Virus record (IMG/VR): IMGVR_UViG_3300010882_000012
Direction: 5' to 3' (one strand)
From: a virus
Lineage: Duplodnaviria > Caudoviricetes
DNA length: 64,000 nucleotides
Both the position numbers and the translations under genes were made by a program. The number at the start of each line of letters is the position of its first letter. Positions within the stretch are counted from its first letter, which is position 1. Below are positions 1 to 64,000 of the stretch, piece after piece. The notes below the pieces were generated by a model that searched no databases, was not told the DNA's origin, and worked only from the letters and a program-made list of their open reading frames with translations.

Positions 1-289
1 TTTCTATTTAAGATGTATTAAATCATCCCAAGCTTTTTGAATTGATTTCTTTATAACCATTATATAATCACCACTATGGTAATTTTTTGTAAGAATTTCT
101 TCAATATCCTCTTTTCTACAAAAGAAATCTGAATTTACAAAAAATAGTACTTGCATAACGATAAGTATCTCGTACTGTTTTCAAATAATCATAACGTCTG
201 TATCTATAATTATCTGCTAATTTTTCTAAAGTTTCCATAAATGGATTAAAATTGGTTAAATCTATTGTTCTTTTCATGCTTCTAACTAT

Positions 290-529
290 TTACATGGAAC
301 CATCATCCATTATATTATGAGATAAAACCGAAACTCCGGAATCAAATCCATAACAAAAAACCTGTCTAAATTTTTCTTCTATCATTCCCATTGCAACAGG
401 AAATTGTTTTTTATTAATTTTAAGTTTTTGACAAAGTTGATTAGCAAGAATTATTAAATCCGTTGCTATTTCTTTATTATCAACTGCTTCTCTAAAAGCT
501 CTGTCTGAATAAAAATATTCTTTTACCAT
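290..529 (-). CDS. hypothetical protein
   Basis: Tiled minus-strand ORF. Confidence 0.7.
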   Translation of the reverse strand: MVKEYFYSDRAFREAVDNKEIATDLIILANQLCQKLKINKKQFPVAMGMIEEKFRQVFCYGFDSGVSVLSHNIMDDGSM

Positions 530-534
530 AATTT

Positions 535-999
535 TTAATTTTTATTAAATAAAACATCCCCCATTTGTTTTGAAAGTAAAATAAGTGATTCATATATTTC
601 AATAGAAATTTCTTCTACACCTACACAACCAGAACAAGTTCCAAGTAACCAAGATTTTTGTACCGAACCTCTCGATGTAGTAAAATTTGCCGGCATTGCA
701 CCATTTTCTTTTAAATATGAAAGAATAGGTTTACCTGGAATAATATAATCTTGTACATCACTATCAAAAGTTTCTTTATCTATCCAAACTAAATTATAAG
801 AACTATTATTATGGTTAATCATAAAAACCTTTCCAACCATTGAACTTAATTTTCTATTTTGTTCAATTTGTTTTTGTTCTTTTGCTTCTCTTTGTTCTTT
901 AAGTGCTTGTTCATGATTTTCACAATATTTTTTTAAAGTAATATTAGGATTATTCTCATAAATATCTGAAAATACTGTAAGATTGTGTACCTGTCTCAT
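535..999 (-). CDS. hypothetical protein (start corrected to MRQVH)
   Basis: Track extension to 1110 runs through the promoter motif; ATG at 999. Confidence 0.75.
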   Translation of the reverse strand: MRQVHNLTVFSDIYENNPNITLKKYCENHEQALKEQREAKEQKQIEQNRKLSSMVGKVFMINHNNSSYNLVWIDKETFDSDVQDYIIPGKPILSYLKENGAMPANFTTSRGSVQKSWLLGTCSGCVGVEEISIEIYESLILLSKQMGDVLFNKN

Positions 1000-1020
1000 A
1001 TTTCTAAATTTTAATAATAC

Positions 1021-1086
1021 AAAAATACATCTTTTTTCTTTACCAAAAGCTTTAAAAAGAAAAAAGTTACTAACAATGTTAGTAAC
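1021..1086 (-). promoter_or_regulatory. Class-1 promoter with perfect palindrome GTTACTAACA-A-TGTTAGTAAC (also terminator)
   Basis: ATTGTTAGTAACTTTTT 1061-1077 and TATTTTT box 1021-1027. Confidence 0.8.
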
Positions 1087-1198
1087 CTTCTCTTGCCAAA
1101 GACCATCCAAATTAAACTATGTAAAAAAGGTAATTATACCATAGATTATTGTAACAGTTAAGCTACTATTAAAAGCTAAATTATACAAAATATTGTAT

Positions 1199-1645
1199 TC
1201 ATAAATTTTTCATTTTTTCAATAAATTCTTTCATTTCTTTTTCAGTAAATGGAAAACTTTGAGTACCAAAATTTACTTTTTCTAAATCCCAACAAGCACA
1301 TTTAACAGGATTTTCATATGTCCATCCACAATCATATCCTCCATGTTCCCAAAAAGCGCAATTCTTTGGTCTTTGTCCCGGTTTACAAACTCTATCTGGA
1401 TCTTCTTGATGTTCATTTCCACAAGTAAAAGCTGATAAAGAATAAATTTTATCTACTTCTTTTTGATTTATAAAACCATCATCTTCTTGTCCTTTTACAT
1501 ATTGAGAAAGACAATCATTATTCTCCGGATATCCTTCTATAAAAGCATATTCAAGATATAATTTTCCGTTTTCATCTTTTCTAAGATAAACAAAATTTTC
1601 TCCAAGACCTTTAAAATTTACAATTTCTTTAAGCAAATTTTCCAT
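1199..1645 (-). CDS. hypothetical Cys-rich protein
   Basis: Tiled ORF. Confidence 0.75.
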   Translation of the reverse strand: MENLLKEIVNFKGLGENFVYLRKDENGKLYLEYAFIEGYPENNDCLSQYVKGQEDDGFINQKEVDKIYSLSAFTCGNEHQEDPDRVCKPGQRPKNCAFWEHGGYDCGWTYENPVKCACWDLEKVNFGTQSFPFTEKEMKEFIEKMKNL

Positions 1646-1666
1646 ATTTTTATAATTTAAGTTGTA

Positions 1667-2410
1667 TTACCATATTTTATAATTTCTTGATTTGTATGGA
1701 TAAAAAATAAGTTTTGCTCTTATTTTTTCATTGGTAGTAACATAAGTATTTCCTTTATAAATAGGTTCTTCTAATATATCAATAGTTAAATCATTTCTTT
1801 TACAACCATAAATTCTTGCCGGCGCATTTTTCATTCCATTTATTGCTTTTTGTAAAGTACAATTTTTTCTATACAATAAATTTCTTATTAATTCAACTCC
1901 AGCATCAATTCCGATAGAATGAATTTCGTCCCAACCGATAACGACTTTAGCTCCTTTGTTTATAAAAGTTTTTGCAAAATGAGATTTATGTTTTAATCCA
2001 CAGCATGGAACAAAATAAATTAAAGAATTTTGTAATGAATTTTCTGGATAATATTTTTCAAAAAATTTATGAGATATTGCTAAAAATTTAGGTTTATTTT
2101 CTTTAGTTCCATAATCTGGTGAAATAAAATCATCTATACATTCTTTATCAATTTTATTTTTATTATGACAAAATAAAACTTCATTTGTTAAAATCCAACT
2201 TTTCTTATTAAAAACTTTTCCATGTGTAATCAAGAAAATAACATCATATCCTTGTAATCCAGTCTTAAAAAATTCAATATCAGCATAAGTAATAATTTTT
2301 ACTTCAAAATTATATTTTATAAAAGCTAATGGTAAAACATTCATACAATTTACTACATCTTTTCTATGTGGTAATCCAGCTTCACAATTTATAATAAGAC
2401 ATTTTTTCAT
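1667..2410 (-). CDS. putative caspase/gingipain/CHAT-fold peptidase-like protein
   Basis: DVIFLITHG (His-Gly), LIYFVPCCG (Cys), GAKVVIGW in expected order. Confidence 0.5.
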   Translation of the reverse strand: MKKCLIINCEAGLPHRKDVVNCMNVLPLAFIKYNFEVKIITYADIEFFKTGLQGYDVIFLITHGKVFNKKSWILTNEVLFCHNKNKIDKECIDDFISPDYGTKENKPKFLAISHKFFEKYYPENSLQNSLIYFVPCCGLKHKSHFAKTFINKGAKVVIGWDEIHSIGIDAGVELIRNLLYRKNCTLQKAINGMKNAPARIYGCKRNDLTIDILEEPIYKGNTYVTTNEKIRAKLIFYPYKSRNYKIW

Positions 2411-2607
2411 TAATAATCAATTAAATCTTTTCTTAAACAACCATATTTTCTCATCCATCCTTCAAGTGCTTTTTTAATATCCGCATTCATTGCTCTTTGA
2501 ACCGGACAACCTATGCACATACCCAATCCTTTACAACCGGTACAATTACCATGACAACCACAACATCCAAACTTTTTATAATCTAGGGGATCTATATTTA
2601 AAATCAT
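2410..2607 (-). CDS. small Cys-rich protein
   Basis: CCGCHGNCTGC...CIGC; overlaps neighbours. Confidence 0.65.
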   Translation of the reverse strand: MILNIDPLDYKKFGCCGCHGNCTGCKGLGMCIGCPVQRAMNADIKKALEGWMRKYGCLRKDLIDY

Positions 2608-3086
2608 TTTATTATTCCAAAGTGTTTTCTAAGTTCGTTTAACTCTTCTGTATATGGCATCTTATTTTTATTTTTTAATATATTTGCATAATTTTTTGCA
2701 CTTAATTTATCTTTAGGTTTGGAAACTTTTTCTCCAATCAATCCTTTTACATCTCTACCAACATGATAACCGTCACAAATTTTACAATAATATGCTACAA
2801 AATTAATACCATGTTTTTCAATCATTTTTAAAGCAGCCTTTTGTGCTTTCTTTAAAGTTTCAAATCTTTTCTTTTCTTTATTACCATGAAAATGATCTTG
2901 AATTTGTTGTTTTGTACATTCTATTGTTTTATTGCCAATATCAAAAGTTTTTACATGAGATTTCTTTTTCTTAACCTTTCTCGGAATTTTATTAAATTCT
3001 TGTTCTTCTAACTTAACTTGTTCTTCAAAAGAAAAATTAAAAATAAAATTAAAAAATTGAAAAATATTATAAAAAAACTTTTTCAT
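2604..3086 (-). CDS. Zn-ribbon (CxxCxGxH) protein
   Basis: AYYCKICDGYHVG; similar to N-terminus of 18894..20159. Confidence 0.7.
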   Translation of the reverse strand: MKKFFYNIFQFFNFIFNFSFEEQVKLEEQEFNKIPRKVKKKKSHVKTFDIGNKTIECTKQQIQDHFHGNKEKKRFETLKKAQKAALKMIEKHGINFVAYYCKICDGYHVGRDVKGLIGEKVSKPKDKLSAKNYANILKNKNKMPYTEELNELRKHFGIIK

Positions 3087-3275
3087 ACTTTAATCATCAT
3101 CTTCCATTGCCATTCCAGAAAAAACAATCATTAACATAATAGACATTTTTTCTTTTTCAGGAATATCTAATTTTTCAACATCATCTGGCCATTGTATATC
3201 TACTGTTTCACCAGTACTAAGTTTTACTTTCCATGTTTTTAGTGGTTTTGTTTCTTCACTCATATTTTTTAATTT

Positions 3276-3539
3276 TTAATAATCATCATCCCAATTACTA
3301 CTACAACATAAATATCCATCTTTATTTGTAGCATAAGTACATTCTAAACAATATCCAGTACTTTCATATACTTTCTTAACTCTTGGTTTTGGATATCCAG
3401 AATAATATTCTAATCCAAATGGACAAATTTTATCTGAAACCCATAATTTTACTTTATCTCCATAAACATCTTGACCTCCTAAAATATCACTATTATGTGG
3501 ATGTAAGATACCTTCATGCCAAACTTTTTTCTCTTTCAT
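3276..3539 (-). CDS. hypothetical protein
   Basis: Tiled ORF. Confidence 0.7.
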   Translation of the reverse strand: MKEKKVWHEGILHPHNSDILGGQDVYGDKVKLWVSDKICPFGLEYYSGYPKPRVKKVYESTGYCLECTYATNKDGYLCCSSNWDDDY

Positions 3540-3796
3540 TATTTTATTAATTCAAAACTCCAAAATCCATAAACTGCTTGCCATTCATAACTATAGTCTC
3601 CACAAGCAATAGCTTTAGGACTTTGAATCTTACTATTATCAAGATTAATAGGTAATTTGAAACGTAATCTATCTTGATCATCTTTAATATAACATTCTCT
3701 CCATTCTTCATTAATTTCATAAACTGTAAATATTACAGGATCTGAAACCATATGGTACACATTAATTTTGTCATTAAGTTCTAATTTTTCTTTCAT
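3539..3796 (-). CDS. hypothetical protein
   Basis: Tiled ORF. Confidence 0.7.
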   Translation of the reverse strand: MKEKLELNDKINVYHMVSDPVIFTVYEINEEWRECYIKDDQDRLRFKLPINLDNSKIQSPKAIACGDYSYEWQAVYGFWSFELIK

Positions 3797-4149
3797 ATTA
3801 ATTCTTTTGTAATTTCTTTAATAATTTTTACATTTTTCAAAATAGGTTCACCATCACTACCAATTCCAATCTCTTCACCATCAATAAGATAAATTTTACT
3901 TTTATCTTTTGGATTTACTTTATACCATTCTTCTGTTACTTGATTAATTAAACTTTCTAAAGTTTGTATTGCACCAATTTTTAATGGATTTGGAATAATT
4001 ATATGCCATTTTCCTTTTAATTGAACACCATAATAACAACTAACTCCTTTTTCTTCTCCAATTAAAACTTCTCCTCGATATATTCTACTTATACCATCTA
4101 TTGGAATTTTACCAATTCTAATATAAAACAAGCCCTGCCGATCTACCAT
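3793..4149 (-). CDS. hypothetical phage protein
   Basis: YIRIG...EKGVSCY...GIGSDGEPIL pattern. Confidence 0.75.
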   Translation of the reverse strand: MVDRQGLFYIRIGKIPIDGISRIYRGEVLIGEEKGVSCYYGVQLKGKWHIIIPNPLKIGAIQTLESLINQVTEEWYKVNPKDKSKIYLIDGEEIGIGSDGEPILKNVKIIKEITKELI

Positions 4150-4360
4150 TTTTACAATTATATTTTACCATTCTTTTAATAAACTCTTCTTGTTCCTTTG
4201 TATTAAGAAATATAGACCAAATTCCACATCCGGATGCGACTAATAATGAAACTCCAAAAAGAATATCAAGTAAAAATATAGGAAAGAATATTTTACTAAT
4301 AAGACAAATTGCAATAATTGATATACTAATAAAAAATAAAATTTTTAATAACTTACGCAT
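4118..4360 (-). CDS. small membrane protein
   Basis: Two hydrophobic segments. Confidence 0.65.
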   Translation of the reverse strand: MRKLLKILFFISISIIAICLISKIFFPIFLLDILFGVSLLVASGCGIWSIFLNTKEQEEFIKRMVKYNCKNGRSAGLVLY

Positions 4361-4361
4361 T

Positions 4362-5414
4362 TTATTCAAATTTAGCATTTTGTAAATTATGATTAAGATA
4401 AATTAAACAATTATTTACTAACCAATAATTATTAAAAATTCGTTGTCTATATTTATCTAATTTAAAATTTTCAATATTAAATCCTATATCATTTGTTAAA
4501 TAAACTTCAATAGAATAATCATGGTTTTCATAATCAGGAACTGCTGGATAAACATCACCATCAAATTCATCTATTTCTTGATGACTACCTATTTGAACTT
4601 GTACTGCTTTAAAATTTTTAAAAATTCCAATATATTTTCCTCCTATTATAACTTTTTTACCTTTTAATATTTTTCTAAGTTTTTCTTTAATAGTATTTAA
4701 ATACTGAGGATTATATTTGTATATTTCAGAAACTAATAATTTGTCTTCTTCTGTTAATTCTATTGGAATTGGTGGCTTTTCAAATTCAAATTGAGGTTGT
4801 TTGCCCCATTTTGTACCAAAAGTTTTTTGACAATATTTATCACAAATTTTAATAACTTTAGCCCAATTTTCAACTCTTTGACTATCTTGATAAATCCAAT
4901 GATTTAATCTATGTTCAACACAAATAAATTCAGGTGATTTATATGTATTAAAAAATTCAATAGAATAATTTTCTAAAACAAATATTAAATCATCAAAATT
5001 AAATTCAGTACTTTCTTTTCCTTGATCCCAAATTGTTTCTTTATCTTCGTTTTTCTTTTTGGTTTTTGTGTTACAAACTAATCCATGAAATAGATGTGTA
5101 TCTAAATAATCAATTTCACCTTTTATTACTTTAATATACCATTCTAATTTCACTGAAATACGTTCTCTTTTTTGAGAATCTACAATAACATTCTTTTCTT
5201 TAAATTGAGACAACATTCCCATATTATAAAGTAAATTATTAATATTATCTTCCGGTTTAGTTAAAATTGTATATTCTTTTCCCGCCCAATTATAGACAAA
5301 TTTACATTCTTGTTTTTGTTTTAAACAATAATTTAAAATCTTTTCAATATAATAAACAACATTACTACAATTTGGTGCAATTTTATTTGCTTGTTTTTCT
5401 GTAATTATTTTCAT
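4362..5414 (-). CDS. hypothetical protein
   Basis: 350-aa ORF. Confidence 0.8.
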   Translation of the reverse strand: MKIITEKQANKIAPNCSNVVYYIEKILNYCLKQKQECKFVYNWAGKEYTILTKPEDNINNLLYNMGMLSQFKEKNVIVDSQKRERISVKLEWYIKVIKGEIDYLDTHLFHGLVCNTKTKKKNEDKETIWDQGKESTEFNFDDLIFVLENYSIEFFNTYKSPEFICVEHRLNHWIYQDSQRVENWAKVIKICDKYCQKTFGTKWGKQPQFEFEKPPIPIELTEEDKLLVSEIYKYNPQYLNTIKEKLRKILKGKKVIIGGKYIGIFKNFKAVQVQIGSHQEIDEFDGDVYPAVPDYENHDYSIEVYLTNDIGFNIENFKLDKYRQRIFNNYWLVNNCLIYLNHNLQNAKFE

Positions 5415-5416
5415 TT

Positions 5417-5737
5417 TTATAAATTTTGCTTCTTAATTCTTTCATATTGTTCAAATTCTCCTACTTTTAATGATCTTGATCCCGGACCTATTATTGTTAA
5501 ATAATTACAATCTTTCCATTCATTTGTTGTCGCCATAAAACCTCTTTTACAACAAATAGTAGGCGTACATCCTTCACAAACAGCAGGATTATGATATTTT
5601 ATAAAAGTTCTTACCATTATTTCACCATCTATCATATCAGCAAATCCCTTTATTCCAACTTCTTCAATTTCATAAGGTTGACTAACTATTTCTTGAAAAG
5701 TTTTACATTTTTGTAATTCTTCAAACTTTGTTTCCAT
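5417..5737 (-). CDS. hypothetical protein
   Basis: Tiled ORF. Confidence 0.7.
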   Translation of the reverse strand: METKFEELQKCKTFQEIVSQPYEIEEVGIKGFADMIDGEIMVRTFIKYHNPAVCEGCTPTICCKRGFMATTNEWKDCNYLTIIGPGSRSLKVGEFEQYERIKKQNL

Positions 5738-6260
5738 TTTCTAAATATTTTTTCCATTTATTTAAAAATTCTACTCTTAGTTTAAACCATTCTGTTTTCC
5801 ACCAAGCACCCAAATCCTTCTTTCCATTTTTACAATTCATACCATTTTGCCACCAATAATTTGTTTTCATTCCAAAATCTAAACATTTTGTACACTCTTC
5901 ACTATACTTTTTTAAATAACTATTAGTAGGACAATAACTACAATCTACAGAATCATCTGTTAAAATTCCATTATGTAAATATACAACTTTTTCACTTTCA
6001 TTTTCCCCATTATCTTGTAAAGATTCTAACAATTTATACTTTTTTATTATAAATTGCTTTATTTCTTTCATACAAGAATGATATAAACTTTTATCTTTTA
6101 AAATTTCTAAACAATATTTAATAAGATAATCACCAATACCTCCTGTATAAAAAGTAGCTTTACCTCTCATATAATCGGGTAATTTTCGAGTATCTTCTTT
6201 TGTTATTTGAATCATTTCAAGAGTCCAGTCGATAAAAGCATTAAGATCTTTATTTTTCAT
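5721..6260 (-). CDS. WxxxRx[ED]FL family paralog
   Basis: C-terminal WFKLRVEFLNKWKKYLE shared with 8657 and 52424. Confidence 0.75.
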   Translation of the reverse strand: MKNKDLNAFIDWTLEMIQITKEDTRKLPDYMRGKATFYTGGIGDYLIKYCLEILKDKSLYHSCMKEIKQFIIKKYKLLESLQDNGENESEKVVYLHNGILTDDSVDCSYCPTNSYLKKYSEECTKCLDFGMKTNYWWQNGMNCKNGKKDLGAWWKTEWFKLRVEFLNKWKKYLENGNKV

Positions 6261-6262
6261 TT

Positions 6263-6715
6263 TTAAAATTTCATAAATTGTTCTGCACCAGGACTAATAT
6301 AAATTACTTCATTATCTTTTGCTGATGTGCCAAGAGGAACTGAATCATGTGGAATATTTGGTAAAAGTATCATAATTTTATAAACTCTTTCTTCATAAAA
6401 TTTAACACTTTCTTTTTTCCATTCTATTATTTCATCATATAATCCTATAAATTTTTTAATTATAGTAATATAAGATATTTCTTCATGTAATTTATCTTTT
6501 TTCTTATATAATTTTCCCAATTCAGTAGTACTTTCATTTTTTAAAGATTGATAAAACTCTAAAAGTTGTTTATATTCTCTTAACATTTTATCATTCCACA
6601 ATAAATTTTCAATAGTTTCTTCGACTGTATATCCATAAAGACCTTCAAAATTTTTAACCTTTAAACGTTCTATAATAAATTTAGGATCTTCTCTTATAGT
6701 TTTAATTTGTAACAT
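6263..6715 (-). CDS. stand-alone seryl-tRNA synthetase N-terminal coiled-coil arm
   Basis: MLQIKTIREDP...LPNIPHDSVPLGTSAKDNEVI; no catalytic domain. Confidence 0.8.
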   Translation of the reverse strand: MLQIKTIREDPKFIIERLKVKNFEGLYGYTVEETIENLLWNDKMLREYKQLLEFYQSLKNESTTELGKLYKKKDKLHEEISYITIIKKFIGLYDEIIEWKKESVKFYEERVYKIMILLPNIPHDSVPLGTSAKDNEVIYISPGAEQFMKF

Positions 6716-6716
6716 T

Positions 6717-7034
6717 TTATAAAATTTCTTCTTTAATAACTTTCAAATATTTTTCCTCTTCTTTTTCTTGATTTTCTTTAGTTTCTTTAAGTTCTACAAA
6801 AATTACATCAAGATTATCTTTTCTATAATATTTTCTACAAACTGTATTATCACAACTTCCACTTTCTGTTCTATTTAAAAAACATTTTTCTGTTGGTTCT
6901 CCCGCTATCCATAATTTTCCACTACAAAAACTATTCCATGGATTTTCAACACATTGAACTCTAACTCCATTGACTTTTATAATTTCATTAAGTTCTAATT
7001 CTCCCACACCTGTTTCAAAAGTAAATCTTTTCAT
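6717..7034 (-). CDS. Cys-rich RxDxxxVxF family paralog
   Basis: CDNTVCRKYYRKDNLDVIF. Confidence 0.7.
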   Translation of the reverse strand: MKRFTFETGVGELELNEIIKVNGVRVQCVENPWNSFCSGKLWIAGEPTEKCFLNRTESGSCDNTVCRKYYRKDNLDVIFVELKETKENQEKEEEKYLKVIKEEIL

Positions 7035-7267
7035 TTTCCTATCTTAAAAAATTTTAAAATATAATACAACCATTTGAATGGCCAATCGAATTCTACATAA
7101 CTTTTTGTAAATTCTAAACGTAAAACATTTTCATGCCTAGATTTTAAACATTCTAAACAATAATCTACTTTTTCAAAATACTCTCCATATTTAAGTGGCG
7201 TTCCTTCTTTATTCATATTGATTAAGTGGTTTATTATTAATTTTAGATTTTGTTTGTTCCCATTCAT
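7031..7267 (-). CDS. hypothetical protein
   Basis: Tiled ORF; start uncertain. Confidence 0.55.
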   Translation of the reverse strand: MNGNKQNLKLIINHLINMNKEGTPLKYGEYFEKVDYCLECLKSRHENVLRLEFTKSYVEFDWPFKWLYYILKFFKIGK

Positions 7268-7532
7268 CTTCCCAACAAATCATATACTGTGCAATATCTC
7301 CACCCAAATCAGCTCTATATTTTGATCTCCATCCAAATTTAATTTTTGGTAGTTTATTAAGTTCTTTTAATGGAATTTTAGCATGTCCCATTGCATGAAA
7401 AAATTCAAGATAAAGTTGCAAATCATCAAATAAAAGTTTATCATTTTCTATATGAAATTTTTTACTTGTTATATTAAAATTTACATTTTCTACTTTCTTT
7501 GTGATTTTTTCAATTACTTTATTCATTATCAT
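7209..7532 (-). CDS. hypothetical protein
   Basis: Tiled ORF. Confidence 0.65.
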   Translation of the reverse strand: MIMNKVIEKITKKVENVNFNITSKKFHIENDKLLFDDLQLYLEFFHAMGHAKIPLKELNKLPKIKFGWRSKYRADLGGDIAQYMICWEDEWEQTKSKINNKPLNQYE

Positions 7533-7553
7533 ATTTAGTTATCCATTTAATAT

Positions 7554-7739
7554 CTAAAAACATAAAATTCCTAATGTAATTGAAAATATCATTCCAATAT
7601 GTAAAACCATTCGTCCTGTTTTTAACATATCAAAATTAAATAAAATTTCTGGAATAACTAACCATGTTAATATTGTATAAATACTAATAAGCCACCATCT
7701 ATTTTTAAGGATAAATTTTTCCATTATTTTTTCTTCCAC
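7554..7739 (-). CDS. small membrane protein
   Basis: Hydrophobic segments. Confidence 0.6.
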   Translation of the reverse strand: MEEKIMEKFILKNRWWLISIYTILTWLVIPEILFNFDMLKTGRMVLHIGMIFSITLGILCF

Positions 7740-8101
7740 CCCATTTCTTTTGTATATTGACTTTCAAATTCTCTTAAATCTTCTTCAGCTTTTTCTACAT
7801 TTTTTGTTAGATGTTCTCTTTTAGAATCTATCCAACTTTTTCTTTTCTTAATAGCATCTCCTTCATTTAAAAACCAAACTTTACCTTGTGTAGTCCAAAT
7901 ATTTTCATTTTTACCCAAACCTATTACCATCCAAGCATCGCTTCCGTTTCTAGGCCAAAATCTTACTGTATCAAAATCTTTTATCAAACTATTTGGATTT
8001 CCTTTTTCACCTATTTGATTTTCTTTAATTGTTAATGTATTCCAATCTAATTCCCAAATTACATCTCCAATTTCTAAATCTTGTGCTACTTTCTTTTTCA
8101 T
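7724..8101 (-). CDS. hypothetical protein
   Basis: Tiled ORF. Confidence 0.75.
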   Translation of the reverse strand: MKKKVAQDLEIGDVIWELDWNTLTIKENQIGEKGNPNSLIKDFDTVRFWPRNGSDAWMVIGLGKNENIWTTQGKVWFLNEGDAIKKRKSWIDSKREHLTKNVEKAEEDLREFESQYTKEMGWKKK

Positions 8102-8105
8102 ATCT

Positions 8106-8330
8106 TTAATATTTTCTATTTGTTCTATAATTTCTTATATCTCCTCCAGCATGTTCACATCTTATTTCACAAGAGCTACAAAATTCATCACTTACAAAAT
8201 TTTGTACATATTTACAATAATACTTCATTTCATCACAAAAAGATTTCTTTGGAATCCAATAAGCATCTATTGCTTCTTGTAATTTTTCATCACAAAATCG
8301 TGAATTTGTTGTTTTTAAATCTTGATTCAT
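8106..8330 (-). CDS. hypothetical protein
   Basis: Tiled ORF. Confidence 0.65.
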   Translation of the reverse strand: MNQDLKTTNSRFCDEKLQEAIDAYWIPKKSFCDEMKYYCKYVQNFVSDEFCSSCEIRCEHAGGDIRNYRTNRKY

Positions 8331-8336
8331 TAGTTT

Positions 8337-8684
8337 TCATCTTTTTTTTATCCATCCTAATGGTTTTCCAAGAATAAACCATCTCCAATCAATAAGATGT
8401 ATAATAAATTTCTTAAATGGAAATATTGGTATTTCATCTGGCAAATATCTATTACTACTTTCTGATAAAAATGCTTCTACCCATTCATAATAACTAAATA
8501 CACGTTTAAATTTAAAAACATATATTAAATAAATTATAGTTGTAAACAACCAAATAATTCCAAATACAATACTGTCAAGTATTCCAAGAAAAAATAACCA
8601 AATTAAGTAAATTAACTTAAAAATAGGATCAATAATAGGTTTCATAATATAATAATTTAATTTTCTAATAATTCTTTTTTCCAA
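8337..8684 (-). CDS. membrane protein
   Basis: Long hydrophobic stretch. Confidence 0.65.
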   Translation of the reverse strand: MEKRIIRKLNYYIMKPIIDPIFKLIYLIWLFFLGILDSIVFGIIWLFTTIIYLIYVFKFKRVFSYYEWVEAFLSESSNRYLPDEIPIFPFKKFIIHLIDWRWFILGKPLGWIKKR

Positions 8685-9028
8685 TTTTCTAAAAATTCAA
8701 TCCGAGGTTTAAACCATTTTTCTAATGAAATCATTTTTAATTTTCCAGTCGTTTTATCTCTAATAGTACCTTCTAACCATCCATAACTATCATTAAGTGG
8801 TTTACCCATTATTTTATAATAATATGTTTTAAATTGTCTATGAATATAGATATTTTCTTCTACTTCATCCTTTAAAATTTCTTCAACATATCTTTTAAAG
8901 AATAAACAAATACTGGGGCCTGAAATTCTAGATTTATTTGCTACGTAATAAGTACCATAATCTTGATCTTGAATTTTTTTAATTTCATCTAATGCAAAAT
9001 CAATCGCTTCAATAAGTTTTTTATTCAT
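8657..9028 (-). CDS. WxxxRx[ED]FL family paralog
   Basis: WFKPRIEFLENWKKELLE. Confidence 0.75.
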   Translation of the reverse strand: MNKKLIEAIDFALDEIKKIQDQDYGTYYVANKSRISGPSICLFFKRYVEEILKDEVEENIYIHRQFKTYYYKIMGKPLNDSYGWLEGTIRDKTTGKLKMISLEKWFKPRIEFLENWKKELLEN

Positions 9029-9040
9029 ATAATTTAATTT

Positions 9041-9235
9041 TTAAAAATATTCAGGATGTGTACTGCCATAAAATTCATATTCAGTAGATGTATATCTTTT
9101 ACTTTTATATTGGCTTCTTATTTTGTTTTCAAGTTCTTGCATTTCTTTTTTCTTTTTCCTTTCTTTTTCTATTAAACAATTATCTTGAACCCCTTCGCTA
9201 ATATTTAAAAAACTTTCAAATTCCCAATCTTTCAT
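9041..9235 (-). CDS. hypothetical protein
   Basis: Tiled ORF. Confidence 0.6.
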   Translation of the reverse strand: MKDWEFESFLNISEGVQDNCLIEKERKKKKEMQELENKIRSQYKSKRYTSTEYEFYGSTHPEYF

Positions 9236-9337
9236 AATCTTTCACTATTTAATGGATGTAAAAATTCTTCAACAGGTCTATTATATGATTCTCTCATATG
9301 ATAGTTTCCATCTCTGTGAAATTCATTACATTTTTCA

Positions 9338-9553
9338 TTACTTATTATTTTTAAATCGTTTAAGTGGGTAATCACAACTTGCCCATGCAAAATCACTTAA
9401 ATTTTTTATTTCTACATCTGAACTTAATCTACAACCATCTGTTATTTTCATACCAGTTCTTCTCGGCGCAAAACGAATATAATCTTGTATAAAGACTTTT
9501 CCGTTTTCAATATCTAATTTCCATTTTACTAAATTATTATATTGTATTGCCAT
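9338..9553 (-). CDS. hypothetical protein
   Basis: Tiled ORF. Confidence 0.65.
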   Translation of the reverse strand: MAIQYNNLVKWKLDIENGKVFIQDYIRFAPRRTGMKITDGCRLSSDVEIKNLSDFAWASCDYPLKRFKNNK

Positions 9554-9557
9554 AATT

Positions 9558-10205
9558 TTACCAAATAAAAATAAACAATAAACAAAAACAAACTACTTCC
9601 ATGAAAAATATCCAAGCTGAATCATTAGTGTCAAGCGCGGTATTTTTATTATAAACTCCTGGAATATTCAAACCAATTGCAATCATTAATGGATAAAAGA
9701 AAATAACACTTAACCATCCATACTTATTCATTATACAAATATAAACAGTACTTAAAATTATTGCCATTATACTGCAAACAAAATGAATAAACTTTGCTGA
9801 TCCATTTTTAGGATTAAAAGCTTTTAACATACTTTTTATCTTTTGCCAAAATGGTAACAATATTACTTCTTCTATATCTTCAACTTCATTACAACCTTCA
9901 CATTTACAACCTCCTTTATATCTACAACTGACTCCTGTAAATAATAATCCAAACATTACTAATAATGGAATCCAACATAAATATCCTGGCGCTAACATAA
10001 ACCAATAAATTCCTAATGGAACTGCAACCATTGTACACCAAGCTGAAAAAAGCCAATCTATTTTCTCTGGTAATAAATAAAAAGTTTCACTTAAACTCAC
10101 AGGAACACCATACTTAAACACAATAAAAATTATGTAAGCAATACAACAAATAAATGAAATAATCGGTAGTGCTATCATATCTCTTAACTTATTAAAGTTT
10201 GCCAA
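9558..10205 (-). CDS. multi-pass membrane protein
   Basis: About 6 TM segments; GVPVSLSETFY motif. Confidence 0.8.
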   Translation of the reverse strand: MANFNKLRDMIALPIISFICCIAYIIFIVFKYGVPVSLSETFYLLPEKIDWLFSAWCTMVAVPLGIYWFMLAPGYLCWIPLLVMFGLLFTGVSCRYKGGCKCEGCNEVEDIEEVILLPFWQKIKSMLKAFNPKNGSAKFIHFVCSIMAIILSTVYICIMNKYGWLSVIFFYPLMIAIGLNIPGVYNKNTALDTNDSAWIFFMEVVCFCLLFIFIW

Positions 10206-10411
10206 TAATAAATTTCTAAATTAGTAGGATCTATTGCATTATAATTACCATGTTTTTGCGAATATTGATTTTCATAATAGATGGTTTTAAGATTAACCAA
10301 TCCACTATCATTTATTGAAGCAATCTCACATTCTTGGCAATTATATCTGGCAAACATACCAACCTTAATTTCTTCACCCTTTTGTACAACTCTTTTAACT
10401 TTATTTTCCAT
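10184..10411 (-). CDS. hypothetical protein
   Basis: Tiled ORF. Confidence 0.6.
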   Translation of the reverse strand: MENKVKRVVQKGEEIKVGMFARYNCQECEIASINDSGLVNLKTIYYENQYSQKHGNYNAIDPTNLEIYYWQTLIS

Positions 10412-10623
10412 ATTTCTTAAAATTATTTATGTTCTTTTTTCCTATAAAACACATATTTCTTTTTTAGTCTGATTCAACTTTATAAATACAACTCAACTCT
10501 GTCATTATATCTTCTATACTTAATAACAATTTTGTATTCACTGCCAATAATTCTGGTCTTTGAAAAGCTTCTTCAATAAAAGCTTCTCTTGCTTCATTTA
10601 ATAAATCTTGTACTTTTTGCATA

Positions 10624-10833
10624 TTATCCTCCTATTCCCTCCCACATTTTCATACCATCTCTAAAACCTAAATTATAAATAAATTCTGTAAATTCACTTA
10701 AAGAATCTGCAAATAATTTATCAGTTTTCTTGTTTTTGGGTTTTGGAACAAATAATTCTGTTAATCCCATTACTAAGAGTCCAAAATATTCTTTGTCCTC
10801 TTTTGACATTTTAATTTCAGTTTTTATATTCAT
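10624..10833 (-). CDS. hypothetical protein
   Basis: Tiled ORF. Confidence 0.65.
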   Translation of the reverse strand: MNIKTEIKMSKEDKEYFGLLVMGLTELFVPKPKNKKTDKLFADSLSEFTEFIYNLGFRDGMKMWEGIGG

Positions 10834-11021
10834 ATTCTTTATTTAGTTTTTTCAATTAATACATAACAATAATGTAAACAATTTAACAGTGTACTTATAC
10901 CGCCGCTACTTATTTTAACTATTTCCCAATCATCATTTAATCTTCTTTCAAGTTCACAAGTATTATTACCTTTTACTAATATAAGTTCTTGTTTTTTCAT
11001 TTAATTTTTCTTTTTTCTTTT

Positions 11022-11360
11022 TTATATCATTTCAATCGGTCTCCATTCTATAATCTCGTCTGTAACTTCATCTTTTCCCTCAGGTGCTTTGTCTATAAAG
11101 AACTTATATTTGTTCTCCGGATTATTTTTTGAACCATACCCTGTATAAACATAACCATTAAAATTCTTTAATAAAACTAATTTATGCGGCTCCGGACGTT
11201 TATAATTTATACTAATCCATTCTAGAGCATATTCTATACCATTTTTAAATGAGAATTTTGCAATATCATATTCTTTAAATCCTTCTGCATATTCAGATGC
11301 TGCTACATTAATAGTTTTTAACTCTTTTAATAAAAGATCCGGACGTATCATTATTTCCAT
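11022..11360 (-). CDS. hypothetical phage protein (WIS...WRPI pattern)
   Basis: EWISI...P...VL...IIEWRPI, typical small phage domain. Confidence 0.7.
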   Translation of the reverse strand: MEIMIRPDLLLKELKTINVAASEYAEGFKEYDIAKFSFKNGIEYALEWISINYKRPEPHKLVLLKNFNGYVYTGYGSKNNPENKYKFFIDKAPEGKDEVTDEIIEWRPIEMI

Positions 11361-11426
11361 TTTTAATTTTTCTTTAATATTTCTGGATAATCTCTAACCT
11401 GTTCTGCTTGTTTGTGTATGATATTG

Positions 11427-11675
11427 CTAAGTATTTCTAAGTGTTTTTTGTTGTTGAGTTGGAATATCATAATGACCCATTGCATCAACTTCAATTGGGT
11501 TTCCTTCTTTTGAGTCTGTAATATAGTAGCCTTCATGTAAGTTGTCAACTATCTGCAATCTAAAGTCATCAAACTCAATTTCATTTGCTTCACCGATATA
11601 TCCATATTCTTTATGCCAAATATGAACCATTGGTATTGATATCTTGTTTAGTTTTGGTCTAAATCCGGTTTTCAT
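11427..11675 (-). CDS. VHxW...DFxxQI family paralog (possibly frameshifted; may extend to 11363)
   Basis: VHIWHKEYGYIGEANEIEFDDFRLQI; start corrected to MKTGF. Confidence 0.65.
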   Translation of the reverse strand: MKTGFRPKLNKISIPMVHIWHKEYGYIGEANEIEFDDFRLQIVDNLHEGYYITDSKEGNPIEVDAMGHYDIPTQQQKTLRNT

Positions 11676-11686
11676 ATTGTTATAAT

Positions 11687-11869
11687 TTAAAAAATTGACA
11701 AATAAAAAAGAAAATTCACTAATAACATACAAACAGTCATTAAAATTGTGATAAAGATTCCGACTGATGTGGCAGATATTATTAAAGCACAACTTATAAT
11801 GAATAGTAAAATGGCGGTTAGTACATTAAATAGAATAGCAATAAAGTTTCGTTTTAAAAAGTTTTTCAT
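11687..11869 (-). CDS. small membrane protein
   Basis: Two TM helices. Confidence 0.65.
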   Translation of the reverse strand: MKNFLKRNFIAILFNVLTAILLFIISCALIISATSVGIFITILMTVCMLLVNFLFYLSIF

Positions 11870-11882
11870 ATTTTTTTAATTA

Positions 11883-12518
11883 TTATTTTTTTGTTTTATA
11901 TTTTAATCCTCTACCGAATTTAAAATTCTCATCCACAATCATAAATATTTTTTCATTCAGTATAGCAAATTTCTTTATCATCTTAATTTTTTCAAACCAT
12001 TCAATATATTCTTTCATTTCTATATTGTATCTTTCCCATCCCATTTCACAAGTACTGTTTCGAGGAGGTAATGGTTTTTTTAATTTATAACTCGGTATTA
12101 TTTCTATTAAGTATTCATCTACCCACTCTTTACTTTTTATTTGAGCCCAATACTTAATTTTGTGTTTTTCTATTTCTTTATTTATAGGATTATTCCATTC
12201 TATCTCATATAATTCTATTCCCCACTTTTCTATAGTTTTACTTTCATCACAAAATTTTATCCATATTTTATCCCATGTATTTGTATAATATGGTTTTTCT
12301 TTATTAACATATTTTTTTATGTTTTTTAATTTATATGTTCCTTCCTTAAATGTACTTCCTCCGGGTTTTAAAAATTTATCATTATATGGACTTTGTCTCC
12401 ATTTTACTTTTTGTTTAATACCGGTATGATCTCCCCATTTTCTTTTAGGTATTTTGGAAATTGTATCATCTTTAATAGGATATTTTCTAGGTCTACCTCT
12501 TTTTCTTTTCTCTTCCAT
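11883..12518 (-). CDS. T4 gp4/TnsA-like head-completion nuclease homolog, apparently inactive, with N-terminal AT-hook
   Basis: KRGRPRK; KNIKKY...W....KFCD....IEKWGIE...NP...EYLIEIIP; PD and ExK residues replaced. Confidence 0.6.
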   Translation of the reverse strand: MEEKRKRGRPRKYPIKDDTISKIPKRKWGDHTGIKQKVKWRQSPYNDKFLKPGGSTFKEGTYKLKNIKKYVNKEKPYYTNTWDKIWIKFCDESKTIEKWGIELYEIEWNNPINKEIEKHKIKYWAQIKSKEWVDEYLIEIIPSYKLKKPLPPRNSTCEMGWERYNIEMKEYIEWFEKIKMIKKFAILNEKIFMIVDENFKFGRGLKYKTKK

Positions 12519-12993
12519 TTAGATTAGTAAGGCATTTTTATTTTATTTATTCAAAAAGTTTCATGTTTTGGTAGGAATTGGAAATTACATGTATTTTATG
12601 GTAGTATTTTGAGGGTATTTTGGAAAAAATCGGAGATTTTTGGAAAGTTATGGAAGAAGAGTAAAAGTATTTAGTTACTATAAGATTATTATAAGAATAA
12701 GTTTAAATTTAGTATTTTTACTGTAATGTAAAACCTTAAAACCTACATCATAAAATTCTGCAGACACTTAGTAAATTCTATAAAAACCTAGTTAAACAGG
12801 CTCGTTTTGACGAAAATTTTTAGGTCTCTATTCTAACTATCTCACACTAAGCGCTTTACACATCCTATCTACTTGGTTTGCTAGGTTTTTGCAAAAAATT
12901 AACAAATTGTTAGTATTTTCTTGCAAATTGTTAGTAACTTTTTTACTAAATTTTTACAAATCTTTCTAACTCACTTTTGCAAATTTTTTAATA
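12519..12993. other. 475-bp non-coding region with repeats and inverted class-1 motif (possible origin/terminus)
   Basis: GTATTTT repeats; IR 12782-12791/12881-12890; tandem AAATTGTTAGTA 12904 and 12925. Confidence 0.4.
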
Positions 12994-13146
12994 TCACCCT
13001 GGTCCAAAACTCCCGTCACTTCGTATCTTTCTGCTAATATTTTGCAATTCTTTTACAATTTCTTTTCCAAGTTCAGTTATCTTATCATTTTGTTTTTCAA
13101 TCAATCTTTTGATTTCTAAAAGTGTACCGTACTCTATACTACTCAT
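12994..13146 (-). CDS. small coiled-coil protein (50 aa, not in track)
   Basis: MSSIEYGTLLEIKRLIEKQ...GPG*. Confidence 0.6.
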   Translation of the reverse strand: MSSIEYGTLLEIKRLIEKQNDKITELGKEIVKELQNISRKIRSDGSFGPG

Positions 13147-13161
13147 ATTAAATCTCTTTTG

Positions 13162-13482
13162 TTATAATAAAACTCCTGTATTCTTTTCCCAAGCTTCATC
13201 TCCGCATCCTTCATTAAGTACTTCTTCAATTTCTCTCAGTGCTTGCATAAACTTTTCACCTGCTTCAATTGTTCCTTCTTGCTCTCTTCCATTGTGTTCC
13301 ATTTCTCCTCTAACACCTCCTCCTAAATAATTTCTGTAAGCACCAAATTTTCCAACCGGTGCATTCATCAATTCTCCTCTACAGTACAAACTCCAAGATT
13401 TAGTTTCATCTAAAATTACACTTCCTTCTGGTAATCCTAATTCAGATTCTAAGTTGTCAATAATTTCTTCAATACTTTCCAT
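13162..13482 (-). CDS. hypothetical protein
   Basis: Start corrected to MESIE. Confidence 0.7.
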   Translation of the reverse strand: MESIEEIIDNLESELGLPEGSVILDETKSWSLYCRGELMNAPVGKFGAYRNYLGGGVRGEMEHNGREQEGTIEAGEKFMQALREIEEVLNEGCGDEAWEKNTGVLL

Positions 13483-13553
13483 ACTATAATTTTTTAAATG
13501 AATACACAATTTCCCATTTTAACCATAAAAATATCTTCACTTAATAATTCTTT

Positions 13554-13946
13554 CTATTCTTCTTTAGTTGCCATAATATCTGCAAAAGTACTGACATTTT
13601 TCTCTGCATATTCACAAAGTTCATCAAGTGTTGTAAAAACCGGTGTACAAGGAGAACCTTCTGATGTAGTTTCCCATAATTGGTATCCTTCTCCTACAGG
13701 TGGTTCATAGTACCAAATAGCTCTGTGTTTTTCATTATGAACATAACAATGTTCTTGGTTTTCTTCACAAGGTAAATCACAAGCTGAACAATTTGCGCAA
13801 ATACTTCTAAGATCTAAATCTTCTTTATTAGCCCAAACAGGATTAAAAAGTTCAATTGCTTTTTCTGGTGTTAAGATGTAGCCAGGCCAAATTTGATTTA
13901 ATGGATGATTGAAATCCATTGGTACTCGTTTTACTGTTCTTCCCAT
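13554..13946 (-). CDS. conserved phage hypothetical protein (frame continues past TAG to 13494)
   Basis: MGRTVKRVP...GYQLWETTSEGSP.TPVF. Confidence 0.75.
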   Translation of the reverse strand: MGRTVKRVPMDFNHPLNQIWPGYILTPEKAIELFNPVWANKEDLDLRSICANCSACDLPCEENQEHCYVHNEKHRAIWYYEPPVGEGYQLWETTSEGSPCTPVFTTLDELCEYAEKNVSTFADIMATKEE

Positions 13947-14194
13947 TATGATGAAACTTTATTGTAAGTGTTTCTAGTTTCTCCTAGTATGATTTGACCA
14001 CAGGTAGGACATTTGAATTTAAGTTTGAATTGGTCTACGTCTTTCCCATCTGGTTTAAAATCTACTCTTTTTATAATTAACGGTTGTGTTGCATTTTCTT
14101 TGGCTGTAAACTTAGTTTTAGTTCCACAAACATTACAAAGTACATCTTCTGTAGTTCCAGAAGTTAAGTCAGTATAGTAAGCTAGATTTTCCAT
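13946..14194 (-). CDS. Zn-ribbon protein
   Basis: CNVC...CPTC. Confidence 0.7.
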   Translation of the reverse strand: MENLAYYTDLTSGTTEDVLCNVCGTKTKFTAKENATQPLIIKRVDFKPDGKDVDQFKLKFKCPTCGQIILGETRNTYNKVSS

Positions 14195-14580
14195 ATTATG
14201 ATTTAATTAGTAATTGTAACAGTTGATAAATTCTACCTGATTAGTATCTAATTGAGATTCTGTTTCTTCATAAGAGTGGCAGGAGAAATTTCCATGTACC
14301 AAATGATGTACTTGGAAAATGACAGGTTTTGACTGATCAACTCTTTTGTATGCTTGTTTTAGTTTTGAGAATTCATCCATTATTAAATAGTGTTAGATTC
14401 TTTGTACTGCAGATAAACATGATTTCTATTGCGATAAACAAAGTCGATGGGGAAAGCAAAACCTTCCTTGTTTGAAATTGCATACACTTCTATATCATCT
14501 CCTAAAAGTACCTTTGCTTCTTCTAACCTTGCGATAACTTCTGTAATTGTCATGATGTTTGAATTTTAATTTGATATTGT

Positions 14581-14637
14581 AAAAATACTAAAAATACTGA
14601 TACAAAACCTCATCATAAGAAAAAAGTTACTAACAAT
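14581..14637 (-). promoter_or_regulatory. Class-1 promoter
   Basis: Motif plus TATTTTT box at fixed spacing. Confidence 0.8.
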
Positions 14638-14696
14638 CTCAATTGTTATTATTTCATAAACCAACAATTTAAATAGCTAAAACTTTTTAAAAGTTT

Positions 14697-14708
14697 GGAA
14701 TAAATAGT
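14697..14708 (+). promoter_or_regulatory. Class-3 (late-like) promoter GGAATAAATAGT
   Basis: Identical to 63684-63695. Confidence 0.45.
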
Positions 14709-15014
14709 ATGAAAGTTCTTGTAAGAATATGCTCTTTGATATTTTGTTATAGTGTAATTAAGTGAAAACTATTAGCATTCGTAGAATAGGCCAAAGTAGG
14801 TACGAAACAGTCTGCCCAGTTAAATTGAACTTTAAAAAACTAAAACAAAATTTAGAAAGAAATGAAAAAGTACTTTTTGTAATTCTTTGACATGTTGCTA
14901 GATTAGACCAAATCAAACAGAAAGCCCTCTTCATATGATTAGCGCTGGAAAGTCCTGGAGACAAGTTCCTCTCAGGGCTAAAATATTTTTAAAATACTAT
15001 TTAATAGATTGGCT

Positions 15015-16730
15015 TTACTGCTTTACCACTTTAACCGTCCGTATCCCTATATCTGTATGAACTTTCACCATATAAACGCCAACGGATAAGTGGCTAATAT
15101 TCAAACTATTATTTCTTATCTCAGTTTGTAGGATTTTACGCCCTTCAATGTTAAATACCTCTACGAATTTGACAACCTCATCGGTTTGAATATAGAGTTC
15201 CCCATTTGTAGGATTGGGGTAAACTACCAATTTTTCGATTTCGTTCTCCGTTACGCCAACTCCTATTTTAAATACAGCTGAAATTGTGCCATTCGATTGC
15301 ACATTCGTAAATGTGTAGGTAGTTATAGCTCCTTTCGATTCACCGTTAACTAAAACGTTATCAATCACATAATTGGTTTTTGGAGCAATCGTAAATGTAA
15401 TATTGCCGCCTTCTTCAACTTTTGCATCGCCGAACGGATCTATCGTTCCCCAATCCGCATTATTTACGGTTGCTGTAATCGTATAAATATTGCCGTTTTG
15501 TTCATCCGTTTTGAATGTTGCCGAATTTGAAGGCGGTGATGCCAAATGTGTGGCGGTTTCCTTCTTTCGCTGTTTGAACGTATATGATGTGTTGGGCGTT
15601 AATCCGTTAAACACATTAGAGCTCTGCCAATTACCGTTATCCTTTTGATACTCACAACCTTCAACTGTATTCAATGTTATGGATGTAGGCGTTTTCGACT
15701 GTAATGTTGGTGTGGGCGGTGCTGTTTGGGTGGCTTTCGTAACTGTTGCTGTTGGTGATGAGGTCATACTGCCGATAACCTTTAAAGCCATATAACCGCC
15801 GCTATTATCATAAAAATCTCCAACATAAATTGTTACGGCGATTTCTTTTCCGATATCATCAGCTGTTAAAGTATAGGTTTTACTATTGCCGCCATCCACC
15901 GTAAGATAATAATCATCAATAATCGTACCATTACGTTTCCACCCATATTTTATTATTTCATAAGGCCACATTGAAAAATTGGAATGATTTACTGTTAATG
16001 TTTGACCGAAAACCGGATTGCCGCTAATTGACAAATTGGCACTGATTACGTTGATTGTGAAGTCTTTAACGAAATCGTTTGGAAATATAATATATGCACT
16101 ACCATCTTCATTAGGATATTGTATGGTTGCTCTAATTGTTGTGACTCCTTCATTTTCAGCCAAAAACCGATAAGCCAAACCACCCAAATGAGTTAGTGTG
16201 GCGTTTGCAGATCCGGGGTCAACCATTGACCACACTATTGATGGATATGACTGATTGGCTTCATAAGGAACAAATATATTATTATCAATCGGCATATACA
16301 ATGGTATATTGGCGACAGCAGTAGTTGGGATGTTGATGATGTCGGTGACTGAGAGGATGGCAGAGAAGTTTTGATTAGGCAGATTTTCGGTAAGTGGCTC
16401 TATATAAATGGATTCGGGTACAAACCGATAACCTTCTTTTTCCGGTATGAGATCTCCAAAACCACCCAGTGGAACTCCTAATACGTAATTCCCATTTGCA
16501 TTAGTTGTAGTAGATAATATATCACATCGTATGGTTGTGTTGGGTAGTGGTTGAGATGTTTGATAAATTCTAACAGTACCGGATACAGTTACCCATTGAG
16601 CATTCGCTTTCAACGGATTGACTATTGACATTATTATAAATCCCAAAACAACTATTATAAAAGCAATAGTTGAGGGAATTCCGGTACCCACTTCATTAGG
16701 GTAAGGTTTTAAATTTAAAAGATTTTTCAT
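15015..16730 (-). CDS. T9SS type-A C-terminal sorting domain protein (Ig-like/Fn3/InlB-B-like repeats)
   Basis: Signal peptide ending ANA-Q; FNGLTPNTSYTF; C-terminal VYPNP...LSVGVYMVK...KVVKQ. Confidence 0.88.
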   Translation of the reverse strand: MKNLLNLKPYPNEVGTGIPSTIAFIIVVLGFIIMSIVNPLKANAQWVTVSGTVRIYQTSQPLPNTTIRCDILSTTTNANGNYVLGVPLGGFGDLIPEKEGYRFVPESIYIEPLTENLPNQNFSAILSVTDIINIPTTAVANIPLYMPIDNNIFVPYEANQSYPSIVWSMVDPGSANATLTHLGGLAYRFLAENEGVTTIRATIQYPNEDGSAYIIFPNDFVKDFTINVISANLSISGNPVFGQTLTVNHSNFSMWPYEIIKYGWKRNGTIIDDYYLTVDGGNSKTYTLTADDIGKEIAVTIYVGDFYDNSGGYMALKVIGSMTSSPTATVTKATQTAPPTPTLQSKTPTSITLNTVEGCEYQKDNGNWQSSNVFNGLTPNTSYTFKQRKKETATHLASPPSNSATFKTDEQNGNIYTITATVNNADWGTIDPFGDAKVEEGGNITFTIAPKTNYVIDNVLVNGESKGAITTYTFTNVQSNGTISAVFKIGVGVTENEIEKLVVYPNPTNGELYIQTDEVVKFVEVFNIEGRKILQTEIRNNSLNISHLSVGVYMVKVHTDIGIRTVKVVKQ

Positions 16731-16920
16731 AAGATTAAATTTTTTTGATTATTGTTTGTTTGATTATTTTAATTTGTTGTAATCGAAATCAATGTATTGT
16801 TTTGGTTTCGCCGTTGTTATATCCAATTTGTGCAATATGATAAAGTAGGATAACAACATTAAACTGATGTGGACTGTAACTAAAGCTGCCATAAGATTAA
16901 AAATTGATTGAGCTTCCAAA

Positions 16921-17040
16921 CTATTCTGAATTGTCGCAAAAGGCAACTACCTTATCAAACTTACCATTTTGAGAAAGTTCTCTAAATCGAAAATCTGTTA
17001 TTTCCTTAATTTGTCTCAATTTTCTGTTTGACAGTTTCAT
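16921..17040 (-). CDS. short ORF (39 aa), possibly truncated
   Basis: TAATG-coupled to upstream gene; MKLSNRKLRQIKEITDF. Confidence 0.4.
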   Translation of the reverse strand: MKLSNRKLRQIKEITDFRFRELSQNGKFDKVVAFCDNSE

Positions 17041-17363
17041 TATGCTATTCTTAAAAAGTTTAATTTTTTAAAACATCTCCACTCATTTCTTTCTGTATCA
17101 AAGTAAGTAAAAACCTTGTCACTTCTATCATATCCTTTCGGTTGTTGCTCAATTGGTACTTTATCTAACATTAAGTGTCCATATGCTTCTCTTGTGGTAC
17201 CATCTATCTTCTGAAAATAGAATTTTACAATTTCCAACCTCATCCTTTTCTTTAGATAGTACAATTGCCAAGCTAACTTTAATGCTTCTGAGAGATTACA
17301 TCCAGAAATTTTCACAAACTTCCAGGTCTCATTCATGATTTGTCTTTTGTCCTCTGTCTTCAT
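17040..17363 (-). CDS. SH3/WYL_2-like (DUF2693-like) protein
   Basis: LSEALKLAW...VKFYFQKIDGTTREAYG...TYFDTERNEWRCFK. Confidence 0.8.
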   Translation of the reverse strand: MKTEDKRQIMNETWKFVKISGCNLSEALKLAWQLYYLKKRMRLEIVKFYFQKIDGTTREAYGHLMLDKVPIEQQPKGYDRSDKVFTYFDTERNEWRCFKKLNFLRIA

Positions 17364-17755
17364 TATGCAATATCAGTTTTGAAAGTTAAGTAGTTACCAT
17401 TTACTTTACAAGAAAGTGTTACAGTTTTGAAAGCTGGGCCGGCGGAAAGTTGCTTTGCAAAGTTTGGCCAAGTGCTCATATCTACACCTTCAAAAAAATC
17501 ATTGTCCAAACGGTAAACAATTCCAAATGGTCTTTTTTGTGCTTTCACAAAGCTAACACCTTTTGCATTTGCGCCCATAAGAGGCAAGCATTCTAAGAAC
17601 GCTTTTCTAAGTATTTTTTCATATTCTTTCCAATCTTCGTATTCTTTCTCGTCTTGCCAACGTCCCCAAAGATTAGCGATTAGACCTTCCATTTTTTCAT
17701 AGATAACCTTATGGATTTCTGTGATTTTTTCATTCGGATTTAAGACTTTTGCCAT
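17363..17755 (-). CDS. hypothetical phage protein
   Basis: LWGRWQDEKEYEDW...KRPFG. Confidence 0.75.
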   Translation of the reverse strand: MAKVLNPNEKITEIHKVIYEKMEGLIANLWGRWQDEKEYEDWKEYEKILRKAFLECLPLMGANAKGVSFVKAQKRPFGIVYRLDNDFFEGVDMSTWPNFAKQLSAGPAFKTVTLSCKVNGNYLTFKTDIA

Positions 17756-17791
17756 GATGTTTAAATTTTGATTTGATTGTTTTGATACTGT

Positions 17792-17861
17792 AAAAATACT
17801 AAAAATACTGATACGAAAGTGTTTAAAAAGAAAAAAGTTACTAACAATTTGTGCTAGTAAC
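17792..17861 (-). promoter_or_regulatory. Class-1 promoter with hairpin extension (terminator)
   Basis: Motif 17832-17848, second arm TAGTAAC. Confidence 0.8.
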
Positions 17862-17909
17862 CTCTTTCCTTCGCATTATGAAAAAGAAAAATTTAAAAAT
17901 ATCGATTTG

Positions 17910-18401
17910 CTATTCGTTAATTCGAGTATCTACAACCTCATCGGGCACATAACTCGGAGCTGATGTTTCTATTCTCTGTGTGGAACCTGCATTATTACCA
18001 AATGGATTAAAATTCCGGTCTAAAACTATGATATTATCGACAAAGTACTTTTGATCACCTCTGACACGCCATATGTTCTTGAGTCCCCAAACTTTATGAT
18101 ACACAACTTGCACTTTCCATCCATGAATAAGGGCGGAGTCCATAAGATTAATAATCTCCATACGCTTTTGTTTGGTAATAACGCGGTCAAATCGGTCGAC
18201 GGAAAAATTAAAAGCATCTGTGCCGGTGTTCATTCCGGTTTGCGTAACATTAAGTTCACCTTCGTAAGATTTGAAGATAACACCTTCTTCGTTGAATTTC
18301 GTAAGGAATCCAACACGGTTTCCGTTTGAATAGTTTTCTTTGCAGCTGGTAAACGCTAAAGTTGCGACCAGCAACATGATTAAAAATTGAAATTTTTTCA
18401 T
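17910..18401 (-). CDS. lipoprotein
   Basis: MKK signal with FTSC lipobox; YSNG.RVG...K....GVIFKSYEGEL. Confidence 0.8.
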   Translation of the reverse strand: MKKFQFLIMLLVATLAFTSCKENYSNGNRVGFLTKFNEEGVIFKSYEGELNVTQTGMNTGTDAFNFSVDRFDRVITKQKRMEIINLMDSALIHGWKVQVVYHKVWGLKNIWRVRGDQKYFVDNIIVLDRNFNPFGNNAGSTQRIETSAPSYVPDEVVDTRINE

Positions 18402-18432
18402 TTTGATTGGTTTTTTAATTGGTTAAAAATGA

Positions 18433-18771
18433 TTATTGGTTTGATTTTCTATCAAGAGCTCTTTTCATTGAACTCTCATGATTTTCTTTTGTAGTAACTT
18501 TGTAGCAAGGTTGTCCACCTTTTAATCCGTATTCTTCCAACCATCTACGATCATTGATTTGCTGATAAAGCAAAGATTGTTCACTACTTTTTTTACCATG
18601 TTTTTGGAACCAATGGCGAGAAACAACACCATTAACAACTAATCCGCGAGCAGTGTCAATAGGACGAATAATATCTTCAATTTGTTCACGAGTTAATGGT
18701 ACAATACGAGCTTCAATTTTATTTAAAATTTCTACCCTAGCTGCATTTTTGTTTACTGATAATACTTTCAT
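18433..18771 (-). CDS. hypothetical protein
   Basis: Start corrected to MKVLS, downstream of promoter. Confidence 0.7.
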   Translation of the reverse strand: MKVLSVNKNAARVEILNKIEARIVPLTREQIEDIIRPIDTARGLVVNGVVSRHWFQKHGKKSSEQSLLYQQINDRRWLEEYGLKGGQPCYKVTTKENHESSMKRALDRKSNQ

Positions 18772-18795
18772 GTCTTTGAATTTTGATTGATTAAT

Positions 18796-18865
18796 AAAAA
18801 TACCACTTTTTTCGATACGAGTTTCATTAAAAAGAAAAAAGTTACTAACAATTTGTGCTAGCAAC
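18796..18865 (-). promoter_or_regulatory. Class-1 promoter with hairpin extension (terminator)
   Basis: Motif 18836-18852. Confidence 0.8.
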
Positions 18866-18893
18866 TTTCTTCACTATCAAAATTCAAAATTCT

Positions 18894-20159
18894 CTAAAAT
18901 AATTTTTTCTGATCTTGTATTACAATATAACGATCTTCCATGCTGGATAATTTTGGTTTGGGAATCGGTACGATATACCGTGGATCTTTTTGTTGTTGAA
19001 AAAACAGACTACTTTTACTGTTAATAGGACCAATTGGCTGAAAATAATAACTGAAATCACTATTTTTATTACCATGTACTTTCTTTATAATCTGCATGAT
19101 TTCATCTTTTGATAAAGAATGATTTTTTAATTGCATCGTAGATAAAATCATACCACGTGCTGACATATCATGTGGACAACGACCTAATCCTTTACCACGT
19201 TGATATGGTTTTCTTTCTTTTGTTTCTACTACCGGAATTACTTTTTTGCAAGATTGTCTAACTTTTCCTTTTACAACAGGTTTTTCTACCGGAGCTTCTG
19301 TTACAAGTCTGAAAGTGGATTCCATTTTTGTAGCACCAGATTCTACTAATAGAAGAAAACGTTTATCAGTTTTATTCTGCTTCAAAAGAGAAGAAAATGA
19401 ACCTACACCATTTGTACTCGGTTTTTGAAAATAATGGATAAAGCAATTGCAATTATCGACAGTTTTTTCTAAAGTAGGATAAGAGGTACCAAGAAGAAAT
19501 TCAAGTACTTCTCTCATAGTAACATCTTTTCCTTGTGCTTGAATCCAATCTAAACCCAGAGTACGGAGAGATTTCTTTACAGGTTCTACTTTCTTAGATG
19601 TGGTTGCAACCTCATCTTCAATTGGTTGTGCTTGAACAGGCATCGGCGGAATATGACGACAAGCAAATCCATTTTTAAACATGAATTCTGCCAGTAAACC
19701 TTTTTGAACTAATTTAGAAAGCGATTCAGATAAAGCACCCAAGATAATGGATTCTTGCACATGTAACGGACAAGCTTTGTATGCATCTGCATTCACATAG
19801 TTATTGTAAAGATCTCGCATTGCTAACGCATCATTGTGATCTTCATAGATAAGACCATCTGCCATAGTATTGTCCTTTTTACTAAGGATGATTGTTCCAG
19901 TTTTCATTTTGATATTGTTTAAAGTTAATTTTTGTTTTACCTCAGTTTTAAGTACTTGATTCCACCGTGCTGCTAGCATACTGTGACCGATGTGAAATCC
20001 GTTACAAATAGGGCATTGGTATGCATCAAATGGAGCTCCCATACTAAGTGTTACACCTTCTGCTGCTTTTTGTGCAATTTCCAACGTTTCATATGCTTTC
20101 TTTACTTTGTTTCCTTTAGTAAAATGAGCATTTTTCTTTTGTTTTAGTGTTAGTTCCAT
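18894..20159 (-). CDS. multidomain protein: Zn ribbon plus two repeated putative winged-helix-like domains
   Basis: AYQCPICNGFH; two YFQ...SSL...D.R[FY] repeats. Confidence 0.7.
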   Translation of the reverse strand: MELTLKQKKNAHFTKGNKVKKAYETLEIAQKAAEGVTLSMGAPFDAYQCPICNGFHIGHSMLAARWNQVLKTEVKQKLTLNNIKMKTGTIILSKKDNTMADGLIYEDHNDALAMRDLYNNYVNADAYKACPLHVQESIILGALSESLSKLVQKGLLAEFMFKNGFACRHIPPMPVQAQPIEDEVATTSKKVEPVKKSLRTLGLDWIQAQGKDVTMREVLEFLLGTSYPTLEKTVDNCNCFIHYFQKPSTNGVGSFSSLLKQNKTDKRFLLLVESGATKMESTFRLVTEAPVEKPVVKGKVRQSCKKVIPVVETKERKPYQRGKGLGRCPHDMSARGMILSTMQLKNHSLSKDEIMQIIKKVHGNKNSDFSYYFQPIGPINSKSSLFFQQQKDPRYIVPIPKPKLSSMEDRYIVIQDQKKLF

Positions 20160-20160
20160 A

Positions 20161-21432
20161 TTAACGCTCTATAATTTCAACGATATAACGAATTGTTGAC
20201 TGTTCTGTAGAATAAACCATAAACTCATTATTACGAATTGAAGTGCCGGCATGAGCATAAACACTATCAAAACCTTCACGATCAAGTTGTTTTTTATTTA
20301 AATCATAACAAGCCGATGTATGATTATAGATATGTTTTTGATTGCCCACATGAACATCATAGATTGCTAAGAAAGCTTTTTTGCTACAACCCTTTGCCCA
20401 ATAAGAACCAGAAAGAGAAGTATATCCAATAGATTTTTGTGCTTTATCTGCAAAATAAACAGAATTTCCATACATTGCACCTGTAATTATTACACCCGCC
20501 GGACGTATTAAAAGTCCGGTTTGCAAGATGTTCATCCAATTTTCATTTCTGCTACCATGCCAAAACAGTTCGCATTTTTGGTTTTTGGCTTTTGCAACAT
20601 AGCTCTTAAAGTTTCCTTCTGTTTTTTTGTTTACCACAGAAAAAGCTCTTTTGTACTGACCGGAATTGTTTCCCATCATTTTCTTAATGAGTTCTGCTTC
20701 TTTAGAAGACACTTCTTTAACTTCTAGTCCAAGTACCTCAAGCATGTCCATAGTGCTCTTAGAATTGCCCGTTTGCGTCCTGGTGGCTTCTTTTTGTTTC
20801 TTTATTGCTTCAACCTGACCCGCCATAACGTCCAAAAGTTTTTGTTCATCATCTAGCATTCGTTGTAATGATGAGGTAGAGTATCCGCTTTCTACAAGAT
20901 GGTTTTTTACGTGAGCCATTTTTCTCGGTACTGTTCGATACAATTTCAACAAACAATCATTAATAGTTGTTGAAGTACTTTGATTTCTTAAATGACCAAC
21001 CAAGTTGTCAAGGATTTTTTGAGCCTCATCAACTTGTGCTTGTGTAACATCTTCTTGAGTTACAGAATAGTTTTCTTTAATGGTTTTGTTTGCATATGCT
21101 TGGAGTTCGTCAATGAGTTGACGCACCATAGCATTCTGGATGGCGGTTACTTGTGCTCCGGTTGTAGCATCTTTGATATCGGCCTCAATCTTTTCAGTAT
21201 AGAGGTGTGTGATATCATTGTAACCTTTTTTGGTTTTTTCACGATACTTTTTATCCCAATCCGACATAGGATAAGAGTGCTCTATGGAGGTAGATTCTAT
21301 CCTGCCATAAACCACTTTAAAATTTCCATCGTTCTGCTCGAACATATGGTAAAACTTGTTGTTATTGTCCCCTGTAACACAAACCAGTTTTTTAACTTGT
21401 TTGCCTGGTACCGAGTAATCTGATATTTTCAT
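20161..21432 (-). CDS. poly(ADP-ribose) polymerase (WGR + regulatory + catalytic domains)
   Basis: NNNKFY..YGR; LYRTVP; WHGS, MYGNSVYFAD..KSIGY, NEFMVY (H-Y-E triad). Confidence 0.9.
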   Translation of the reverse strand: MKISDYSVPGKQVKKLVCVTGDNNNKFYHMFEQNDGNFKVVYGRIESTSIEHSYPMSDWDKKYREKTKKGYNDITHLYTEKIEADIKDATTGAQVTAIQNAMVRQLIDELQAYANKTIKENYSVTQEDVTQAQVDEAQKILDNLVGHLRNQSTSTTINDCLLKLYRTVPRKMAHVKNHLVESGYSTSSLQRMLDDEQKLLDVMAGQVEAIKKQKEATRTQTGNSKSTMDMLEVLGLEVKEVSSKEAELIKKMMGNNSGQYKRAFSVVNKKTEGNFKSYVAKAKNQKCELFWHGSRNENWMNILQTGLLIRPAGVIITGAMYGNSVYFADKAQKSIGYTSLSGSYWAKGCSKKAFLAIYDVHVGNQKHIYNHTSACYDLNKKQLDREGFDSVYAHAGTSIRNNEFMVYSTEQSTIRYIVEIIER

Positions 21433-21455
21433 ATGATATTGAATTTTGATAGTAC

Positions 21456-21512
21456 AAAAATACCGCTTTTTTCTTTACGATGAGAACCTAGATGGAAAAA
21501 GATACTAACAAT
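21456..21512 (-). promoter_or_regulatory. Class-1 promoter (one mismatch) for PARP unit
   Basis: ATTGTTAGTATCTTTTT plus TATTTTTG box. Confidence 0.75.
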
Positions 21513-21532
21513 TTCATGATAAGGTTTAAACT

Positions 21533-21560
21533 AAAAAAGTCCTTGATTACTCAAAGACTC
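21533..21560 (-). terminator. intrinsic terminator
   Basis: AGTCTTTGA-GTAA-TCAAGGACT-TTTTT. Confidence 0.8.
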
Positions 21561-21621
21561 TTTTAGACGTTCAAAAATCATTATTCACAAAATCTTGATA
21601 AATGAAAAAATCAAAAATTGT
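21533..21621 (-). ncRNA. candidate ~85-nt U-rich sRNA
   Basis: Own class-1 promoter and terminator; at most a 16-codon ORF. Confidence 0.6.
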
Positions 21622-21626
21622 ACTAC

Positions 21627-21683
21627 AAAAATATTGTAATTCTAGATATGAAAGTTTAGTTACATGAAAAAGTTACTAACAAT
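21627..21683 (-). promoter_or_regulatory. Class-1 promoter
   Basis: Motif plus box at fixed spacing. Confidence 0.8.
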
Positions 21684-21690
21684 CTGTTTA

Positions 21691-21723
21691 AAAAGAAAAA
21701 CGCCCATAGATTCTTTCTGGGCG
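21691..21723 (-). terminator. intrinsic terminator
   Basis: CGCCCAGA...TCTATGGGCG-TTTTTCTTTT. Confidence 0.75.
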
Positions 21724-22068
21724 CTTCTCGTCAGATTTTTGGGCGAAGGTTCTGTAACACCTTTTCTGGCAGCCTAATGGACCTAGTTGAAATCAATTGT
21801 TTTCTGTCCCGGCAGCATGCCCCATAAACCAAGATTCATTTCATGTTCAGGTTCTTGGTCGACCTGATTGCCGGCAAGGTGTTTTCGCTTTCGCTACGGA
21901 TTACCTTCGGTGCCGGCAGGCATTCTAAAGACCTGACTCGCGATTCCCGAACGGTTCGCATTATAGCGGCGGGCTCGAGGAGGTCTGGTTTTTCCGAGTT
22001 GACGTTAGGATTCCGCGCGGAGATTCCTGGTTTCTGATCAGCCTACCAGGTAGTGTCAATCGGATGAG
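21691..22068 (-). ncRNA. candidate ~375-nt GC-rich structured ncRNA (RNA1)
   Basis: Own promoter and terminator, no minus-strand ORF in track, many nested stems, pseudoknot. Confidence 0.75.
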
Positions 22069-22073
22069 ATTGT

Positions 22074-22129
22074 AAAAATACTAAAAATATCAATGCGAAA
22101 ATTTAAAAAGAGAAAAAGTTACTAACAAT
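22074..22129 (-). promoter_or_regulatory. Class-1 promoter (spacing 1 nt shorter)
   Basis: Motif 22113-22129. Confidence 0.75.
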
Positions 22130-22152
22130 TTAAACAATTTTTGATGAGGTTT

Positions 22153-22190
22153 AAAAAAGAAAAGAGTCCTTAGATTACTCTAGGACTCTC
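22153..22190 (-). terminator. intrinsic terminator
   Basis: GAGTCCTAGA-GTAA-TCTAAGGACTC-TTTTCTTTTTT. Confidence 0.85.
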
Positions 22191-22415
22191 TTCACCACCC
22201 AAATTGCTATTTGATTCCCCAATAGGTTGCAACCCTCCCAAGATTTCGGCATAGGTTCTTGGTTGACCGTCTTCTAGGTTGCTGGCGGTAATACGCTTTA
22301 AAAGCTTCCGCATCTTGCATTAACCTAATCGTGATTTTTCACCCCGACCACACTATTTGGTTGTTTTCAGCCCGGTTGTGAACCTCCTCGATTACTCGTT
22401 CGAGTCGACAATAGA
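22153..22415 (-). ncRNA. candidate ~260-nt structured RNA in 3' UTR (RNA2)
   Basis: Shares GGUYRACCAAGAACCU...AAUCUUGG with RNA1; nested stems. Confidence 0.65.
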
Positions 22416-22417
22416 TA

Positions 22418-23245
22418 TTAAAACATGTCTGCTTTTAAAATACGGATACGAACATCCGGATAAGGAACTCCAGTATAACGAGAATAAGCAGCTTTTGCTT
22501 GATTTTTTGTCATTACAGCATCATAATAACGCTCTTCCTCATCCGGGAATTTAACAGGATGTCCAAAACAAACATAATCTCCTTTTTCAGGATATGTAAT
22601 ACCTGCATCCTTATCATCAGTATCATCAATATCATCTTCAAGACGATATTGAGAATTTGCAAGCGCGCAAGGTTCATCATCAACTGTTGAAAAAAGCTCT
22701 GGATGGAATTCTTCAAGTTCTTCTAACGTAATTTCACCATAATGGATATTGGCTAAGTACTTTTTCAAATTTTCGCGGGTACCGGTCAAATTTGCGGAGG
22801 TGTTTCCAGTTACTTCAATTTCCAAATTGTAGTTTTGCAACACCTCTAAGGCCTCATCAAGTTCTTCTTCATCACATACCCAATCAACATCAACAATGAA
22901 TTGGTCATTAAGTCCGTAAAGGTCTGTAACCATTGCATTTACGGCTTGGTCATGTGCATGATCTTCATCATTCATTGCATTCAAAATGGTAAGCGCACGG
23001 AGATCATCCATAGCTTGTGCATCACAAAGAGATTTGAAGTAAATCCGGTAGTCTCCATTGTGTCTCCAGTCTATAACACCCTCATTTTTGAGGTCTTGCA
23101 TGAAAGTTGAAACAATTTGCTGCGTTGCCCAAAAATCGTTGGCGCGTAATTCGTTTTTAACTTCTAAAGTTGTGGTTTCTCCGTTCAATTCGATTAGAGT
23201 TTGTGCAACCACTTGCACATCATTTTTTGTAGTTGTCTTTTTCAT
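22418..23245 (-). CDS. acidic hypothetical protein with possible N-terminal winged helix
   Basis: TTTLEVKNELR...TQQIVS; Asp/Glu-rich. Confidence 0.8.
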   Translation of the reverse strand: MKKTTTKNDVQVVAQTLIELNGETTTLEVKNELRANDFWATQQIVSTFMQDLKNEGVIDWRHNGDYRIYFKSLCDAQAMDDLRALTILNAMNDEDHAHDQAVNAMVTDLYGLNDQFIVDVDWVCDEEELDEALEVLQNYNLEIEVTGNTSANLTGTRENLKKYLANIHYGEITLEELEEFHPELFSTVDDEPCALANSQYRLEDDIDDTDDKDAGITYPEKGDYVCFGHPVKFPDEEERYYDAVMTKNQAKAAYSRYTGVPYPDVRIRILKADMF

Positions 23246-23291
23246 AGCTAACTTTTTAAATGGTTTTTAATTTTGGTTAATTATTTTGAGA

Positions 23292-23738
23292 TTATCCAAG
23301 CGGACAACCTTCTTTTCTGTAACAAGGGAATGTAGGACATCCGCCAATCATTTTTTCAGGTTCACGACAATACGCATCTTGTGGAAGCAAAGTTACACGA
23401 TCATTGTGGAATCGGTAGTAATCCGGATTTCTCTTGATATTATCAAGGTCAAAATACCACATTTTTGCAGGATTTCCATCTGTTCCTATCCAACCTTGAA
23501 AATCGGGGTGAATTTCAAAAATTTCAGTAGGGATGTAGTGCTTAAGCAACTCTTCATCCATAGAATCGGAATAACAATAAAGACCTTTTCTAACAGGTCC
23601 TTCTGACTCAGTACCCGCGAAAGTTCTCATATTACTGCCCATTTCGATGTCTCGGTCTACGTCAATAAAGTAAAAACCGCCCTCACCATTATGGTGCTGA
23701 AAGAAGATGTCTAAAAATTTAATTTCAAGTGATGTCAT
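23292..23738 (-). CDS. hypothetical protein
   Basis: First gene after promoter. Confidence 0.75.
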   Translation of the reverse strand: MTSLEIKFLDIFFQHHNGEGGFYFIDVDRDIEMGSNMRTFAGTESEGPVRKGLYCYSDSMDEELLKHYIPTEIFEIHPDFQGWIGTDGNPAKMWYFDLDNIKRNPDYYRFHNDRVTLLPQDAYCREPEKMIGGCPTFPCYRKEGCPLG

Positions 23739-23760
23739 GCTAATTGAATTTTGATACTGT

Positions 23761-23817
23761 AAAAATACTGCTTTTTTCTTTATAATGAGGCCCTAGATAG
23801 AAAAAGTTACTAACAAT
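23761..23817 (-). promoter_or_regulatory. Class-1 promoter
   Basis: Motif plus box. Confidence 0.8.
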
Positions 23818-24035
23818 TTAACTATTATGGTAAAGAAACAAAAATAGTCCATGTGTTATCCTCTAAATAGAGAATTTTTTGTTCTACTTTCACAATATTA
23901 TTAATAGCCGGTATTTTCAAACCATCTCCTTTATTAAGATATAGTAAACCTTGATTGTTTGATGTTACTATTAATCCGTCAGAAAGTACAGATGCAACAT
24001 TTTAATTGAAATATTGTGTTCCATATCAGTAAATT

Positions 24036-24299
24036 TTAATCGTTACGTTGAAAAACTATTGGAAATTCGTCAAAAACTCCGTCAATGAAGTAATTATTGG
24101 TTAAATCGTAAATTCCTCTCGGAAAGTACCGTAAATCTGGTAATTCATTGTATTCGAATCCCCATTTATCATTGAAAATCTCAAACATACGACGTCTTGG
24201 ATCTTCATCTGTTATTTTTACAAGGAGGTCAACATCAAAAGTTATATCATTGTGTCGATGTACGTGATGACCACAAAAACTAAAATAGGATGTTTTCAT
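24036..24299 (-). CDS. hypothetical protein
   Basis: Tiled ORF. Confidence 0.7.
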   Translation of the reverse strand: MKTSYFSFCGHHVHRHNDITFDVDLLVKITDEDPRRRMFEIFNDKWGFEYNELPDLRYFPRGIYDLTNNYFIDGVFDEFPIVFQRND

Positions 24300-24304
24300 A
24301 ATTC

Positions 24305-24673
24305 TTAAGATTGATGAGGTGAATTCACGTCTGCATTTTTCAAAAAGAGTTCCATAGCTTTCTTTTTACTGATATTGTCCGGAATTTTAAATCCGTTAGG
24401 ACATGTAACACCTACAACATTAGCTCCTCTAAATCTTTCTTCTACTGATTTTTGGTTTTTCATTTGTTTTTCCATCTTTTTCATCCATCCGGAAGTTCCT
24501 TTACGAATAGCTTTTTGCATGGGGCTCATTTTACGATATTTTAACCATTTTGGTACGAAATTGGCTGCCAGATACATTACTATAATAATGATACCAGCCC
24601 ACATTTCGAAAATTGCAAAAATGATAATGGTCAAAACCGCTAAAATTGCAAGGATAATTGATAATCTGTTCAT
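24305..24673 (-). CDS. membrane-anchored protein
   Basis: Two N-terminal TM helices. Confidence 0.7.
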   Translation of the reverse strand: MNRLSIILAILAVLTIIIFAIFEMWAGIIIIVMYLAANFVPKWLKYRKMSPMQKAIRKGTSGWMKKMEKQMKNQKSVEERFRGANVVGVTCPNGFKIPDNISKKKAMELFLKNADVNSPHQS

Positions 24674-24703
24674 GTTTTTAAATTTTGATTGGTTAATTTT
24701 TGA

Positions 24704-24940
24704 TTAAAAGTAGGATACAAAAGCATTATGTTGGATATCTTCTGCTTCTAGTCTTTCCATTCTGCGTAAACCTGCATCTATCATACGATCTTTTTCTTGT
24801 TCATAAAGATGATCTGCAATATCAGCAAGGGCATCATTTGTCAGCTCTTCAAACTGACAATTTTCTTCATCTTGATTGCATCTGTCAGCAAATGGACAGT
24901 CAAAACAAGAATCGGGGGTGAAAATTTCATCCGGATCCAT
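24704..24940 (-). CDS. small Cys/acidic protein
   Basis: CFDCPFADRC. Confidence 0.7.
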   Translation of the reverse strand: MDPDEIFTPDSCFDCPFADRCNQDEENCQFEELTNDALADIADHLYEQEKDRMIDAGLRRMERLEAEDIQHNAFVSYF

Positions 24941-24942
24941 AA

Positions 24943-25176
24943 TTAGTTGAATTTTTGATGTTTAACAATTTCTCTAAGTACCGGAATATCCTTGGTATAG
25001 ACCGGAAGAACTGTTGCACAAGAGATTTGACGTTTTTCTATCTGAGCTTTTGCTTGCTCTTCATTAGGATACAAAGTTTCCAAATCTATCTTACCTGATA
25101 GATGGTCTAAAATTGCATACCATTTTTGTCTACCGGATTTATCCGATTGTTTTTCGTTGATGTAAGTTAAAGCCAT
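24943..25176 (-). CDS. hypothetical protein
   Basis: Tiled ORF. Confidence 0.7.
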   Translation of the reverse strand: MALTYINEKQSDKSGRQKWYAILDHLSGKIDLETLYPNEEQAKAQIEKRQISCATVLPVYTKDIPVLREIVKHQKFN

Positions 25177-25226
25177 ATGATTTTGATTATTTTTAATTAC
25201 TTTTTTAAGGAACGGAATAGTAGTTT

Positions 25227-25613
25227 CTAATCCCTACCTTCTACCACTTCAAACTTGGTCTGAAAATTACCTTCATATGTGATGTTTACCAAGGTAGAAT
25301 TCTCTATGCAATGGTTGTAGAGTTTACGTTTTTTTGACATTTGGATAGACTCAAAAAAATAGCGACCATCATTGATTCTAGTTACTACAAAAATTTCCCC
25401 ATTATGGTTGTGCACAAAAAAGTGTCCTCTAGCACCCTTTAAATTAACAACTCGATTTCCATCGAGGTCAATACGGAAATAATAATTAGACGGAACTTGT
25501 GGTTCTATTGCTTTAAGAGATCCACAAAATTGTACAAAACCTCCTCCATCTTTATTTGGTCTTCCTTGAATTTCAGTGAACATAGCACCTTGTGCGATAA
25601 AGGTCTTTTTCAT
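25227..25613 (-). CDS. hypothetical protein
   Basis: Tiled ORF. Confidence 0.75.
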   Translation of the reverse strand: MKKTFIAQGAMFTEIQGRPNKDGGGFVQFCGSLKAIEPQVPSNYYFRIDLDGNRVVNLKGARGHFFVHNHNGEIFVVTRINDGRYFFESIQMSKKRKLYNHCIENSTLVNITYEGNFQTKFEVVEGRD

Positions 25614-25624
25614 AGTTTTAAATT

Positions 25625-25999
25625 TTAAAGTGAGTCTAACTTAGTTTGTGATTTGATTCCACCCGATTTGGTTACACTTGTATCATATGTTACTTTCACA
25701 CCTAAAAACGGAACAGCATACACTATACGAATGATGTTCTGGTTACGTGGTGCTTTTACAAATTCCATATCAAGAAGTTCGATAGCATACTCATCACCCT
25801 TAGGCATTTCGAGTTTACGGAAGTTTGTGCTGATTTTAAATTTTTTAAATTTCCAAGATTCCTCAAGGTCAGGAGTGGAGCTATAAGTAAGTTCCATCCA
25901 CGTGTTGGCTAATCTCCACTCTAATTGATTGTGAACTGCTTTCTCTATCTTCGAGAAGATGGGATTTCCCCATATTGCATTTAATTGTCCTGTTGTCAT
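25625..25999 (-). CDS. hypothetical protein
   Basis: First gene after promoter. Confidence 0.75.
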   Translation of the reverse strand: MTTGQLNAIWGNPIFSKIEKAVHNQLEWRLANTWMELTYSSTPDLEESWKFKKFKISTNFRKLEMPKGDEYAIELLDMEFVKAPRNQNIIRIVYAVPFLGVKVTYDTSVTKSGGIKSQTKLDSL

Positions 26000-26032
26000 A
26001 TCTGATAAATTTGAATTTTGATTTGATAGTGT

Positions 26033-26089
26033 AAAAATACAGAAAAAATCAATACGATGAGGTCCTAGATAGAAAAAGTTACTAACAAT
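26033..26089 (-). promoter_or_regulatory. Class-1 promoter
   Basis: Motif plus box. Confidence 0.8.
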
Positions 26090-26101
26090 CTGTTTAAAAT
26101 T

Positions 26102-26146
26102 AAAACATCCTCAGTCAAGAGGATGTTTAAACATCCTCAGTCAAGA
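26102..26146 (-). terminator. hairpin terminator with 18-bp direct duplication
   Basis: AAACATCCTC-N6-GAGGATGTTT; repeat 26103-26120 and 26129-26146. Confidence 0.6.
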
Positions 26147-26318
26147 AGATGAGTAGGCATTAATTGGATATTGTTAAAGTGACCGACAAGCGTGAGTATT
26201 AAACATCCTTTAGGATTTCCATTAAGTTTGTGAAAATTTCAAAACACTAAACCTTGTAACCGTCTCAATCCACCGGTAAGCCCATACTACCGTCAAAATA
26301 CGTTGAAATTATTACTAT
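26102..26318 (-). ncRNA. candidate ~200-nt ncRNA
   Basis: Class-2 motif upstream, hairpin downstream, only very short ORFs. Confidence 0.4.
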
Positions 26319-26320
26319 AC

Positions 26321-26346
26321 TAGTATGCGAAGGTTACAAAAAGTTT
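26321..26346 (-). promoter_or_regulatory. Class-2 motif AAACTTTTT-N11-ATAnTA
   Basis: One of four fixed-spacing intergenic copies. Confidence 0.5.
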
Positions 26347-26355
26347 CAGTTTTTT

Positions 26356-26384
26356 AAAAAGAAAAAGCTCTCATTTAAGAGAGC
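26356..26384 (-). terminator. intrinsic terminator
   Basis: GCTCTC-N6-GAGAGC-TTTTTCTTTTT. Confidence 0.75.
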
Positions 26385-26443
26385 CATACTTTTGCAACCA
26401 GTGGTGCTAAATCATTATTTCTGTGAACTTAGTGCAAAAGCTA

Positions 26444-26797
26444 TTAGTATGTTGCAAAAATTACTTCTGCATCAATGAGTACCAAATTGGTACCTGTGCA
26501 TTGTTTTGCCATTTTTACCATTTCATTTTCAAACTTATCCCATATTTTACTTGAAACACCGTCTCTTAAAAGAGGAAATCCCCAAGTGTATACTTCTCTT
26601 CCTTCTCTATTATTAATGAGAATTTGTCCTGAATCTGTATCTCCATCATCTGCATCTCTTCCTAATTCTTTTGATGATACATTAAGTTGGTATGCTACTG
26701 AAATAGCTCCTATGTTTGGATTGTCAAAAATTCCAAGTGTAAAACCTTCACTGTCCATAACAGATGGAAAATTGCTTAGATTAACTTTCTTTGTCAT
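26444..26797 (-). CDS. hypothetical protein
   Basis: Between class-3 motif and terminator. Confidence 0.75.
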   Translation of the reverse strand: MTKKVNLSNFPSVMDSEGFTLGIFDNPNIGAISVAYQLNVSSKELGRDADDGDTDSGQILINNREGREVYTWGFPLLRDGVSSKIWDKFENEMVKMAKQCTGTNLVLIDAEVIFATY

Positions 26798-26814
26798 ATA
26801 ATATACTCTTTTTT

Positions 26815-26828
26815 ACTATCTATTCCAG
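26815..26828 (-). promoter_or_regulatory. Class-3 (late-like) promoter CTGGAATAGATAGT
   Basis: Exact 14-bp match to 63626-63639. Confidence 0.55.
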
Positions 26829-26832
26829 AATT

Positions 26833-27222
26833 TTAATCAATTATTCCTTCGTCATTCAAATCATTAAGTAGTAAACCAAGATATTGGTCTCCTACTTTAA
26901 AATCATTAAGATTAGCTAATCCATATGCTTTGTACGTATGATCTATGAACCAAACATTACATTCAAAAATTGCCAATAATTCAAGTTCAGAAATTTTATC
27001 TGCATGTGTATTACCGATATAGTTGATAGACAATTTTTTCTCTTTTGCATACTTCTTAATTGTATTGGCCTCTGAAATTGAACGATCTTGAATTATCATA
27101 GGAGATAATGGTTGCATAGTTCCGCTATAAGGCCACGGCAAACCTTGCATTAAATGATCAACAATGGCTTTGTCTCCTATTGTATCATCTACTTCTAATT
27201 TGACTAAAATTGTTCTTTTCAT
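26833..27222 (-). CDS. hypothetical protein
   Basis: Tiled ORF. Confidence 0.75.
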   Translation of the reverse strand: MKRTILVKLEVDDTIGDKAIVDHLMQGLPWPYSGTMQPLSPMIIQDRSISEANTIKKYAKEKKLSINYIGNTHADKISELELLAIFECNVWFIDHTYKAYGLANLNDFKVGDQYLGLLLNDLNDEGIID

Positions 27223-27232
27223 GTTGGTATTA

Positions 27233-27736
27233 TTAACATTGATTTAAAATTTCTTCTTTTACTTGTTCAAATCTCTCCCATATTCTCTCCGCGTACCAAG
27301 TATGCTTATTGTGCAATCGGATTGCCTTATTAAGGTCCTTTTCTGGATTTCTGTGGTTTTGTACTATATCAAACATTTCTCTTGATTTCGTGATATCAAA
27401 AGCATCTTCATGTTTGTACTTCTCTTTTCCTAAGATTCGATTCACTTCCTTAACATAGATAGGTGTGATTTGAATTATTCCCCAATCTTTGTCCTTTCCT
27501 TTTAGTTTAGGATCATTTGCATAGTCCTTTTCTTGTTCATTAACACCCAAAATGGTTTTAGTCTCTACCCAACAAATGGTCTCATAAAGTAGCTCCCATT
27601 CTTGTTCTTTTGTGAGTTCTTTTTGCATAACTATTACCTCCTCGACGACAGGCTCTTCTTGATGAGGTTCTTCTATAGAAGAAATCAGTAATCCGGTAAA
27701 AACTGCTATTATTACATGATTGATGATATTTTTCAT
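27233..27736 (-). CDS. lysozyme-like/lytic transglycosylase with N-terminal membrane anchor
   Basis: ICWVET (catalytic Glu), GIIQITPIYVKEVNRI, AIRLHN. Confidence 0.75.
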   Translation of the reverse strand: MKNIINHVIIAVFTGLLISSIEEPHQEEPVVEEVIVMQKELTKEQEWELLYETICWVETKTILGVNEQEKDYANDPKLKGKDKDWGIIQITPIYVKEVNRILGKEKYKHEDAFDITKSREMFDIVQNHRNPEKDLNKAIRLHNKHTWYAERIWERFEQVKEEILNQC

Positions 27737-27757
27737 TACTTGAATTTTTGATACTGT

Positions 27758-27814
27758 AAAAATACGAAAAATAGGGACACAAAAGTCCCTATGTAGTCAA
27801 AAGTTACTAACAAT
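27758..27814 (-). promoter_or_regulatory. Class-1 promoter
   Basis: Motif plus box. Confidence 0.78.
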
Positions 27815-27821
27815 TTGAGTA

Positions 27822-28478
27822 TTAAGCTTTTCTATCTTCGGAGATTCTGTTGAGATAAAAGCTAATCATTTCATAGACAGGTTGAAGTTCTTTCGGAATA
27901 TCACCCTTTGTATGCTCTCTATCTACTAAGAGACGTAAAGCCTCTAAATGATAATTGATGAGGTTGAGACAATCATAGGATTGTTGCCCACGCGTAAACA
28001 TGCTGGTAAGATGTGCCATTTCTTGATATTGACCAAGTTCATCTATGATTTCAGCATAACGTGCATCTCCGGTTTTGTTTGAAAACGGATTTTCATGTCT
28101 CCACTCATCAAGCTTCTTTTTAGCTTTTTCGATTTCAGGCGTAACATCAGAACCGGGTGAACCTGATTTATCAGTAACTAAGATAATCTCCGGTTGTTTA
28201 GGATCCGGTTTAATTAAACGGCATTCGTAATAATGATTTGCACACAAATTCCAATGGATAAGTCCATCTTCTGTTTGCCAACATCCACCCGATTGATAGC
28301 GAAATGATTGATCGTTAAAGTGTGATAAATCAGCTTTGTGCCAATCTGATCTTTGGTAATCTACACTTGCATCAAAAGCATAATCATCGGTGTAGATTCC
28401 ATTGCATCTGATTTCAATATTACCGACATGGATTTGCTTTTTCAGCCAATCTCTTCTAATTGTTTTGATTTTTGTCAT
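27822..28478 (-). CDS. hypothetical protein
   Basis: YTDDYAFDA motif. Confidence 0.8.
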   Translation of the reverse strand: MTKIKTIRRDWLKKQIHVGNIEIRCNGIYTDDYAFDASVDYQRSDWHKADLSHFNDQSFRYQSGGCWQTEDGLIHWNLCANHYYECRLIKPDPKQPEIILVTDKSGSPGSDVTPEIEKAKKKLDEWRHENPFSNKTGDARYAEIIDELGQYQEMAHLTSMFTRGQQSYDCLNLINYHLEALRLLVDREHTKGDIPKELQPVYEMISFYLNRISEDRKA

Positions 28479-28496
28479 GATATTTTGAATTTTTGA

Positions 28497-28847
28497 TTAG
28501 TCTTCTACGATTTGAAAATTTTCATCTTCTAAAATTCCAAGGTTAATAGCCTCAGCTTTTGAAAGTAAGGTGCATATCATAATACCTTTAGACCATTCTG
28601 TAGTACCATAAAATTTGCAACCTTTACAACCGCCTTCACCACAATCTTCCGGACAATCGGTATGTTCTGAAGAGTAAAAGTCTTCAAACGCTAATAGCCT
28701 ATGATTTCCATCCGGCTCATTTAAAATTAAGTAATCTTCTTGTACTTCGAGTACAATACCCTCATAGACCTTACCATTAGGAAGATTGTTTGATCCTCTC
28801 ATGATGATTTTGATCCGGTCCTTAGGTTCAATTGGTACATTTTGCAT
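28497..28847 (-). CDS. hypothetical protein
   Basis: Start corrected to MQNVP. Confidence 0.75.
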   Translation of the reverse strand: MQNVPIEPKDRIKIIMRGSNNLPNGKVYEGIVLEVQEDYLILNEPDGNHRLLAFEDFYSSEHTDCPEDCGEGGCKGCKFYGTTEWSKGIMICTLLSKAEAINLGILEDENFQIVED

Positions 28848-28874
28848 AATATTGAATTTTGATTTTGATATTGT

Positions 28875-28945
28875 AAAAATACAGCTTTTATCCTTACGAA
28901 AGTGCATGAATCGGAAAAAGTTACTAACAATCATATGCTAGTAAC
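28875..28945 (-). promoter_or_regulatory. Class-1 promoter with hairpin extension (terminator)
   Basis: Motif 28915-28931. Confidence 0.8.
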
Positions 28946-28970
28946 CTTTTCACTATCAAATCAAAATTCT

Positions 28971-29279
28971 TTAATCGTAAATTTCTTGGCACATGGATTT
29001 CCATGTTTCTTCTTCTATTTCAGTAGAGTTGTTAAAATTAAGGTATGCAAAATTTCCATTTCTGGTATAGAACTTGCAACCAAACTTTTCAAATTCTCTT
29101 TCTATTAAACAGTCTCTATCTGAAAGTGATAAATTCGGCGATTGTTTAGAGATGAGATTATGCGCTAATCTAAGTGCTGCTGCATCCGTTTCTATTTCTG
29201 GTGTAGTCTCATCAAATCCTACTCTATGATAAAGTTTGAAAAAGACGGCTTCTGCTATTTGTTGATTTGAAACTTTCAT
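28971..29279 (-). CDS. hypothetical protein
   Basis: Tiled ORF. Confidence 0.7.
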   Translation of the reverse strand: MKVSNQQIAEAVFFKLYHRVGFDETTPEIETDAAALRLAHNLISKQSPNLSLSDRDCLIEREFEKFGCKFYTRNGNFAYLNFNNSTEIEEETWKSMCQEIYD

Positions 29280-29291
29280 GATGATAAAATT

Positions 29292-29723
29292 TTAAAGATT
29301 TTCGTAACCGCTTGCATAAGTAATTCCGAGTACTTTACTATGAAGATCTTGTTCGATTTTGCGGCTAGCATGAAGAACTTCCATTAATTCATCATATTCC
29401 GGTTGTAATCCGTCTTGAATCATTTGGTAGCTATAGTTAATAGTACCGTCTGACATGATATCAAAAGCATAAGAACTTTGTGTATCTTGCTCATTCCGAA
29501 ATTGTGTACCGAAATCAAAAGATTTGCGCACTTTGTAACCAGATGGAGGATTGCTTGCCGGCATTCCTTTGTATTGTAAAAGACCTTTTTTCCAAAGATT
29601 TTTGATTTGGAGACAAAAGTCAAAAAATTGCAAACTATTAACAGCTCCTAAATAGTTCTTTCCATGGAAAAGATGAACTGCCTGATGTGTGAGATGTTGA
29701 TTGATTTTTGGTTTTACTGACAT
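29292..29723 (-). CDS. VHxW...DFxxQI family paralog
   Basis: VHLFHGKNYLGAVNSLQFFDFCLQI. Confidence 0.75.
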   Translation of the reverse strand: MSVKPKINQHLTHQAVHLFHGKNYLGAVNSLQFFDFCLQIKNLWKKGLLQYKGMPASNPPSGYKVRKSFDFGTQFRNEQDTQSSYAFDIMSDGTINYSYQMIQDGLQPEYDELMEVLHASRKIEQDLHSKVLGITYASGYENL

Positions 29724-29734
29724 GATATTGAATT

Positions 29735-30064
29735 TTAATTAATTTCTACTATTTTCCAAACATTGCGATTACCAAGAAAACTCTTAAGAGAAATTTGGTC
29801 GACTGCCATATACTCATGGATATAACCCGCTTTATCTTGTACCCAATAACAATTAAGAACGTCTGAAAAGTCAAACTTCCATCCGAGCAATGGAATAGCT
29901 GTTTTAAAATAGGAGTTGGTATTAACTCCTTCAGTAATAAAACGGGCATCTTCTCTTGAAAGATCTTCTCCGTTGTTTACTTTTTCCATGATAGCATACA
30001 CTTTTGAGTTTTGAACGGCTGTAATATTATTTGCTGTTTCTGAGAATTTGGTTATATTTTGCAT
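29735..30064 (-). CDS. hypothetical phage protein
   Basis: IPLLGWKFDFSDVL. Confidence 0.75.
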   Translation of the reverse strand: MQNITKFSETANNITAVQNSKVYAIMEKVNNGEDLSREDARFITEGVNTNSYFKTAIPLLGWKFDFSDVLNCYWVQDKAGYIHEYMAVDQISLKSFLGNRNVWKIVEIN

Positions 30065-30131
30065 GTTCGTTATTATTAAACGGTTTGAAATTTTGAACGA
30101 ATTGAATTGATGTTGTTTGTGATTTTGAACG

Positions 30132-30383
30132 TTACAGTAATTCTAAGAAATTAGCATTACCCCAACCGTCTGCTCTTCTAATCCAAGCATTGTGGCTGGT
30201 AAATTCTTGATCTCCCCAATAAATGGTCCGATCTAAGTTAACTTTAACATTAATAGTATGGATATCTTTGGTCACCTCTGCTATAGTACCTTCTTCCATT
30301 TGTCCGAAAGTCATAGTTTTGCATTTTCTACCGATGAGGTCATTACGGAGGATTCCATTAGGTGCTAATTCTTGTACTGTCAT
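30132..30383 (-). CDS. SH3-like hypothetical protein
   Basis: Start corrected to MTVQE. Confidence 0.7.
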   Translation of the reverse strand: MTVQELAPNGILRNDLIGRKCKTMTFGQMEEGTIAEVTKDIHTINVKVNLDRTIYWGDQEFTSHNAWIRRADGWGNANFLELL

Positions 30384-30410
30384 GATGTTTGAATTTTGAT
30401 TTGATATCGT

Positions 30411-30482
30411 AAAAATACAGCTTTTATCCTTACGATAAGATTTAAAAAGAAAAAAGTTACTAACAATTTGCATGCTAGTAAC
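30411..30482 (-). promoter_or_regulatory. Class-1 promoter with hairpin extension (terminates NAD operon)
   Basis: Motif 30451-30467. Confidence 0.8.
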
Positions 30483-30534
30483 CTTTTCCACAATCAAAAA
30501 TTCAAAAAAGTTCTCTATTCAAGAGAATTTATTA

Positions 30535-31368
30535 TTAGATCCATTCTATTACAGTCGGATCATAGTTTTTGTACATCGGAGTTTTGTAATCCTTTTCTGT
30601 TAATTTGTACCATTGAAAGTGTTTTGCAAGTTCGTTAAATTCTTTCACAACTTCTTTTTTAATTTTCTTGTTGTCAAAACGATAGTGTGAAAAAGTCATA
30701 CCACAATCTGAATCAGTGTAAGAATCACATGCCGATTTTGTAATTTTAATAGCTTTTTCTATTGCTTCTAAAACAGTCTCTCTTGTTACTAATGGTATTT
30801 CTTCAACTGGTTCCGGTTCATTAATAACATTGATGTGATTAAGTTTTAAAATTGCAATTGCTTGACGATGAGATTCATCTGTAACACAAGCACAACAACT
30901 TGCATCTACAGTAATTTTGGCTTTACGATAGATTGCTGATAAGATAATAGCATTTTGTAAAACACAAATTCCGGTACACAATCCAAAAAGTTCAATTTCA
31001 TCAATATCCTCTTCATAGATATTATAGGATTCAAAAAACTCTTGCCATTTTACAGTACCATGTGCAAACTTTGTAATAGCACTTGAATTTTGTTCTAAGA
31101 GTTCTTTCAGTTCCGGATGTAATTCAGCTCCAGGAGTATCATAAACACAATGACATACACGTAAGTCTCTACCTTCTAAAGTATGCTCATACTTGTATGG
31201 ATCCATTGGATGATTATGGTTGTCAAAAGAATGTGCAATAAAATCTCCATTCTCTATGGCTTTTTCAATTTTAGTTTTACAGTTTGCTATGATAGCATGT
31301 GCATGTGGAGAACCTAAAGTTCCTGTAATAAAATCATTTTCTAAGTCGATTGCTAAAGTAATTTTCAT
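30535..31368 (-). CDS. pncA: nicotinamidase (isochorismatase family) with C-terminal extension
   Basis: IDLENDF, DNH, HCV, K, GLCTGICV. Confidence 0.85.
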   Translation of the reverse strand: MKITLAIDLENDFITGTLGSPHAHAIIANCKTKIEKAIENGDFIAHSFDNHNHPMDPYKYEHTLEGRDLRVCHCVYDTPGAELHPELKELLEQNSSAITKFAHGTVKWQEFFESYNIYEEDIDEIELFGLCTGICVLQNAIILSAIYRKAKITVDASCCACVTDESHRQAIAILKLNHINVINEPEPVEEIPLVTRETVLEAIEKAIKITKSACDSYTDSDCGMTFSHYRFDNKKIKKEVVKEFNELAKHFQWYKLTEKDYKTPMYKNYDPTVIEWI

Positions 31369-31380
31369 ATGATTAAGTTT

Positions 31381-32247
31381 TTAAAGTTGAACATTTTTAA
31401 TTAATTTGAACATTGGTATGGCTTTAAGTTTATGCTGCGACATCAGATTTCTTCCCATTACTGTTTTCACTATACCGGGTCGGATATTTTCATTTGCAAT
31501 AAATTCCGGTGTCGCATAAAGTATGAAATCATCAAGTTGTTCATATGAAAATCCAAGTTCTTCTTCATCAGATTGACCTTCCCAAAGATCAGCACTTGGT
31601 TTTTCATTGATGATAGATTTCGGAACACCAAGATATTCAGCAAGAACATAAACCTCTCTTTTTGTGCACCAACCGAGAGGATTAAGGTCACATGCACCAT
31701 CGCCCCATTTTGTAAAATAGCCACAATAACGTTCTGAAAGATTGCCGGTACCTATTACAAAACGACTCATGAGTTGTGCCATTTGATAAAGGTGATTCAT
31801 TCGGATACGAGCACAAACATTAGCTTTTGCCAGATTTGCTGCTTCTGGTGTAAAAGATTTATCCCAAAAAAGACTATTTTCTGTAACAAGCATAGAATTG
31901 ACTGTTTTGGTAATATTAAAAGTTTGCCATTCAAAGTCAAACTTGTCAACTAATTTCACACAGCGCTGCATAGAAGAGTTGTTTCCTCTTGACATGGATT
32001 CTCCATAAGGCATGGATATGAGTTGCACCGGTACATTTGCAATTTGACAAAGTCTTGCAACAACAGAGCAATCTACACCGCCTGACATGCCAAGTACAAC
32101 ACCTTTGCGATTTGCTTTTGCTACAGCATTTGCAATCCAATCTGACATAAGATTAGCATAATGTGCAACATTTTTACTATCAATAATTTCTTGTTTTAGT
32201 TGAGCCGGCATGGGACAACTTTTGTTTAAATTTTCAGTATTTTCCAT
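31381..32247 (-). CDS. nadE: NH3-dependent NAD+ synthetase
   Basis: LGMSGGVDC, ARIRM, GTGNLSE, GYFTKWGDG, PSADLWEGQSDEEELG; start at MENTE. Confidence 0.93.
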   Translation of the reverse strand: MENTENLNKSCPMPAQLKQEIIDSKNVAHYANLMSDWIANAVAKANRKGVVLGMSGGVDCSVVARLCQIANVPVQLISMPYGESMSRGNNSSMQRCVKLVDKFDFEWQTFNITKTVNSMLVTENSLFWDKSFTPEAANLAKANVCARIRMNHLYQMAQLMSRFVIGTGNLSERYCGYFTKWGDGACDLNPLGWCTKREVYVLAEYLGVPKSIINEKPSADLWEGQSDEEELGFSYEQLDDFILYATPEFIANENIRPGIVKTVMGRNLMSQHKLKAIPMFKLIKNVQL

Positions 32248-32257
32248 TTTTGTAATT

Positions 32258-33955
32258 TTAGAGGTTGTAAACACGTTTCATTTCTTTATTATAGAGAACT
32301 TTAATTTCATCCCATGAATTTAAGTAATAAAATTCTCCATCTTTGTAGAATTCTTTGAGTAAGTTTTTGTCTCCATATGCATCTGCTTCTTCAGGAGTCA
32401 AGTTGTCAATCATAGCATAGTTGTTTTTAGATTCATCCCAAATAACAACCGGTATACCGGTAGGAGATTTTTTAAAACTGTTCTTTTCAGATTTTACGAG
32501 TTTTTGAATTTTTTTGAAAACACCTGACATGATTTCTGCAATTCCTTTTAATGCAAAACCAAACGTATCTCTCGTAACATACTGATAAGTGAATGAACCA
32601 ATTCCAAAGCTAACGTTAATACTTGCAAATCCTTTGTCTCTAAGACGTTTGCAAATTTTGAAACATCTCTCAATTGTAATAGCATCACCGTAAGTAATTC
32701 CAATATGAGAATCATGTTCCTTAAAACCGTTTGCGTTTACAGTGCCACCGAATTCATTCCAAAGTGCTTCACACAATCCCAAATCTTCTACAGTCGGTGT
32801 GTACTCTTCATAGATATCTTTCCATGGATGATAAGCCGAAATCGAATGATCATCTTCTCTTGTTACTTTCCACCAGCTTCCATCTTTTAATCTGAAAATA
32901 ACGCCTAATCTCATTTCAGCAAAACCATTATTATGATAGTATTTCTTTGCTTCTGCCATGGTTAAGAAAATTTTTGTTTCTCTTCCACAAACAACTTCAA
33001 CCGGATCACCACTGTCAGGGCGGATGAAAACTTTTCCAGGTCTTGATAAAATTTGAGGTTTTATCTCCGGCAATACAGTAGAGATAACATTCCAAAAATC
33101 GTAAGTATCTGAAACAATTGAGATGTTGCCGCTTGGATACTTCTTTGTAATAAGAGTAAGAAATCCACGAACCTCATCAATTCCCCAACTACACATTACA
33201 GAATGTTCGGTTGACGGATTACAAGAAATAGCTCCTTTTGGTTTTTGATAAAAAGCTTTAAGATAATTACGGACAGGAACAGTAGCTGAAACATTAAAAG
33301 CAAGTAGATGTCCAGGACCTGTGCGATATGCTGCTTCCGGTTGATTCATGCCTCTCATTGAAAAGTCGCCGGCTTGATTATCAACTCGGACTTCATCTAC
33401 ACCTGTTTCTCTTGCAAATTGGATGAGAATTTTTTTGTAAACGGATGAGATAGTCCCGGATGTCATTGGACTCCAGATGTAAGAAGAAAGTTGAGTTTCG
33501 ATATAGCCAGGAATCCAGAAAAATCTTGGATCTGTATTCTCAATAGTAAACATTGCAACGCCAATAGGTACAAAAGTACCTTCCGCAAGTGCTTTTACCT
33601 TAATAGGAAGATATCCTAAAGCATGTAAAGCCCTAACATGTTCAGAACCATGATTAGCCGCCCATTCTGGATTTGTCTTTTTAAAGATATCTGTAATGGT
33701 CTCTTCGTATTCTGCAACTACATCTTCAACAGGTCTAGAGAAAAAGTAATCTTGGAAATTTTGTGTGATTTCTGCTAAAGCTCCTTGTAAAGAGTAAAAG
33801 CATACATGGTTAATTCCTTCTGCTCGTGACATCCGTGGAATCCAAGTTTCTAAAATCCATTCAATACCATCAGGATATTGGGACATGTGACAAATTTTGT
33901 AGACATCTGTCATGTCCATTGGATTTTTGATCATTCTGTCGTTTAATTGAAACAT
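32258..33955 (-). CDS. NAMPT/NadV-family phosphoribosyltransferase (Namat-like; Asp219 position is Ala)
   Basis: TDVYK..H...YP, DFSMRG, STEHS, VSDTYD, IRPDSGDP, YGDAIT, TRDTFGFA. Confidence 0.92.
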   Translation of the reverse strand: MFQLNDRMIKNPMDMTDVYKICHMSQYPDGIEWILETWIPRMSRAEGINHVCFYSLQGALAEITQNFQDYFFSRPVEDVVAEYEETITDIFKKTNPEWAANHGSEHVRALHALGYLPIKVKALAEGTFVPIGVAMFTIENTDPRFFWIPGYIETQLSSYIWSPMTSGTISSVYKKILIQFARETGVDEVRVDNQAGDFSMRGMNQPEAAYRTGPGHLLAFNVSATVPVRNYLKAFYQKPKGAISCNPSTEHSVMCSWGIDEVRGFLTLITKKYPSGNISIVSDTYDFWNVISTVLPEIKPQILSRPGKVFIRPDSGDPVEVVCGRETKIFLTMAEAKKYYHNNGFAEMRLGVIFRLKDGSWWKVTREDDHSISAYHPWKDIYEEYTPTVEDLGLCEALWNEFGGTVNANGFKEHDSHIGITYGDAITIERCFKICKRLRDKGFASINVSFGIGSFTYQYVTRDTFGFALKGIAEIMSGVFKKIQKLVKSEKNSFKKSPTGIPVVIWDESKNNYAMIDNLTPEEADAYGDKNLLKEFYKDGEFYYLNSWDEIKVLYNKEMKRVYNL

Positions 33956-33969
33956 TTTAAAATTTTTGA

Positions 33970-34173
33970 TTATTGTTTTAATTTGTCATGTTTTGATAAA
34001 GTGTGCATTGCAAGAATCCTAAGAATCTTTTGATAGAAGAAAATTGCTATAGGGATTAAAACCAACCATATAGAAATTTCAATAATAGTTGCAAGTTTTA
34101 AGACAAGCAAAATTATTGAAACTAAAATTAGTCCCAATCCGGGTAATAAAAATTTTCTTGCTTTAGTTTTCAT
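33970..34173 (-). CDS. small membrane protein
   Basis: LKLA..I..S.WLVLIP. Confidence 0.7.
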   Translation of the reverse strand: MKTKARKFLLPGLGLILVSIILLVLKLATIIEISIWLVLIPIAIFFYQKILRILAMHTLSKHDKLKQ

Positions 34174-34357
34174 TGAGTGATTCTATCATGTCAATTGAAA
34201 CTACAAGAAGGTTGTTATAATCACCACTCATAGCTTCTTTTCTGTAGTTGTTAATTTCTTCATTAGTCTTTTTCTCTGCTTTCATACAAGAAGAGACATA
34301 GCCCATAACGGAATAGGCATTACCATCTATTCCTACTAAATCATAAGGTTTTTTCAT
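34163..34357 (-). CDS. conserved small phage protein
   Basis: LVGIDGNAYSVMG...AMSGDYNNLL. Confidence 0.8.
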   Translation of the reverse strand: MKKPYDLVGIDGNAYSVMGYVSSCMKAEKKTNEEINNYRKEAMSGDYNNLLVVSIDMIESLNEN

Positions 34358-34373
34358 GTTTTTGATATTTTGA

Positions 34374-34613
34374 TTAAATTTTGTAGTCGTTTGGAATATT
34401 GAGGATAATGTAAATACCTCTATTAACTTGTGAGATATGACCAGCTCTAATTAAAGCATTAAATTCTTTAATAGCGGCTTGTTTTCCTGTTTCACTATAA
34501 TTACTTGTTCTCCATTGATAATTGAAGATAAAATTATGGCGTGTCATTGTTGCACCTATCTCTTTAAAAGATTGTAATACTTGAGTTGTTGTTTGTGAAT
34601 ATAATTTTGCCAT
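34374..34613 (-). CDS. small winged-helix-like protein
   Basis: LIRAGHISQVNRGIY. Confidence 0.6.
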   Translation of the reverse strand: MAKLYSQTTTQVLQSFKEIGATMTRHNFIFNYQWRTSNYSETGKQAAIKEFNALIRAGHISQVNRGIYIILNIPNDYKI

Positions 34614-34813
34614 ATCTTTAAATTTTAATAAGTGTCCTTTTTTGTGAGTATCATTATTTTAAATTTCGTTTATTGTACTGTTCTTGATAATGAGCAATAT
34701 TTTCTTCCATCTCTTCAATAGTTATCAAGTTTAATGCTTGTAATTCTTTTTGTCTTTCGGTGAGAAACTTTAGTAAAGTCTCACTCATTACGATATTGGT
34801 CTTTTCTGCCATA

Positions 34814-35002
34814 TTAAATCCTTTCTTTCATTGGTTCAACAATAATTTGTTCGCTGCAATTTGGACAAAAGATGTAATTAACTTGTGGATTACCTTCTCC
34901 AGGATATGCATGGAGTTTGTAGTCTTGAGTCATGTAACCGATTCTTTTATTACAATACTTGCACTTTGTTTCAAAGTGATGATTTTCTATTACGTGTGCC
35001 AT
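34814..35002 (-). CDS. Zn-ribbon protein
   Basis: CKYC...CPNC. Confidence 0.7.
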   Translation of the reverse strand: MAHVIENHHFETKCKYCNKRIGYMTQDYKLHAYPGEGNPQVNYIFCPNCSEQIIVEPMKERI

Positions 35003-35253
35003 GTTTCTAAAGTTTTTCTAAAATTACTGTTACTATTGACATAATGGAAATTATAATCCAAAAGCCGGTTGTGAGAAATCCCATAAGAAGTTTTGCATTA
35101 TCCCAAGCCCAAGATTTTGGTGTCCAATTTTTGTTACCTTTGCGATATTCACTACGATTAACTTAATCTGCTATAATAGCAACTAAAATTGTAATAACAG
35201 TGAAAATTGATATGGAGACTATTCCCCAAAAAGTGATGTTTACCATAGTTTTA

Positions 35254-35451
35254 TTATTTAAATAATGATGTGATATAAGCTGTGAGAACAAACATGATTA
35301 TGATAAGAGCAACAGTACATGCAAATTTTCCCATTCTTACGTAAAAAGATTCTAATCCATCAGGATTTACTGCTTCCCATCTTTGTTCTATGATTGTTGA
35401 AATTGTTGCTATAACAATTACTACAATTATTAAGGTAATCCAAAAAATCAT
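35254..35451 (-). CDS. small membrane protein
   Basis: Two TM helices. Confidence 0.65.
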   Translation of the reverse strand: MIFWITLIIVVIVIATISTIIEQRWEAVNPDGLESFYVRMGKFACTVALIIIMFVLTAYITSLFK

Positions 35452-35460
35452 ACTAACCTC

Positions 35461-35919
35461 CTATCTTTGAAAATAAACAACTACAGTAGGTATAGATTCT
35501 CCGAGTACATTAACATCACTTGCAAAAGTAACAAAAGTGACCGGATAAAACTCTTCGCCATCTTGAATTAAAACTGGATAATTTTCAGTTTTTTCTTCTT
35601 CTGAAAACCAACGATTGATAGAACGTGTAATTTCATTAGAAACAATAGGTTCTAAATTAGGTTCAGCAATAGCACCATGTTCTGGAATACAATAATTGTT
35701 TTCCATATCTACAGTGTTTAAAGTTTTTAAAACTAAAACGGTTTCATTGATTTGATTTCCTTCTGCGTCTTGTTTTGTGTGAAGATCGAAGATATCATAA
35801 TCAACAATCCATTCAGAAACTGCATCTTGTTCATCTGCATCAGCAAGTACTGCTTCTACTGGAGTTAATTTAGGTGCTTGTAAAGCTTCTAAATCTGATA
35901 AAAATTGTTTAGTATTCAT
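35461..35919 (-). CDS. acidic hypothetical protein
   Basis: Start corrected to MNTKQ. Confidence 0.75.
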   Translation of the reverse strand: MNTKQFLSDLEALQAPKLTPVEAVLADADEQDAVSEWIVDYDIFDLHTKQDAEGNQINETVLVLKTLNTVDMENNYCIPEHGAIAEPNLEPIVSNEITRSINRWFSEEEKTENYPVLIQDGEEFYPVTFVTFASDVNVLGESIPTVVVYFQR

Positions 35920-35940
35920 TTTGATTAATTTTGATACCAC

Positions 35941-36013
35941 AAAAATAGCATAATTTTCTTTACCATGTTGTTTAAAAAGAGAAAAGTTACTAACAATTTG
36001 TGATGCCAGTAAC
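35941..36013 (-). promoter_or_regulatory. Class-1 promoter with hairpin extension; drives unit containing NAD genes
   Basis: Motif 35982-35997. Confidence 0.78.
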
Positions 36014-36259
36014 TTTTACTCTATTTCCCATTCTCTTTCTTCTGTGGTTGCTTCCGACTGAACTACAAACTCTGGGAGAAGTTTGTTTCTCGTTTCACAA
36101 ATTCAAGATACGTCTCACCACCAGATATTACCTGAATCTCCACGAGCTTAAATTCGATATGTTCTATACCTACTCGTTCTCTTAGTACTAATTAGATTAA
36201 TTAAAGTTAGCGTTCTCATCAATTTCTCTGCTTAGTTATCATCAATCAAAATTCTATTT

Positions 36260-36285
36260 TATTATGCGCAAGTTTTAAAAAGTTT
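36260..36285 (-). promoter_or_regulatory. Class-2 motif
   Basis: AAACTTTTT-N11-ATAATA. Confidence 0.5.
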
Positions 36286-36479
36286 TAGAATTGTTGGAAA
36301 AAAATTGAAATTTTATCCGGTCTTTCATGTGCTTTACAAACTAAAGATTGACAACCGATTTCTTTTAGTGCACATTGTTGACAATCATTTAGTTGATATG
36401 ATTTTACTACTTTGTATCGATTTCCTTTAAATCGGCATGTAGTTCCTAACTCTATGAAAAACTTTTTCTTCTTTTTCAT
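36285..36479 (-). CDS. Cys-rich RxDxxxVxF family paralog
   Basis: CQQC...C....C....RPDKISIFF. Confidence 0.7.
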   Translation of the reverse strand: MKKKKKFFIELGTTCRFKGNRYKVVKSYQLNDCQQCALKEIGCQSLVCKAHERPDKISIFFQQF

Positions 36480-36495
36480 ATACTATCTATTTTAT

Positions 36496-36524
36496 AAAAA
36501 GAGCCTCAGATTTCTCTAAGGCTC
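36496..36524 (-). terminator. intrinsic terminator
   Basis: GAGCCTTAGA-GAAA-TCTGAGGCTC-TTTTT. Confidence 0.85.
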
Positions 36525-36623
36525 TAGATGGTGGACCATCATGATTGCCGGTCTAATTTAATCATCCGGATGATGGTCCTTCCTGCCTGGCGAGGACTGC
36601 ATTTCACCAGTCCGGAAAGTGTG

Positions 36624-36980
36624 TTATGATAACGGTTGTGAAGTTGTTGCACACCATGGACCTCTATTAGCTGCCCAGGACGTCTCACAACGGAGATTGA
36701 TACTTGGAATAGCATAACAAACTTTGAGGTCACCAAGGTGGTCATTTACGCCCAAAAATTGAGCATCACGATAACCATATGCTTTGGCATATTTTTCAAA
36801 ACGACTACGGATTGTTCTAACCGTACTTGCCCATTTTCTACGACCTTCTGAATTGTTGAGGGAGATAATGGTACTTTGAAGTGCACGATAAACACCGTCA
36901 CGACAATTTTCGTAAACTGCATTTGTACTTACAGCTTCTTCACGAGCTGATGTTGCTGGATTTTCTTTTTTTACTGACAT
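36624..36980 (-). CDS. hypothetical protein
   Basis: Start corrected to MSVKK. Confidence 0.75.
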   Translation of the reverse strand: MSVKKENPATSAREEAVSTNAVYENCRDGVYRALQSTIISLNNSEGRRKWASTVRTIRSRFEKYAKAYGYRDAQFLGVNDHLGDLKVCYAIPSINLRCETSWAANRGPWCATTSQPLS

Positions 36981-37014
36981 GATTTTAAATTTTGATTGAT
37001 TAACTTTGTAACGT

Positions 37015-37085
37015 AAAAATACAGCTTTTATCTTTACGATAAGATTTAAAAAGAAAAAAGTTACTAACAATTTTCATGTAGTAAC
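37015..37085 (-). promoter_or_regulatory. Class-1 promoter with hairpin extension
   Basis: Motif 37055-37071. Confidence 0.8.
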
Positions 37086-37117
37086 TTTTCTCCACTCATT
37101 AAAACAACTTACTGCCA

Positions 37118-37849
37118 TTAGCAAGTTAAACAATCTCCATTATGATCGGTCTTTTTGGTGTACATCTTACCATCACTCATGTCTTGTTCGGTAATTTCTT
37201 CTTCATAGATATCTCCGTCTTCTGTTTCATCTTCCTCTTCCTCATACTCTTCACCATTTGCAAGACATCTAACACGATATTCTTCTTTTGTTAAGAGTTC
37301 CATTTGTTCTACGTAGGTTTCTGTTTCCATTGCTAATGGTAATTGAAAAGTACCGAGTAAACGACAGGGACCATATCTTCCATCTTTTGTTTCTCCATAT
37401 CGGTTGCAACCTGATGGATCTTCATAATCCTGGAATCCTCTCCAAAATTCTAAAACATTATCATCTAAATTGATGATGTAAGCATACTCACAAAAAAGAC
37501 TATCTAAGATAAAATTATTGTGATTTGGCATGTAAGGAATTCCCTCTTTGTAAACTGCCAGATTTCCTTGTGCTTTTCTAAGTAAGCAATACCAATCTGA
37601 AGTTGATTGTTCAGAAACTCCCAAATCTGTCCAAGGTTCGCATTTTTTGATTTGTTCTGGAGTTGGTGTAGAATTATTAGTATCAATTAACTCAATTCTA
37701 TCGTAGATTTCATTAAGTTCTTTAATACTAACAGATTTGCAAAAATCCACCACTTCATTTCCTAACCATTCAGGATAAGAATCAAAGTGATTGTAGGTTA
37801 ATTTGTCTTCGTTGTTTTTACGAAAACCATAAGCACCGCGTGTTCCCAT
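37118..37849 (-). CDS. conserved phage protein (MGTR...YxHxDxYP family)
   Basis: MGTRG...YNHFDSYPEWLG...CEYAYIINLD. Confidence 0.8.
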   Translation of the reverse strand: MGTRGAYGFRKNNEDKLTYNHFDSYPEWLGNEVVDFCKSVSIKELNEIYDRIELIDTNNSTPTPEQIKKCEPWTDLGVSEQSTSDWYCLLRKAQGNLAVYKEGIPYMPNHNNFILDSLFCEYAYIINLDDNVLEFWRGFQDYEDPSGCNRYGETKDGRYGPCRLLGTFQLPLAMETETYVEQMELLTKEEYRVRCLANGEEYEEEEDETEDGDIYEEEITEQDMSDGKMYTKKTDHNGDCLTC

Positions 37850-37866
37850 TTTAATGTAATTTAAAG

Positions 37867-38154
37867 TTAGTTATTGTTTGATTTAAGATTAGAAACTTGA
37901 ATACAATACTGATTAACTTGAAAATCAGTTAGATAACCAAGAACATCGGAAGTGATATCTGTTTCATAACAAAGATTCCAATTTTCAGAATTTCCTTCTA
38001 AAATTGCAAGCTCCCAAAGTCCTTCTGTCCCGCCATAAGAGTAAGGATGCTGAACTACAGAAACACCATAGCCATTTGTCCAAAAATTGATGTATTGTAT
38101 ACCGCCAAAATCGGGTGTTGAAAATTCAAAATTTTTAAAATTCATCTCTTCCAT
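37867..38154 (-). CDS. conserved phage hypothetical protein
   Basis: NGYGVSVV...SYGG..GLWELAIL. Confidence 0.8.
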   Translation of the reverse strand: MEEMNFKNFEFSTPDFGGIQYINFWTNGYGVSVVQHPYSYGGTEGLWELAILEGNSENWNLCYETDITSDVLGYLTDFQVNQYCIQVSNLKSNNN

Positions 38155-38167
38155 ATTTTTTTTGTTT

Positions 38168-38584
38168 TTAGTTATTATAGTATTTAAAATTTACTCGAGG
38201 ACAAACATCACAAAGAAAAGTCCTGCCCATATTACACTTAATAAAAGAATTGTATTCACATCCTTTTGATCTTTTCTTTCCTTTGATATCTGGTAATCCA
38301 GATTCCCCATCTCTATCAAACCAAGTTGTCAACTCATAATATTGATATGGTTCTTCATTAGGACCTGCAAAGTATTCAAAGTAAACATCTTTATTATCAT
38401 CTCTATTTTGTGACTCACATGCTATCTGTTCACAAAAATCTTCACCATAACAATAAAAAACACAAAGACCTTTACAAGGTACATTAAAGTGATGTTCTGT
38501 AATAATAATTTTTCCCCAATTTTCTGTTTCTATGATAGAGCCTATTGCTAAGTCGTAATATTCTAGATTTTTCATTTTAGACAT
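38168..38584 (-). CDS. Cys-rich RxDxxxVxF family paralog
   Basis: CEQIACESQNRDDNKDVYF. Confidence 0.75.
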   Translation of the reverse strand: MSKMKNLEYYDLAIGSIIETENWGKIIITEHHFNVPCKGLCVFYCYGEDFCEQIACESQNRDDNKDVYFEYFAGPNEEPYQYYELTTWFDRDGESGLPDIKGKKRSKGCEYNSFIKCNMGRTFLCDVCPRVNFKYYNN

Positions 38585-38596
38585 CTCTTTTTAATT

Positions 38597-38622
38597 TAAT
38601 ATGATAAACTTTCAAAAAGTTT
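38597..38622 (-). promoter_or_regulatory. Class-2 motif
   Basis: AAACTTTTT-N11-ATATTA. Confidence 0.5.
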
Positions 38623-38652
38623 TAATTTTCCAATAGTAAAGAGAAGATTTTT

Positions 38653-38964
38653 CTAGAACAATTCAAAATTACATTTAGGATTTTCACAATATTTACAAGC
38701 ATGAAAATTTTCACAATTTTGATTATCTTTTCGGATATGATCGAAAAGTACTGCTTTAAAATCTACAGCATAATTACAGTGTTCAAAACAAGGCGCGTTT
38801 TCTAAAGTACAATTGATTACTTCTTCTACTACCATTTTTTCTGCAACATAGTTAGTTACAGTTTTTCTTTCCCGATAAGGACAAAGTGTTAAGTGTTGGT
38901 CTATTGCAAGTTTCGCAATTTTTGAAATCTTTTCTTTCAATAGATTACCATTTTCTACTTCCAT
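38653..38964 (-). CDS. Cys-rich hypothetical protein
   Basis: Tiled ORF. Confidence 0.7.
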   Translation of the reverse strand: MEVENGNLLKEKISKIAKLAIDQHLTLCPYRERKTVTNYVAEKMVVEEVINCTLENAPCFEHCNYAVDFKAVLFDHIRKDNQNCENFHACKYCENPKCNFELF

Positions 38965-38988
38965 TCTTTTGTTATTAATTTCTATTAT

Positions 38989-39621
38989 TTATTCCAACCT
39001 TTTAACTCTGTACCATATTTGCCATTTTCTATTATAGTCTGAACCACTATGTAAATGCTTTGTTAATTTTAATCCGGTTGCAACAATTTCTTTTTCATTT
39101 TGAATATAAATAGAACCTTTTGGAATTATTGCCTCATAAATTCTGTGAGGAAACCAAAGATGTGCTTTTTTATAATCTTCTTTAATAATGTCTTCTATTG
39201 TATTATAAGCATGTAAACCAGATTCAATAGTTGCTTCTACTCTTAAATCATCCACATTAAGATTTTTGCCTACAAGTTTGGCTTCTTTAAAAGAACTATC
39301 AAGTGCCATATTAAGAACTTTCATTTTTACAAAAGCTTTTTCTTCATCTAATTTTGATTTATCATTAGGTATGCAATTAGGACAATTAATTGATTCTTGT
39401 ATCTTAATAGATTTTTGATCATTTTCTAAAGACCATGTTTGAATCTCACACCAAATACTTGAAAATCTTATTTTACCTACTCTGTATCCGCTTCCAGGAT
39501 AATAAGGTCCTTGTAATTTTTCACCTTTTGGATTGTTCGCCACATACTCAATTACTTTGTAACATTTGATATCTTCTGTAGCAATTTTAAATCTTGAATT
39601 TTCTCTTATTGTAAAGCACAT
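38989..39621 (-). CDS. MC-family paralog 1
   Basis: MCF..EDIKCYK..GLHAY..IPKG..EIV. Confidence 0.85.
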   Translation of the reverse strand: MCFTIRENSRFKIATEDIKCYKVIEYVANNPKGEKLQGPYYPGSGYRVGKIRFSSIWCEIQTWSLENDQKSIKIQESINCPNCIPNDKSKLDEEKAFVKMKVLNMALDSSFKEAKLVGKNLNVDDLRVEATIESGLHAYNTIEDIIKEDYKKAHLWFPHRIYEAIIPKGSIYIQNEKEIVATGLKLTKHLHSGSDYNRKWQIWYRVKRLE

Positions 39622-39632
39622 AATATTTTGTT

Positions 39633-40211
39633 TTAAATTTCTTTAATTGGTATCATTTTTGTTGCTGCAATTTCTTTTCTACAAGTAACATAAAGTGCTC
39701 CTTTTGGAATAATACATTCTACTACAACAAAGAAAAAACTAAGTTTTTGAGAAATAGTACATTCTTTCCGTAATTTAGTTTTTCTCCTGTTTGCTTTCCA
39801 CTTTTTCGTAAATCCATGTAAACCGTCCATTACTGCAACATCTTCGAAAAAATCATTCCAAATTGATTCTTTATCAAAATAACGGTCAACTCTAATATTA
39901 TCCTCAAACTTAATTTCACCTTTATTTTTCCAACCTTCACATTTAAAAGTCCTTAATTCTTCATCATAAATGAAAGTTACTGCATCACAAATAAAACCAT
40001 TTAAATATCTTTGCTCTTTACCAAAACTCAATTTAAGATTAGAATTTTTAATATAACCTAAATCCCATTCTTCATCAAAATAAGGCGAAAAATATCCATT
40101 TTTTACTATACCAAAATCATTAAGATCACAAACGCGTTTAAAAACTTTGTAGCAAATAATATCTTCAGTTGCTATCTTAATTTTAGTTCTCTTTTTACAG
40201 TTTAAGCACAT
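39633..40211 (-). CDS. MC-family paralog 2
   Basis: MCL..EDIICYK..SPY..GLHGF..IPKG. Confidence 0.85.
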   Translation of the reverse strand: MCLNCKKRTKIKIATEDIICYKVFKRVCDLNDFGIVKNGYFSPYFDEEWDLGYIKNSNLKLSFGKEQRYLNGFICDAVTFIYDEELRTFKCEGWKNKGEIKFEDNIRVDRYFDKESIWNDFFEDVAVMDGLHGFTKKWKANRRKTKLRKECTISQKLSFFFVVVECIIPKGALYVTCRKEIAATKMIPIKEI

Positions 40212-40212
40212 G

Positions 40213-40300
40213 TTAAAGTTGTTTAATTAATTTTAATTTTGTTGTTACTATTTTACTTTTTCTTTCAATATAAAGTTCTTTCTGTTACAATTAAGCACAT
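40213..40300 (-). pseudogene. internally deleted MC-family remnant
   Basis: MCLIVTERT joined out of frame to LYIERKSKIVTTKLKLIKQL*. Confidence 0.6.
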
Positions 40301-40503
40301 TATTTTCTTTTCTTTTTCTTATTCTTCATATACCAATCATCAAGTCTATTAAAATGAGCTTCATTCTTAAAACATGTCAAATTCAAATCTTGACAAAGAT
40401 TATATGCACTAAAATTATGATCGGAATATTTTGTTTTCTTCCAATGACAATCTCTTTCAATATAGCACTTTTTACATTTTGTTTGATTTAAAATTCTAAT
40501 CAT
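40300..40503 (-). CDS. small Cys-rich protein
   Basis: Tiled ORF. Confidence 0.65.
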   Translation of the reverse strand: MIRILNQTKCKKCYIERDCHWKKTKYSDHNFSAYNLCQDLNLTCFKNEAHFNRLDDWYMKNKKKKRK

Positions 40504-40629
40504 TTGAATAGAAAGAAAAATTAAAGCACATATTGATCCGATTATTAAGAATCCACAAATATAGGCTCCTATTTTATTTGCTAAATCAATTCCAGATAAT
40601 TCAATTGAACATTATAATAATATTATCTC

Positions 40630-40971
40630 TTAATAATATTTTTCAAATATTCGGCACTTTTCTCCATCTGTGCCATTTGTATCATCACCTTTAAGACAAC
40701 AAAATCCTTCATAATCACCAGTATGTGATGGTGTATCAAAGTGTATACATTTTTTACAATTCTTTTGTTTTCTTTTTTCTTCTTTTTCCATGAATCTTAA
40801 TTGCTTTCCATAACCTGGCCAATATTTTAAAAGAAACATGATAACCTTAGGTATTGATCCGGAAACTAATTTTCCTTCAGGGTGTTTACTAGCAAATTTG
40901 ATTACATCATTGTAAAAAATTTGTTCAGAAGTTTTATTCTCTGCTAAGAAAGTAATTAAATAGTGTGTCAT
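40630..40971 (-). CDS. hypothetical protein, Cys-rich C-terminus
   Basis: CKKCIHF. Confidence 0.7.
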   Translation of the reverse strand: MTHYLITFLAENKTSEQIFYNDVIKFASKHPEGKLVSGSIPKVIMFLLKYWPGYGKQLRFMEKEEKRKQKNCKKCIHFDTPSHTGDYEGFCCLKGDDTNGTDGEKCRIFEKYY

Positions 40972-41008
40972 TATCTGATGTGTTTTAAATTATCTGATGT
41001 GTTTTAAA
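40971..41008. repeat. 19-bp perfect tandem duplication
   Basis: TTATCTGATGTGTTTTAAA x2. Confidence 0.9.
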
Positions 41009-41220
41009 TAGTTCCATTTTCTGATCATTATAATCATTGAAATTAAATTAAATATTGGTACAAAAGCCATTACAATAAAAACGGGTTTTACCCATCCTTT
41101 CAACGTCATCGTTTTCGCAGCTTTGCTAATTCCTTCTGGTTTTATGAACATGAAAAGAAAAGTCAAAAATAATGCAATTAAGTAAACTGTCAATAAGAAA
41201 AATCCAATTAATCCTGCCAT
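40990..41220 (-). CDS. small membrane protein
   Basis: Hydrophobic; FVPIFN. Confidence 0.7.
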   Translation of the reverse strand: MAGLIGFFLLTVYLIALFLTFLFMFIKPEGISKAAKTMTLKGWVKPVFIVMAFVPIFNLISMIIMIRKWNYLKHIR

Positions 41221-41223
41221 ATT

Positions 41224-41460
41224 TTAGTTTGTTTCTTGTTTTTCAAGTAGCACATAGCAAAATGAATATGCATCTTTTCTTGCTTCACACTGTCCTATTG
41301 TTCCTGGAGAATTTATTGCTGCACAAGCACTCATGGATTTTACAATCCATCCATTATTCAATAATTGAGATAAAGTATCAAAATCTCTTTCTTCTACTCT
41401 AAGTATTTTTTGTACTATTCTTGATTCTTTTAGTTTTTCTTTTTCCATTTTAATTTTCAA
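41224..41460 (-). CDS. hypothetical protein
   Basis: LLNNGWIV. Confidence 0.65.
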   Translation of the reverse strand: MKIKMEKEKLKESRIVQKILRVEERDFDTLSQLLNNGWIVKSMSACAAINSPGTIGQCEARKDAYSFCYVLLEKQETN

Positions 41461-41824
41461 TTAAAATTCCTGGTATTACTTTTAGTTCTTCAAAAATTTT
41501 ATCTGCATGTTCTTCATCCTCTATGAAATATCCTTGTCTCACTCCATAGGTTTGCAAACTTGTTTTATAATCTTTCCATTTTATCCAAGCATTAATTACT
41601 CGTTGTGCTTCCTTCTCTTCTATAATTGAAATATTTTTACTCGGCATTACAACTGTAACTGAACTAAATGAAAATTTAACATAATTAGCTGGCCCTACTT
41701 CTGAAAATTTCATGTTAGGATTTAAAGTCTTATTATTGAAAGTTTCAATTCTTTCAATTTTGTCAAGGTCGATATAATCACTAATCTGACCTTCACTGTT
41801 TTTAATTGTTAAAATCTGTTTCAT
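41450..41824 (-). CDS. hypothetical protein
   Basis: Start corrected to MKQIL. Confidence 0.7.
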   Translation of the reverse strand: MKQILTIKNSEGQISDYIDLDKIERIETFNNKTLNPNMKFSEVGPANYVKFSFSSVTVVMPSKNISIIEEKEAQRVINAWIKWKDYKTSLQTYGVRQGYFIEDEEHADKIFEELKVIPGILIEN

Positions 41825-41834
41825 ATTTTCTGTT

Positions 41835-42170
41835 TTAAAAATTGAATGTTGCAAAAAGTGGCATTTTACCATAACATGAATTCATTATCATTTTGTAATA
41901 TCCAATTTTTGCTTTTTGTTGTCTAAGTGTAACTTTTTGTGCAATGATAGTCATTAGGTCATCTACATTAGAATTTGGATGTACTGTAATTTCTCCATAA
42001 GAAATATCATCAAACCTAATTTCAACTTTAATAGATTTCTTTTCGGAAGTTGATTCAAGTCTCATCCTTCTTACTATATCATCCCATCTTTCTTTGTCAT
42101 CCTTTTGAAAACTTGCTTCATAACTTTTCGGAGTTCTACAAATACCACCGTAAATTCTTAATGTTGTCAT
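41835..42170 (-). CDS. hypothetical protein ending in PolB motif-B-like KxxxNSxYGK
   Basis: YYKMIMNSCYGK. Confidence 0.7.
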   Translation of the reverse strand: MTTLRIYGGICRTPKSYEASFQKDDKERWDDIVRRMRLESTSEKKSIKVEIRFDDISYGEITVHPNSNVDDLMTIIAQKVTLRQQKAKIGYYKMIMNSCYGKMPLFATFNF

Positions 42171-42184
42171 TATTTTTTAATTTT

Positions 42185-42718
42185 TTATTCTAATTCTTTT
42201 ATTAATTGTATTTTACTTGCTGCTATTAAAAATCCTTTTTGTACTATAATAGAACCTTTTGGAATTACACATTCGCATACAACAAAATGATTCCAGGAAT
42301 AACAACGGGGAATAATTGTATAATTCATCATCCATTTAGCACGCCAAATTTTAGTACAAGCATGTAATCCTTCATTAATTTCAATTTGGCTTAATTTTTT
42401 ATTAGTCAAACTTCTATTATTAGGATGTAAAAATGTAATGGCTTTTTGTTCTCCTTTTGATTCATCAAAAATAGTAGAAAGTTTAATTTTTTCTAATATA
42501 TCCCTCTTGTAACCTTTATCATGAAAAAATTCTAAAACTACTTCTGAAGATTTTTCTTCACCTAATTGCCAATTTGTCATAGTATACCAAGGTGAAATAT
42601 ATTCAAATTTTGATTCAGCACCAAGAACATGCTTTTCTCTTTTAAGAAAAATTTTAAAAACTTTAATATCTTCCTTTGCTATTTGAATTTTAGTTCTTTT
42701 CTTTATTACTAAGCACAT
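42185..42718 (-). CDS. MC-family paralog 3
   Basis: MCL..EDIKVFK..SPWY..GLHAC..IPKG. Confidence 0.85.
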   Translation of the reverse strand: MCLVIKKRTKIQIAKEDIKVFKIFLKREKHVLGAESKFEYISPWYTMTNWQLGEEKSSEVVLEFFHDKGYKRDILEKIKLSTIFDESKGEQKAITFLHPNNRSLTNKKLSQIEINEGLHACTKIWRAKWMMNYTIIPRCYSWNHFVVCECVIPKGSIIVQKGFLIAASKIQLIKELE

Positions 42719-42729
42719 ATTGTTAATTT

Positions 42730-42918
42730 TTAAATTGTAAAACGATATTCTATTAATTCATCTGTTCTTACTCTTCCTTTAGGATGTTTCTTTGTATATT
42801 TGCGATAATTTTTATCATCTAACTTTTTATGAATTTCAAAGTTTGAAAATAACAAAAAACTTAGAACAATTTTAACAAAAAGTAAAACTGTAATTAGTTT
42901 CTTTTTATCTTTTCCCAT
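42730..42918 (-). CDS. small membrane-anchored protein
   Basis: One TM segment. Confidence 0.5.
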   Translation of the reverse strand: MGKDKKKLITVLLFVKIVLSFLLFSNFEIHKKLDDKNYRKYTKKHPKGRVRTDELIEYRFTI

Positions 42919-42931
42919 TTTTCTTTTTGAT

Positions 42932-43381
42932 TTAATTATCTTTTGCATCAATTAATTTAAACATTTGCTGAATACGATATTTAAGACCTTCATAATCCGA
43001 TCTGTTTAATTTTTTCAACTCCCTACAATTTTGTTTTACAACATCCATTAATCTTGTAATACTTTTTTGACGTTCAGAAACTCGCATATTTTGAACCATC
43101 TTAAGATTTAAAGAACCATAAACATAACAAACAATTGGCTCTTTTGAAAATAGATCTTTTTCTGTAACAGTTAAAAAATCGTCTCCATTATAAGGAACTT
43201 TAATTGTGAATGTACTATAGTTGTTGTTCTTGTAAATATTTTTTTCTAATAACGTAATTTCCAATTCTTTATTATGAAGATTGGGATTTTTAATTCCCTC
43301 AATTTCAAGAGACTCAATAGTATTGGCTGGTGTTAAAAAATGGATTTTATCTCCTATTTTTAGTTGGCAAAATTTCTTCAT
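42932..43381 (-). CDS. hypothetical protein
   Basis: Tiled ORF. Confidence 0.75.
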   Translation of the reverse strand: MKKFCQLKIGDKIHFLTPANTIESLEIEGIKNPNLHNKELEITLLEKNIYKNNNYSTFTIKVPYNGDDFLTVTEKDLFSKEPIVCYVYGSLNLKMVQNMRVSERQKSITRLMDVVKQNCRELKKLNRSDYEGLKYRIQQMFKLIDAKDN

Positions 43382-44036
43382 ATAGTTCTAAGTTTTCGAT
43401 TAATTTTAATTGATTGGTTACTACTTCACTTCCATTTTTAACTATTATAGAACCAGCTGGAATAATACCTCGATATAGTTTAAAAGTTCCTTGATATTCT
43501 TTTTCTATTCTTAGATTCCATTCTTTGCAAAGATGTCTTGCCCAACTTTCTTCAACAAAAGCATGTAGTCCTTGATTAATTGCAATACTTTCTAATTTTG
43601 AAGAAACAGACTTTAAAGTTTTTAATCCACTAACATCATTCTTTGATGGTACTTCATCTCCAAAACTTTCTATTGTGTATTCCAATTTGTGAAAGTGTTT
43701 GTTCATGATTTCTTCTAAATTCAATCCGGCTTCATTTTTATCAAGTTGAACTGTTTTAGAAAAGTACTTGTAACTAAAAGTTGTTGGTCCTTCAGGTGGA
43801 TCTTTATGATTACATGTAGATTCTTCTAAAACATGGATGTAATAGGCAATTAATTTTGAATTTCTAACCTTATTTAATTTCCAACAAAATAATGGTTTTC
43901 TATGTGCTGGTGAAACTATTAATTTCTTTCCTTCTTTACCAATATGAAAATCATCAATTTCTTGAACTATTTTAAAAACTTCTCTATCTTGATCCAACAA
44001 AATTACTTTTGTTTCTCTATTACAATCTAAGCACAT
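43347..44036 (-). CDS. MC-family paralog 4
   Basis: MCL..QDREVFK..SP..GLHAF..IPAG..EVV. Confidence 0.85.
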   Translation of the reverse strand: MCLDCNRETKVILLDQDREVFKIVQEIDDFHIGKEGKKLIVSPAHRKPLFCWKLNKVRNSKLIAYYIHVLEESTCNHKDPPEGPTTFSYKYFSKTVQLDKNEAGLNLEEIMNKHFHKLEYTIESFGDEVPSKNDVSGLKTLKSVSSKLESIAINQGLHAFVEESWARHLCKEWNLRIEKEYQGTFKLYRGIIPAGSIIVKNGSEVVTNQLKLIENLELYEEILPTKNRR

Positions 44037-44048
44037 ATTACGAATTTT

Positions 44049-44588
44049 TTAATTTTTACAATCGTTAATATAATCAACATATTGTTTTTCATGTACACCT
44101 ACTATTTTTAATTTTGATGAAACGTAATCTCCTTTTTCATTTCTAATAAAAACAGCACCTTTTGGAATAATAGCATCAAAGAAAACATCACTACTATCAG
44201 TACACATTAAGTCTGATACTCTTTTAAAAGTATCTGAAGAATGAATTCCATCTCTTACCAACTTTCGACATACTTTTGACAAATGTTCATTTGCTAATTT
44301 GACACCCGTTTTAGTAGCTATAACCCGATAAATCCTTTGAAAACCTACTACATCTTTATTCTTTTGCCAATCATCATCATCCTTAAAGTGACTAACACGA
44401 ATTTCAGCTTTATTAGTACTTCCCAATTTCCATGATGTTCCTCTATAAACGGGAGAATACAAAATTTCATGTTCTGAAACCGGAGCTTTTAAAAAAGAAC
44501 ACCATGTTTCTCGAACTAAAAGTTTAACAACCGGAATATCTTCTATTGCGATTTGAAATTTGCTTGATTCTGAAAGTAATAGACACAT
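44049..44588 (-). CDS. MC-family paralog 5
   Basis: MCL..EDIPVVK..SPVY..GIHS..IPKG. Confidence 0.85.
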   Translation of the reverse strand: MCLLLSESSKFQIAIEDIPVVKLLVRETWCSFLKAPVSEHEILYSPVYRGTSWKLGSTNKAEIRVSHFKDDDDWQKNKDVVGFQRIYRVIATKTGVKLANEHLSKVCRKLVRDGIHSSDTFKRVSDLMCTDSSDVFFDAIIPKGAVFIRNEKGDYVSSKLKIVGVHEKQYVDYINDCKN

Positions 44589-44589
44589 C

Positions 44590-44907
44590 TTAATTTCTCC
44601 TATTATTAATTGTTGTTAAATTTGTTACAGTCCATATATGAATATCTTCCTCTATACAATCGCGGCTTTTTTCATTAAGCAATATTGTAATCTGTTTTCT
44701 TAAAACTTCAAGTAATTCATGTTCAACATATTTTGAACTACATGTAACCGTAATTTCAAATCTTCCATTTGGATAATTGCCTGAACACAAGTAACAAAAT
44801 TGTGATGGTTTTCCAAGTTGTACCGTTGTTCCTAAAATAATAAAATTAAGAAAAGAAAACAACGTAGCAAAACTAACTAAAATTATCATAACTGTAAAAA
44901 AGTTCAT
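44590..44907 (-). CDS. membrane-anchored hypothetical protein
   Basis: N-terminal TM segment. Confidence 0.7.
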   Translation of the reverse strand: MNFFTVMIILVSFATLFSFLNFIILGTTVQLGKPSQFCYLCSGNYPNGRFEITVTCSSKYVEHELLEVLRKQITILLNEKSRDCIEEDIHIWTVTNLTTINNRRN

Positions 44908-44926
44908 ATTTCTAAAATTTTAAGGT

Positions 44927-45159
44927 TTAACATTTTAAGCATCCAGAACCACTATAATTTCCACAACTATGGTAAGTAATTCCTAAGTAATTTTCATAAT
45001 AATCATTACAACATCCAGAACAATTTTCTTCTTCATCTTCATTTTCTAAATCTCTTACCGGTTTTACAGATTCTTTACATTTTGGACAATAAAAAAGTTG
45101 GTGCAATTTCATTATTAAGTTCAGTACCACACATTGGACAAAAGTACAATTTTTTTCAT
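44927..45159 (-). pseudogene. double Zn-ribbon gene broken by two homopolymer +1 insertions (or sequencing errors)
   Basis: Removing one base from each run gives MKKLYFCPMCGTELNNEIAPTFYCPKCKES. Confidence 0.55.
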
Positions 45160-45181
45160 ATCTTTAAATTTTGATTGATTA

Positions 45182-45592
45182 CTAAATTTCAATTGTTTCC
45201 ATACACCAAATTCTAATATCAGGACAACGATCAAGATCGAAAATTAACCTTTTACGATTTCTGTTTACATCATAACCTTGAAATTCATGATAATCTTCTA
45301 TGAAATATCCGGCATATTGAAAATTAGTACGATTAAGTCCATTGTAAACAGCAAGTAAAAATCTGTTAGGTCCTGAAAGTGAATTTTCATACACTTTTTT
45401 ATCCAAAGTATTTTGGTGTACAAAATATTGTGGAAATTCGGTTTTCCATCTACGATAAATCCTTGTTTTAATGTAATCCAAAAACTGAAACCAATTAAGA
45501 TTAGAAACAAAGTCTAATGCTTCTTTTCCTTCGAGATTGATTGCTATTTCATGTTCTTCTGATGTTAACTCTTTGTTGCAAGATTTTTCCAT
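45182..45592 (-). CDS. hypothetical protein
   Basis: First gene after promoter. Confidence 0.75.
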   Translation of the reverse strand: MEKSCNKELTSEEHEIAINLEGKEALDFVSNLNWFQFLDYIKTRIYRRWKTEFPQYFVHQNTLDKKVYENSLSGPNRFLLAVYNGLNRTNFQYAGYFIEDYHEFQGYDVNRNRKRLIFDLDRCPDIRIWCMETIEI

Positions 45593-45616
45593 TTCTGTAA
45601 TTTTGATTTATACTGT

Positions 45617-45673
45617 AAAAATAACATTTTTTTCTTTACTAAAAATCAAAAACAAGAAAAAGTTACTAACAAT
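45617..45673 (-). promoter_or_regulatory. Class-1 promoter
   Basis: Motif plus box. Confidence 0.78.
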
Positions 45674-45740
45674 CTATTGAGCATACAATTCTAATGAATA
45701 CCAATCAATCCCTTCAAATTCATGTTTAATATCTTCCATT

Positions 45741-46073
45741 CTAAAACTTCTTTATTAAAAATCTTTCAAATTTGTTTTTACTTCTTTTAGCTCTTGGTTT
45801 TCTCTTTATTAAGAACTCTTTATCATCATAAAACCAATTTTCAAAAAGTTCTTCTTTTAAAATTAATATCATTAATATAAAAACAAAAATTGCTAAGATA
45901 TTAATAACAGGAATCAAACAAGTAATTAAAACTAAAAGATAAAACCAAATGGGAAATTTAAAATTAATTGTAGTTTTTTCTTTCTTGTTTTCTAATATGA
46001 AACATCTTTTGTAAATCCAAAAGCAAACAATAAAAAGTAGTAGAGTAATTAAAAAGCTAATTAAAAATTTCAT
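45741..46073 (-). CDS. membrane protein
   Basis: TM segments; LIPVIN. Confidence 0.7.
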   Translation of the reverse strand: MKFLISFLITLLLFIVCFWIYKRCFILENKKEKTTINFKFPIWFYLLVLITCLIPVINILAIFVFILMILILKEELFENWFYDDKEFLIKRKPRAKRSKNKFERFLIKKF

Positions 46074-46666
46074 TATTCATCATCTCCTTCCTCTTCTTCG
46101 TCTTCATTAAGGAAAACAATTGTAACTTCAACTATTTCAGTATTTTCATCAATCATTACATAACAATAATAACTTCCATCTCCTATTCCCGATCTTGAAA
46201 CAACACCATGTGGAATTACACCAGCACCAGGTTCCAATAAAGTTATATCACAACAATGACCATACCATTGTTCTTCTAAATTTTCTTCATCTTCATGACC
46301 ACGGTAAAAATTACACTTTTTATCAAAAACTGAACCATCTTTGTAATATTGACTATCAAAAATTCCAGCTTGTCCAGAATCTACACCCACATCAAAATTA
46401 GCAAGTTTCATCTGTAATCCACCTTCGGGACAATTATGTCCATTTGATGCGTTTGTTTTTAAAGACTCAGATAAATGTTTTGCACTAAGAATCCAAATTC
46501 TTTCACCCCAATCTCCATATTCAGCTTTTTCAATTTCAGCTATCCATGTTCCTTTTTTCACATTTTCTAAAACGCCTCTACACCAAACATCTTTAGCATA
46601 ACATGGATCAGAAATATCAAAATTTCCCGACACACATTCAAAAGTTCCTAAGTTAATAGTTTTCAT
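46073..46666 (-). CDS. DUF4241-like protein
   Basis: ISDPCY, GVDSGQAGIFD, SGIGDGSY. Confidence 0.7.
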   Translation of the reverse strand: MKTINLGTFECVSGNFDISDPCYAKDVWCRGVLENVKKGTWIAEIEKAEYGDWGERIWILSAKHLSESLKTNASNGHNCPEGGLQMKLANFDVGVDSGQAGIFDSQYYKDGSVFDKKCNFYRGHEDEENLEEQWYGHCCDITLLEPGAGVIPHGVVSRSGIGDGSYYCYVMIDENTEIVEVTIVFLNEDEEEEGDDE

Positions 46667-46681
46667 TATAATATCAATTTT

Positions 46682-47008
46682 TTAACTGTTTTTAATTTCT
46701 TTAATTCGTTCTCTGACAAGTTCATCAAAATCATCCCAATAAGTAACCGAGTAATAATCTCCAAGTTGCTCTGCGAGAAATTCCATATCATCATTTAATA
46801 ACTCTATTTCAGAATCTTTCAAATCTAAATTCTCTTGCAAGTAATCTTTAGTAATATATGCATATTCACCGATATAAAATTTTTCCATCTCATACTTAAG
46901 TTCTGCAATAAGTGCTTCTCTTTCTTTTGCATCCACAAAATTTTGATCTGCAATTATATTAGTTTTTTGAATGAAATTTAATAATCTTCTCTTTAGTTGT
47001 TGTTCCAT
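46682..47008 (-). CDS. hypothetical protein
   Basis: Tiled ORF. Confidence 0.7.
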   Translation of the reverse strand: MEQQLKRRLLNFIQKTNIIADQNFVDAKEREALIAELKYEMEKFYIGEYAYITKDYLQENLDLKDSEIELLNDDMEFLAEQLGDYYSVTYWDDFDELVRERIKEIKNS

Positions 47009-47020
47009 AATTTTAATTGT

Positions 47021-47314
47021 TTAACGTTCTCTCATCATTTCTAAGTATTCATCCATCATACCGGCTTGCATGTAAGCCTCCATTAAGCTAAATCCGCTCA
47101 TCTGTTTTGCAAATTCCAAATTGTTTCTAGGACAACTGCAATTTGATAATCTTTCTTCTTCTGTTTCAAAGTGACCGATTACTCGACAATATCCATCATC
47201 TGTAATTTCACCAGGAATTAATTCTGCTTGATAACTAGTAGAAAATCTTCCACCTTCACTTTTACCTTTAATGTACTCAAAAACAGTACTTGTGTAATTT
47301 TTTGTTGTATCCAT
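47021..47314 (-). CDS. hypothetical protein
   Basis: Tiled ORF. Confidence 0.7.
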   Translation of the reverse strand: MDTTKNYTSTVFEYIKGKSEGGRFSTSYQAELIPGEITDDGYCRVIGHFETEEERLSNCSCPRNNLEFAKQMSGFSLMEAYMQAGMMDEYLEMMRER

Positions 47315-47327
47315 TTTGTTTTAAATT

Positions 47328-47675
47328 TTAATCAAATGATTGTGATTTTATTTTATCATAGAATCCTTCTTTAAGTAAAAATTCTACAGCTTGTTTAAAA
47401 TTGTGAATTTTCATACAAGCACCAGTACAGGTTTTATCTAACTGTTCTGAAATAGGAGGTATTGTACAAAATCCTTTTACTAATTCTGACTTATCAGTAT
47501 CTGGAAACTCTGCTCTAAAAGTACAAAGTCTTCTATGTGCTTCAATAGCAACTTCCATCATTTGTTCTTCTGCTTTTGCAACAGCTTGATTAACTTGTGA
47601 AAAATGCAAATCATACATAGAATCGATGTATGCTCTTGTATTTTGTGTCCTAGCATTTGATTTAGGTTTTTCCAT
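47328..47675 (-). CDS. hypothetical protein
   Basis: Tiled ORF. Confidence 0.7.
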   Translation of the reverse strand: MEKPKSNARTQNTRAYIDSMYDLHFSQVNQAVAKAEEQMMEVAIEAHRRLCTFRAEFPDTDKSELVKGFCTIPPISEQLDKTCTGACMKIHNFKQAVEFLLKEGFYDKIKSQSFD

Positions 47676-47686
47676 CTTCTTAGTTT

Positions 47687-48265
47687 TTAGTAGTTTGCTA
47701 TTATGATATCTGCTCTTTTTACTTTCAATTCTTGAAGGATTTGAGAATCTATCCTCTTTTGAATTTTTTCTTCTGACAAGTTAGGATTTCTTTTCTTAAT
47801 TCGTTCTATTCTAACCTCTAACGGCGCATCTACAACAATTACTTTATCAAAAAGTTTATCATGTCCTGCTTCAAAAAGTATAGCACTTTCAAAAAGTACG
47901 TATGGAACTTTATCCATCCATTTTCCATATTTTGAACCTCCTCTATCGCCTGTTCTAAATTCTCTGTATGTTTGACACCAATTTTCAAACTTTTGCATGA
48001 CTATTGGATGTAGAAACTTTTCTAGAGCTTTTTTCTTAACATCATCATTAAAGATAATTGTAGCCAAATTAGGAAATGAAACTTGTCCATTTTGGTAAGT
48101 TTGTTCTCCAAAATTTTTAATAACCCATTGTTTTACAGTACTTTCATCATACAATTTCTTGCATTCATCATCTGCATAAAAAACCGGAATTCCCATCTCT
48201 ATGAACTGTTTTGAGATGTAGGTTTTACCAACTCCAATTCCTCCTGTAATTGCAACTTTTTTCAT
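47687..48265 (-). CDS. coaE: dephospho-CoA kinase
   Basis: VAITGGIGVGKT, YAD, LHP, ESAILFE, RIERIKKR. Confidence 0.92.
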   Translation of the reverse strand: MKKVAITGGIGVGKTYISKQFIEMGIPVFYADDECKKLYDESTVKQWVIKNFGEQTYQNGQVSFPNLATIIFNDDVKKKALEKFLHPIVMQKFENWCQTYREFRTGDRGGSKYGKWMDKVPYVLFESAILFEAGHDKLFDKVIVVDAPLEVRIERIKKRNPNLSEEKIQKRIDSQILQELKVKRADIIIANY

Positions 48266-48266
48266 C

Positions 48267-48599
48267 TTAAAACAAATAAATTATTTGACAGAAAATTACA
48301 AAGAAACAACTTGCAACAACAGCATAACAAATTGTAATTGTATTAAAGTTATCACATCCTAATCTATCTTTTTCGATATATCTTCCTAATTTATTATCTC
48401 TTGTTGGTACTTTATTCCACTTTTGATAGATAATTGCCAAATAAACTATAATTCCTAAATTGACATAAGGGATAAAACTTCCTAGTAAAATTAACCAAGT
48501 TGAAAGTTTTACAAAACTAACTGTTTTGAAAGTTCCTATGTAAAATGCTAACAAAAGTATGCACATGGATGTTAAAATGATGTAACTAAGTAAACTCAT
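48267..48599 (-). CDS. membrane protein
   Basis: TM segments; FIPYVN. Confidence 0.7.
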   Translation of the reverse strand: MSLLSYIILTSMCILLLAFYIGTFKTVSFVKLSTWLILLGSFIPYVNLGIIVYLAIIYQKWNKVPTRDNKLGRYIEKDRLGCDNFNTITICYAVVASCFFVIFCQIIYLF

Positions 48600-48604
48600 T
48601 CTGC

Positions 48605-48826
48605 TTATTTTTTAGGCGTTAATAATAATTTGATTTCGTTTTCAAGAATTTGGATTTTGTTTTCCAAATCTTTTACTACAACAGGCATGTACTTTTCTAC
48701 CATTCCTTTTTCTGCTTCTTGCTGATAAAGAAGATATCCAGCACATCCTTTTGAGTATTCCATTTCTTCTAACCGTTTATTGTAATCCGGTAGTAGTCTT
48801 TTTACTATTTCAAGATTTTGATTCAT
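48605..48826 (-). CDS. hypothetical protein
   Basis: Tiled ORF. Confidence 0.65.
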   Translation of the reverse strand: MNQNLEIVKRLLPDYNKRLEEMEYSKGCAGYLLYQQEAEKGMVEKYMPVVVKDLENKIQILENEIKLLLTPKK

Positions 48827-48963
48827 TGAGTATTATTTTAATTTTATTAAGATCGTTTAAAATTTCTTCAGATAATTCTTGAATTCTTTGAACTGCTTTT
48901 TTAGAATAATTAGGACAAACCATTCTTTTAACTCTGCCATCAGATACATCGACCCATTGTCCT

Positions 48964-49617
48964 TCAGGAAATTCTGTCCAGTGTTCCATTATTGTTTACT
49001 TTATATTTTTTACAACTGTCACAATCTTCTATTAAACTTCTATCATAACCTTTCCAATTTGGACAATTTTCAAAATTTTTCTGTGCTAATTTTTTCTTAA
49101 ACTTGCGTAATCTTTTACGATCAAATATTTTTAAAAAATTATGGATAAAATTAAAAGTAGATAAATATCTTGGTCCAATTACAATTAATTCATTAGAAAC
49201 AATTTCACTTTTATCATTAGTAACATAGTATGCACCTTTTGGGATGTAAGCTAAGTGCATCTCTATATCTGACCAAATTCTATTGACTGGATTTGTATAA
49301 GCATGCAAACCTTGAAAAATTTCACATTCTGTAACAATTTCAATTCCTGGTCTTTCCATTTCTAAGAATGGTCTATCATTTAATAGATGATTAATTTTAA
49401 TGCTTTTAATTTCTTTAGCTGATTCTCTATTGAAAATAGCTTCCATTTCTGCTACAACTTTTTCTCCATAAGTGTAATCAAAATGTTGATATGGAGAACG
49501 TCCTTCTCCTTTTGGAATATCTTTACCTTGAAAATAACCGGTTGCTAACTGTTTGTAGACAATAATATCTTCTTTAGCATACGTGTATCTTGAATTTTTT
49601 GAACAATTAAAGCACAT
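48964..49617 (-). CDS. MC-family paralog 6
   Basis: MCF..EDIIVYK..SPY..GLHAY..IPKG..EIVS. Confidence 0.85.
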   Translation of the reverse strand: MCFNCSKNSRYTYAKEDIIVYKQLATGYFQGKDIPKGEGRSPYQHFDYTYGEKVVAEMEAIFNRESAKEIKSIKINHLLNDRPFLEMERPGIEIVTECEIFQGLHAYTNPVNRIWSDIEMHLAYIPKGAYYVTNDKSEIVSNELIVIGPRYLSTFNFIHNFLKIFDRKRLRKFKKKLAQKNFENCPNWKGYDRSLIEDCDSCKKYKVNNNGTLDRIS

Positions 49618-49882
49618 CTTCTGTTTCTATTTTGTTAAACAATTGAAAATTACAAAAAGTACAAGCTAAAGTAAAAGCTATTGTACCTCCTAAAATTACC
49701 CATCCGATGTAAGTAAAGTAAGTTGGTAAAGCATTGATAAACCATTTCCATGCTATATCAAAACTACAATAATACCAATCTATTAAAAATCCTAATCCTC
49801 CTATTACAATTAGATTTACTAAGCAAATTAAAACAGTTACAATAAGACTCATTACAAAATTTTCTACTAAAATCTTTTTCAT
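49607..49882 (-). CDS. membrane protein
   Basis: Two TM helices. Confidence 0.7.
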   Translation of the reverse strand: MKKILVENFVMSLIVTVLICLVNLIVIGGLGFLIDWYYCSFDIAWKWFINALPTYFTYIGWVILGGTIAFTLACTFCNFQLFNKIETEDVL

Positions 49883-49896
49883 TTCAATCTCCTTTC

Positions 49897-50259
49897 TTAC
49901 TTTGCAAGTTCATACTTACCTTGACTATTCTTTACCAAAAATCTTGGTTCTTTTCTAGATGGTCCCATTAAAGTACCTGGTTTGTATTCTCTATTAAAGT
50001 ATGATTCTGATTTAGACCAATCGGGTTTATCAGAAAAATAACTAGAATAATAACCACGAGTTGCATACTTTTCAATTCCTTGATTGTATGAAACTCCATG
50101 TTTTACTGCCATCATAAACTCTTTGAGTTCAGTCCAGTTCATTGGTCTATTCATAGATTCACAAAAATCCATTACTACAGATTTTAAAGAAACTTTGTTT
50201 TCTCTCATGTAATTCCTGATATCACTCCAGGTATTGAGATAACTGTAATCTTTTTTCAT
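49897..50259 (-). CDS. putative winged-helix-like protein related to repeats in 18894..20159
   Basis: MNWTELKEFM...SYFS...KEPRFLV. Confidence 0.7.
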   Translation of the reverse strand: MKKDYSYLNTWSDIRNYMRENKVSLKSVVMDFCESMNRPMNWTELKEFMMAVKHGVSYNQGIEKYATRGYYSSYFSDKPDWSKSESYFNREYKPGTLMGPSRKEPRFLVKNSQGKYELAK

Positions 50260-50287
50260 ATCTTTTTTTAAATTTTGATTGATTTTT

Positions 50288-50698
50288 TTACTTGTTGTTA
50301 AATTTCATGTATGCCGCTAAAGCATCCGGAAAATTTGGTCCGCTATAGTGCATAATAGTTTCTTTTACATCATCTTCATTTTTTGCACAACGGTTAACAT
50401 AGAACCGATGATAAAATGGCGAAAAAAGTAATTCCACATATTGACCATATCCTGCCATTGAACAAACTTGCATTTTGTAGTTTTGGATATCTTCATTCAT
50501 TTGATCCACAACTTTTTGATAAGTTGTATCATCTTTCCACTGAGAACAAAAAGCCATTACAGCCCAAGCTGATTCCTTCGAAATTGAACCATCAAAATGA
50601 AGATGTTCCACTCGTGTTTCAGCAATTAAGTTATTAATTGATTTTTCACGATTTGCTTTAATTTTTTGACCGATAGTCATTGTTTCTTGATTTTCCAT
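50288..50698 (-). CDS. hypothetical protein
   Basis: First gene after promoter. Confidence 0.75.
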   Translation of the reverse strand: MENQETMTIGQKIKANREKSINNLIAETRVEHLHFDGSISKESAWAVMAFCSQWKDDTTYQKVVDQMNEDIQNYKMQVCSMAGYGQYVELLFSPFYHRFYVNRCAKNEDDVKETIMHYSGPNFPDALAAYMKFNNK

Positions 50699-50733
50699 TG
50701 ATTTGAATTTTGATTAATTAATTTTGATACTGT

Positions 50734-50790
50734 AAAAATACCGCTTTTTTCTTTACGATGTGTTCTTAAATGAAAAAAGTTACTAACAAT
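50734..50790 (-). promoter_or_regulatory. Class-1 promoter
   Basis: Motif plus box. Confidence 0.8.
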
Positions 50791-51009
50791 TTAACTATTG
50801 AATTTTCTTGCTAATTCTCTTTGTCTTTTTCTTCTTTGACTCTTCCATGCTAATTCAGCAATAACTGTTCCATAAAGTTCTTCTGCACAACTTTCAATCA
50901 TACTACGAGTTGAATTAAATTCTTGATATCCTCTTGAATCTTTTGCAATACACTCTTTTAGATTAAAGTTAAAAGCTCTTCGTAAATTTTTTAATAGTCT
51001 AATTTTCAT
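50791..51009 (-). CDS. small basic protein
   Basis: MKIRLLKNLRR. Confidence 0.65.
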   Translation of the reverse strand: MKIRLLKNLRRAFNFNLKECIAKDSRGYQEFNSTRSMIESCAEELYGTVIAELAWKSQRRKRQRELARKFNS

Positions 51010-51246
51010 CTTGTATTAATTTAATAATTTCATTAATTGAATTTTGTAAAGCTTCTACATGTTCTTTAGTAAAAATAATTTTTTTCTAAAGTCAATTTTG
51101 TGTGAACATCACTATTAATCATAATTCCTGATGTATTATCTGCAACAATCCATCTTTCTATCATTGTAACAGTATTTTGAACCGGACCAAGTTTGTTCCT
51201 AAGCATTGCTTCTAATGTCTCTTTTTCCATATCTAAAATTTTTTAT

Positions 51247-51317
51247 AAAAATACTGAATTTTCTGTTACTAAATTACAATAAAAAGAAAAAGTTACTAAC
51301 AATTTTCATGTAGTAAC
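51247..51317 (-). promoter_or_regulatory. Class-1 promoter with hairpin extension
   Basis: Motif 51287-51303. Confidence 0.78.
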
Positions 51318-51373
51318 TCTTCCCAATCAAAATTCAAAAAGCCGGAGTTATCAATTCCGGTTTGCGAGTAATC

Positions 51374-51577
51374 TTAGTATGCTTGGTATCCCAAACTTTT
51401 TAGTAATTCAACTTGACAATTTGCGGCAAAAATAGCAAAATGTTCAACTGTTTCTTTTGGTAAAAATTTTACCATTGCTTGCATTTTTGGATCTACTTTA
51501 TCTAAAGCAACTTCTGTAGCTTTTAGAATTTGTTCATGATACTTGATGTAAATTGGATCTTTGTAAAGCTCTTCCAT
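51374..51577 (-). CDS. hypothetical protein
   Basis: Tiled ORF. Confidence 0.7.
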   Translation of the reverse strand: MEELYKDPIYIKYHEQILKATEVALDKVDPKMQAMVKFLPKETVEHFAIFAANCQVELLKSLGYQAY

Positions 51578-51752
51578 AATTTTAAATTTTACCAGTAATC
51601 TTCACCAAAATAATCATCAATAATATCTTCAATATACCTTTCATCTTCTCCAAATTCGGCTGCAACTTCTTCAATTGCCATTTCTTTGTCATAACATTGA
51701 TTTTCCATCAAGTCTTCGAACATTTCAATAATTTCTTGATCCATATCTTAAT

Positions 51753-52010
51753 TTAATTAGTTAATCGTTGTAATACTAAAAATCCATTTTCTCCATAGTA
51801 TTCCTTTACAATATCTTCCATACTTTTGTTTTCTTCCTCATAATTACCATGTACTTGATGTAAATAGTCATCAAATTTGATAATATCAATTACAATTCTT
51901 TTAAAAGCTACAGTAAGTAATCCATCATAAAATGGTTGTATTGAACATTTAAAAGCATCTTCAAAATCTTTTCTTACTTTAGACCATTCTCCTATTTTGT
52001 AATAACTCAT
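51753..52010 (-). CDS. hypothetical phage protein
   Basis: IDIIKFDDYL...SMEDIV...YG. Confidence 0.7.
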   Translation of the reverse strand: MSYYKIGEWSKVRKDFEDAFKCSIQPFYDGLLTVAFKRIVIDIIKFDDYLHQVHGNYEEENKSMEDIVKEYYGENGFLVLQRLTN

Positions 52011-52207
52011 GATTTTTCAATTTTAACATTTTCTTCTAATTCTAAGATAAAAAGTAAAGCATTTTTCGCGCCTATCAATTGATAGTAAATCATATCTTCA
52101 GATTTAGAATACTCAATTCCTTTAAATAATTCTCTATTTTTCTCTATTGCTTCAAGATGATCTGTAATTTGTTTTAAGACATCTTCTGTTTTTGATTCTG
52201 TTCTCAT
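52007..52207 (-). CDS. hypothetical protein
   Basis: Tiled ORF. Confidence 0.65.
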   Translation of the reverse strand: MRTESKTEDVLKQITDHLEAIEKNRELFKGIEYSKSEDMIYYQLIGAKNALLFILELEENVKIEKS

Positions 52208-52364
52208 AATACTAAAAGTAAAATTGGTTAACTATTGTATCTGTATCAATTTTCGTAACATAAAGCACAAACTTCTGAATTTTTTCTATCTTTTCTGAAA
52301 TTTTGCAAACTATTAAAAAAGTTGCATAAAGTACTCTTGTCATTATTTTGAATTTTGATATTAC

Positions 52365-52421
52365 AAAAATACCAAAAAATTCAATACTAAAGTTTAATCT
52401 ACTTCAAAAGTTACTAACAAT
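52365..52421 (-). promoter_or_regulatory. Class-1 promoter
   Basis: Motif plus box. Confidence 0.78.
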
Positions 52422-52423
52422 TT

Positions 52424-52789
52424 TTACTCTTCCTCTTCTAACTCTTCTTTCCAGGTATTCAAAAAATCAATTCTAGGTTGATACCATTTTTCAGGATCTG
52501 TAGTTGCAATTTTTTGATCATACCAAAAATAATGACCATTTGCATTAAACTGATTTTCAATTATTCCTTCAGATTCTGCTCTTTCAAAAAAATCTTCTTG
52601 AAACTGATTAATAATTTCAATTTCCATTCCATCTTCAATTTCTGGTAATAAATGACAAAGACCTTTGTTTGCTTCCATGTAACTTATTATTCCATACTCA
52701 TTTACTCTTTCATGATATAATTTGATTTTTTCATCAATTCTTTCAAGTAAGAAGTCAATAATTTCAATTTTTTCTATTGTTGTTATCAT
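52424..52789 (-). CDS. WxxxRx[ED]FL family paralog
   Basis: GLCHLL...WYQPRIDFLNTWKEELE. Confidence 0.75.
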   Translation of the reverse strand: MITTIEKIEIIDFLLERIDEKIKLYHERVNEYGIISYMEANKGLCHLLPEIEDGMEIEIINQFQEDFFERAESEGIIENQFNANGHYFWYDQKIATTDPEKWYQPRIDFLNTWKEELEEEE

Positions 52790-52832
52790 AGTATTATAGT
52801 ATTAAGTACAACTTGTTAAATCTCCTAAAGTA

Positions 52833-53378
52833 TCAAGAAAAAAACATCTTTCCAGACGGTTCATTTTGTGGTAATTCTGGGCTAGTATAGTAAACTACTT
52901 CTTTAACAATTAGATAGTTTGAAACATACTGATTAAAGTTTTCGATGTAAATACTACCCTTTGGAATGATCGCAATACAATTAACTTCTGGCCACCATGG
53001 CTTCATCCATTCTCCATTATTCATTCTTTTTAAATGACCTTTTGTTCCAATTTTGTAACTGTGTAATCCTTCTGTAACTGAAAGAGAATAATCAGGTTTT
53101 TCTATCCATTCATTAATGAATTCATTAAGAACTTTAATTTTATCTTTTGTGATTTCTGAATACTCATCATATGTTCGCCCATACATTTTAGCATCAATAG
53201 TAATTCTAGAACCATAAAGTTTTCCTAATTCGTAATTCATGTTTTGAAATGGTGACACAAAATTTGTTACACCTTCCATAGCGTGACAATTTTCGATATT
53301 TCTTGATAATTGCTTAAGAACTATGATATCTTTTTTCGCAATTTTAAATTTTGATTTTAATCCTACTTGAAAGCACAT
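52833..53378 (-). CDS. MC-family paralog 7
   Basis: MCF..KDIIVLK..SPF..GLHSY..IPKG. Confidence 0.85.
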   Translation of the reverse strand: MCFQVGLKSKFKIAKKDIIVLKQLSRNIENCHAMEGVTNFVSPFQNMNYELGKLYGSRITIDAKMYGRTYDEYSEITKDKIKVLNEFINEWIEKPDYSLSVTEGLHSYKIGTKGHLKRMNNGEWMKPWWPEVNCIAIIPKGSIYIENFNQYVSNYLIVKEVVYYTSPELPQNEPSGKMFFS

Positions 53379-53382
53379 GTTA

Positions 53383-53877
53383 TTATTTTTGAATTCTTTT
53401 AACCATTTTCATCTGTGTTGCAACTATCTCACCCGCCATCCAATTTTTCAAGTAAACAGAACCTTTTGGAATTATCATTTTAAAAACTTTGTGTTTTTTA
53501 GAATTACTATTAAAAACCCATACATTACTTTTTGCTCTTAATTTTCCAGTATAAGCATGTAATCCTTGATGTGCTTGTATTGAATTAAAATCTTTGTAGT
53601 AATTCCCAAAAAATTCAGAAATTGTAGTAGACTCTTTAATTTTAGATTTATCAAATTCATGAATTGTACCACTTAAATTTCCTATTCCAATTTTAGATTC
53701 TTTAATTTGATTTACTTCCCATTTAAAATCTCCTGCAAAAGAATAAGGTGACCTTGGAACTATTGGAGAACTGTCTAAATTTCTAATCCTAGAACATTCT
53801 ACACACAATACTTTGTAGACTGTAATATCTTTTTTAGCAATTCTAATTTTGCTTTTGTTTCTTAAAGTAAGACACAT
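53383..53877 (-). CDS. MC-family paralog 8
   Basis: MCL..KDITVYK..SPY..GLHAY..IPKG..EIV. Confidence 0.85.
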   Translation of the reverse strand: MCLTLRNKSKIRIAKKDITVYKVLCVECSRIRNLDSSPIVPRSPYSFAGDFKWEVNQIKESKIGIGNLSGTIHEFDKSKIKESTTISEFFGNYYKDFNSIQAHQGLHAYTGKLRAKSNVWVFNSNSKKHKVFKMIIPKGSVYLKNWMAGEIVATQMKMVKRIQK

Positions 53878-53892
53878 TATTGTTAGTTTTAA

Positions 53893-54099
53893 TTAATCTT
53901 TTACTGTAAATTGTTCTTCTATTTCAGATTTGCAAACAGGACATCTAAATTTTATTGTGTATTGCCAACTTGCTTCCATTGTTCTAAAACTTTTTAATGA
54001 TATGCACTCTTCAAATTCTGCATCAAGTCCAGTACTACATTGAAAACATTGCAATTTAAACTGTTTTTGATGAAATGGAGATTTTTTAGTTATTGTCAT
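53893..54099 (-). CDS. Zn-ribbon protein
   Basis: CFQC...CPVC. Confidence 0.7.
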   Translation of the reverse strand: MTITKKSPFHQKQFKLQCFQCSTGLDAEFEECISLKSFRTMEASWQYTIKFRCPVCKSEIEEQFTVKD

Positions 54100-54361
54100 T
54101 TTTCTTTAATTTTCTTCTTTTCTTAATTTCTGTACTCAACCAAAACAGTCCTTCTATTGCATTTCCCCAAATCCATAGCATTCCGCAAATTACCATCATC
54201 AAAAAACTCTTTCCCCAAATCAATTGAGCCCAACTATTATCGGGAGGATTGTATGCAAAATCTTCTTTTAGTATTCCTAATACTACACTAAAAATGAAAA
54301 AAATTATTGTAAATCCTATTGTTATTATTCCAAAAAGTTTTGTCCAAGTCATCTCTTTCAT
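54086..54361 (-). CDS. membrane protein
   Basis: Two TM helices. Confidence 0.7.
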   Translation of the reverse strand: MKEMTWTKLFGIITIGFTIIFFIFSVVLGILKEDFAYNPPDNSWAQLIWGKSFLMMVICGMLWIWGNAIEGLFWLSTEIKKRRKLKKNDNN

Positions 54362-54648
54362 TTTAGTTTTGGTTTTTCAATTGTTTCTAATTTCCAACAT
54401 GATGTTAAAGAATCTCCAACTGCTACATTGTTGTAAGTTTTGTTTCCTGTACTTATCCAACTTCCATCATTTGCAACCACAATACAATAGTGCACTGTTC
54501 TTGTTTGTACCATTTTTAAACTAACATTGTAGTATCTTTCTCTTTTCTTAAAATCATACTTACTTGCAACCATCTTAGTTTGTTTTTCACAACAAGATGA
54601 AAACAAAACTACAATAACTATTAAGAAAATTGTTAAAATCTTTTTCAT
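54358..54648 (-). CDS. putative lipoprotein
   Basis: MKKIL...FSSC lipobox. Confidence 0.7.
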   Translation of the reverse strand: MKKILTIFLIVIVVLFSSCCEKQTKMVASKYDFKKRERYYNVSLKMVQTRTVHYCIVVANDGSWISTGNKTYNNVAVGDSLTSCWKLETIEKPKLK

Positions 54649-55077
54649 TATTTTTCAATTTTAATTAGTTTAAGAAATCTTGTCAATTTGTTGTTTCTAA
54701 AGTTTTTCTTTTTAGCTTCAATGACAAAAAGTATTACACAAACTAACAAAGCTCCAACATTAAAAGATGGAATTAAACAAGCAACAAAAGAATACTATAA
54801 AAAGAAATTAGTCCATTTTACTATTGCATTAAAAACAGAAATAATGATAAGACAAATCAAAATGATAAAAACATGTAATCCAACCATAACTTTATTCTCC
54901 TATCATTATTTTTAATGTTCTTACCACAATTAGGACAACAAACATTGTATTCTTTAATTCGTTCTTAATTAAATCCACCATGTACTTTGGTATAAGAAGA
55001 TTCATCAAAACTCAAGTATTCATGAACTTTTTCACAGTGTTCACATTTAATGTAACAGTGATCATTAAATTTTGTCA

Positions 55078-55275
55078 TTATTTTAGTATTATGATTTCTT
55101 TTTGTTTTTCTATCAACTCAGTAATTTTTTCATCTATGGTTTCATAATCAACCCATAGTTCATATCTATCCCAACTAACACATTCAATTTCTGTTTGTTC
55201 AACTCCTATCCTTGCGGCTTCTTTCAATAAAGCAACTAACTCTTCTTTTGAAAATTTGAAAATCATCTCTTCCAT
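55078..55275 (-). CDS. hypothetical protein
   Basis: Tiled ORF. Confidence 0.65.
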   Translation of the reverse strand: MEEMIFKFSKEELVALLKEAARIGVEQTEIECVSWDRYELWVDYETIDEKITELIEKQKEIIILK

Positions 55276-55458
55276 TATTCTTTATCTTCTTCAAACTTAA
55301 ATCTCTTGTATTCTAAATCTGAACATTTGATGTTAATTTTAATATCTTCATTATTACAATTTTTACGGCGTTCTACATCAGTTTTGTAATACTTAACTCG
55401 TCCACCTTCTGAAACAAGTTTAAACACGATTTTAGTTCTTAGCATATCTTTTTGAATT

Positions 55459-56214
55459 TTAACAGTCTACGTAATCATTCCATAATTGATTTGCACTTGT
55501 AGCCTCGCTAGAAACTTGATTATCCCAAACAGGATAAAGTGTCCAACCATTTGAACTTTTCTTGATAATAATTTTATCACAAAATAGTTCTGGATCGTAT
55601 TCTCTTCTACCATTTTTGGTTGTCATTTTCATCCAAGTTAAATACTGTCTTCCATGACTCTGCACAAATTGTTTCCAAACTTCTTGCTTAAACTCTTCGG
55701 GATTAAGTTTGAGATATCTTCCATAATCTGTAATACCACCACAAAGCCCTATACCAAGATAAGACTCATTAAAAGTTTGCTTTCCTTCGTAAGTACCTTC
55801 AAAGTCAATAATTTCGTAAAGTATTGCAAGATCCGCTTCTATTGCACTATCATAAACTGAAACTTTTGTCTCATACAATTTTCCATTACACTTTGGACAA
55901 ACTCCTGTGATTATCGGTTTTTCAAACCAAATTCTACCATCTCCATTACAATGTTCACATTTTACTTTGCACATTTGCATTTTTCCAAATGCTTTCTTTT
56001 CTTTCTTGATGTAACCTTTAGCATCACATTCTGGACAAGGTTTGAAAATTTCAAAAGTTTTTCCTATGCACTCTTCGGTTATTCTATCATTATGTGCGAT
56101 GTAGGTACATCCACATCTTTTAGTAGCTCCAACTTCACTGTAAGTAATTTTTCCTGTTTTAGGATCTCTACTTAATCTCGATGTTGTCAGTTTGTTTAAT
56201 TGTTCTTGTGTCAT
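55459..56214 (-). CDS. DnaJ-type CxxCxGxG zinc-finger protein
   Basis: CPECDAKG, CEHCNGDG, CPKCNGK. Confidence 0.75.
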   Translation of the reverse strand: MTQEQLNKLTTSRLSRDPKTGKITYSEVGATKRCGCTYIAHNDRITEECIGKTFEIFKPCPECDAKGYIKKEKKAFGKMQMCKVKCEHCNGDGRIWFEKPIITGVCPKCNGKLYETKVSVYDSAIEADLAILYEIIDFEGTYEGKQTFNESYLGIGLCGGITDYGRYLKLNPEEFKQEVWKQFVQSHGRQYLTWMKMTTKNGRREYDPELFCDKIIIKKSSNGWTLYPVWDNQVSSEATSANQLWNDYVDC

Positions 56215-56235
56215 TTGATTGAATTTTGATAATAC

Positions 56236-56292
56236 AAAAATACCAAAAATACTGATACAAAACTATAATTTTGAAAAAAAATTACTAACAAT
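56236..56292 (-). promoter_or_regulatory. Class-1 promoter (one mismatch)
   Basis: ATTGTTAGTAATTTTTT plus box at fixed spacing. Confidence 0.72.
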
Positions 56293-56857
56293 TAAAATGG
56301 GATAATTTTTCTTTCAGTATTAATTGAGTACTAACTATTTCTAAATTTGGTAAAATTGTTTGTTGCTCTTTGATGTAAAAAGCACCTTTTGGAATAATGG
56401 CTTTAAAAACATAATGCCAATATTGATTATCTATCCAATCCATTGCATAATGTTCTGCATGTCTTTTATCTGCAAAACTATGTAATCCAGCATTTACTCT
56501 AAATTCTAAAACTTTTTCTGAACTACCCACCCAATTTCTCCAATATTCTTTAAATTCTATTCCGTCATTAGTTTCTAGAAACTTAGTTTCTTCAAGTATG
56601 AATCTACGCAATTTTTCATCATCATGAGTAAAAAGTTTGTAAAAAGAATTTCCACAAATTTTTTCTATACCCATTATTGAATTTTCTTCAATAACAGTAG
56701 CACACATATCTACTTGATAAAGTTTGTCTAAGTCCCAAATCATCTTTTTGTAGATAGGAGAATGAAATTTTTCTATCTTTTTAGTAAGTACTTTAAAAAC
56801 TTCAATATCTTCTTTTGCTACTCGAATTAAAGTACTACCATTTGCATACAGACACAT
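56285..56857 (-). CDS. MC-family paralog 9
   Basis: MCL..EDIEVFK..SPIY..GLHSF..IPKG..EIVS. Confidence 0.85.
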   Translation of the reverse strand: MCLYANGSTLIRVAKEDIEVFKVLTKKIEKFHSPIYKKMIWDLDKLYQVDMCATVIEENSIMGIEKICGNSFYKLFTHDDEKLRRFILEETKFLETNDGIEFKEYWRNWVGSSEKVLEFRVNAGLHSFADKRHAEHYAMDWIDNQYWHYVFKAIIPKGAFYIKEQQTILPNLEIVSTQLILKEKLSHFNC

Positions 56858-56858
56858 G

Positions 56859-57104
56859 TTAATTGATTTTACTTAGGTTAATAATATTACTGATATGAAT
56901 TCCATTACTTTCATAGTAATTTTCTTCTTTAGAAATTAAGTCTATTAATTTTAAGAACAAATCTTTATCTTGTACTTCTACCGGTATTTCATAATAATAA
57001 TTGAAAAAGCAATTTTCATACTTTTTGTCATTTTTCCATACATTAATAACTCTTCCTGCTACCATGTACCAATTTGTTGTTCTATTAATCTTTTTCATTT
57101 TCAT
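56859..57104 (-). CDS. hypothetical protein
   Basis: Tiled ORF. Confidence 0.65.
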   Translation of the reverse strand: MKMKKINRTTNWYMVAGRVINVWKNDKKYENCFFNYYYEIPVEVQDKDLFLKLIDLISKEENYYESNGIHISNIINLSKIN

Positions 57105-57252
57105 TTTCTTTATTAAATGATGGTAAGTAATTCATTATTATTAATCCAACCAATGGCCATCCCGATTGTAAAAACCAGCATGCTGCACCAATTAGTCCAA
57201 AAAATCCTAGCCAAACTAAGGTTCTTCCAATATTTCCCATAGTTTTGTGTTT

Positions 57253-57744
57253 TTAAAATTTTTCTAAAATCTGCTTTTCTTTTAAAAAGATTTTTACCGA
57301 GTATTTTTTAGGTAGTTTGAAATCTTCAATATCAAATGGAATGTAATTACAATAAGTACTAATTTTCATCCAACAAGTATCTGAAACAAAAAATTCTACA
57401 GTACTTGCTTGTGGATCTTTGTAATAAAATTCTAATCTTTCCCATTTAGAACCGCATTCACCAAAGTACGTAACTACATTAACTTGTGGAGAATTATCTT
57501 TAAAGATATCAATTGGTAGTAAAAAATTCTTCTTACCATCTAATCGAATTGTAAAGAGGTAGGATGTATTGTTTGTTCCTTTTGTTTCAAAACTTGGTTT
57601 CTTAGATTGTGAAAGCCATTCAATTTTTTCATAGTGTACAATAGGAACTTCTAATTGATAAAGTCTTGGTGCACAACTTGAAAAGAAAAGTACTATTATT
57701 AAAAGTACAGAACTTCGTTTGCAAAAATTTTGTAATGATGTCAT
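57253..57744 (-). CDS. putative lipoprotein
   Basis: LFFSSC lipobox. Confidence 0.7.
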   Translation of the reverse strand: MTSLQNFCKRSSVLLIIVLFFSSCAPRLYQLEVPIVHYEKIEWLSQSKKPSFETKGTNNTSYLFTIRLDGKKNFLLPIDIFKDNSPQVNVVTYFGECGSKWERLEFYYKDPQASTVEFFVSDTCWMKISTYCNYIPFDIEDFKLPKKYSVKIFLKEKQILEKF

Positions 57745-57763
57745 TATTCTTTAATTTTTATTG

Positions 57764-58033
57764 TTAAACGTCTAATTTTAATTGTTTTAATTTTTCTTTT
57801 TGGTTTTTAAGGAATTGTAATTCTCCTTGTAATTTTGCAATAACTTTTTCCATTAACTTTACATCTCCAATACAGTCTGGTCTTTTCTTTAAACTAATAC
57901 CAGCATAAGAAAAAACATCATACCATTTTCCTTTTTCTGTTTGCCAAACTGTTTTAATCAATCCACACTTTGTACACTGAAATTGATTTCCGCCTAAACT
58001 ATACCATTTGTGAAATTTGCTACTATCTCTCAT
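57764..58033 (-). CDS. hypothetical protein
   Basis: HKW...CTKCG. Confidence 0.65.
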   Translation of the reverse strand: MRDSSKFHKWYSLGGNQFQCTKCGLIKTVWQTEKGKWYDVFSYAGISLKKRPDCIGDVKLMEKVIAKLQGELQFLKNQKEKLKQLKLDV

Positions 58034-58580
58034 AGTATCTTGCTATTGTAATTTGATTTGGTTCTATATTTATCAGTTCTTCGCCGGTAGTCATATGAAT
58101 TGATTTTGTTACCAAATATCGAATTCCTGTTGATAATTCTGTTACATTGTAAATTACACTATTCCAAGTTTTTTGTATAATTTCTGCTGGTCCTAACTTA
58201 ATTTCAGTCTGCCAATAGTATTCTTTAATTTTCTTCAATATTGTACCATAAATTTCAGGCTTCCAATACAACCAATCTTTTAAAGGTGAATGCCAATAAT
58301 CAAGATAATCATTAAAATTTTCGATTTGGCAATCTTTTTTCATAATACAATTGTAAACCGCTAACATCCTTTCAATAGTTTGGATATGATCTTCCTCTTC
58401 TTGACAATAACAGTATTGGAAGATATCATTAATTATATCAATAGTAACTAACTCTTTTGCTTTAATAGATTCTTTTTTTACTTTTGTAATAGAGGTTAAA
58501 AATCTAATTTTATCACTAACCGGACTCGCAAAACTAAAAGTAGTCCAAAGTAAAATAAGAAAAATTGTAAATCTCTTCAT
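58023..58580 (-). CDS. putative secreted protein
   Basis: Signal peptide ending SFA. Confidence 0.7.
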   Translation of the reverse strand: MKRFTIFLILLWTTFSFASPVSDKIRFLTSITKVKKESIKAKELVTIDIINDIFQYCYCQEEEDHIQTIERMLAVYNCIMKKDCQIENFNDYLDYWHSPLKDWLYWKPEIYGTILKKIKEYYWQTEIKLGPAEIIQKTWNSVIYNVTELSTGIRYLVTKSIHMTTGEELINIEPNQITIARYYER

Positions 58581-58700
58581 TTTTAATAGATTTTAATTAA
58601 TGTCCATAATAATAAAAGAGTAAAACACAATAAAATAGTACCACTAAAAACTTCTCTCATAGTAACTCTTGGTTTAAAAACTCTATCGTATGGTTTCATT

Positions 58701-59660
58701 TTAAAAAATTTGAATAATGTTTGGTTTTCTACAAAGTCTGTTTTGATTTGATTTATCAAAACCATAATTTAAATTCATTCCTAAAATATCAAGTTCTTTA
58801 TCTGTATACTTATCCCAATCTTTAAATGAATTGGTAAAAGTAACTTCGTTGTAATTCCACAAAAGATTGTAGACTCCACCTTCTTGAATCATATGAGAAA
58901 CAATAATAGCTTTTGATTTAACACCAAGTTCATCAAGCTTTTCGGCAAGCTTTACAAAAGTACCTCCTAAATCACAAAGATCATCTACTACAAGTACATC
59001 TCTATTTTTTAAATCAATGTTAGTATTGACCTGTTTTAAAACAATTTTTTGTTGTGAACATTTTTCTGCTACTTGTATTATAATTCTTTCCTTTTCAAAA
59101 CAAACAATTTCTGGATTTAAAACTTTGTGTCCAATATCTTCTTTAAAATTATCTGCTGCACCTTTATCAGGAAAAACTAGCACCTTTTTATCAGTTGTAA
59201 TGGACTTTAAAAGTTTAGACAAACCTTTACCTCCATTTGCCTCAATAACTCCACAGTAACCAAAATATGGCAAAATATTGTCAAATTTTACAGGTACTTC
59301 CAAGTTGTCTAAAAGAGACTCTTTATTATGAGGTGTAAAAATTCGTACTAATCTTGGTTCTAATTCATTAATAGCTCTACAAATGATTTTCAAATTAAAT
59401 GCTGCATTGAAATTAAAAACTCTGTCATTTCTCATACACATGAGATATGGAAAGTAAATCTCTTCTATTACAACCTCTTGACGACGTAAAATATCACCAA
59501 CTTGTTCCATCAAAAATCTATCTTCCGGTGTAACCAACCTCATAATAATTTTCGCGCGATGTTTGCGATTTAAATCTTTAAGTTCAACTTGGATATCACC
59601 ATCGGGAAATCGGTGAATTTTTTTAATCCCTTGTCCTGTAATAAAGTTTATTGTATTCAT
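58701..59660 (-). CDS. PRPP synthetase-like protein (Adps/NARP1-type candidate)
   Basis: FPDGD, PYL...RNDRVF, PH, FPDKGA, VVDDLCDLGGTF. Confidence 0.88.
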   Translation of the reverse strand: MNTINFITGQGIKKIHRFPDGDIQVELKDLNRKHRAKIIMRLVTPEDRFLMEQVGDILRRQEVVIEEIYFPYLMCMRNDRVFNFNAAFNLKIICRAINELEPRLVRIFTPHNKESLLDNLEVPVKFDNILPYFGYCGVIEANGGKGLSKLLKSITTDKKVLVFPDKGAADNFKEDIGHKVLNPEIVCFEKERIIIQVAEKCSQQKIVLKQVNTNIDLKNRDVLVVDDLCDLGGTFVKLAEKLDELGVKSKAIIVSHMIQEGGVYNLLWNYNEVTFTNSFKDWDKYTDKELDILGMNLNYGFDKSNQNRLCRKPNIIQIF

Positions 59661-59671
59661 ATCATTAATTT

Positions 59672-60022
59672 TTAGTATGCTGGATTTAAAACTTCAATCC
59701 AAATAGTTGGATCATTTTCTTCTACTCTATCTTTGTGTTCTAATCTGAATTTTGTAATGAATCGTTGATCTTGATTTTCTTCCCAATCTTCAATTTTAAA
59801 TTTTTCAAATTCTGAAAAATTTAATGGATCAGTTTTAATTTTTTTAACAATCTTTTCATCATAAAGAATTGTTACAATAATCAAATCTCCCCACATGGAA
59901 TTTCTAAATTCAAGCAAATGAAAATGAGTAACTAAAGCACCAATTTTCTGTGCGATAAATTCCAAATGCTTTAAAGTTGATTGCCAATTTAATGGGCTTT
60001 GTGGTCCAGATTTCATTTCCAT
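59672..60022 (-). CDS. hypothetical protein
   Basis: Tiled ORF. Confidence 0.65.
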   Translation of the reverse strand: MEMKSGPQSPLNWQSTLKHLEFIAQKIGALVTHFHLLEFRNSMWGDLIIVTILYDEKIVKKIKTDPLNFSEFEKFKIEDWEENQDQRFITKFRLEHKDRVEENDPTIWIEVLNPAY

Positions 60023-60293
60023 AATTAATAGTTATTGCATTTTTACAATTTGGTTTGTGTGCAGGTCCACCTTGTCCAGAATTACCACTGTAATTACTAA
60101 CAAAGATGTACTCATGTCCTTCATAAGTGAATTCTCGTATTTTAAGATTATCACCATTAGAATCTTGCACTATTATAATACTTTGTTTTCCATTTCCTGT
60201 TTGTGAATTCATGCAACATGCAAAAAGAATTAAAGCAAGGAAAATTCCAATAAACCAAGGTAGAATTTTAAAAATAATTGAAAAAGTTCTCAT
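59910..60293 (-). CDS. putative lipoprotein
   Basis: LFAC; FTYEGHEYI...HKPNC. Confidence 0.65.
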   Translation of the reverse strand: MRTFSIIFKILPWFIGIFLALILFACCMNSQTGNGKQSIIIVQDSNGDNLKIREFTYEGHEYIFVSNYSGNSGQGGPAHKPNCKNAITINYGNEIWTTKPIKLAINFKAFGIYRTENWCFSYSFSFA

Positions 60294-60307
60294 AGTAATT
60301 TTAATTT

Positions 60308-60670
60308 TTAATTATCTTCTATTTCAGAAACAATAATTTCAAGTTTAATATTTTGTTGCTTTAAAGCTGCTTCTGTAAATTCTTGCCATCCTTCCATTAT
60401 TTTAATTTTCTTTTCCAACTTCATTACTTTTTTAGTTAATTCATGATTTGAATCATGATTTGCAATTATAATTAATTTCAAATTTGCAAGATCAAAAATT
60501 AAAACTACAAATAGTGCTACCATTAAAGCAATAGCTCCTACAAAAGTAAAACCTATTGTGAAAGCATGAAAAAGTGCTTGGTCAAATGGAAATGAAACAC
60601 AAGCCATAATAAAACAAAAAGAAGCGAATAATATCCATCTTCCTGCTCTTGATTTAAAAAGTTCTTTCAT
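60308..60670 (-). CDS. membrane protein with coiled coil
   Basis: Two TM helices. Confidence 0.7.
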   Translation of the reverse strand: MKELFKSRAGRWILFASFCFIMACVSFPFDQALFHAFTIGFTFVGAIALMVALFVVLIFDLANLKLIIIANHDSNHELTKKVMKLEKKIKIMEGWQEFTEAALKQQNIKLEIIVSEIEDN

Positions 60671-60688
60671 TATTTTAAATTTTTTTGA

Positions 60689-60871
60689 TTAATTTTCTTT
60701 AACATCTAACTGAATTATTTTGCTACTCCAGCCAATATCTGCAATTCCTATTACATTATAAGTAGTGTAAATTGGCCATGCTAATTTTTCATTATCTTCT
60801 CTGAGAGTCACTAAATTAACTTCAAAATCAGGATGTTTCATTAAAAGTTCTGCTAATTTTTTTGCTTTCAT
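60689..60871 (-). CDS. small phage protein
   Basis: MKAKKLAELLMKHPDFEV. Confidence 0.7.
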   Translation of the reverse strand: MKAKKLAELLMKHPDFEVNLVTLREDNEKLAWPIYTTYNVIGIADIGWSSKIIQLDVKEN

Positions 60872-61073
60872 TTTGTTAGTATTCGTAATCTTTGTATTGC
60901 TTTATAGTAGTCAATGGATCTCTAGAACGACGAATGAGACGAATTCTTTGTCTCTTAGCTTCTTTTTTAAATCTTTGTCTTCCTTTTGTTTCAGCACTGC
61001 CTAACTTTTGTGCAAGACCTGTTTCAATTTTTCTTGATGTGTTCGCCATTTTAAATGGTAATTTTAAGATTGT

Positions 61074-61143
61074 GAAAATACTAAAAATTTCAATACCAAA
61101 TTATTCTAAAAAGAAAAAGTTACTAACAATTTTAGTCAGCAAC
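61074..61143 (-). promoter_or_regulatory. Class-1 promoter with weak hairpin extension
   Basis: Motif 61114-61130. Confidence 0.75.
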
Positions 61144-61178
61144 TTTCTCTAATTAAAAATTCAAAGTATGAAAAATCA

Positions 61179-61658
61179 TCAAATTTCAATAGGTTTAAAC
61201 GGATTATTGTCTAATTCAAGAGGAACCATTACAAAATTGGTAGGTTTAAATGCTTCATCAAGGTTAACTTCTTCAATTACAGACTTTTGTGCTTGTTCTT
61301 CAGTGTACTTTTGATATGAAGATTTTGTTTTTACTTGATGTTGTGTTTTCGACAAAGACTGTTTTATCACTTTAAGTTCCTCATCAATTTTGCTGTTTTT
61401 CTCTAATTTTTCAGTTTTTTGTTGTTTTATCGGTTTTTGGTTACCAGAAATTTGAAATGGTTTAAAAAAGACATCTTGCTCATCATCTCTATTATCACTA
61501 CTACACGCAATTTTTTGACACTCTTCTCGAGTACAATCTTTGAAGATACAGATTTCACAAACTTTTTCTCCACCATTATTAGAGATATCAGTTACTATTG
61601 CATCTCCAAATTGAGTGCTTACTATTTCATCAATTTCAGAATTATAATACTTCTTCAT
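61179..61658 (-). CDS. Cys-rich RxDxxxVxF family paralog
   Basis: CEICIF...CQKIACSSDNRDDEQDVFF. Confidence 0.75.
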   Translation of the reverse strand: MKKYYNSEIDEIVSTQFGDAIVTDISNNGGEKVCEICIFKDCTREECQKIACSSDNRDDEQDVFFKPFQISGNQKPIKQQKTEKLEKNSKIDEELKVIKQSLSKTQHQVKTKSSYQKYTEEQAQKSVIEEVNLDEAFKPTNFVMVPLELDNNPFKPIEI

Positions 61659-61689
61659 TATTGTAGATTTTAAAAGGTTAATTTTTAGT

Positions 61690-61715
61690 TATTATTGCAA
61701 ACTTTCAAAAAGTTT
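61690..61715 (-). promoter_or_regulatory. Class-2 motif
   Basis: AAACTTTTT-N11-ATAATA. Confidence 0.5.
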
Positions 61716-61720
61716 TGATT

Positions 61721-62215
61721 TTAAGGAAAATGCATGACTTTCGGTTGACTTTTTAGACAATGAGTTTCACCAAACCATTTTTTAGCCTCTTCAATTTTAT
61801 TGTACTTAAACAATTCTCTAACAAAAGAAGATGAACAAATCGCATGTTCTGGTTTTGCTAAAAGAAAAACAGTCTCAATATCTCCTAATAATTTGTTGAT
61901 ATGGGCGAGGTCTTTCTCGTATTGAAAATCAACAGAATTTCTAAGACCTCGTACAACTACAAAATCTTTAGTTTCTAAAGTTTTGCAAAAATCTACTGTT
62001 AAAAGATCTGATGTTTTTACTGTTACTCTTCCATCATATTGAAAACATGTTTCAATTGATTTAATTCGATCATCTAAATTAAAGTATGATTTTTTTGAAC
62101 TATTAATAGCAATCAAAATGATAACTCTATCAAAAAGTTGCAAAGAACGTTCAACAATATCATAATGACCTATTGTAAAAGGATCAAAAGATCCTGGGAA
62201 TACAGCAATTTTCAT
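61721..62215 (-). CDS. coaD: phosphopantetheine adenylyltransferase
   Basis: AVFPGSFDPFTIGH, VRGLR...DFQYE, SSSFVRE. Confidence 0.92.
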   Translation of the reverse strand: MKIAVFPGSFDPFTIGHYDIVERSLQLFDRVIILIAINSSKKSYFNLDDRIKSIETCFQYDGRVTVKTSDLLTVDFCKTLETKDFVVVRGLRNSVDFQYEKDLAHINKLLGDIETVFLLAKPEHAICSSSFVRELFKYNKIEEAKKWFGETHCLKSQPKVMHFP

Positions 62216-62226
62216 TTTTTACAATT

Positions 62227-62796
62227 TTAAAACCAACCAACTTGATCTTTACCAAATTCTAAGAGGATACATCTTGGACAACCTAATGGATCTTGAAAAC
62301 TGTAATTTTCAAAAAATCTTACGTTAACTATATTGAAAACATTTCCATTATTATCAGCAAAAAGTACCGGAATTTCTTCATCTGATTTGTCAATACTAAC
62401 TTGGTATCTTAAAATGTTAAGTAATTCCATTAATCTGAATTCATCAGTTTCAAAAGCTGAAATTTCATCCGGAGTTTTTTCTGAGAAAGAACCGATTGAT
62501 TTTTCGCCTTGTACTATGAAAGCACACAATGGCATAGGTGGATTATCTATGCTAATGTGTTCTTCTTCTTCAGTAAAATAATAGCTAAAATCAAATTCTC
62601 TAAGAATTAAAGCATCAGTAGCAATTGTTGTATTACCGGCATCTAAATTTTTAAAAACTCCCGTTTTTGTAGCTTTTTTATCCCATTCACCAAGCCGGAT
62701 AACTAAATTATCATTCCATTTTTCATGCAAAAGTTCTAAGTTCTTTATCAAGACTTTAACTTTCATTCCCCAAGGTTCTTTTTGATTTTGTTCCAT
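62227..62796 (-). CDS. hypothetical protein
   Basis: Tiled ORF. Confidence 0.75.
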   Translation of the reverse strand: MEQNQKEPWGMKVKVLIKNLELLHEKWNDNLVIRLGEWDKKATKTGVFKNLDAGNTTIATDALILREFDFSYYFTEEEEHISIDNPPMPLCAFIVQGEKSIGSFSEKTPDEISAFETDEFRLMELLNILRYQVSIDKSDEEIPVLFADNNGNVFNIVNVRFFENYSFQDPLGCPRCILLEFGKDQVGWF

Positions 62797-62800
62797 AATA

Positions 62801-63082
62801 CTATTGATTTTGATTTTGTTTGCGAATTTGAAAAAGACGTTTAAATAATGGTAAAGTTGCCATCATTTTTTCAGGATAACCATCACAAAATTCTCCATTT
62901 TCATTAATAGGGAATGCCCTGGTATCAATTTCTTCTGTTGCATAATAGCCAATACTTTTAGTTTCAGCTATCTGGCACTGAAAATCCATTAATTCAAGTT
63001 CATTAAATTCTCCAACATATCCTTCACCATCAAGCCAAATGTGAACTTTTGGTTGTACAATTGTGTTTTTAGTAGGTTTCAT
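62801..63082 (-). CDS. VHxW...DFxxQI family paralog
   Basis: VHIWLDGEGYVGEFNELELMDFQCQI. Confidence 0.75.
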   Translation of the reverse strand: MKPTKNTIVQPKVHIWLDGEGYVGEFNELELMDFQCQIAETKSIGYYATEEIDTRAFPINENGEFCDGYPEKMMATLPLFKRLFQIRKQNQNQ

Positions 63083-63100
63083 GTCTCTTTAATTTTAAGC

Positions 63101-63169
63101 AAAAATAATGAAAATAATGATATGATGAAATTTAAAATGAAAAAAGTTACTAACAATTCATGTAGTAAC
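63101..63169 (-). promoter_or_regulatory. Class-1 promoter with hairpin extension
   Basis: Motif 63141-63157. Confidence 0.78.
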
Positions 63170-63198
63170 TCTTTACACTGATATGCAAGGGATTAAAA

Positions 63199-63579
63199 TT
63201 ATCTAGGAAAACCGATTCCTCTTTCGGTTATTTTAACAGAATGTTGACAATCACCAAAAAAGTTTTTTACGAATTCAATGATGTGTTCACACTCAAAAGG
63301 TTTGCAACTAAAAATGTCAATAAAACACCAGCCCTTCTCTTCAAAACTGTGAATTGACAAATGACTTTCAGCAATAATAGCAATACCGGTAATTCCCTTA
63401 TCTTCCGGAACTAATCCTTCATAAGGAAAAACATATGGTTGCGTTATTGGTGTCATTCCTATTAACTCGGGTAATGCTTTAAGGAATTTAAAGTGTAGTT
63501 CGTAATTAGAAAGTAATTCTTTCTTCACATCCCAAAGATCAATTGTGATGTGTGGGCCAAAAACTTCTTGATTCATCAT
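63199..63579 (-). CDS. speD: S-adenosylmethionine decarboxylase proenzyme (start may be 63609)
   Basis: GPHITIDL, GITG..IIAESHLSIHSF (E/S autocleavage), DIFSC, RG. Confidence 0.88.
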   Translation of the reverse strand: MMNQEVFGPHITIDLWDVKKELLSNYELHFKFLKALPELIGMTPITQPYVFPYEGLVPEDKGITGIAIIAESHLSIHSFEEKGWCFIDIFSCKPFECEHIIEFVKNFFGDCQHSVKITERGIGFPR

Positions 63580-63625
63580 CTTCCATACAAAATTCTTTTT
63601 AGTAGGCAAATTGGCGCCTGTTTTA

Positions 63626-63695
63626 ACTATCTATTCCAGTTTTCTGAAAACTTTTTGTTGAAAAAAGTTAGACTGAAAATCCTGGAATAAATAGT
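63626..63695. promoter_or_regulatory. divergent pair of class-3 (late-like) promoters
   Basis: CTGGAATAGATAGT on minus 63626-63639; CTGGAATAAATAGT on plus 63682-63695. Confidence 0.6.
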
Positions 63696-63713
63696 GAAAG
63701 ATATTGGACGACG

Positions 63714-64000
63714 TTGGCAAATTCACCTACTGATTTATTGGCAAAAATTCTTAATGTTGTAATCCAAACGGAAAGACATGTTACAGAATTGAACAAGAAA
63801 ATGGATGATAAAAAATCTGTTGATGTTAATGCTATTGTAGAAGGTAGTATGAACCAAAAGAAAAAAGAACAGTCAGGATTAGATACTAAGAGTATTGAGA
63901 AAAAATTGGACGGAATAATTTCCAGCATCAACAAGGGTGTAACGTTAATTTTAGATTCAAAACAAAAATCAGCGCCTACCGGCGCGCCAGTCCAACCAAA
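63714..64000 (+). CDS. 5' part of plus-strand gene running off the window (TTG start inferred)
   Basis: Open frame MANSPTDLLAKILNVVIQTERHVTELNKKMDD..., downstream of class-3 motif. Confidence 0.7.
   Translation, partial: MANSPTDLLAKILNVVIQTERHVTELNKKMDDKKSVDVNAIVEGSMNQKKKEQSGLDTKSIEKKLDGIISSINKGVTLILDSKQKSAPTGAPVQP

Follow-up and report, generated by a model that had tools for sequence, protein, structure and literature searches.

A cassette of NAD-related genes

The window, a stretch of 64,000 nucleotides, lies on a 146-kb contig from a large phage with a Bacteroidota host. We found three tightly packed, co-oriented open reading frames (ORFs) of 565, 297 and 277 amino acids (aa), all on the minus strand, and together with their family matches they bore out the original prediction of three adjacent genes. 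The features considered here were as follows.

32258..33955, minus strand: Namat/NAMPT-like transferase of the Ala/Ser (putatively nicotinate-type) subfamily, 565 aa (Pfam, NCBIfam, phmmer, residues)
31381..32274, minus strand: NadE, single-domain ammonia-type NAD synthetase, 297 aa (TIGR00552, PP-loop SGGVD)
30535..31368, minus strand: predicted PncA-type nicotinamidase, 277 aa (Isochorismatase match, PDB matches, motif read by eye)
30449..30520, minus strand: two terminator-like hairpins, each followed by a T run (from sequence; 17-pair stem at 30489-30449)
58701..59660, minus strand: Prs/Adps-like pyrophosphokinase, 319 aa, candidate supplier of ADPR-PP (phrog_619, neighbour pairing in relatives)
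61721-62215: CoaD, cytidylyltransferase fold (TIGR01510)
20161-21432: PARP-like gene

The GTG start of nadE (32274) gives a 17-nt overlap with the Namat-like gene, and an alternative in-frame ATG lies about 10 nt past the stop codon of that gene; the gap between nadE and pncA is 12 nt. The hairpins lie directly 3′ of the pncA stop codon and are probably the 3′ end of the cassette transcript. A sigma-70 promoter scan returned 35 sites against 25.7 expected, an uninformative result from a model ill-suited to a Bacteroidota phage. Directly upstream of the Namat-like gene there were small ORFs only and no Adps gene, the Prs-like gene being located 25 kb upstream of the cassette.

NadE matched both NAD_synthase (219.8 bits) and TIGR00552 nadE (225 bits, cut-off 63.65), and has a single domain without a glutaminase domain. 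Its best solved relative was 3fiu (146.6 bits), which we take to be the Francisella (F. tularensis) NMN synthetase, an enzyme that prefers NaMN. Such a match would fit the Francisella route via NMN synthetase (PMC3376133), in which nicotinic acid (NA) and PRPP would give NaMN, NadE would amidate this to NMN, and NAD+ would then be formed by an NMN adenylyltransferase; the contig also carries a nucleotidyltransferase, a 215-aa protein that is a candidate only. However, the margin was small, with ordinary short NadEs scoring 127, 125 and 122 bits, an adenylyltransferase occurred in none of the cassettes, and this route offers no reason for the conserved adenine clamp or the Adps partner described below. 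We regard it as very unlikely.

The third protein matched Isochorismatase with 62.9 bits (cut-off 27) and scored 26 bits against the NCBIfam NF008623 equivalog, whose cut-off is 174. Its triad is D8, K107 and C131, where K107 rests on an alignment shift of 1–2 residues, and its metal ligands are D49/H51/H73; the motif HCVxxTxGAEL was read by eye in the sequence CHCVYDTPGAEL. Five PDB entries were matched, of which 3s2s and 3pl1 are named nicotinamidase, while 5zn8, 6a8l and 6kua are named otherwise but are presumably nicotinamidases as well. As judged from these matches and residues, the protein is a divergent member of the PncA-type nicotinamidases. It has a 95-aa C-terminal extension, and neither this nor the downstream DUF7258 gene resembled the ORF located after PncA in the closest relative.

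Pyridine pocket and adenine clamp of the Namat-like enzyme

The 565-aa protein matched the NAPRTase family of Pfam (92.7 bits) and narrowly passed NCBIfam NF006629 (NadV/NAMPT-type; 411 bits, cut-off 405) without having Asp219, the residue that sets NAMPT substrate specificity. When PDB was searched with phmmer, the SPbetaL1 Namat crystal chains 9w5x/9w5w ranked first at 433 bits, compared with 142–159 bits for bacterial and human NAMPTs, indicating that the protein is nearest to a proven Namat; relative to that enzyme it carries a 66-aa insert (326–391). In the ungapped alignment the phage sequence GHLLAFNVSATVP lies on Namat GHLLSFTGTDTIP, which places Ala224 over Asp215, a residue that hydrogen-bonds nicotinamide in SPbetaL1 Namat (PMC12774641). 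Namat Asp215 is equivalent to human Asp219, because its neighbours F189/R192/R306 match human F193/R196/R311, and since the block is invariant on both flanks the change from Asp to Ala is no alignment accident. The earlier claim that Ala occupies the human Asp219 position, made by comparison with human NAMPT, thus held against the crystallised Namat. Two other pocket changes were found, Gly196 for His187 and Ser248 for Ala242 (SPbetaL1 Namat numbering). In the Namat crystal Asp215 and Ala242 both contact nicotinamide, and the D215A mutant makes NAD+ from nicotinamide at an approximately 8-fold lower level, with some nicotinamide activity left (PMC12774641).

The catalytic core, defined in Namat as F189, R192, the catalytic His, R306, D308, G360-D361 and G390-S391, was kept as F198, R201, H251, R312, D314, G423-D424 and G453-S454, and was invariant in 53/53 members of the clade described below. 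The donor side was also kept. The selectivity clamp of Namat consists of the loop residue Arg40 and a helix motif, GSXphiXphiXphiTRD, in which positions 3 and 7 are aromatic (PMC12774641). The phage enzyme has R44 and GSFTYQYVTRD at 453–463, so that Namat R40, F392, Y396, T398, R399 and D400 correspond to R44, F455, Y459, T461, R462 and D463, and these adenine-clamp residues were conserved in 49–53 of the 53 clade members.

We compared 53 Ala/Ser with 138 Asp/Glu Namat-like sequences, and among the best-separating positions were three in or next to the nicotinamide site. His187 was replaced by Gly in 50 of the 53 and Ala242 by Ser in 51, each exchange being found in 0/138 sequences of the other group, and the Asp215 position was Ala (43) or Ser (10) in all 53 but Asp or Glu in 138/138 outside the clade. 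The Ala/Ser clade was monophyletic (FastTree support 0.98; IQ-TREE SH-aLRT 93.5), and after removal of the 25 most discriminating columns the tree that held it together was still better by 17.5 log-likelihood units (p-AU 0.72). No independent origin of the Asp to Ala change was found with FastTree, IQ-TREE or the column-removal test. On these sequences the Asp to Ala/Ser exchange is the mark of one monophyletic Namat subfamily, and the three-position pocket signature is new here. Gly196, Ala/Ser224 and Ser248 provide a simple annotation rule. Genes bearing the signature are currently named nicotinate or nicotinamide phosphoribosyltransferase without distinction.

Gene neighbourhoods and the identity of the donor

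Megablast of the three cassette genes against 50,697 phage records gave no match, and scanning viral contigs with a single protein yielded one distant locus, so that an alignment query was then used. The neighbourhood survey covered 162 Namat-like loci (30 Ala and 132 Asp/Glu) with 8-kb flanks. All 30 Ala loci had an Adps/Prs-like gene, directly upstream as in NARP1; a clear NadE match was present in 25, a PncA match in 13 and at least one of the two in 28, the remaining two having a weak PP-loop match only. Neither NadE nor PncA occurred in any of the 132 Asp/Glu loci, in agreement with the co-occurrence of Asp219 loss with pncA and nadE that had been put forward as a check. Because the Ala/Ser clade arose once, this 30-to-0 association represents one retained event rather than independent replicates. 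The 8-kb flanks of the 30 Ala loci yielded no NadD-like gene. The closest relative (P0003) has the identical order Namat-NadE-isochorismatase, the arrangement on a phage contig (L006) is Adps-Namat(Ala)-NadE-PncA, the gene ends overlapping, and that on a contig from Nomurabacteria is PncA-Adps-like-Namat(Ser)-NadE. Similar gene sets do exist in bacteria (Sphingobacterium, Clostridium, Nomurabacteria), as had been suspected.

These results bear on whether the enzyme might still use nicotinamide, as in plain NARP1 or NAMPT, with PncA and NadE as separate salvage genes merely alongside. The intact catalytic core and the residual activity of D215A Namat would be consistent with this, but three pocket positions have changed together and are fixed across a broad clade, and the NadE/PncA linkage, absolute in the Ala/Ser clade and absent outside it, outlasts changes of gene order. 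An adjoining nicotinamidase would also compete for the substrate, and we consider nicotinamide use very unlikely. Nicotinate as the pyridine substrate, as originally proposed, is strongly supported by the three pocket changes that define the subfamily and by the NadE/PncA linkage that is exclusive to it.

The Prs-like protein matched phrog_619 (127.5 bits) and, under the cut-off of 113, TIGR01251 (72.6 bits). It belongs to a divergent crAss/Lak-phage type, whose members occur in Lak phages and, next to Namat-like genes, in crAss-like phages. Homologues (125–149 bits) lie 9–536 nt from Glu-type Namat-like genes in seven viral loci; in crAss-like cr111_1 one gene stands between the two, and in cr85_1 they directly adjoin. 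This pairing holds for the subfamily and not for 58701-59660 itself, which was the sole Prs-like gene found on the 146-kb contig. The protein scored about equally against SPbetaL1 Adps (~55 bits) and archaeal PRPP synthases (~53 bits). It keeps R87, H121, D161, K185, D212, D213, C215, D216 and F221 of ICP1 Adps, most of which are also PRPS residues, and its C-terminus is ~40 aa longer than that of Adps, for which loss of the PRPS C-terminal helices is a feature. The original assignment of this gene as the enzyme converting ADP-ribose to ADPR-PP stands as to its Prs-like nature, with the qualification that the gene lies far from the cassette and belongs to a divergent type.

In the Ala-type relatives the Adps partner adjoins the Namat-like gene and is an orthologue of SPbetaL1 Adps (151–234 bits). 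Two bacterial cassettes are terminated by NrtR, whose most effective inducer is ADP-ribose. Sphingobacterium genomes hold a separate canonical PncB besides the cassette, indicating that the latter is not just a replacement NAPRT. The claim that ADPR-PP is the donor is supported by these observations and by the kept clamp, less firmly than is nicotinate as the substrate. An enzyme that formed NaMN from PRPP would lead one to expect the PncA/NadE linkage just as much. The clamp motif does not exclude a PRPP route either, since Flavobacterium Asp-type homologues that have the motif adjoin NadD-like genes.

No NMN adenylyltransferase had been seen originally, and in the window this remained so: the gene at 61721-62215 was considered as the missing enzyme and rejected, as it is CoaD (TIGR01510 148 bits, cut-off 103.3). 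Elsewhere on the contig, beyond the window and ~100 kb away from the cassette, the 215-aa protein showed weak NadD-like motifs, GGKFSPFHSGH (GxFxPxHxGH) and SATEIRE (SATxIR). It matched CTP_transf_like with 36.9 bits, and NadD models were the best specific ones at 17–26 bits (cut-offs 112–315); it aligned over its full length with gp281 of phage G at 22%, and its Atlas neighbours were unnamed viral clusters. A search of the contig for Nudix genes gave no match.

Owing to this weak NadD-like gene, an ordinary PRPP-dependent Preiss-Handler salvage is a possible alternative. Here the Prs-like enzyme would make PRPP, the Namat-like enzyme would form NaMN from it and nicotinic acid, a host or phage NadD would convert NaMN to NaAD, and NadE would complete NAD+. 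The pocket changes and the PncA/NadE linkage fit this route equally well, and further points in its favour are the in vitro PRPP activity that Namat retains (PMC12774641), the equal scores of the Prs-like protein against PRPP synthases and Adps, and the presence of NadD in 4/5 bacterial genomes that carry the cassette. It would, however, leave clamp conservation across the clade without a reason, and in the relatives the partner gene is an orthologue of a proven Adps. PncB is already present in Sphingobacterium, and the PRPP-type phage cluster, exemplified by phage G, consists of a PncB-type enzyme with NadD. Two small Clostridia/Bacillota metagenome-assembled genomes (MAGs; 1.1–1.3 Mb) had the cassette and no NadD-type gene, a lead only as these MAGs may be incomplete; among 61 genomes from the order of one of them the gene was found in that MAG only, so that there was no usable comparison set. 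We judge the Preiss-Handler reading to be possible but rather unlikely. That the Ala/Ser subfamily is instead a nicotinate ADP-ribosyltransferase, forming NaAD from nicotinic acid and ADPR-PP in one step, appears to us somewhat favoured.

Proposed route and comparison with known systems

Our preferred reading, which we hold to be probable, is that the cassette and the Prs-like gene form a nicotinate-type ('deamidated') version of NARP1 NAD+ reconstitution. The nicotinamidase would convert nicotinamide freed by NAD+ cleavage to nicotinic acid, and the Prs-like kinase (58701-59660) would pyrophosphorylate ADP-ribose to ADPR-PP. The Namat-like enzyme, with its pyridine pocket remodelled by the three exchanges described above and its adenine clamp intact, would join the two products directly to nicotinic acid adenine dinucleotide (NaAD), which NadE would convert to NAD+ with ATP and ammonia. 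A mononucleotide adenylyltransferase would not be required. We infer all substrates from sequence, above all those of the NaAD-forming step, and neither this reaction nor the route was found described in the searchable literature.

NAD+ depletion is among the commonest bacterial anti-phage strategies, and the cassette may serve as a counter-defence against such systems or may supply NAD+ for the PARP-like enzyme of the phage. The earlier suggestions that the pathway holds the pool as NaAD and clears nicotinamide, an inhibitor of PARP, are speculative. Three NAD+-restoring routes have so far been described in phages. If our reading is true, the nicotinate ADP-ribosyltransferase would, with PncA, Adps and NadE, constitute a fourth and adenylyltransferase-independent one, adding a new reaction to NAD metabolism and common to phages, Bacteroidota, Clostridia and candidate-phyla bacteria, with bacterial control by the ADP-ribose sensor NrtR. 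It would account for the association of nicotinamidase and NAD synthetase genes with Namat-like ones, and NrtR-linked bacterial operons would be understood as ADP-ribose recycling modules. The route might also be insensitive to inhibitors or defences that target steps dependent on nicotinamide.

NARP1, consisting of Adps and Namat, has been described in phages SPbetaL1, Bas63 and ICP1 and in Paenibacillus foliorum (bioRxiv 10.1101/2024.02.11.579819; PMC12774641; PMC13586617). The present system shares with it the Namat fold and catalytic core, the clamp motif with its loop Arg, a Prs-like partner and the logic of rebuilding NAD+ from ADP-ribose and a pyridine base. It differs in the Ala, Gly and Ser that replace Asp215, His187 and Ala242, in the added nicotinamidase and NAD synthetase (four enzymes rather than two), in a predicted transferase product that is NaAD and not NAD+, and in a Prs-like gene that in this phage is not adjacent. 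NARP2 (Nampt and a bifunctional Nmnat) and NARP3 (PnuC and a NadR-like protein; PMC13464706) are likewise phage-encoded systems for NAD+ restoration, but both proceed via NMN and depend on an adenylyltransferase.

With the Preiss-Handler pathway (PncA, PncB, NadD, NadE) the proposed route has in common the first and last enzymes, PncA and NadE, and the intermediate NaAD. Bacillus phage G carries such a cluster (gp275, gp277, gp281, gp283), whose PncB-type phosphoribosyltransferase scored only 27.7 bits with our Namat-like protein; that cluster includes NadD, which is missing from our cassette, and here a Namat-type enzyme and a Prs/Adps-like gene are present instead. Bacterial NrtR-controlled prs-nadV operons were read in 2008 as PRPP synthetase plus nicotinamide phosphoribosyltransferase (PMC2330246). 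The bacterial relatives of the cassette likewise combine Prs-like and NadV-like genes adjoining NrtR; neither an altered pocket nor a fused nadE was noted in that description.

The three-gene cassette and its surroundings

The window is the final 64 kb of a 146,406-bp IMG/VR virus contig (completeness estimate 56%), and its minus strand carries nearly all of the ORFs. ORF positions together with Pfam and NCBIfam scores bore out the original prediction of three adjacent, co-oriented genes of the NAMPT, nadE and pncA families:

32258-33955, minus strand, Namat-like gene (565 aa; NAPRTase Pfam 92.7 bits; NCBIfam NF006629, a NadV/NAMPT-type model, 411 bits with a cut-off of 405)
31381-32274, minus strand, NadE (297 aa; NAD_synthase 219.8 bits; TIGR00552 225 bits)
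30535-31368, minus strand, PncA-type gene (277 aa; Isochorismatase 62.9 bits)

The Namat-like gene and NadE overlap by 17 nt; with the first ATG of NadE taken as its start, they are instead about 10 nt apart. NadE and PncA are 12 nt apart. Directly 3' of the stop codon of pncA, the last gene of the cassette, lie two hairpins with T runs. Given this tight spacing and the hairpins, the three genes look like the end of a single transcript. The G+C content is 33-37% at 13000-38000 and 25-29% to either side, changing abruptly near 13 kb and 38 kb; the high-G+C block contains the cassette and a PARP-like gene.

The PncA-type protein matched five solved structures in all, of which 3s2s and 3pl1 are named nicotinamidases and 5zn8, 6a8l and 6kua are, we presume, nicotinamidases of Bacillus subtilis and Staphylococcus aureus. 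The triad D8/K107/C131, the metal ligands D49/H51/H73 and the motif CHCVYDTPGAEL were all found in the sequence, and with the structure matches they make the nicotinamidase assignment stronger than the Pfam match alone. Residues 183-277 (window 30535-30822) form a 95-aa C-terminal extension without a family match, which is absent from the 176-186-aa nicotinamidases of related cassettes. For NadE the best solved relative was 3fiu, which scored only slightly above ordinary short NadEs.

Three further genes of the window were annotated:

20161-21432, minus strand, PARP1-like protein (423 aa; Pfam PARP catalytic domain 76.7 bits), 9 kb downstream of the cassette
15015-16730, minus strand, protein with a type IX secretion C-terminal sorting domain (571 aa; 46.4 bits)
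55459-56214, minus strand, 251-aa protein with weak DnaJ CXXCXGXG zinc-finger and APOBEC_C-like matches, all below cut-offs

The PARP-like protein aligns to the helical regulatory and catalytic domains of PARP1 and apparently retains the His, Tyr and Glu positions, suggesting that the phage has its own NAD+ consumer that would release nicotinamide. The cassette may serve this enzyme, whether alone or in addition to a role in counter-defence. The type IX sorting domain points to a Bacteroidota host; the Namat, which is Sphingobacterium-like, and the Prs gene, which is crAss/Lak-like, agree with this.

Residue 224 and the pyridine side of the active site

Among solved structures, the 565-aa protein was closest to the crystal chains 9w5x and 9w5w (433 bits, compared with 142-159 bits for human and bacterial NAMPT), whose numbering agrees with that of SPbetaL1 Namat (PMC12774641). 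Ala224 falls on Namat Asp215 in an alignment that is gap-free around the site, confirming that the equivalent of human Asp219 is replaced by Ala. In the SPbetaL1 Namat crystal Asp215 hydrogen-bonds nicotinamide, and the D215A mutation lowers NAD+ formation about 8-fold (PMC12774641); human Asp219 has been called fundamental to the substrate specificity of NAMPT.

Among the 120 best homologues from 5.8 billion proteins, the Asp215 position was Ala in 106, Ser in 10 and Asp in 5, and the nearest of them were chromosomal proteins of Sphingobacterium and Myroides (~53% identity). The Ala/Ser proteins formed one clade in a tree of 191 sequences (FastTree support 0.98), which was recovered by IQ-TREE (SH-aLRT 93.5), and a tree holding the clade together was still better when the 25 most discriminating columns were removed. 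When 53 clade members were compared with 138 Asp/Glu sequences, the best-separating positions included the following (SPbetaL1 Namat residue, then query position):

His187, 196: Gly in the Ala/Ser clade
Asp215, 224: Ala/Ser in the clade
Ser239, 245: Tyr/Gly in the clade, Cys in the window phage
Ala242, 248: Ser in the clade

Asp215 and Ala242 are listed among the nicotinamide-pocket residues of the Namat crystal (PMC12774641), and human His191, the equivalent of His187, lies in the inhibitor tunnel beside that pocket. The ribose-, phosphate- and adenine-binding residues were all unchanged, including the clamp motif GSFTYQYVTRD and Arg44. The loss of Asp215 thus marks a subfamily rather than a point change, and the active site is remodelled on its pyridine side and kept on its donor side. 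The enzyme is likely to be nicotinate-specific.

Relative to SPbetaL1 Namat and the 502-aa Sphingobacterium proteins, the two aligned halves are separated by an insert of 66 aa (residues 326-391, window 32783-32980), which lacks intein-like ends. The public gene call P0002 (542 aa) begins at Met24, leaving off window 33887-33955. It thereby loses Asp17 and Tyr19, which correspond to Asp13' and Tyr15', two residues with which Namat binds nicotinamide; the longer frame is the correct one.

Gene neighbourhoods and the donor substrate

From viral and bacterial collections we took 160 loci with their 8-kb flanks and added two further loci; the queries run against all 162 were SPbetaL1 Adps and the NadE, PncA and Prs-like proteins of the window.

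Genes within 8 kb of the Namat-like gene
Adps/Prs-like gene: Ala loci 30/30; Asp/Glu loci 119/132
Clear NadE match: Ala loci 25/30; Asp/Glu loci 0/132
PncA match: Ala loci 13/30; Asp/Glu loci 0/132
NadE and/or PncA: Ala loci 28/30; Asp/Glu loci 0/132

Loss of the Asp219 equivalent thus co-occurs with pncA/nadE neighbours, the remaining two Ala loci having a weak PP-loop match only; the Adps/Prs-like gene of Ala loci was mostly an SPbetaL1 Adps orthologue. Since the Ala/Ser clade arose once, the pattern represents one retained association rather than many independent ones. It has nevertheless persisted while the gene order changed and while the genes moved between phyla and phages. The closest relative (P0003, 66% identity) has Namat, NadE and isochorismatase in the order of the window, and a 116-kb phage contig (L006) carries Adps, Namat(Ala), NadE and PncA with overlapping ends. 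The suspicion that similar gene sets exist in bacteria proved correct: a Nomurabacteria contig carries PncA, an Adps-like gene, Namat(Ser) and NadE, and two bacterial cassettes end with NrtR, a repressor whose most effective inducer is ADP-ribose (PMC2330246). Directly after the Nomurabacteria cassette lies a gene of the metallo-beta-lactamase fold that matches the anti-Pycsar Apyc1 family (L167:5392-6114).

The PncA and NadE linkage shows a deamidated route and does not tell PRPP from ADPR-PP. The following genes of the phage bear on the donor:

58701-59660, the only Prs-like gene on the contig
61721-62215, minus strand, CoaD, phosphopantetheine adenylyltransferase (TIGR01510 148 bits, cut-off 103.3)
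L003:1420-2067 (the phage's own contig, outside the window and ~100 kb from the cassette), 215-aa cytidylyltransferase-fold protein with the motifs GGKFSPFHSGH and SATEIRE, family scores far below cut-offs

No Adps adjoins the cassette. The Prs-like protein scored 54.7 bits to SPbetaL1 Adps and 53 bits to archaeal PRPP synthases, and the residues singled out in ICP1 Adps are conserved in it, though most of these are common to the fold. In seven viral contigs and in crAss-like phages, genes closely related to it are found next to or near Namat-like genes, and for this reason we read it as a putative Adps-type partner; Lak phages also have relatives. A third class of Namat-like proteins, with Glu at the Asp215 position (GSET), was found on viral contigs L019, L034, L043, L045, L065, L077 and L084, always paired with the Prs-like subfamily of the window's gene. 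CoaD, a coenzyme A biosynthesis gene, is 2 kb from the Prs-like gene.

On balance, we favour as the best explanation a complete ADPR-PP route, in which PncA would convert nicotinamide to nicotinate, the Prs-like protein ADP-ribose to ADPR-PP, the Namat-like enzyme both products to NaAD, and NadE NaAD to NAD+. The clamp is conserved, relatives have a true Adps orthologue as partner, Sphingobacterium genomes keep a separate canonical PncB, bacterial cassettes are adjoined by NrtR, and a search of the 8-kb flanks of Ala loci found no NadD-like gene. The main rival, a PRPP-dependent Preiss-Handler route through NaMN and NadD, we consider less likely; in its favour, Namat still uses PRPP in vitro (PMC12774641) and most cassette-bearing bacteria have NadD. 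In Flavobacterium, Asp-type homologues that carry the full clamp motif (L139, L144, L147, L151, L159, L160, L162 and L163) have a NadD-like gene 0.1-1.5 kb off and a Prs-like gene distant or missing, suggesting that the clamp by itself does not fix the donor. The cytidylyltransferase-fold gene of the window, considered as a candidate NMN adenylyltransferase, proved to be CoaD. The 215-aa protein elsewhere on the contig has weak NadD-like motifs and keeps the PRPP route alive for this phage; its Atlas neighbours were unnamed viral clusters.

Comparison with known systems

The cluster of Bacillus phage G has a PncB-type enzyme with only 27.7 bits to the 565-aa protein and includes NadD, unlike the Ala loci, which speaks against the PRPP-dependent route. 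The 2008 NrtR paper saw prs-nadV operons and interpreted them as PRPP-dependent (PMC2330246). Our literature search found no papers on a NaAD route via ADPR-PP/Namat, or on NARP1 with NAD synthetase or nicotinamidase, and the NARP1 preprint makes no mention of nicotinic acid, NadE or PncA (bioRxiv 10.1101/2024.02.11.579819). NARP1 is the nearest known system, and the cassette would resemble it in donor logic. The cassette enzyme lacks one defining feature of NARP1 Namat, the nicotinamide-binding Asp, and the cassette adds two enzymes, a nicotinamidase and an NAD synthetase.
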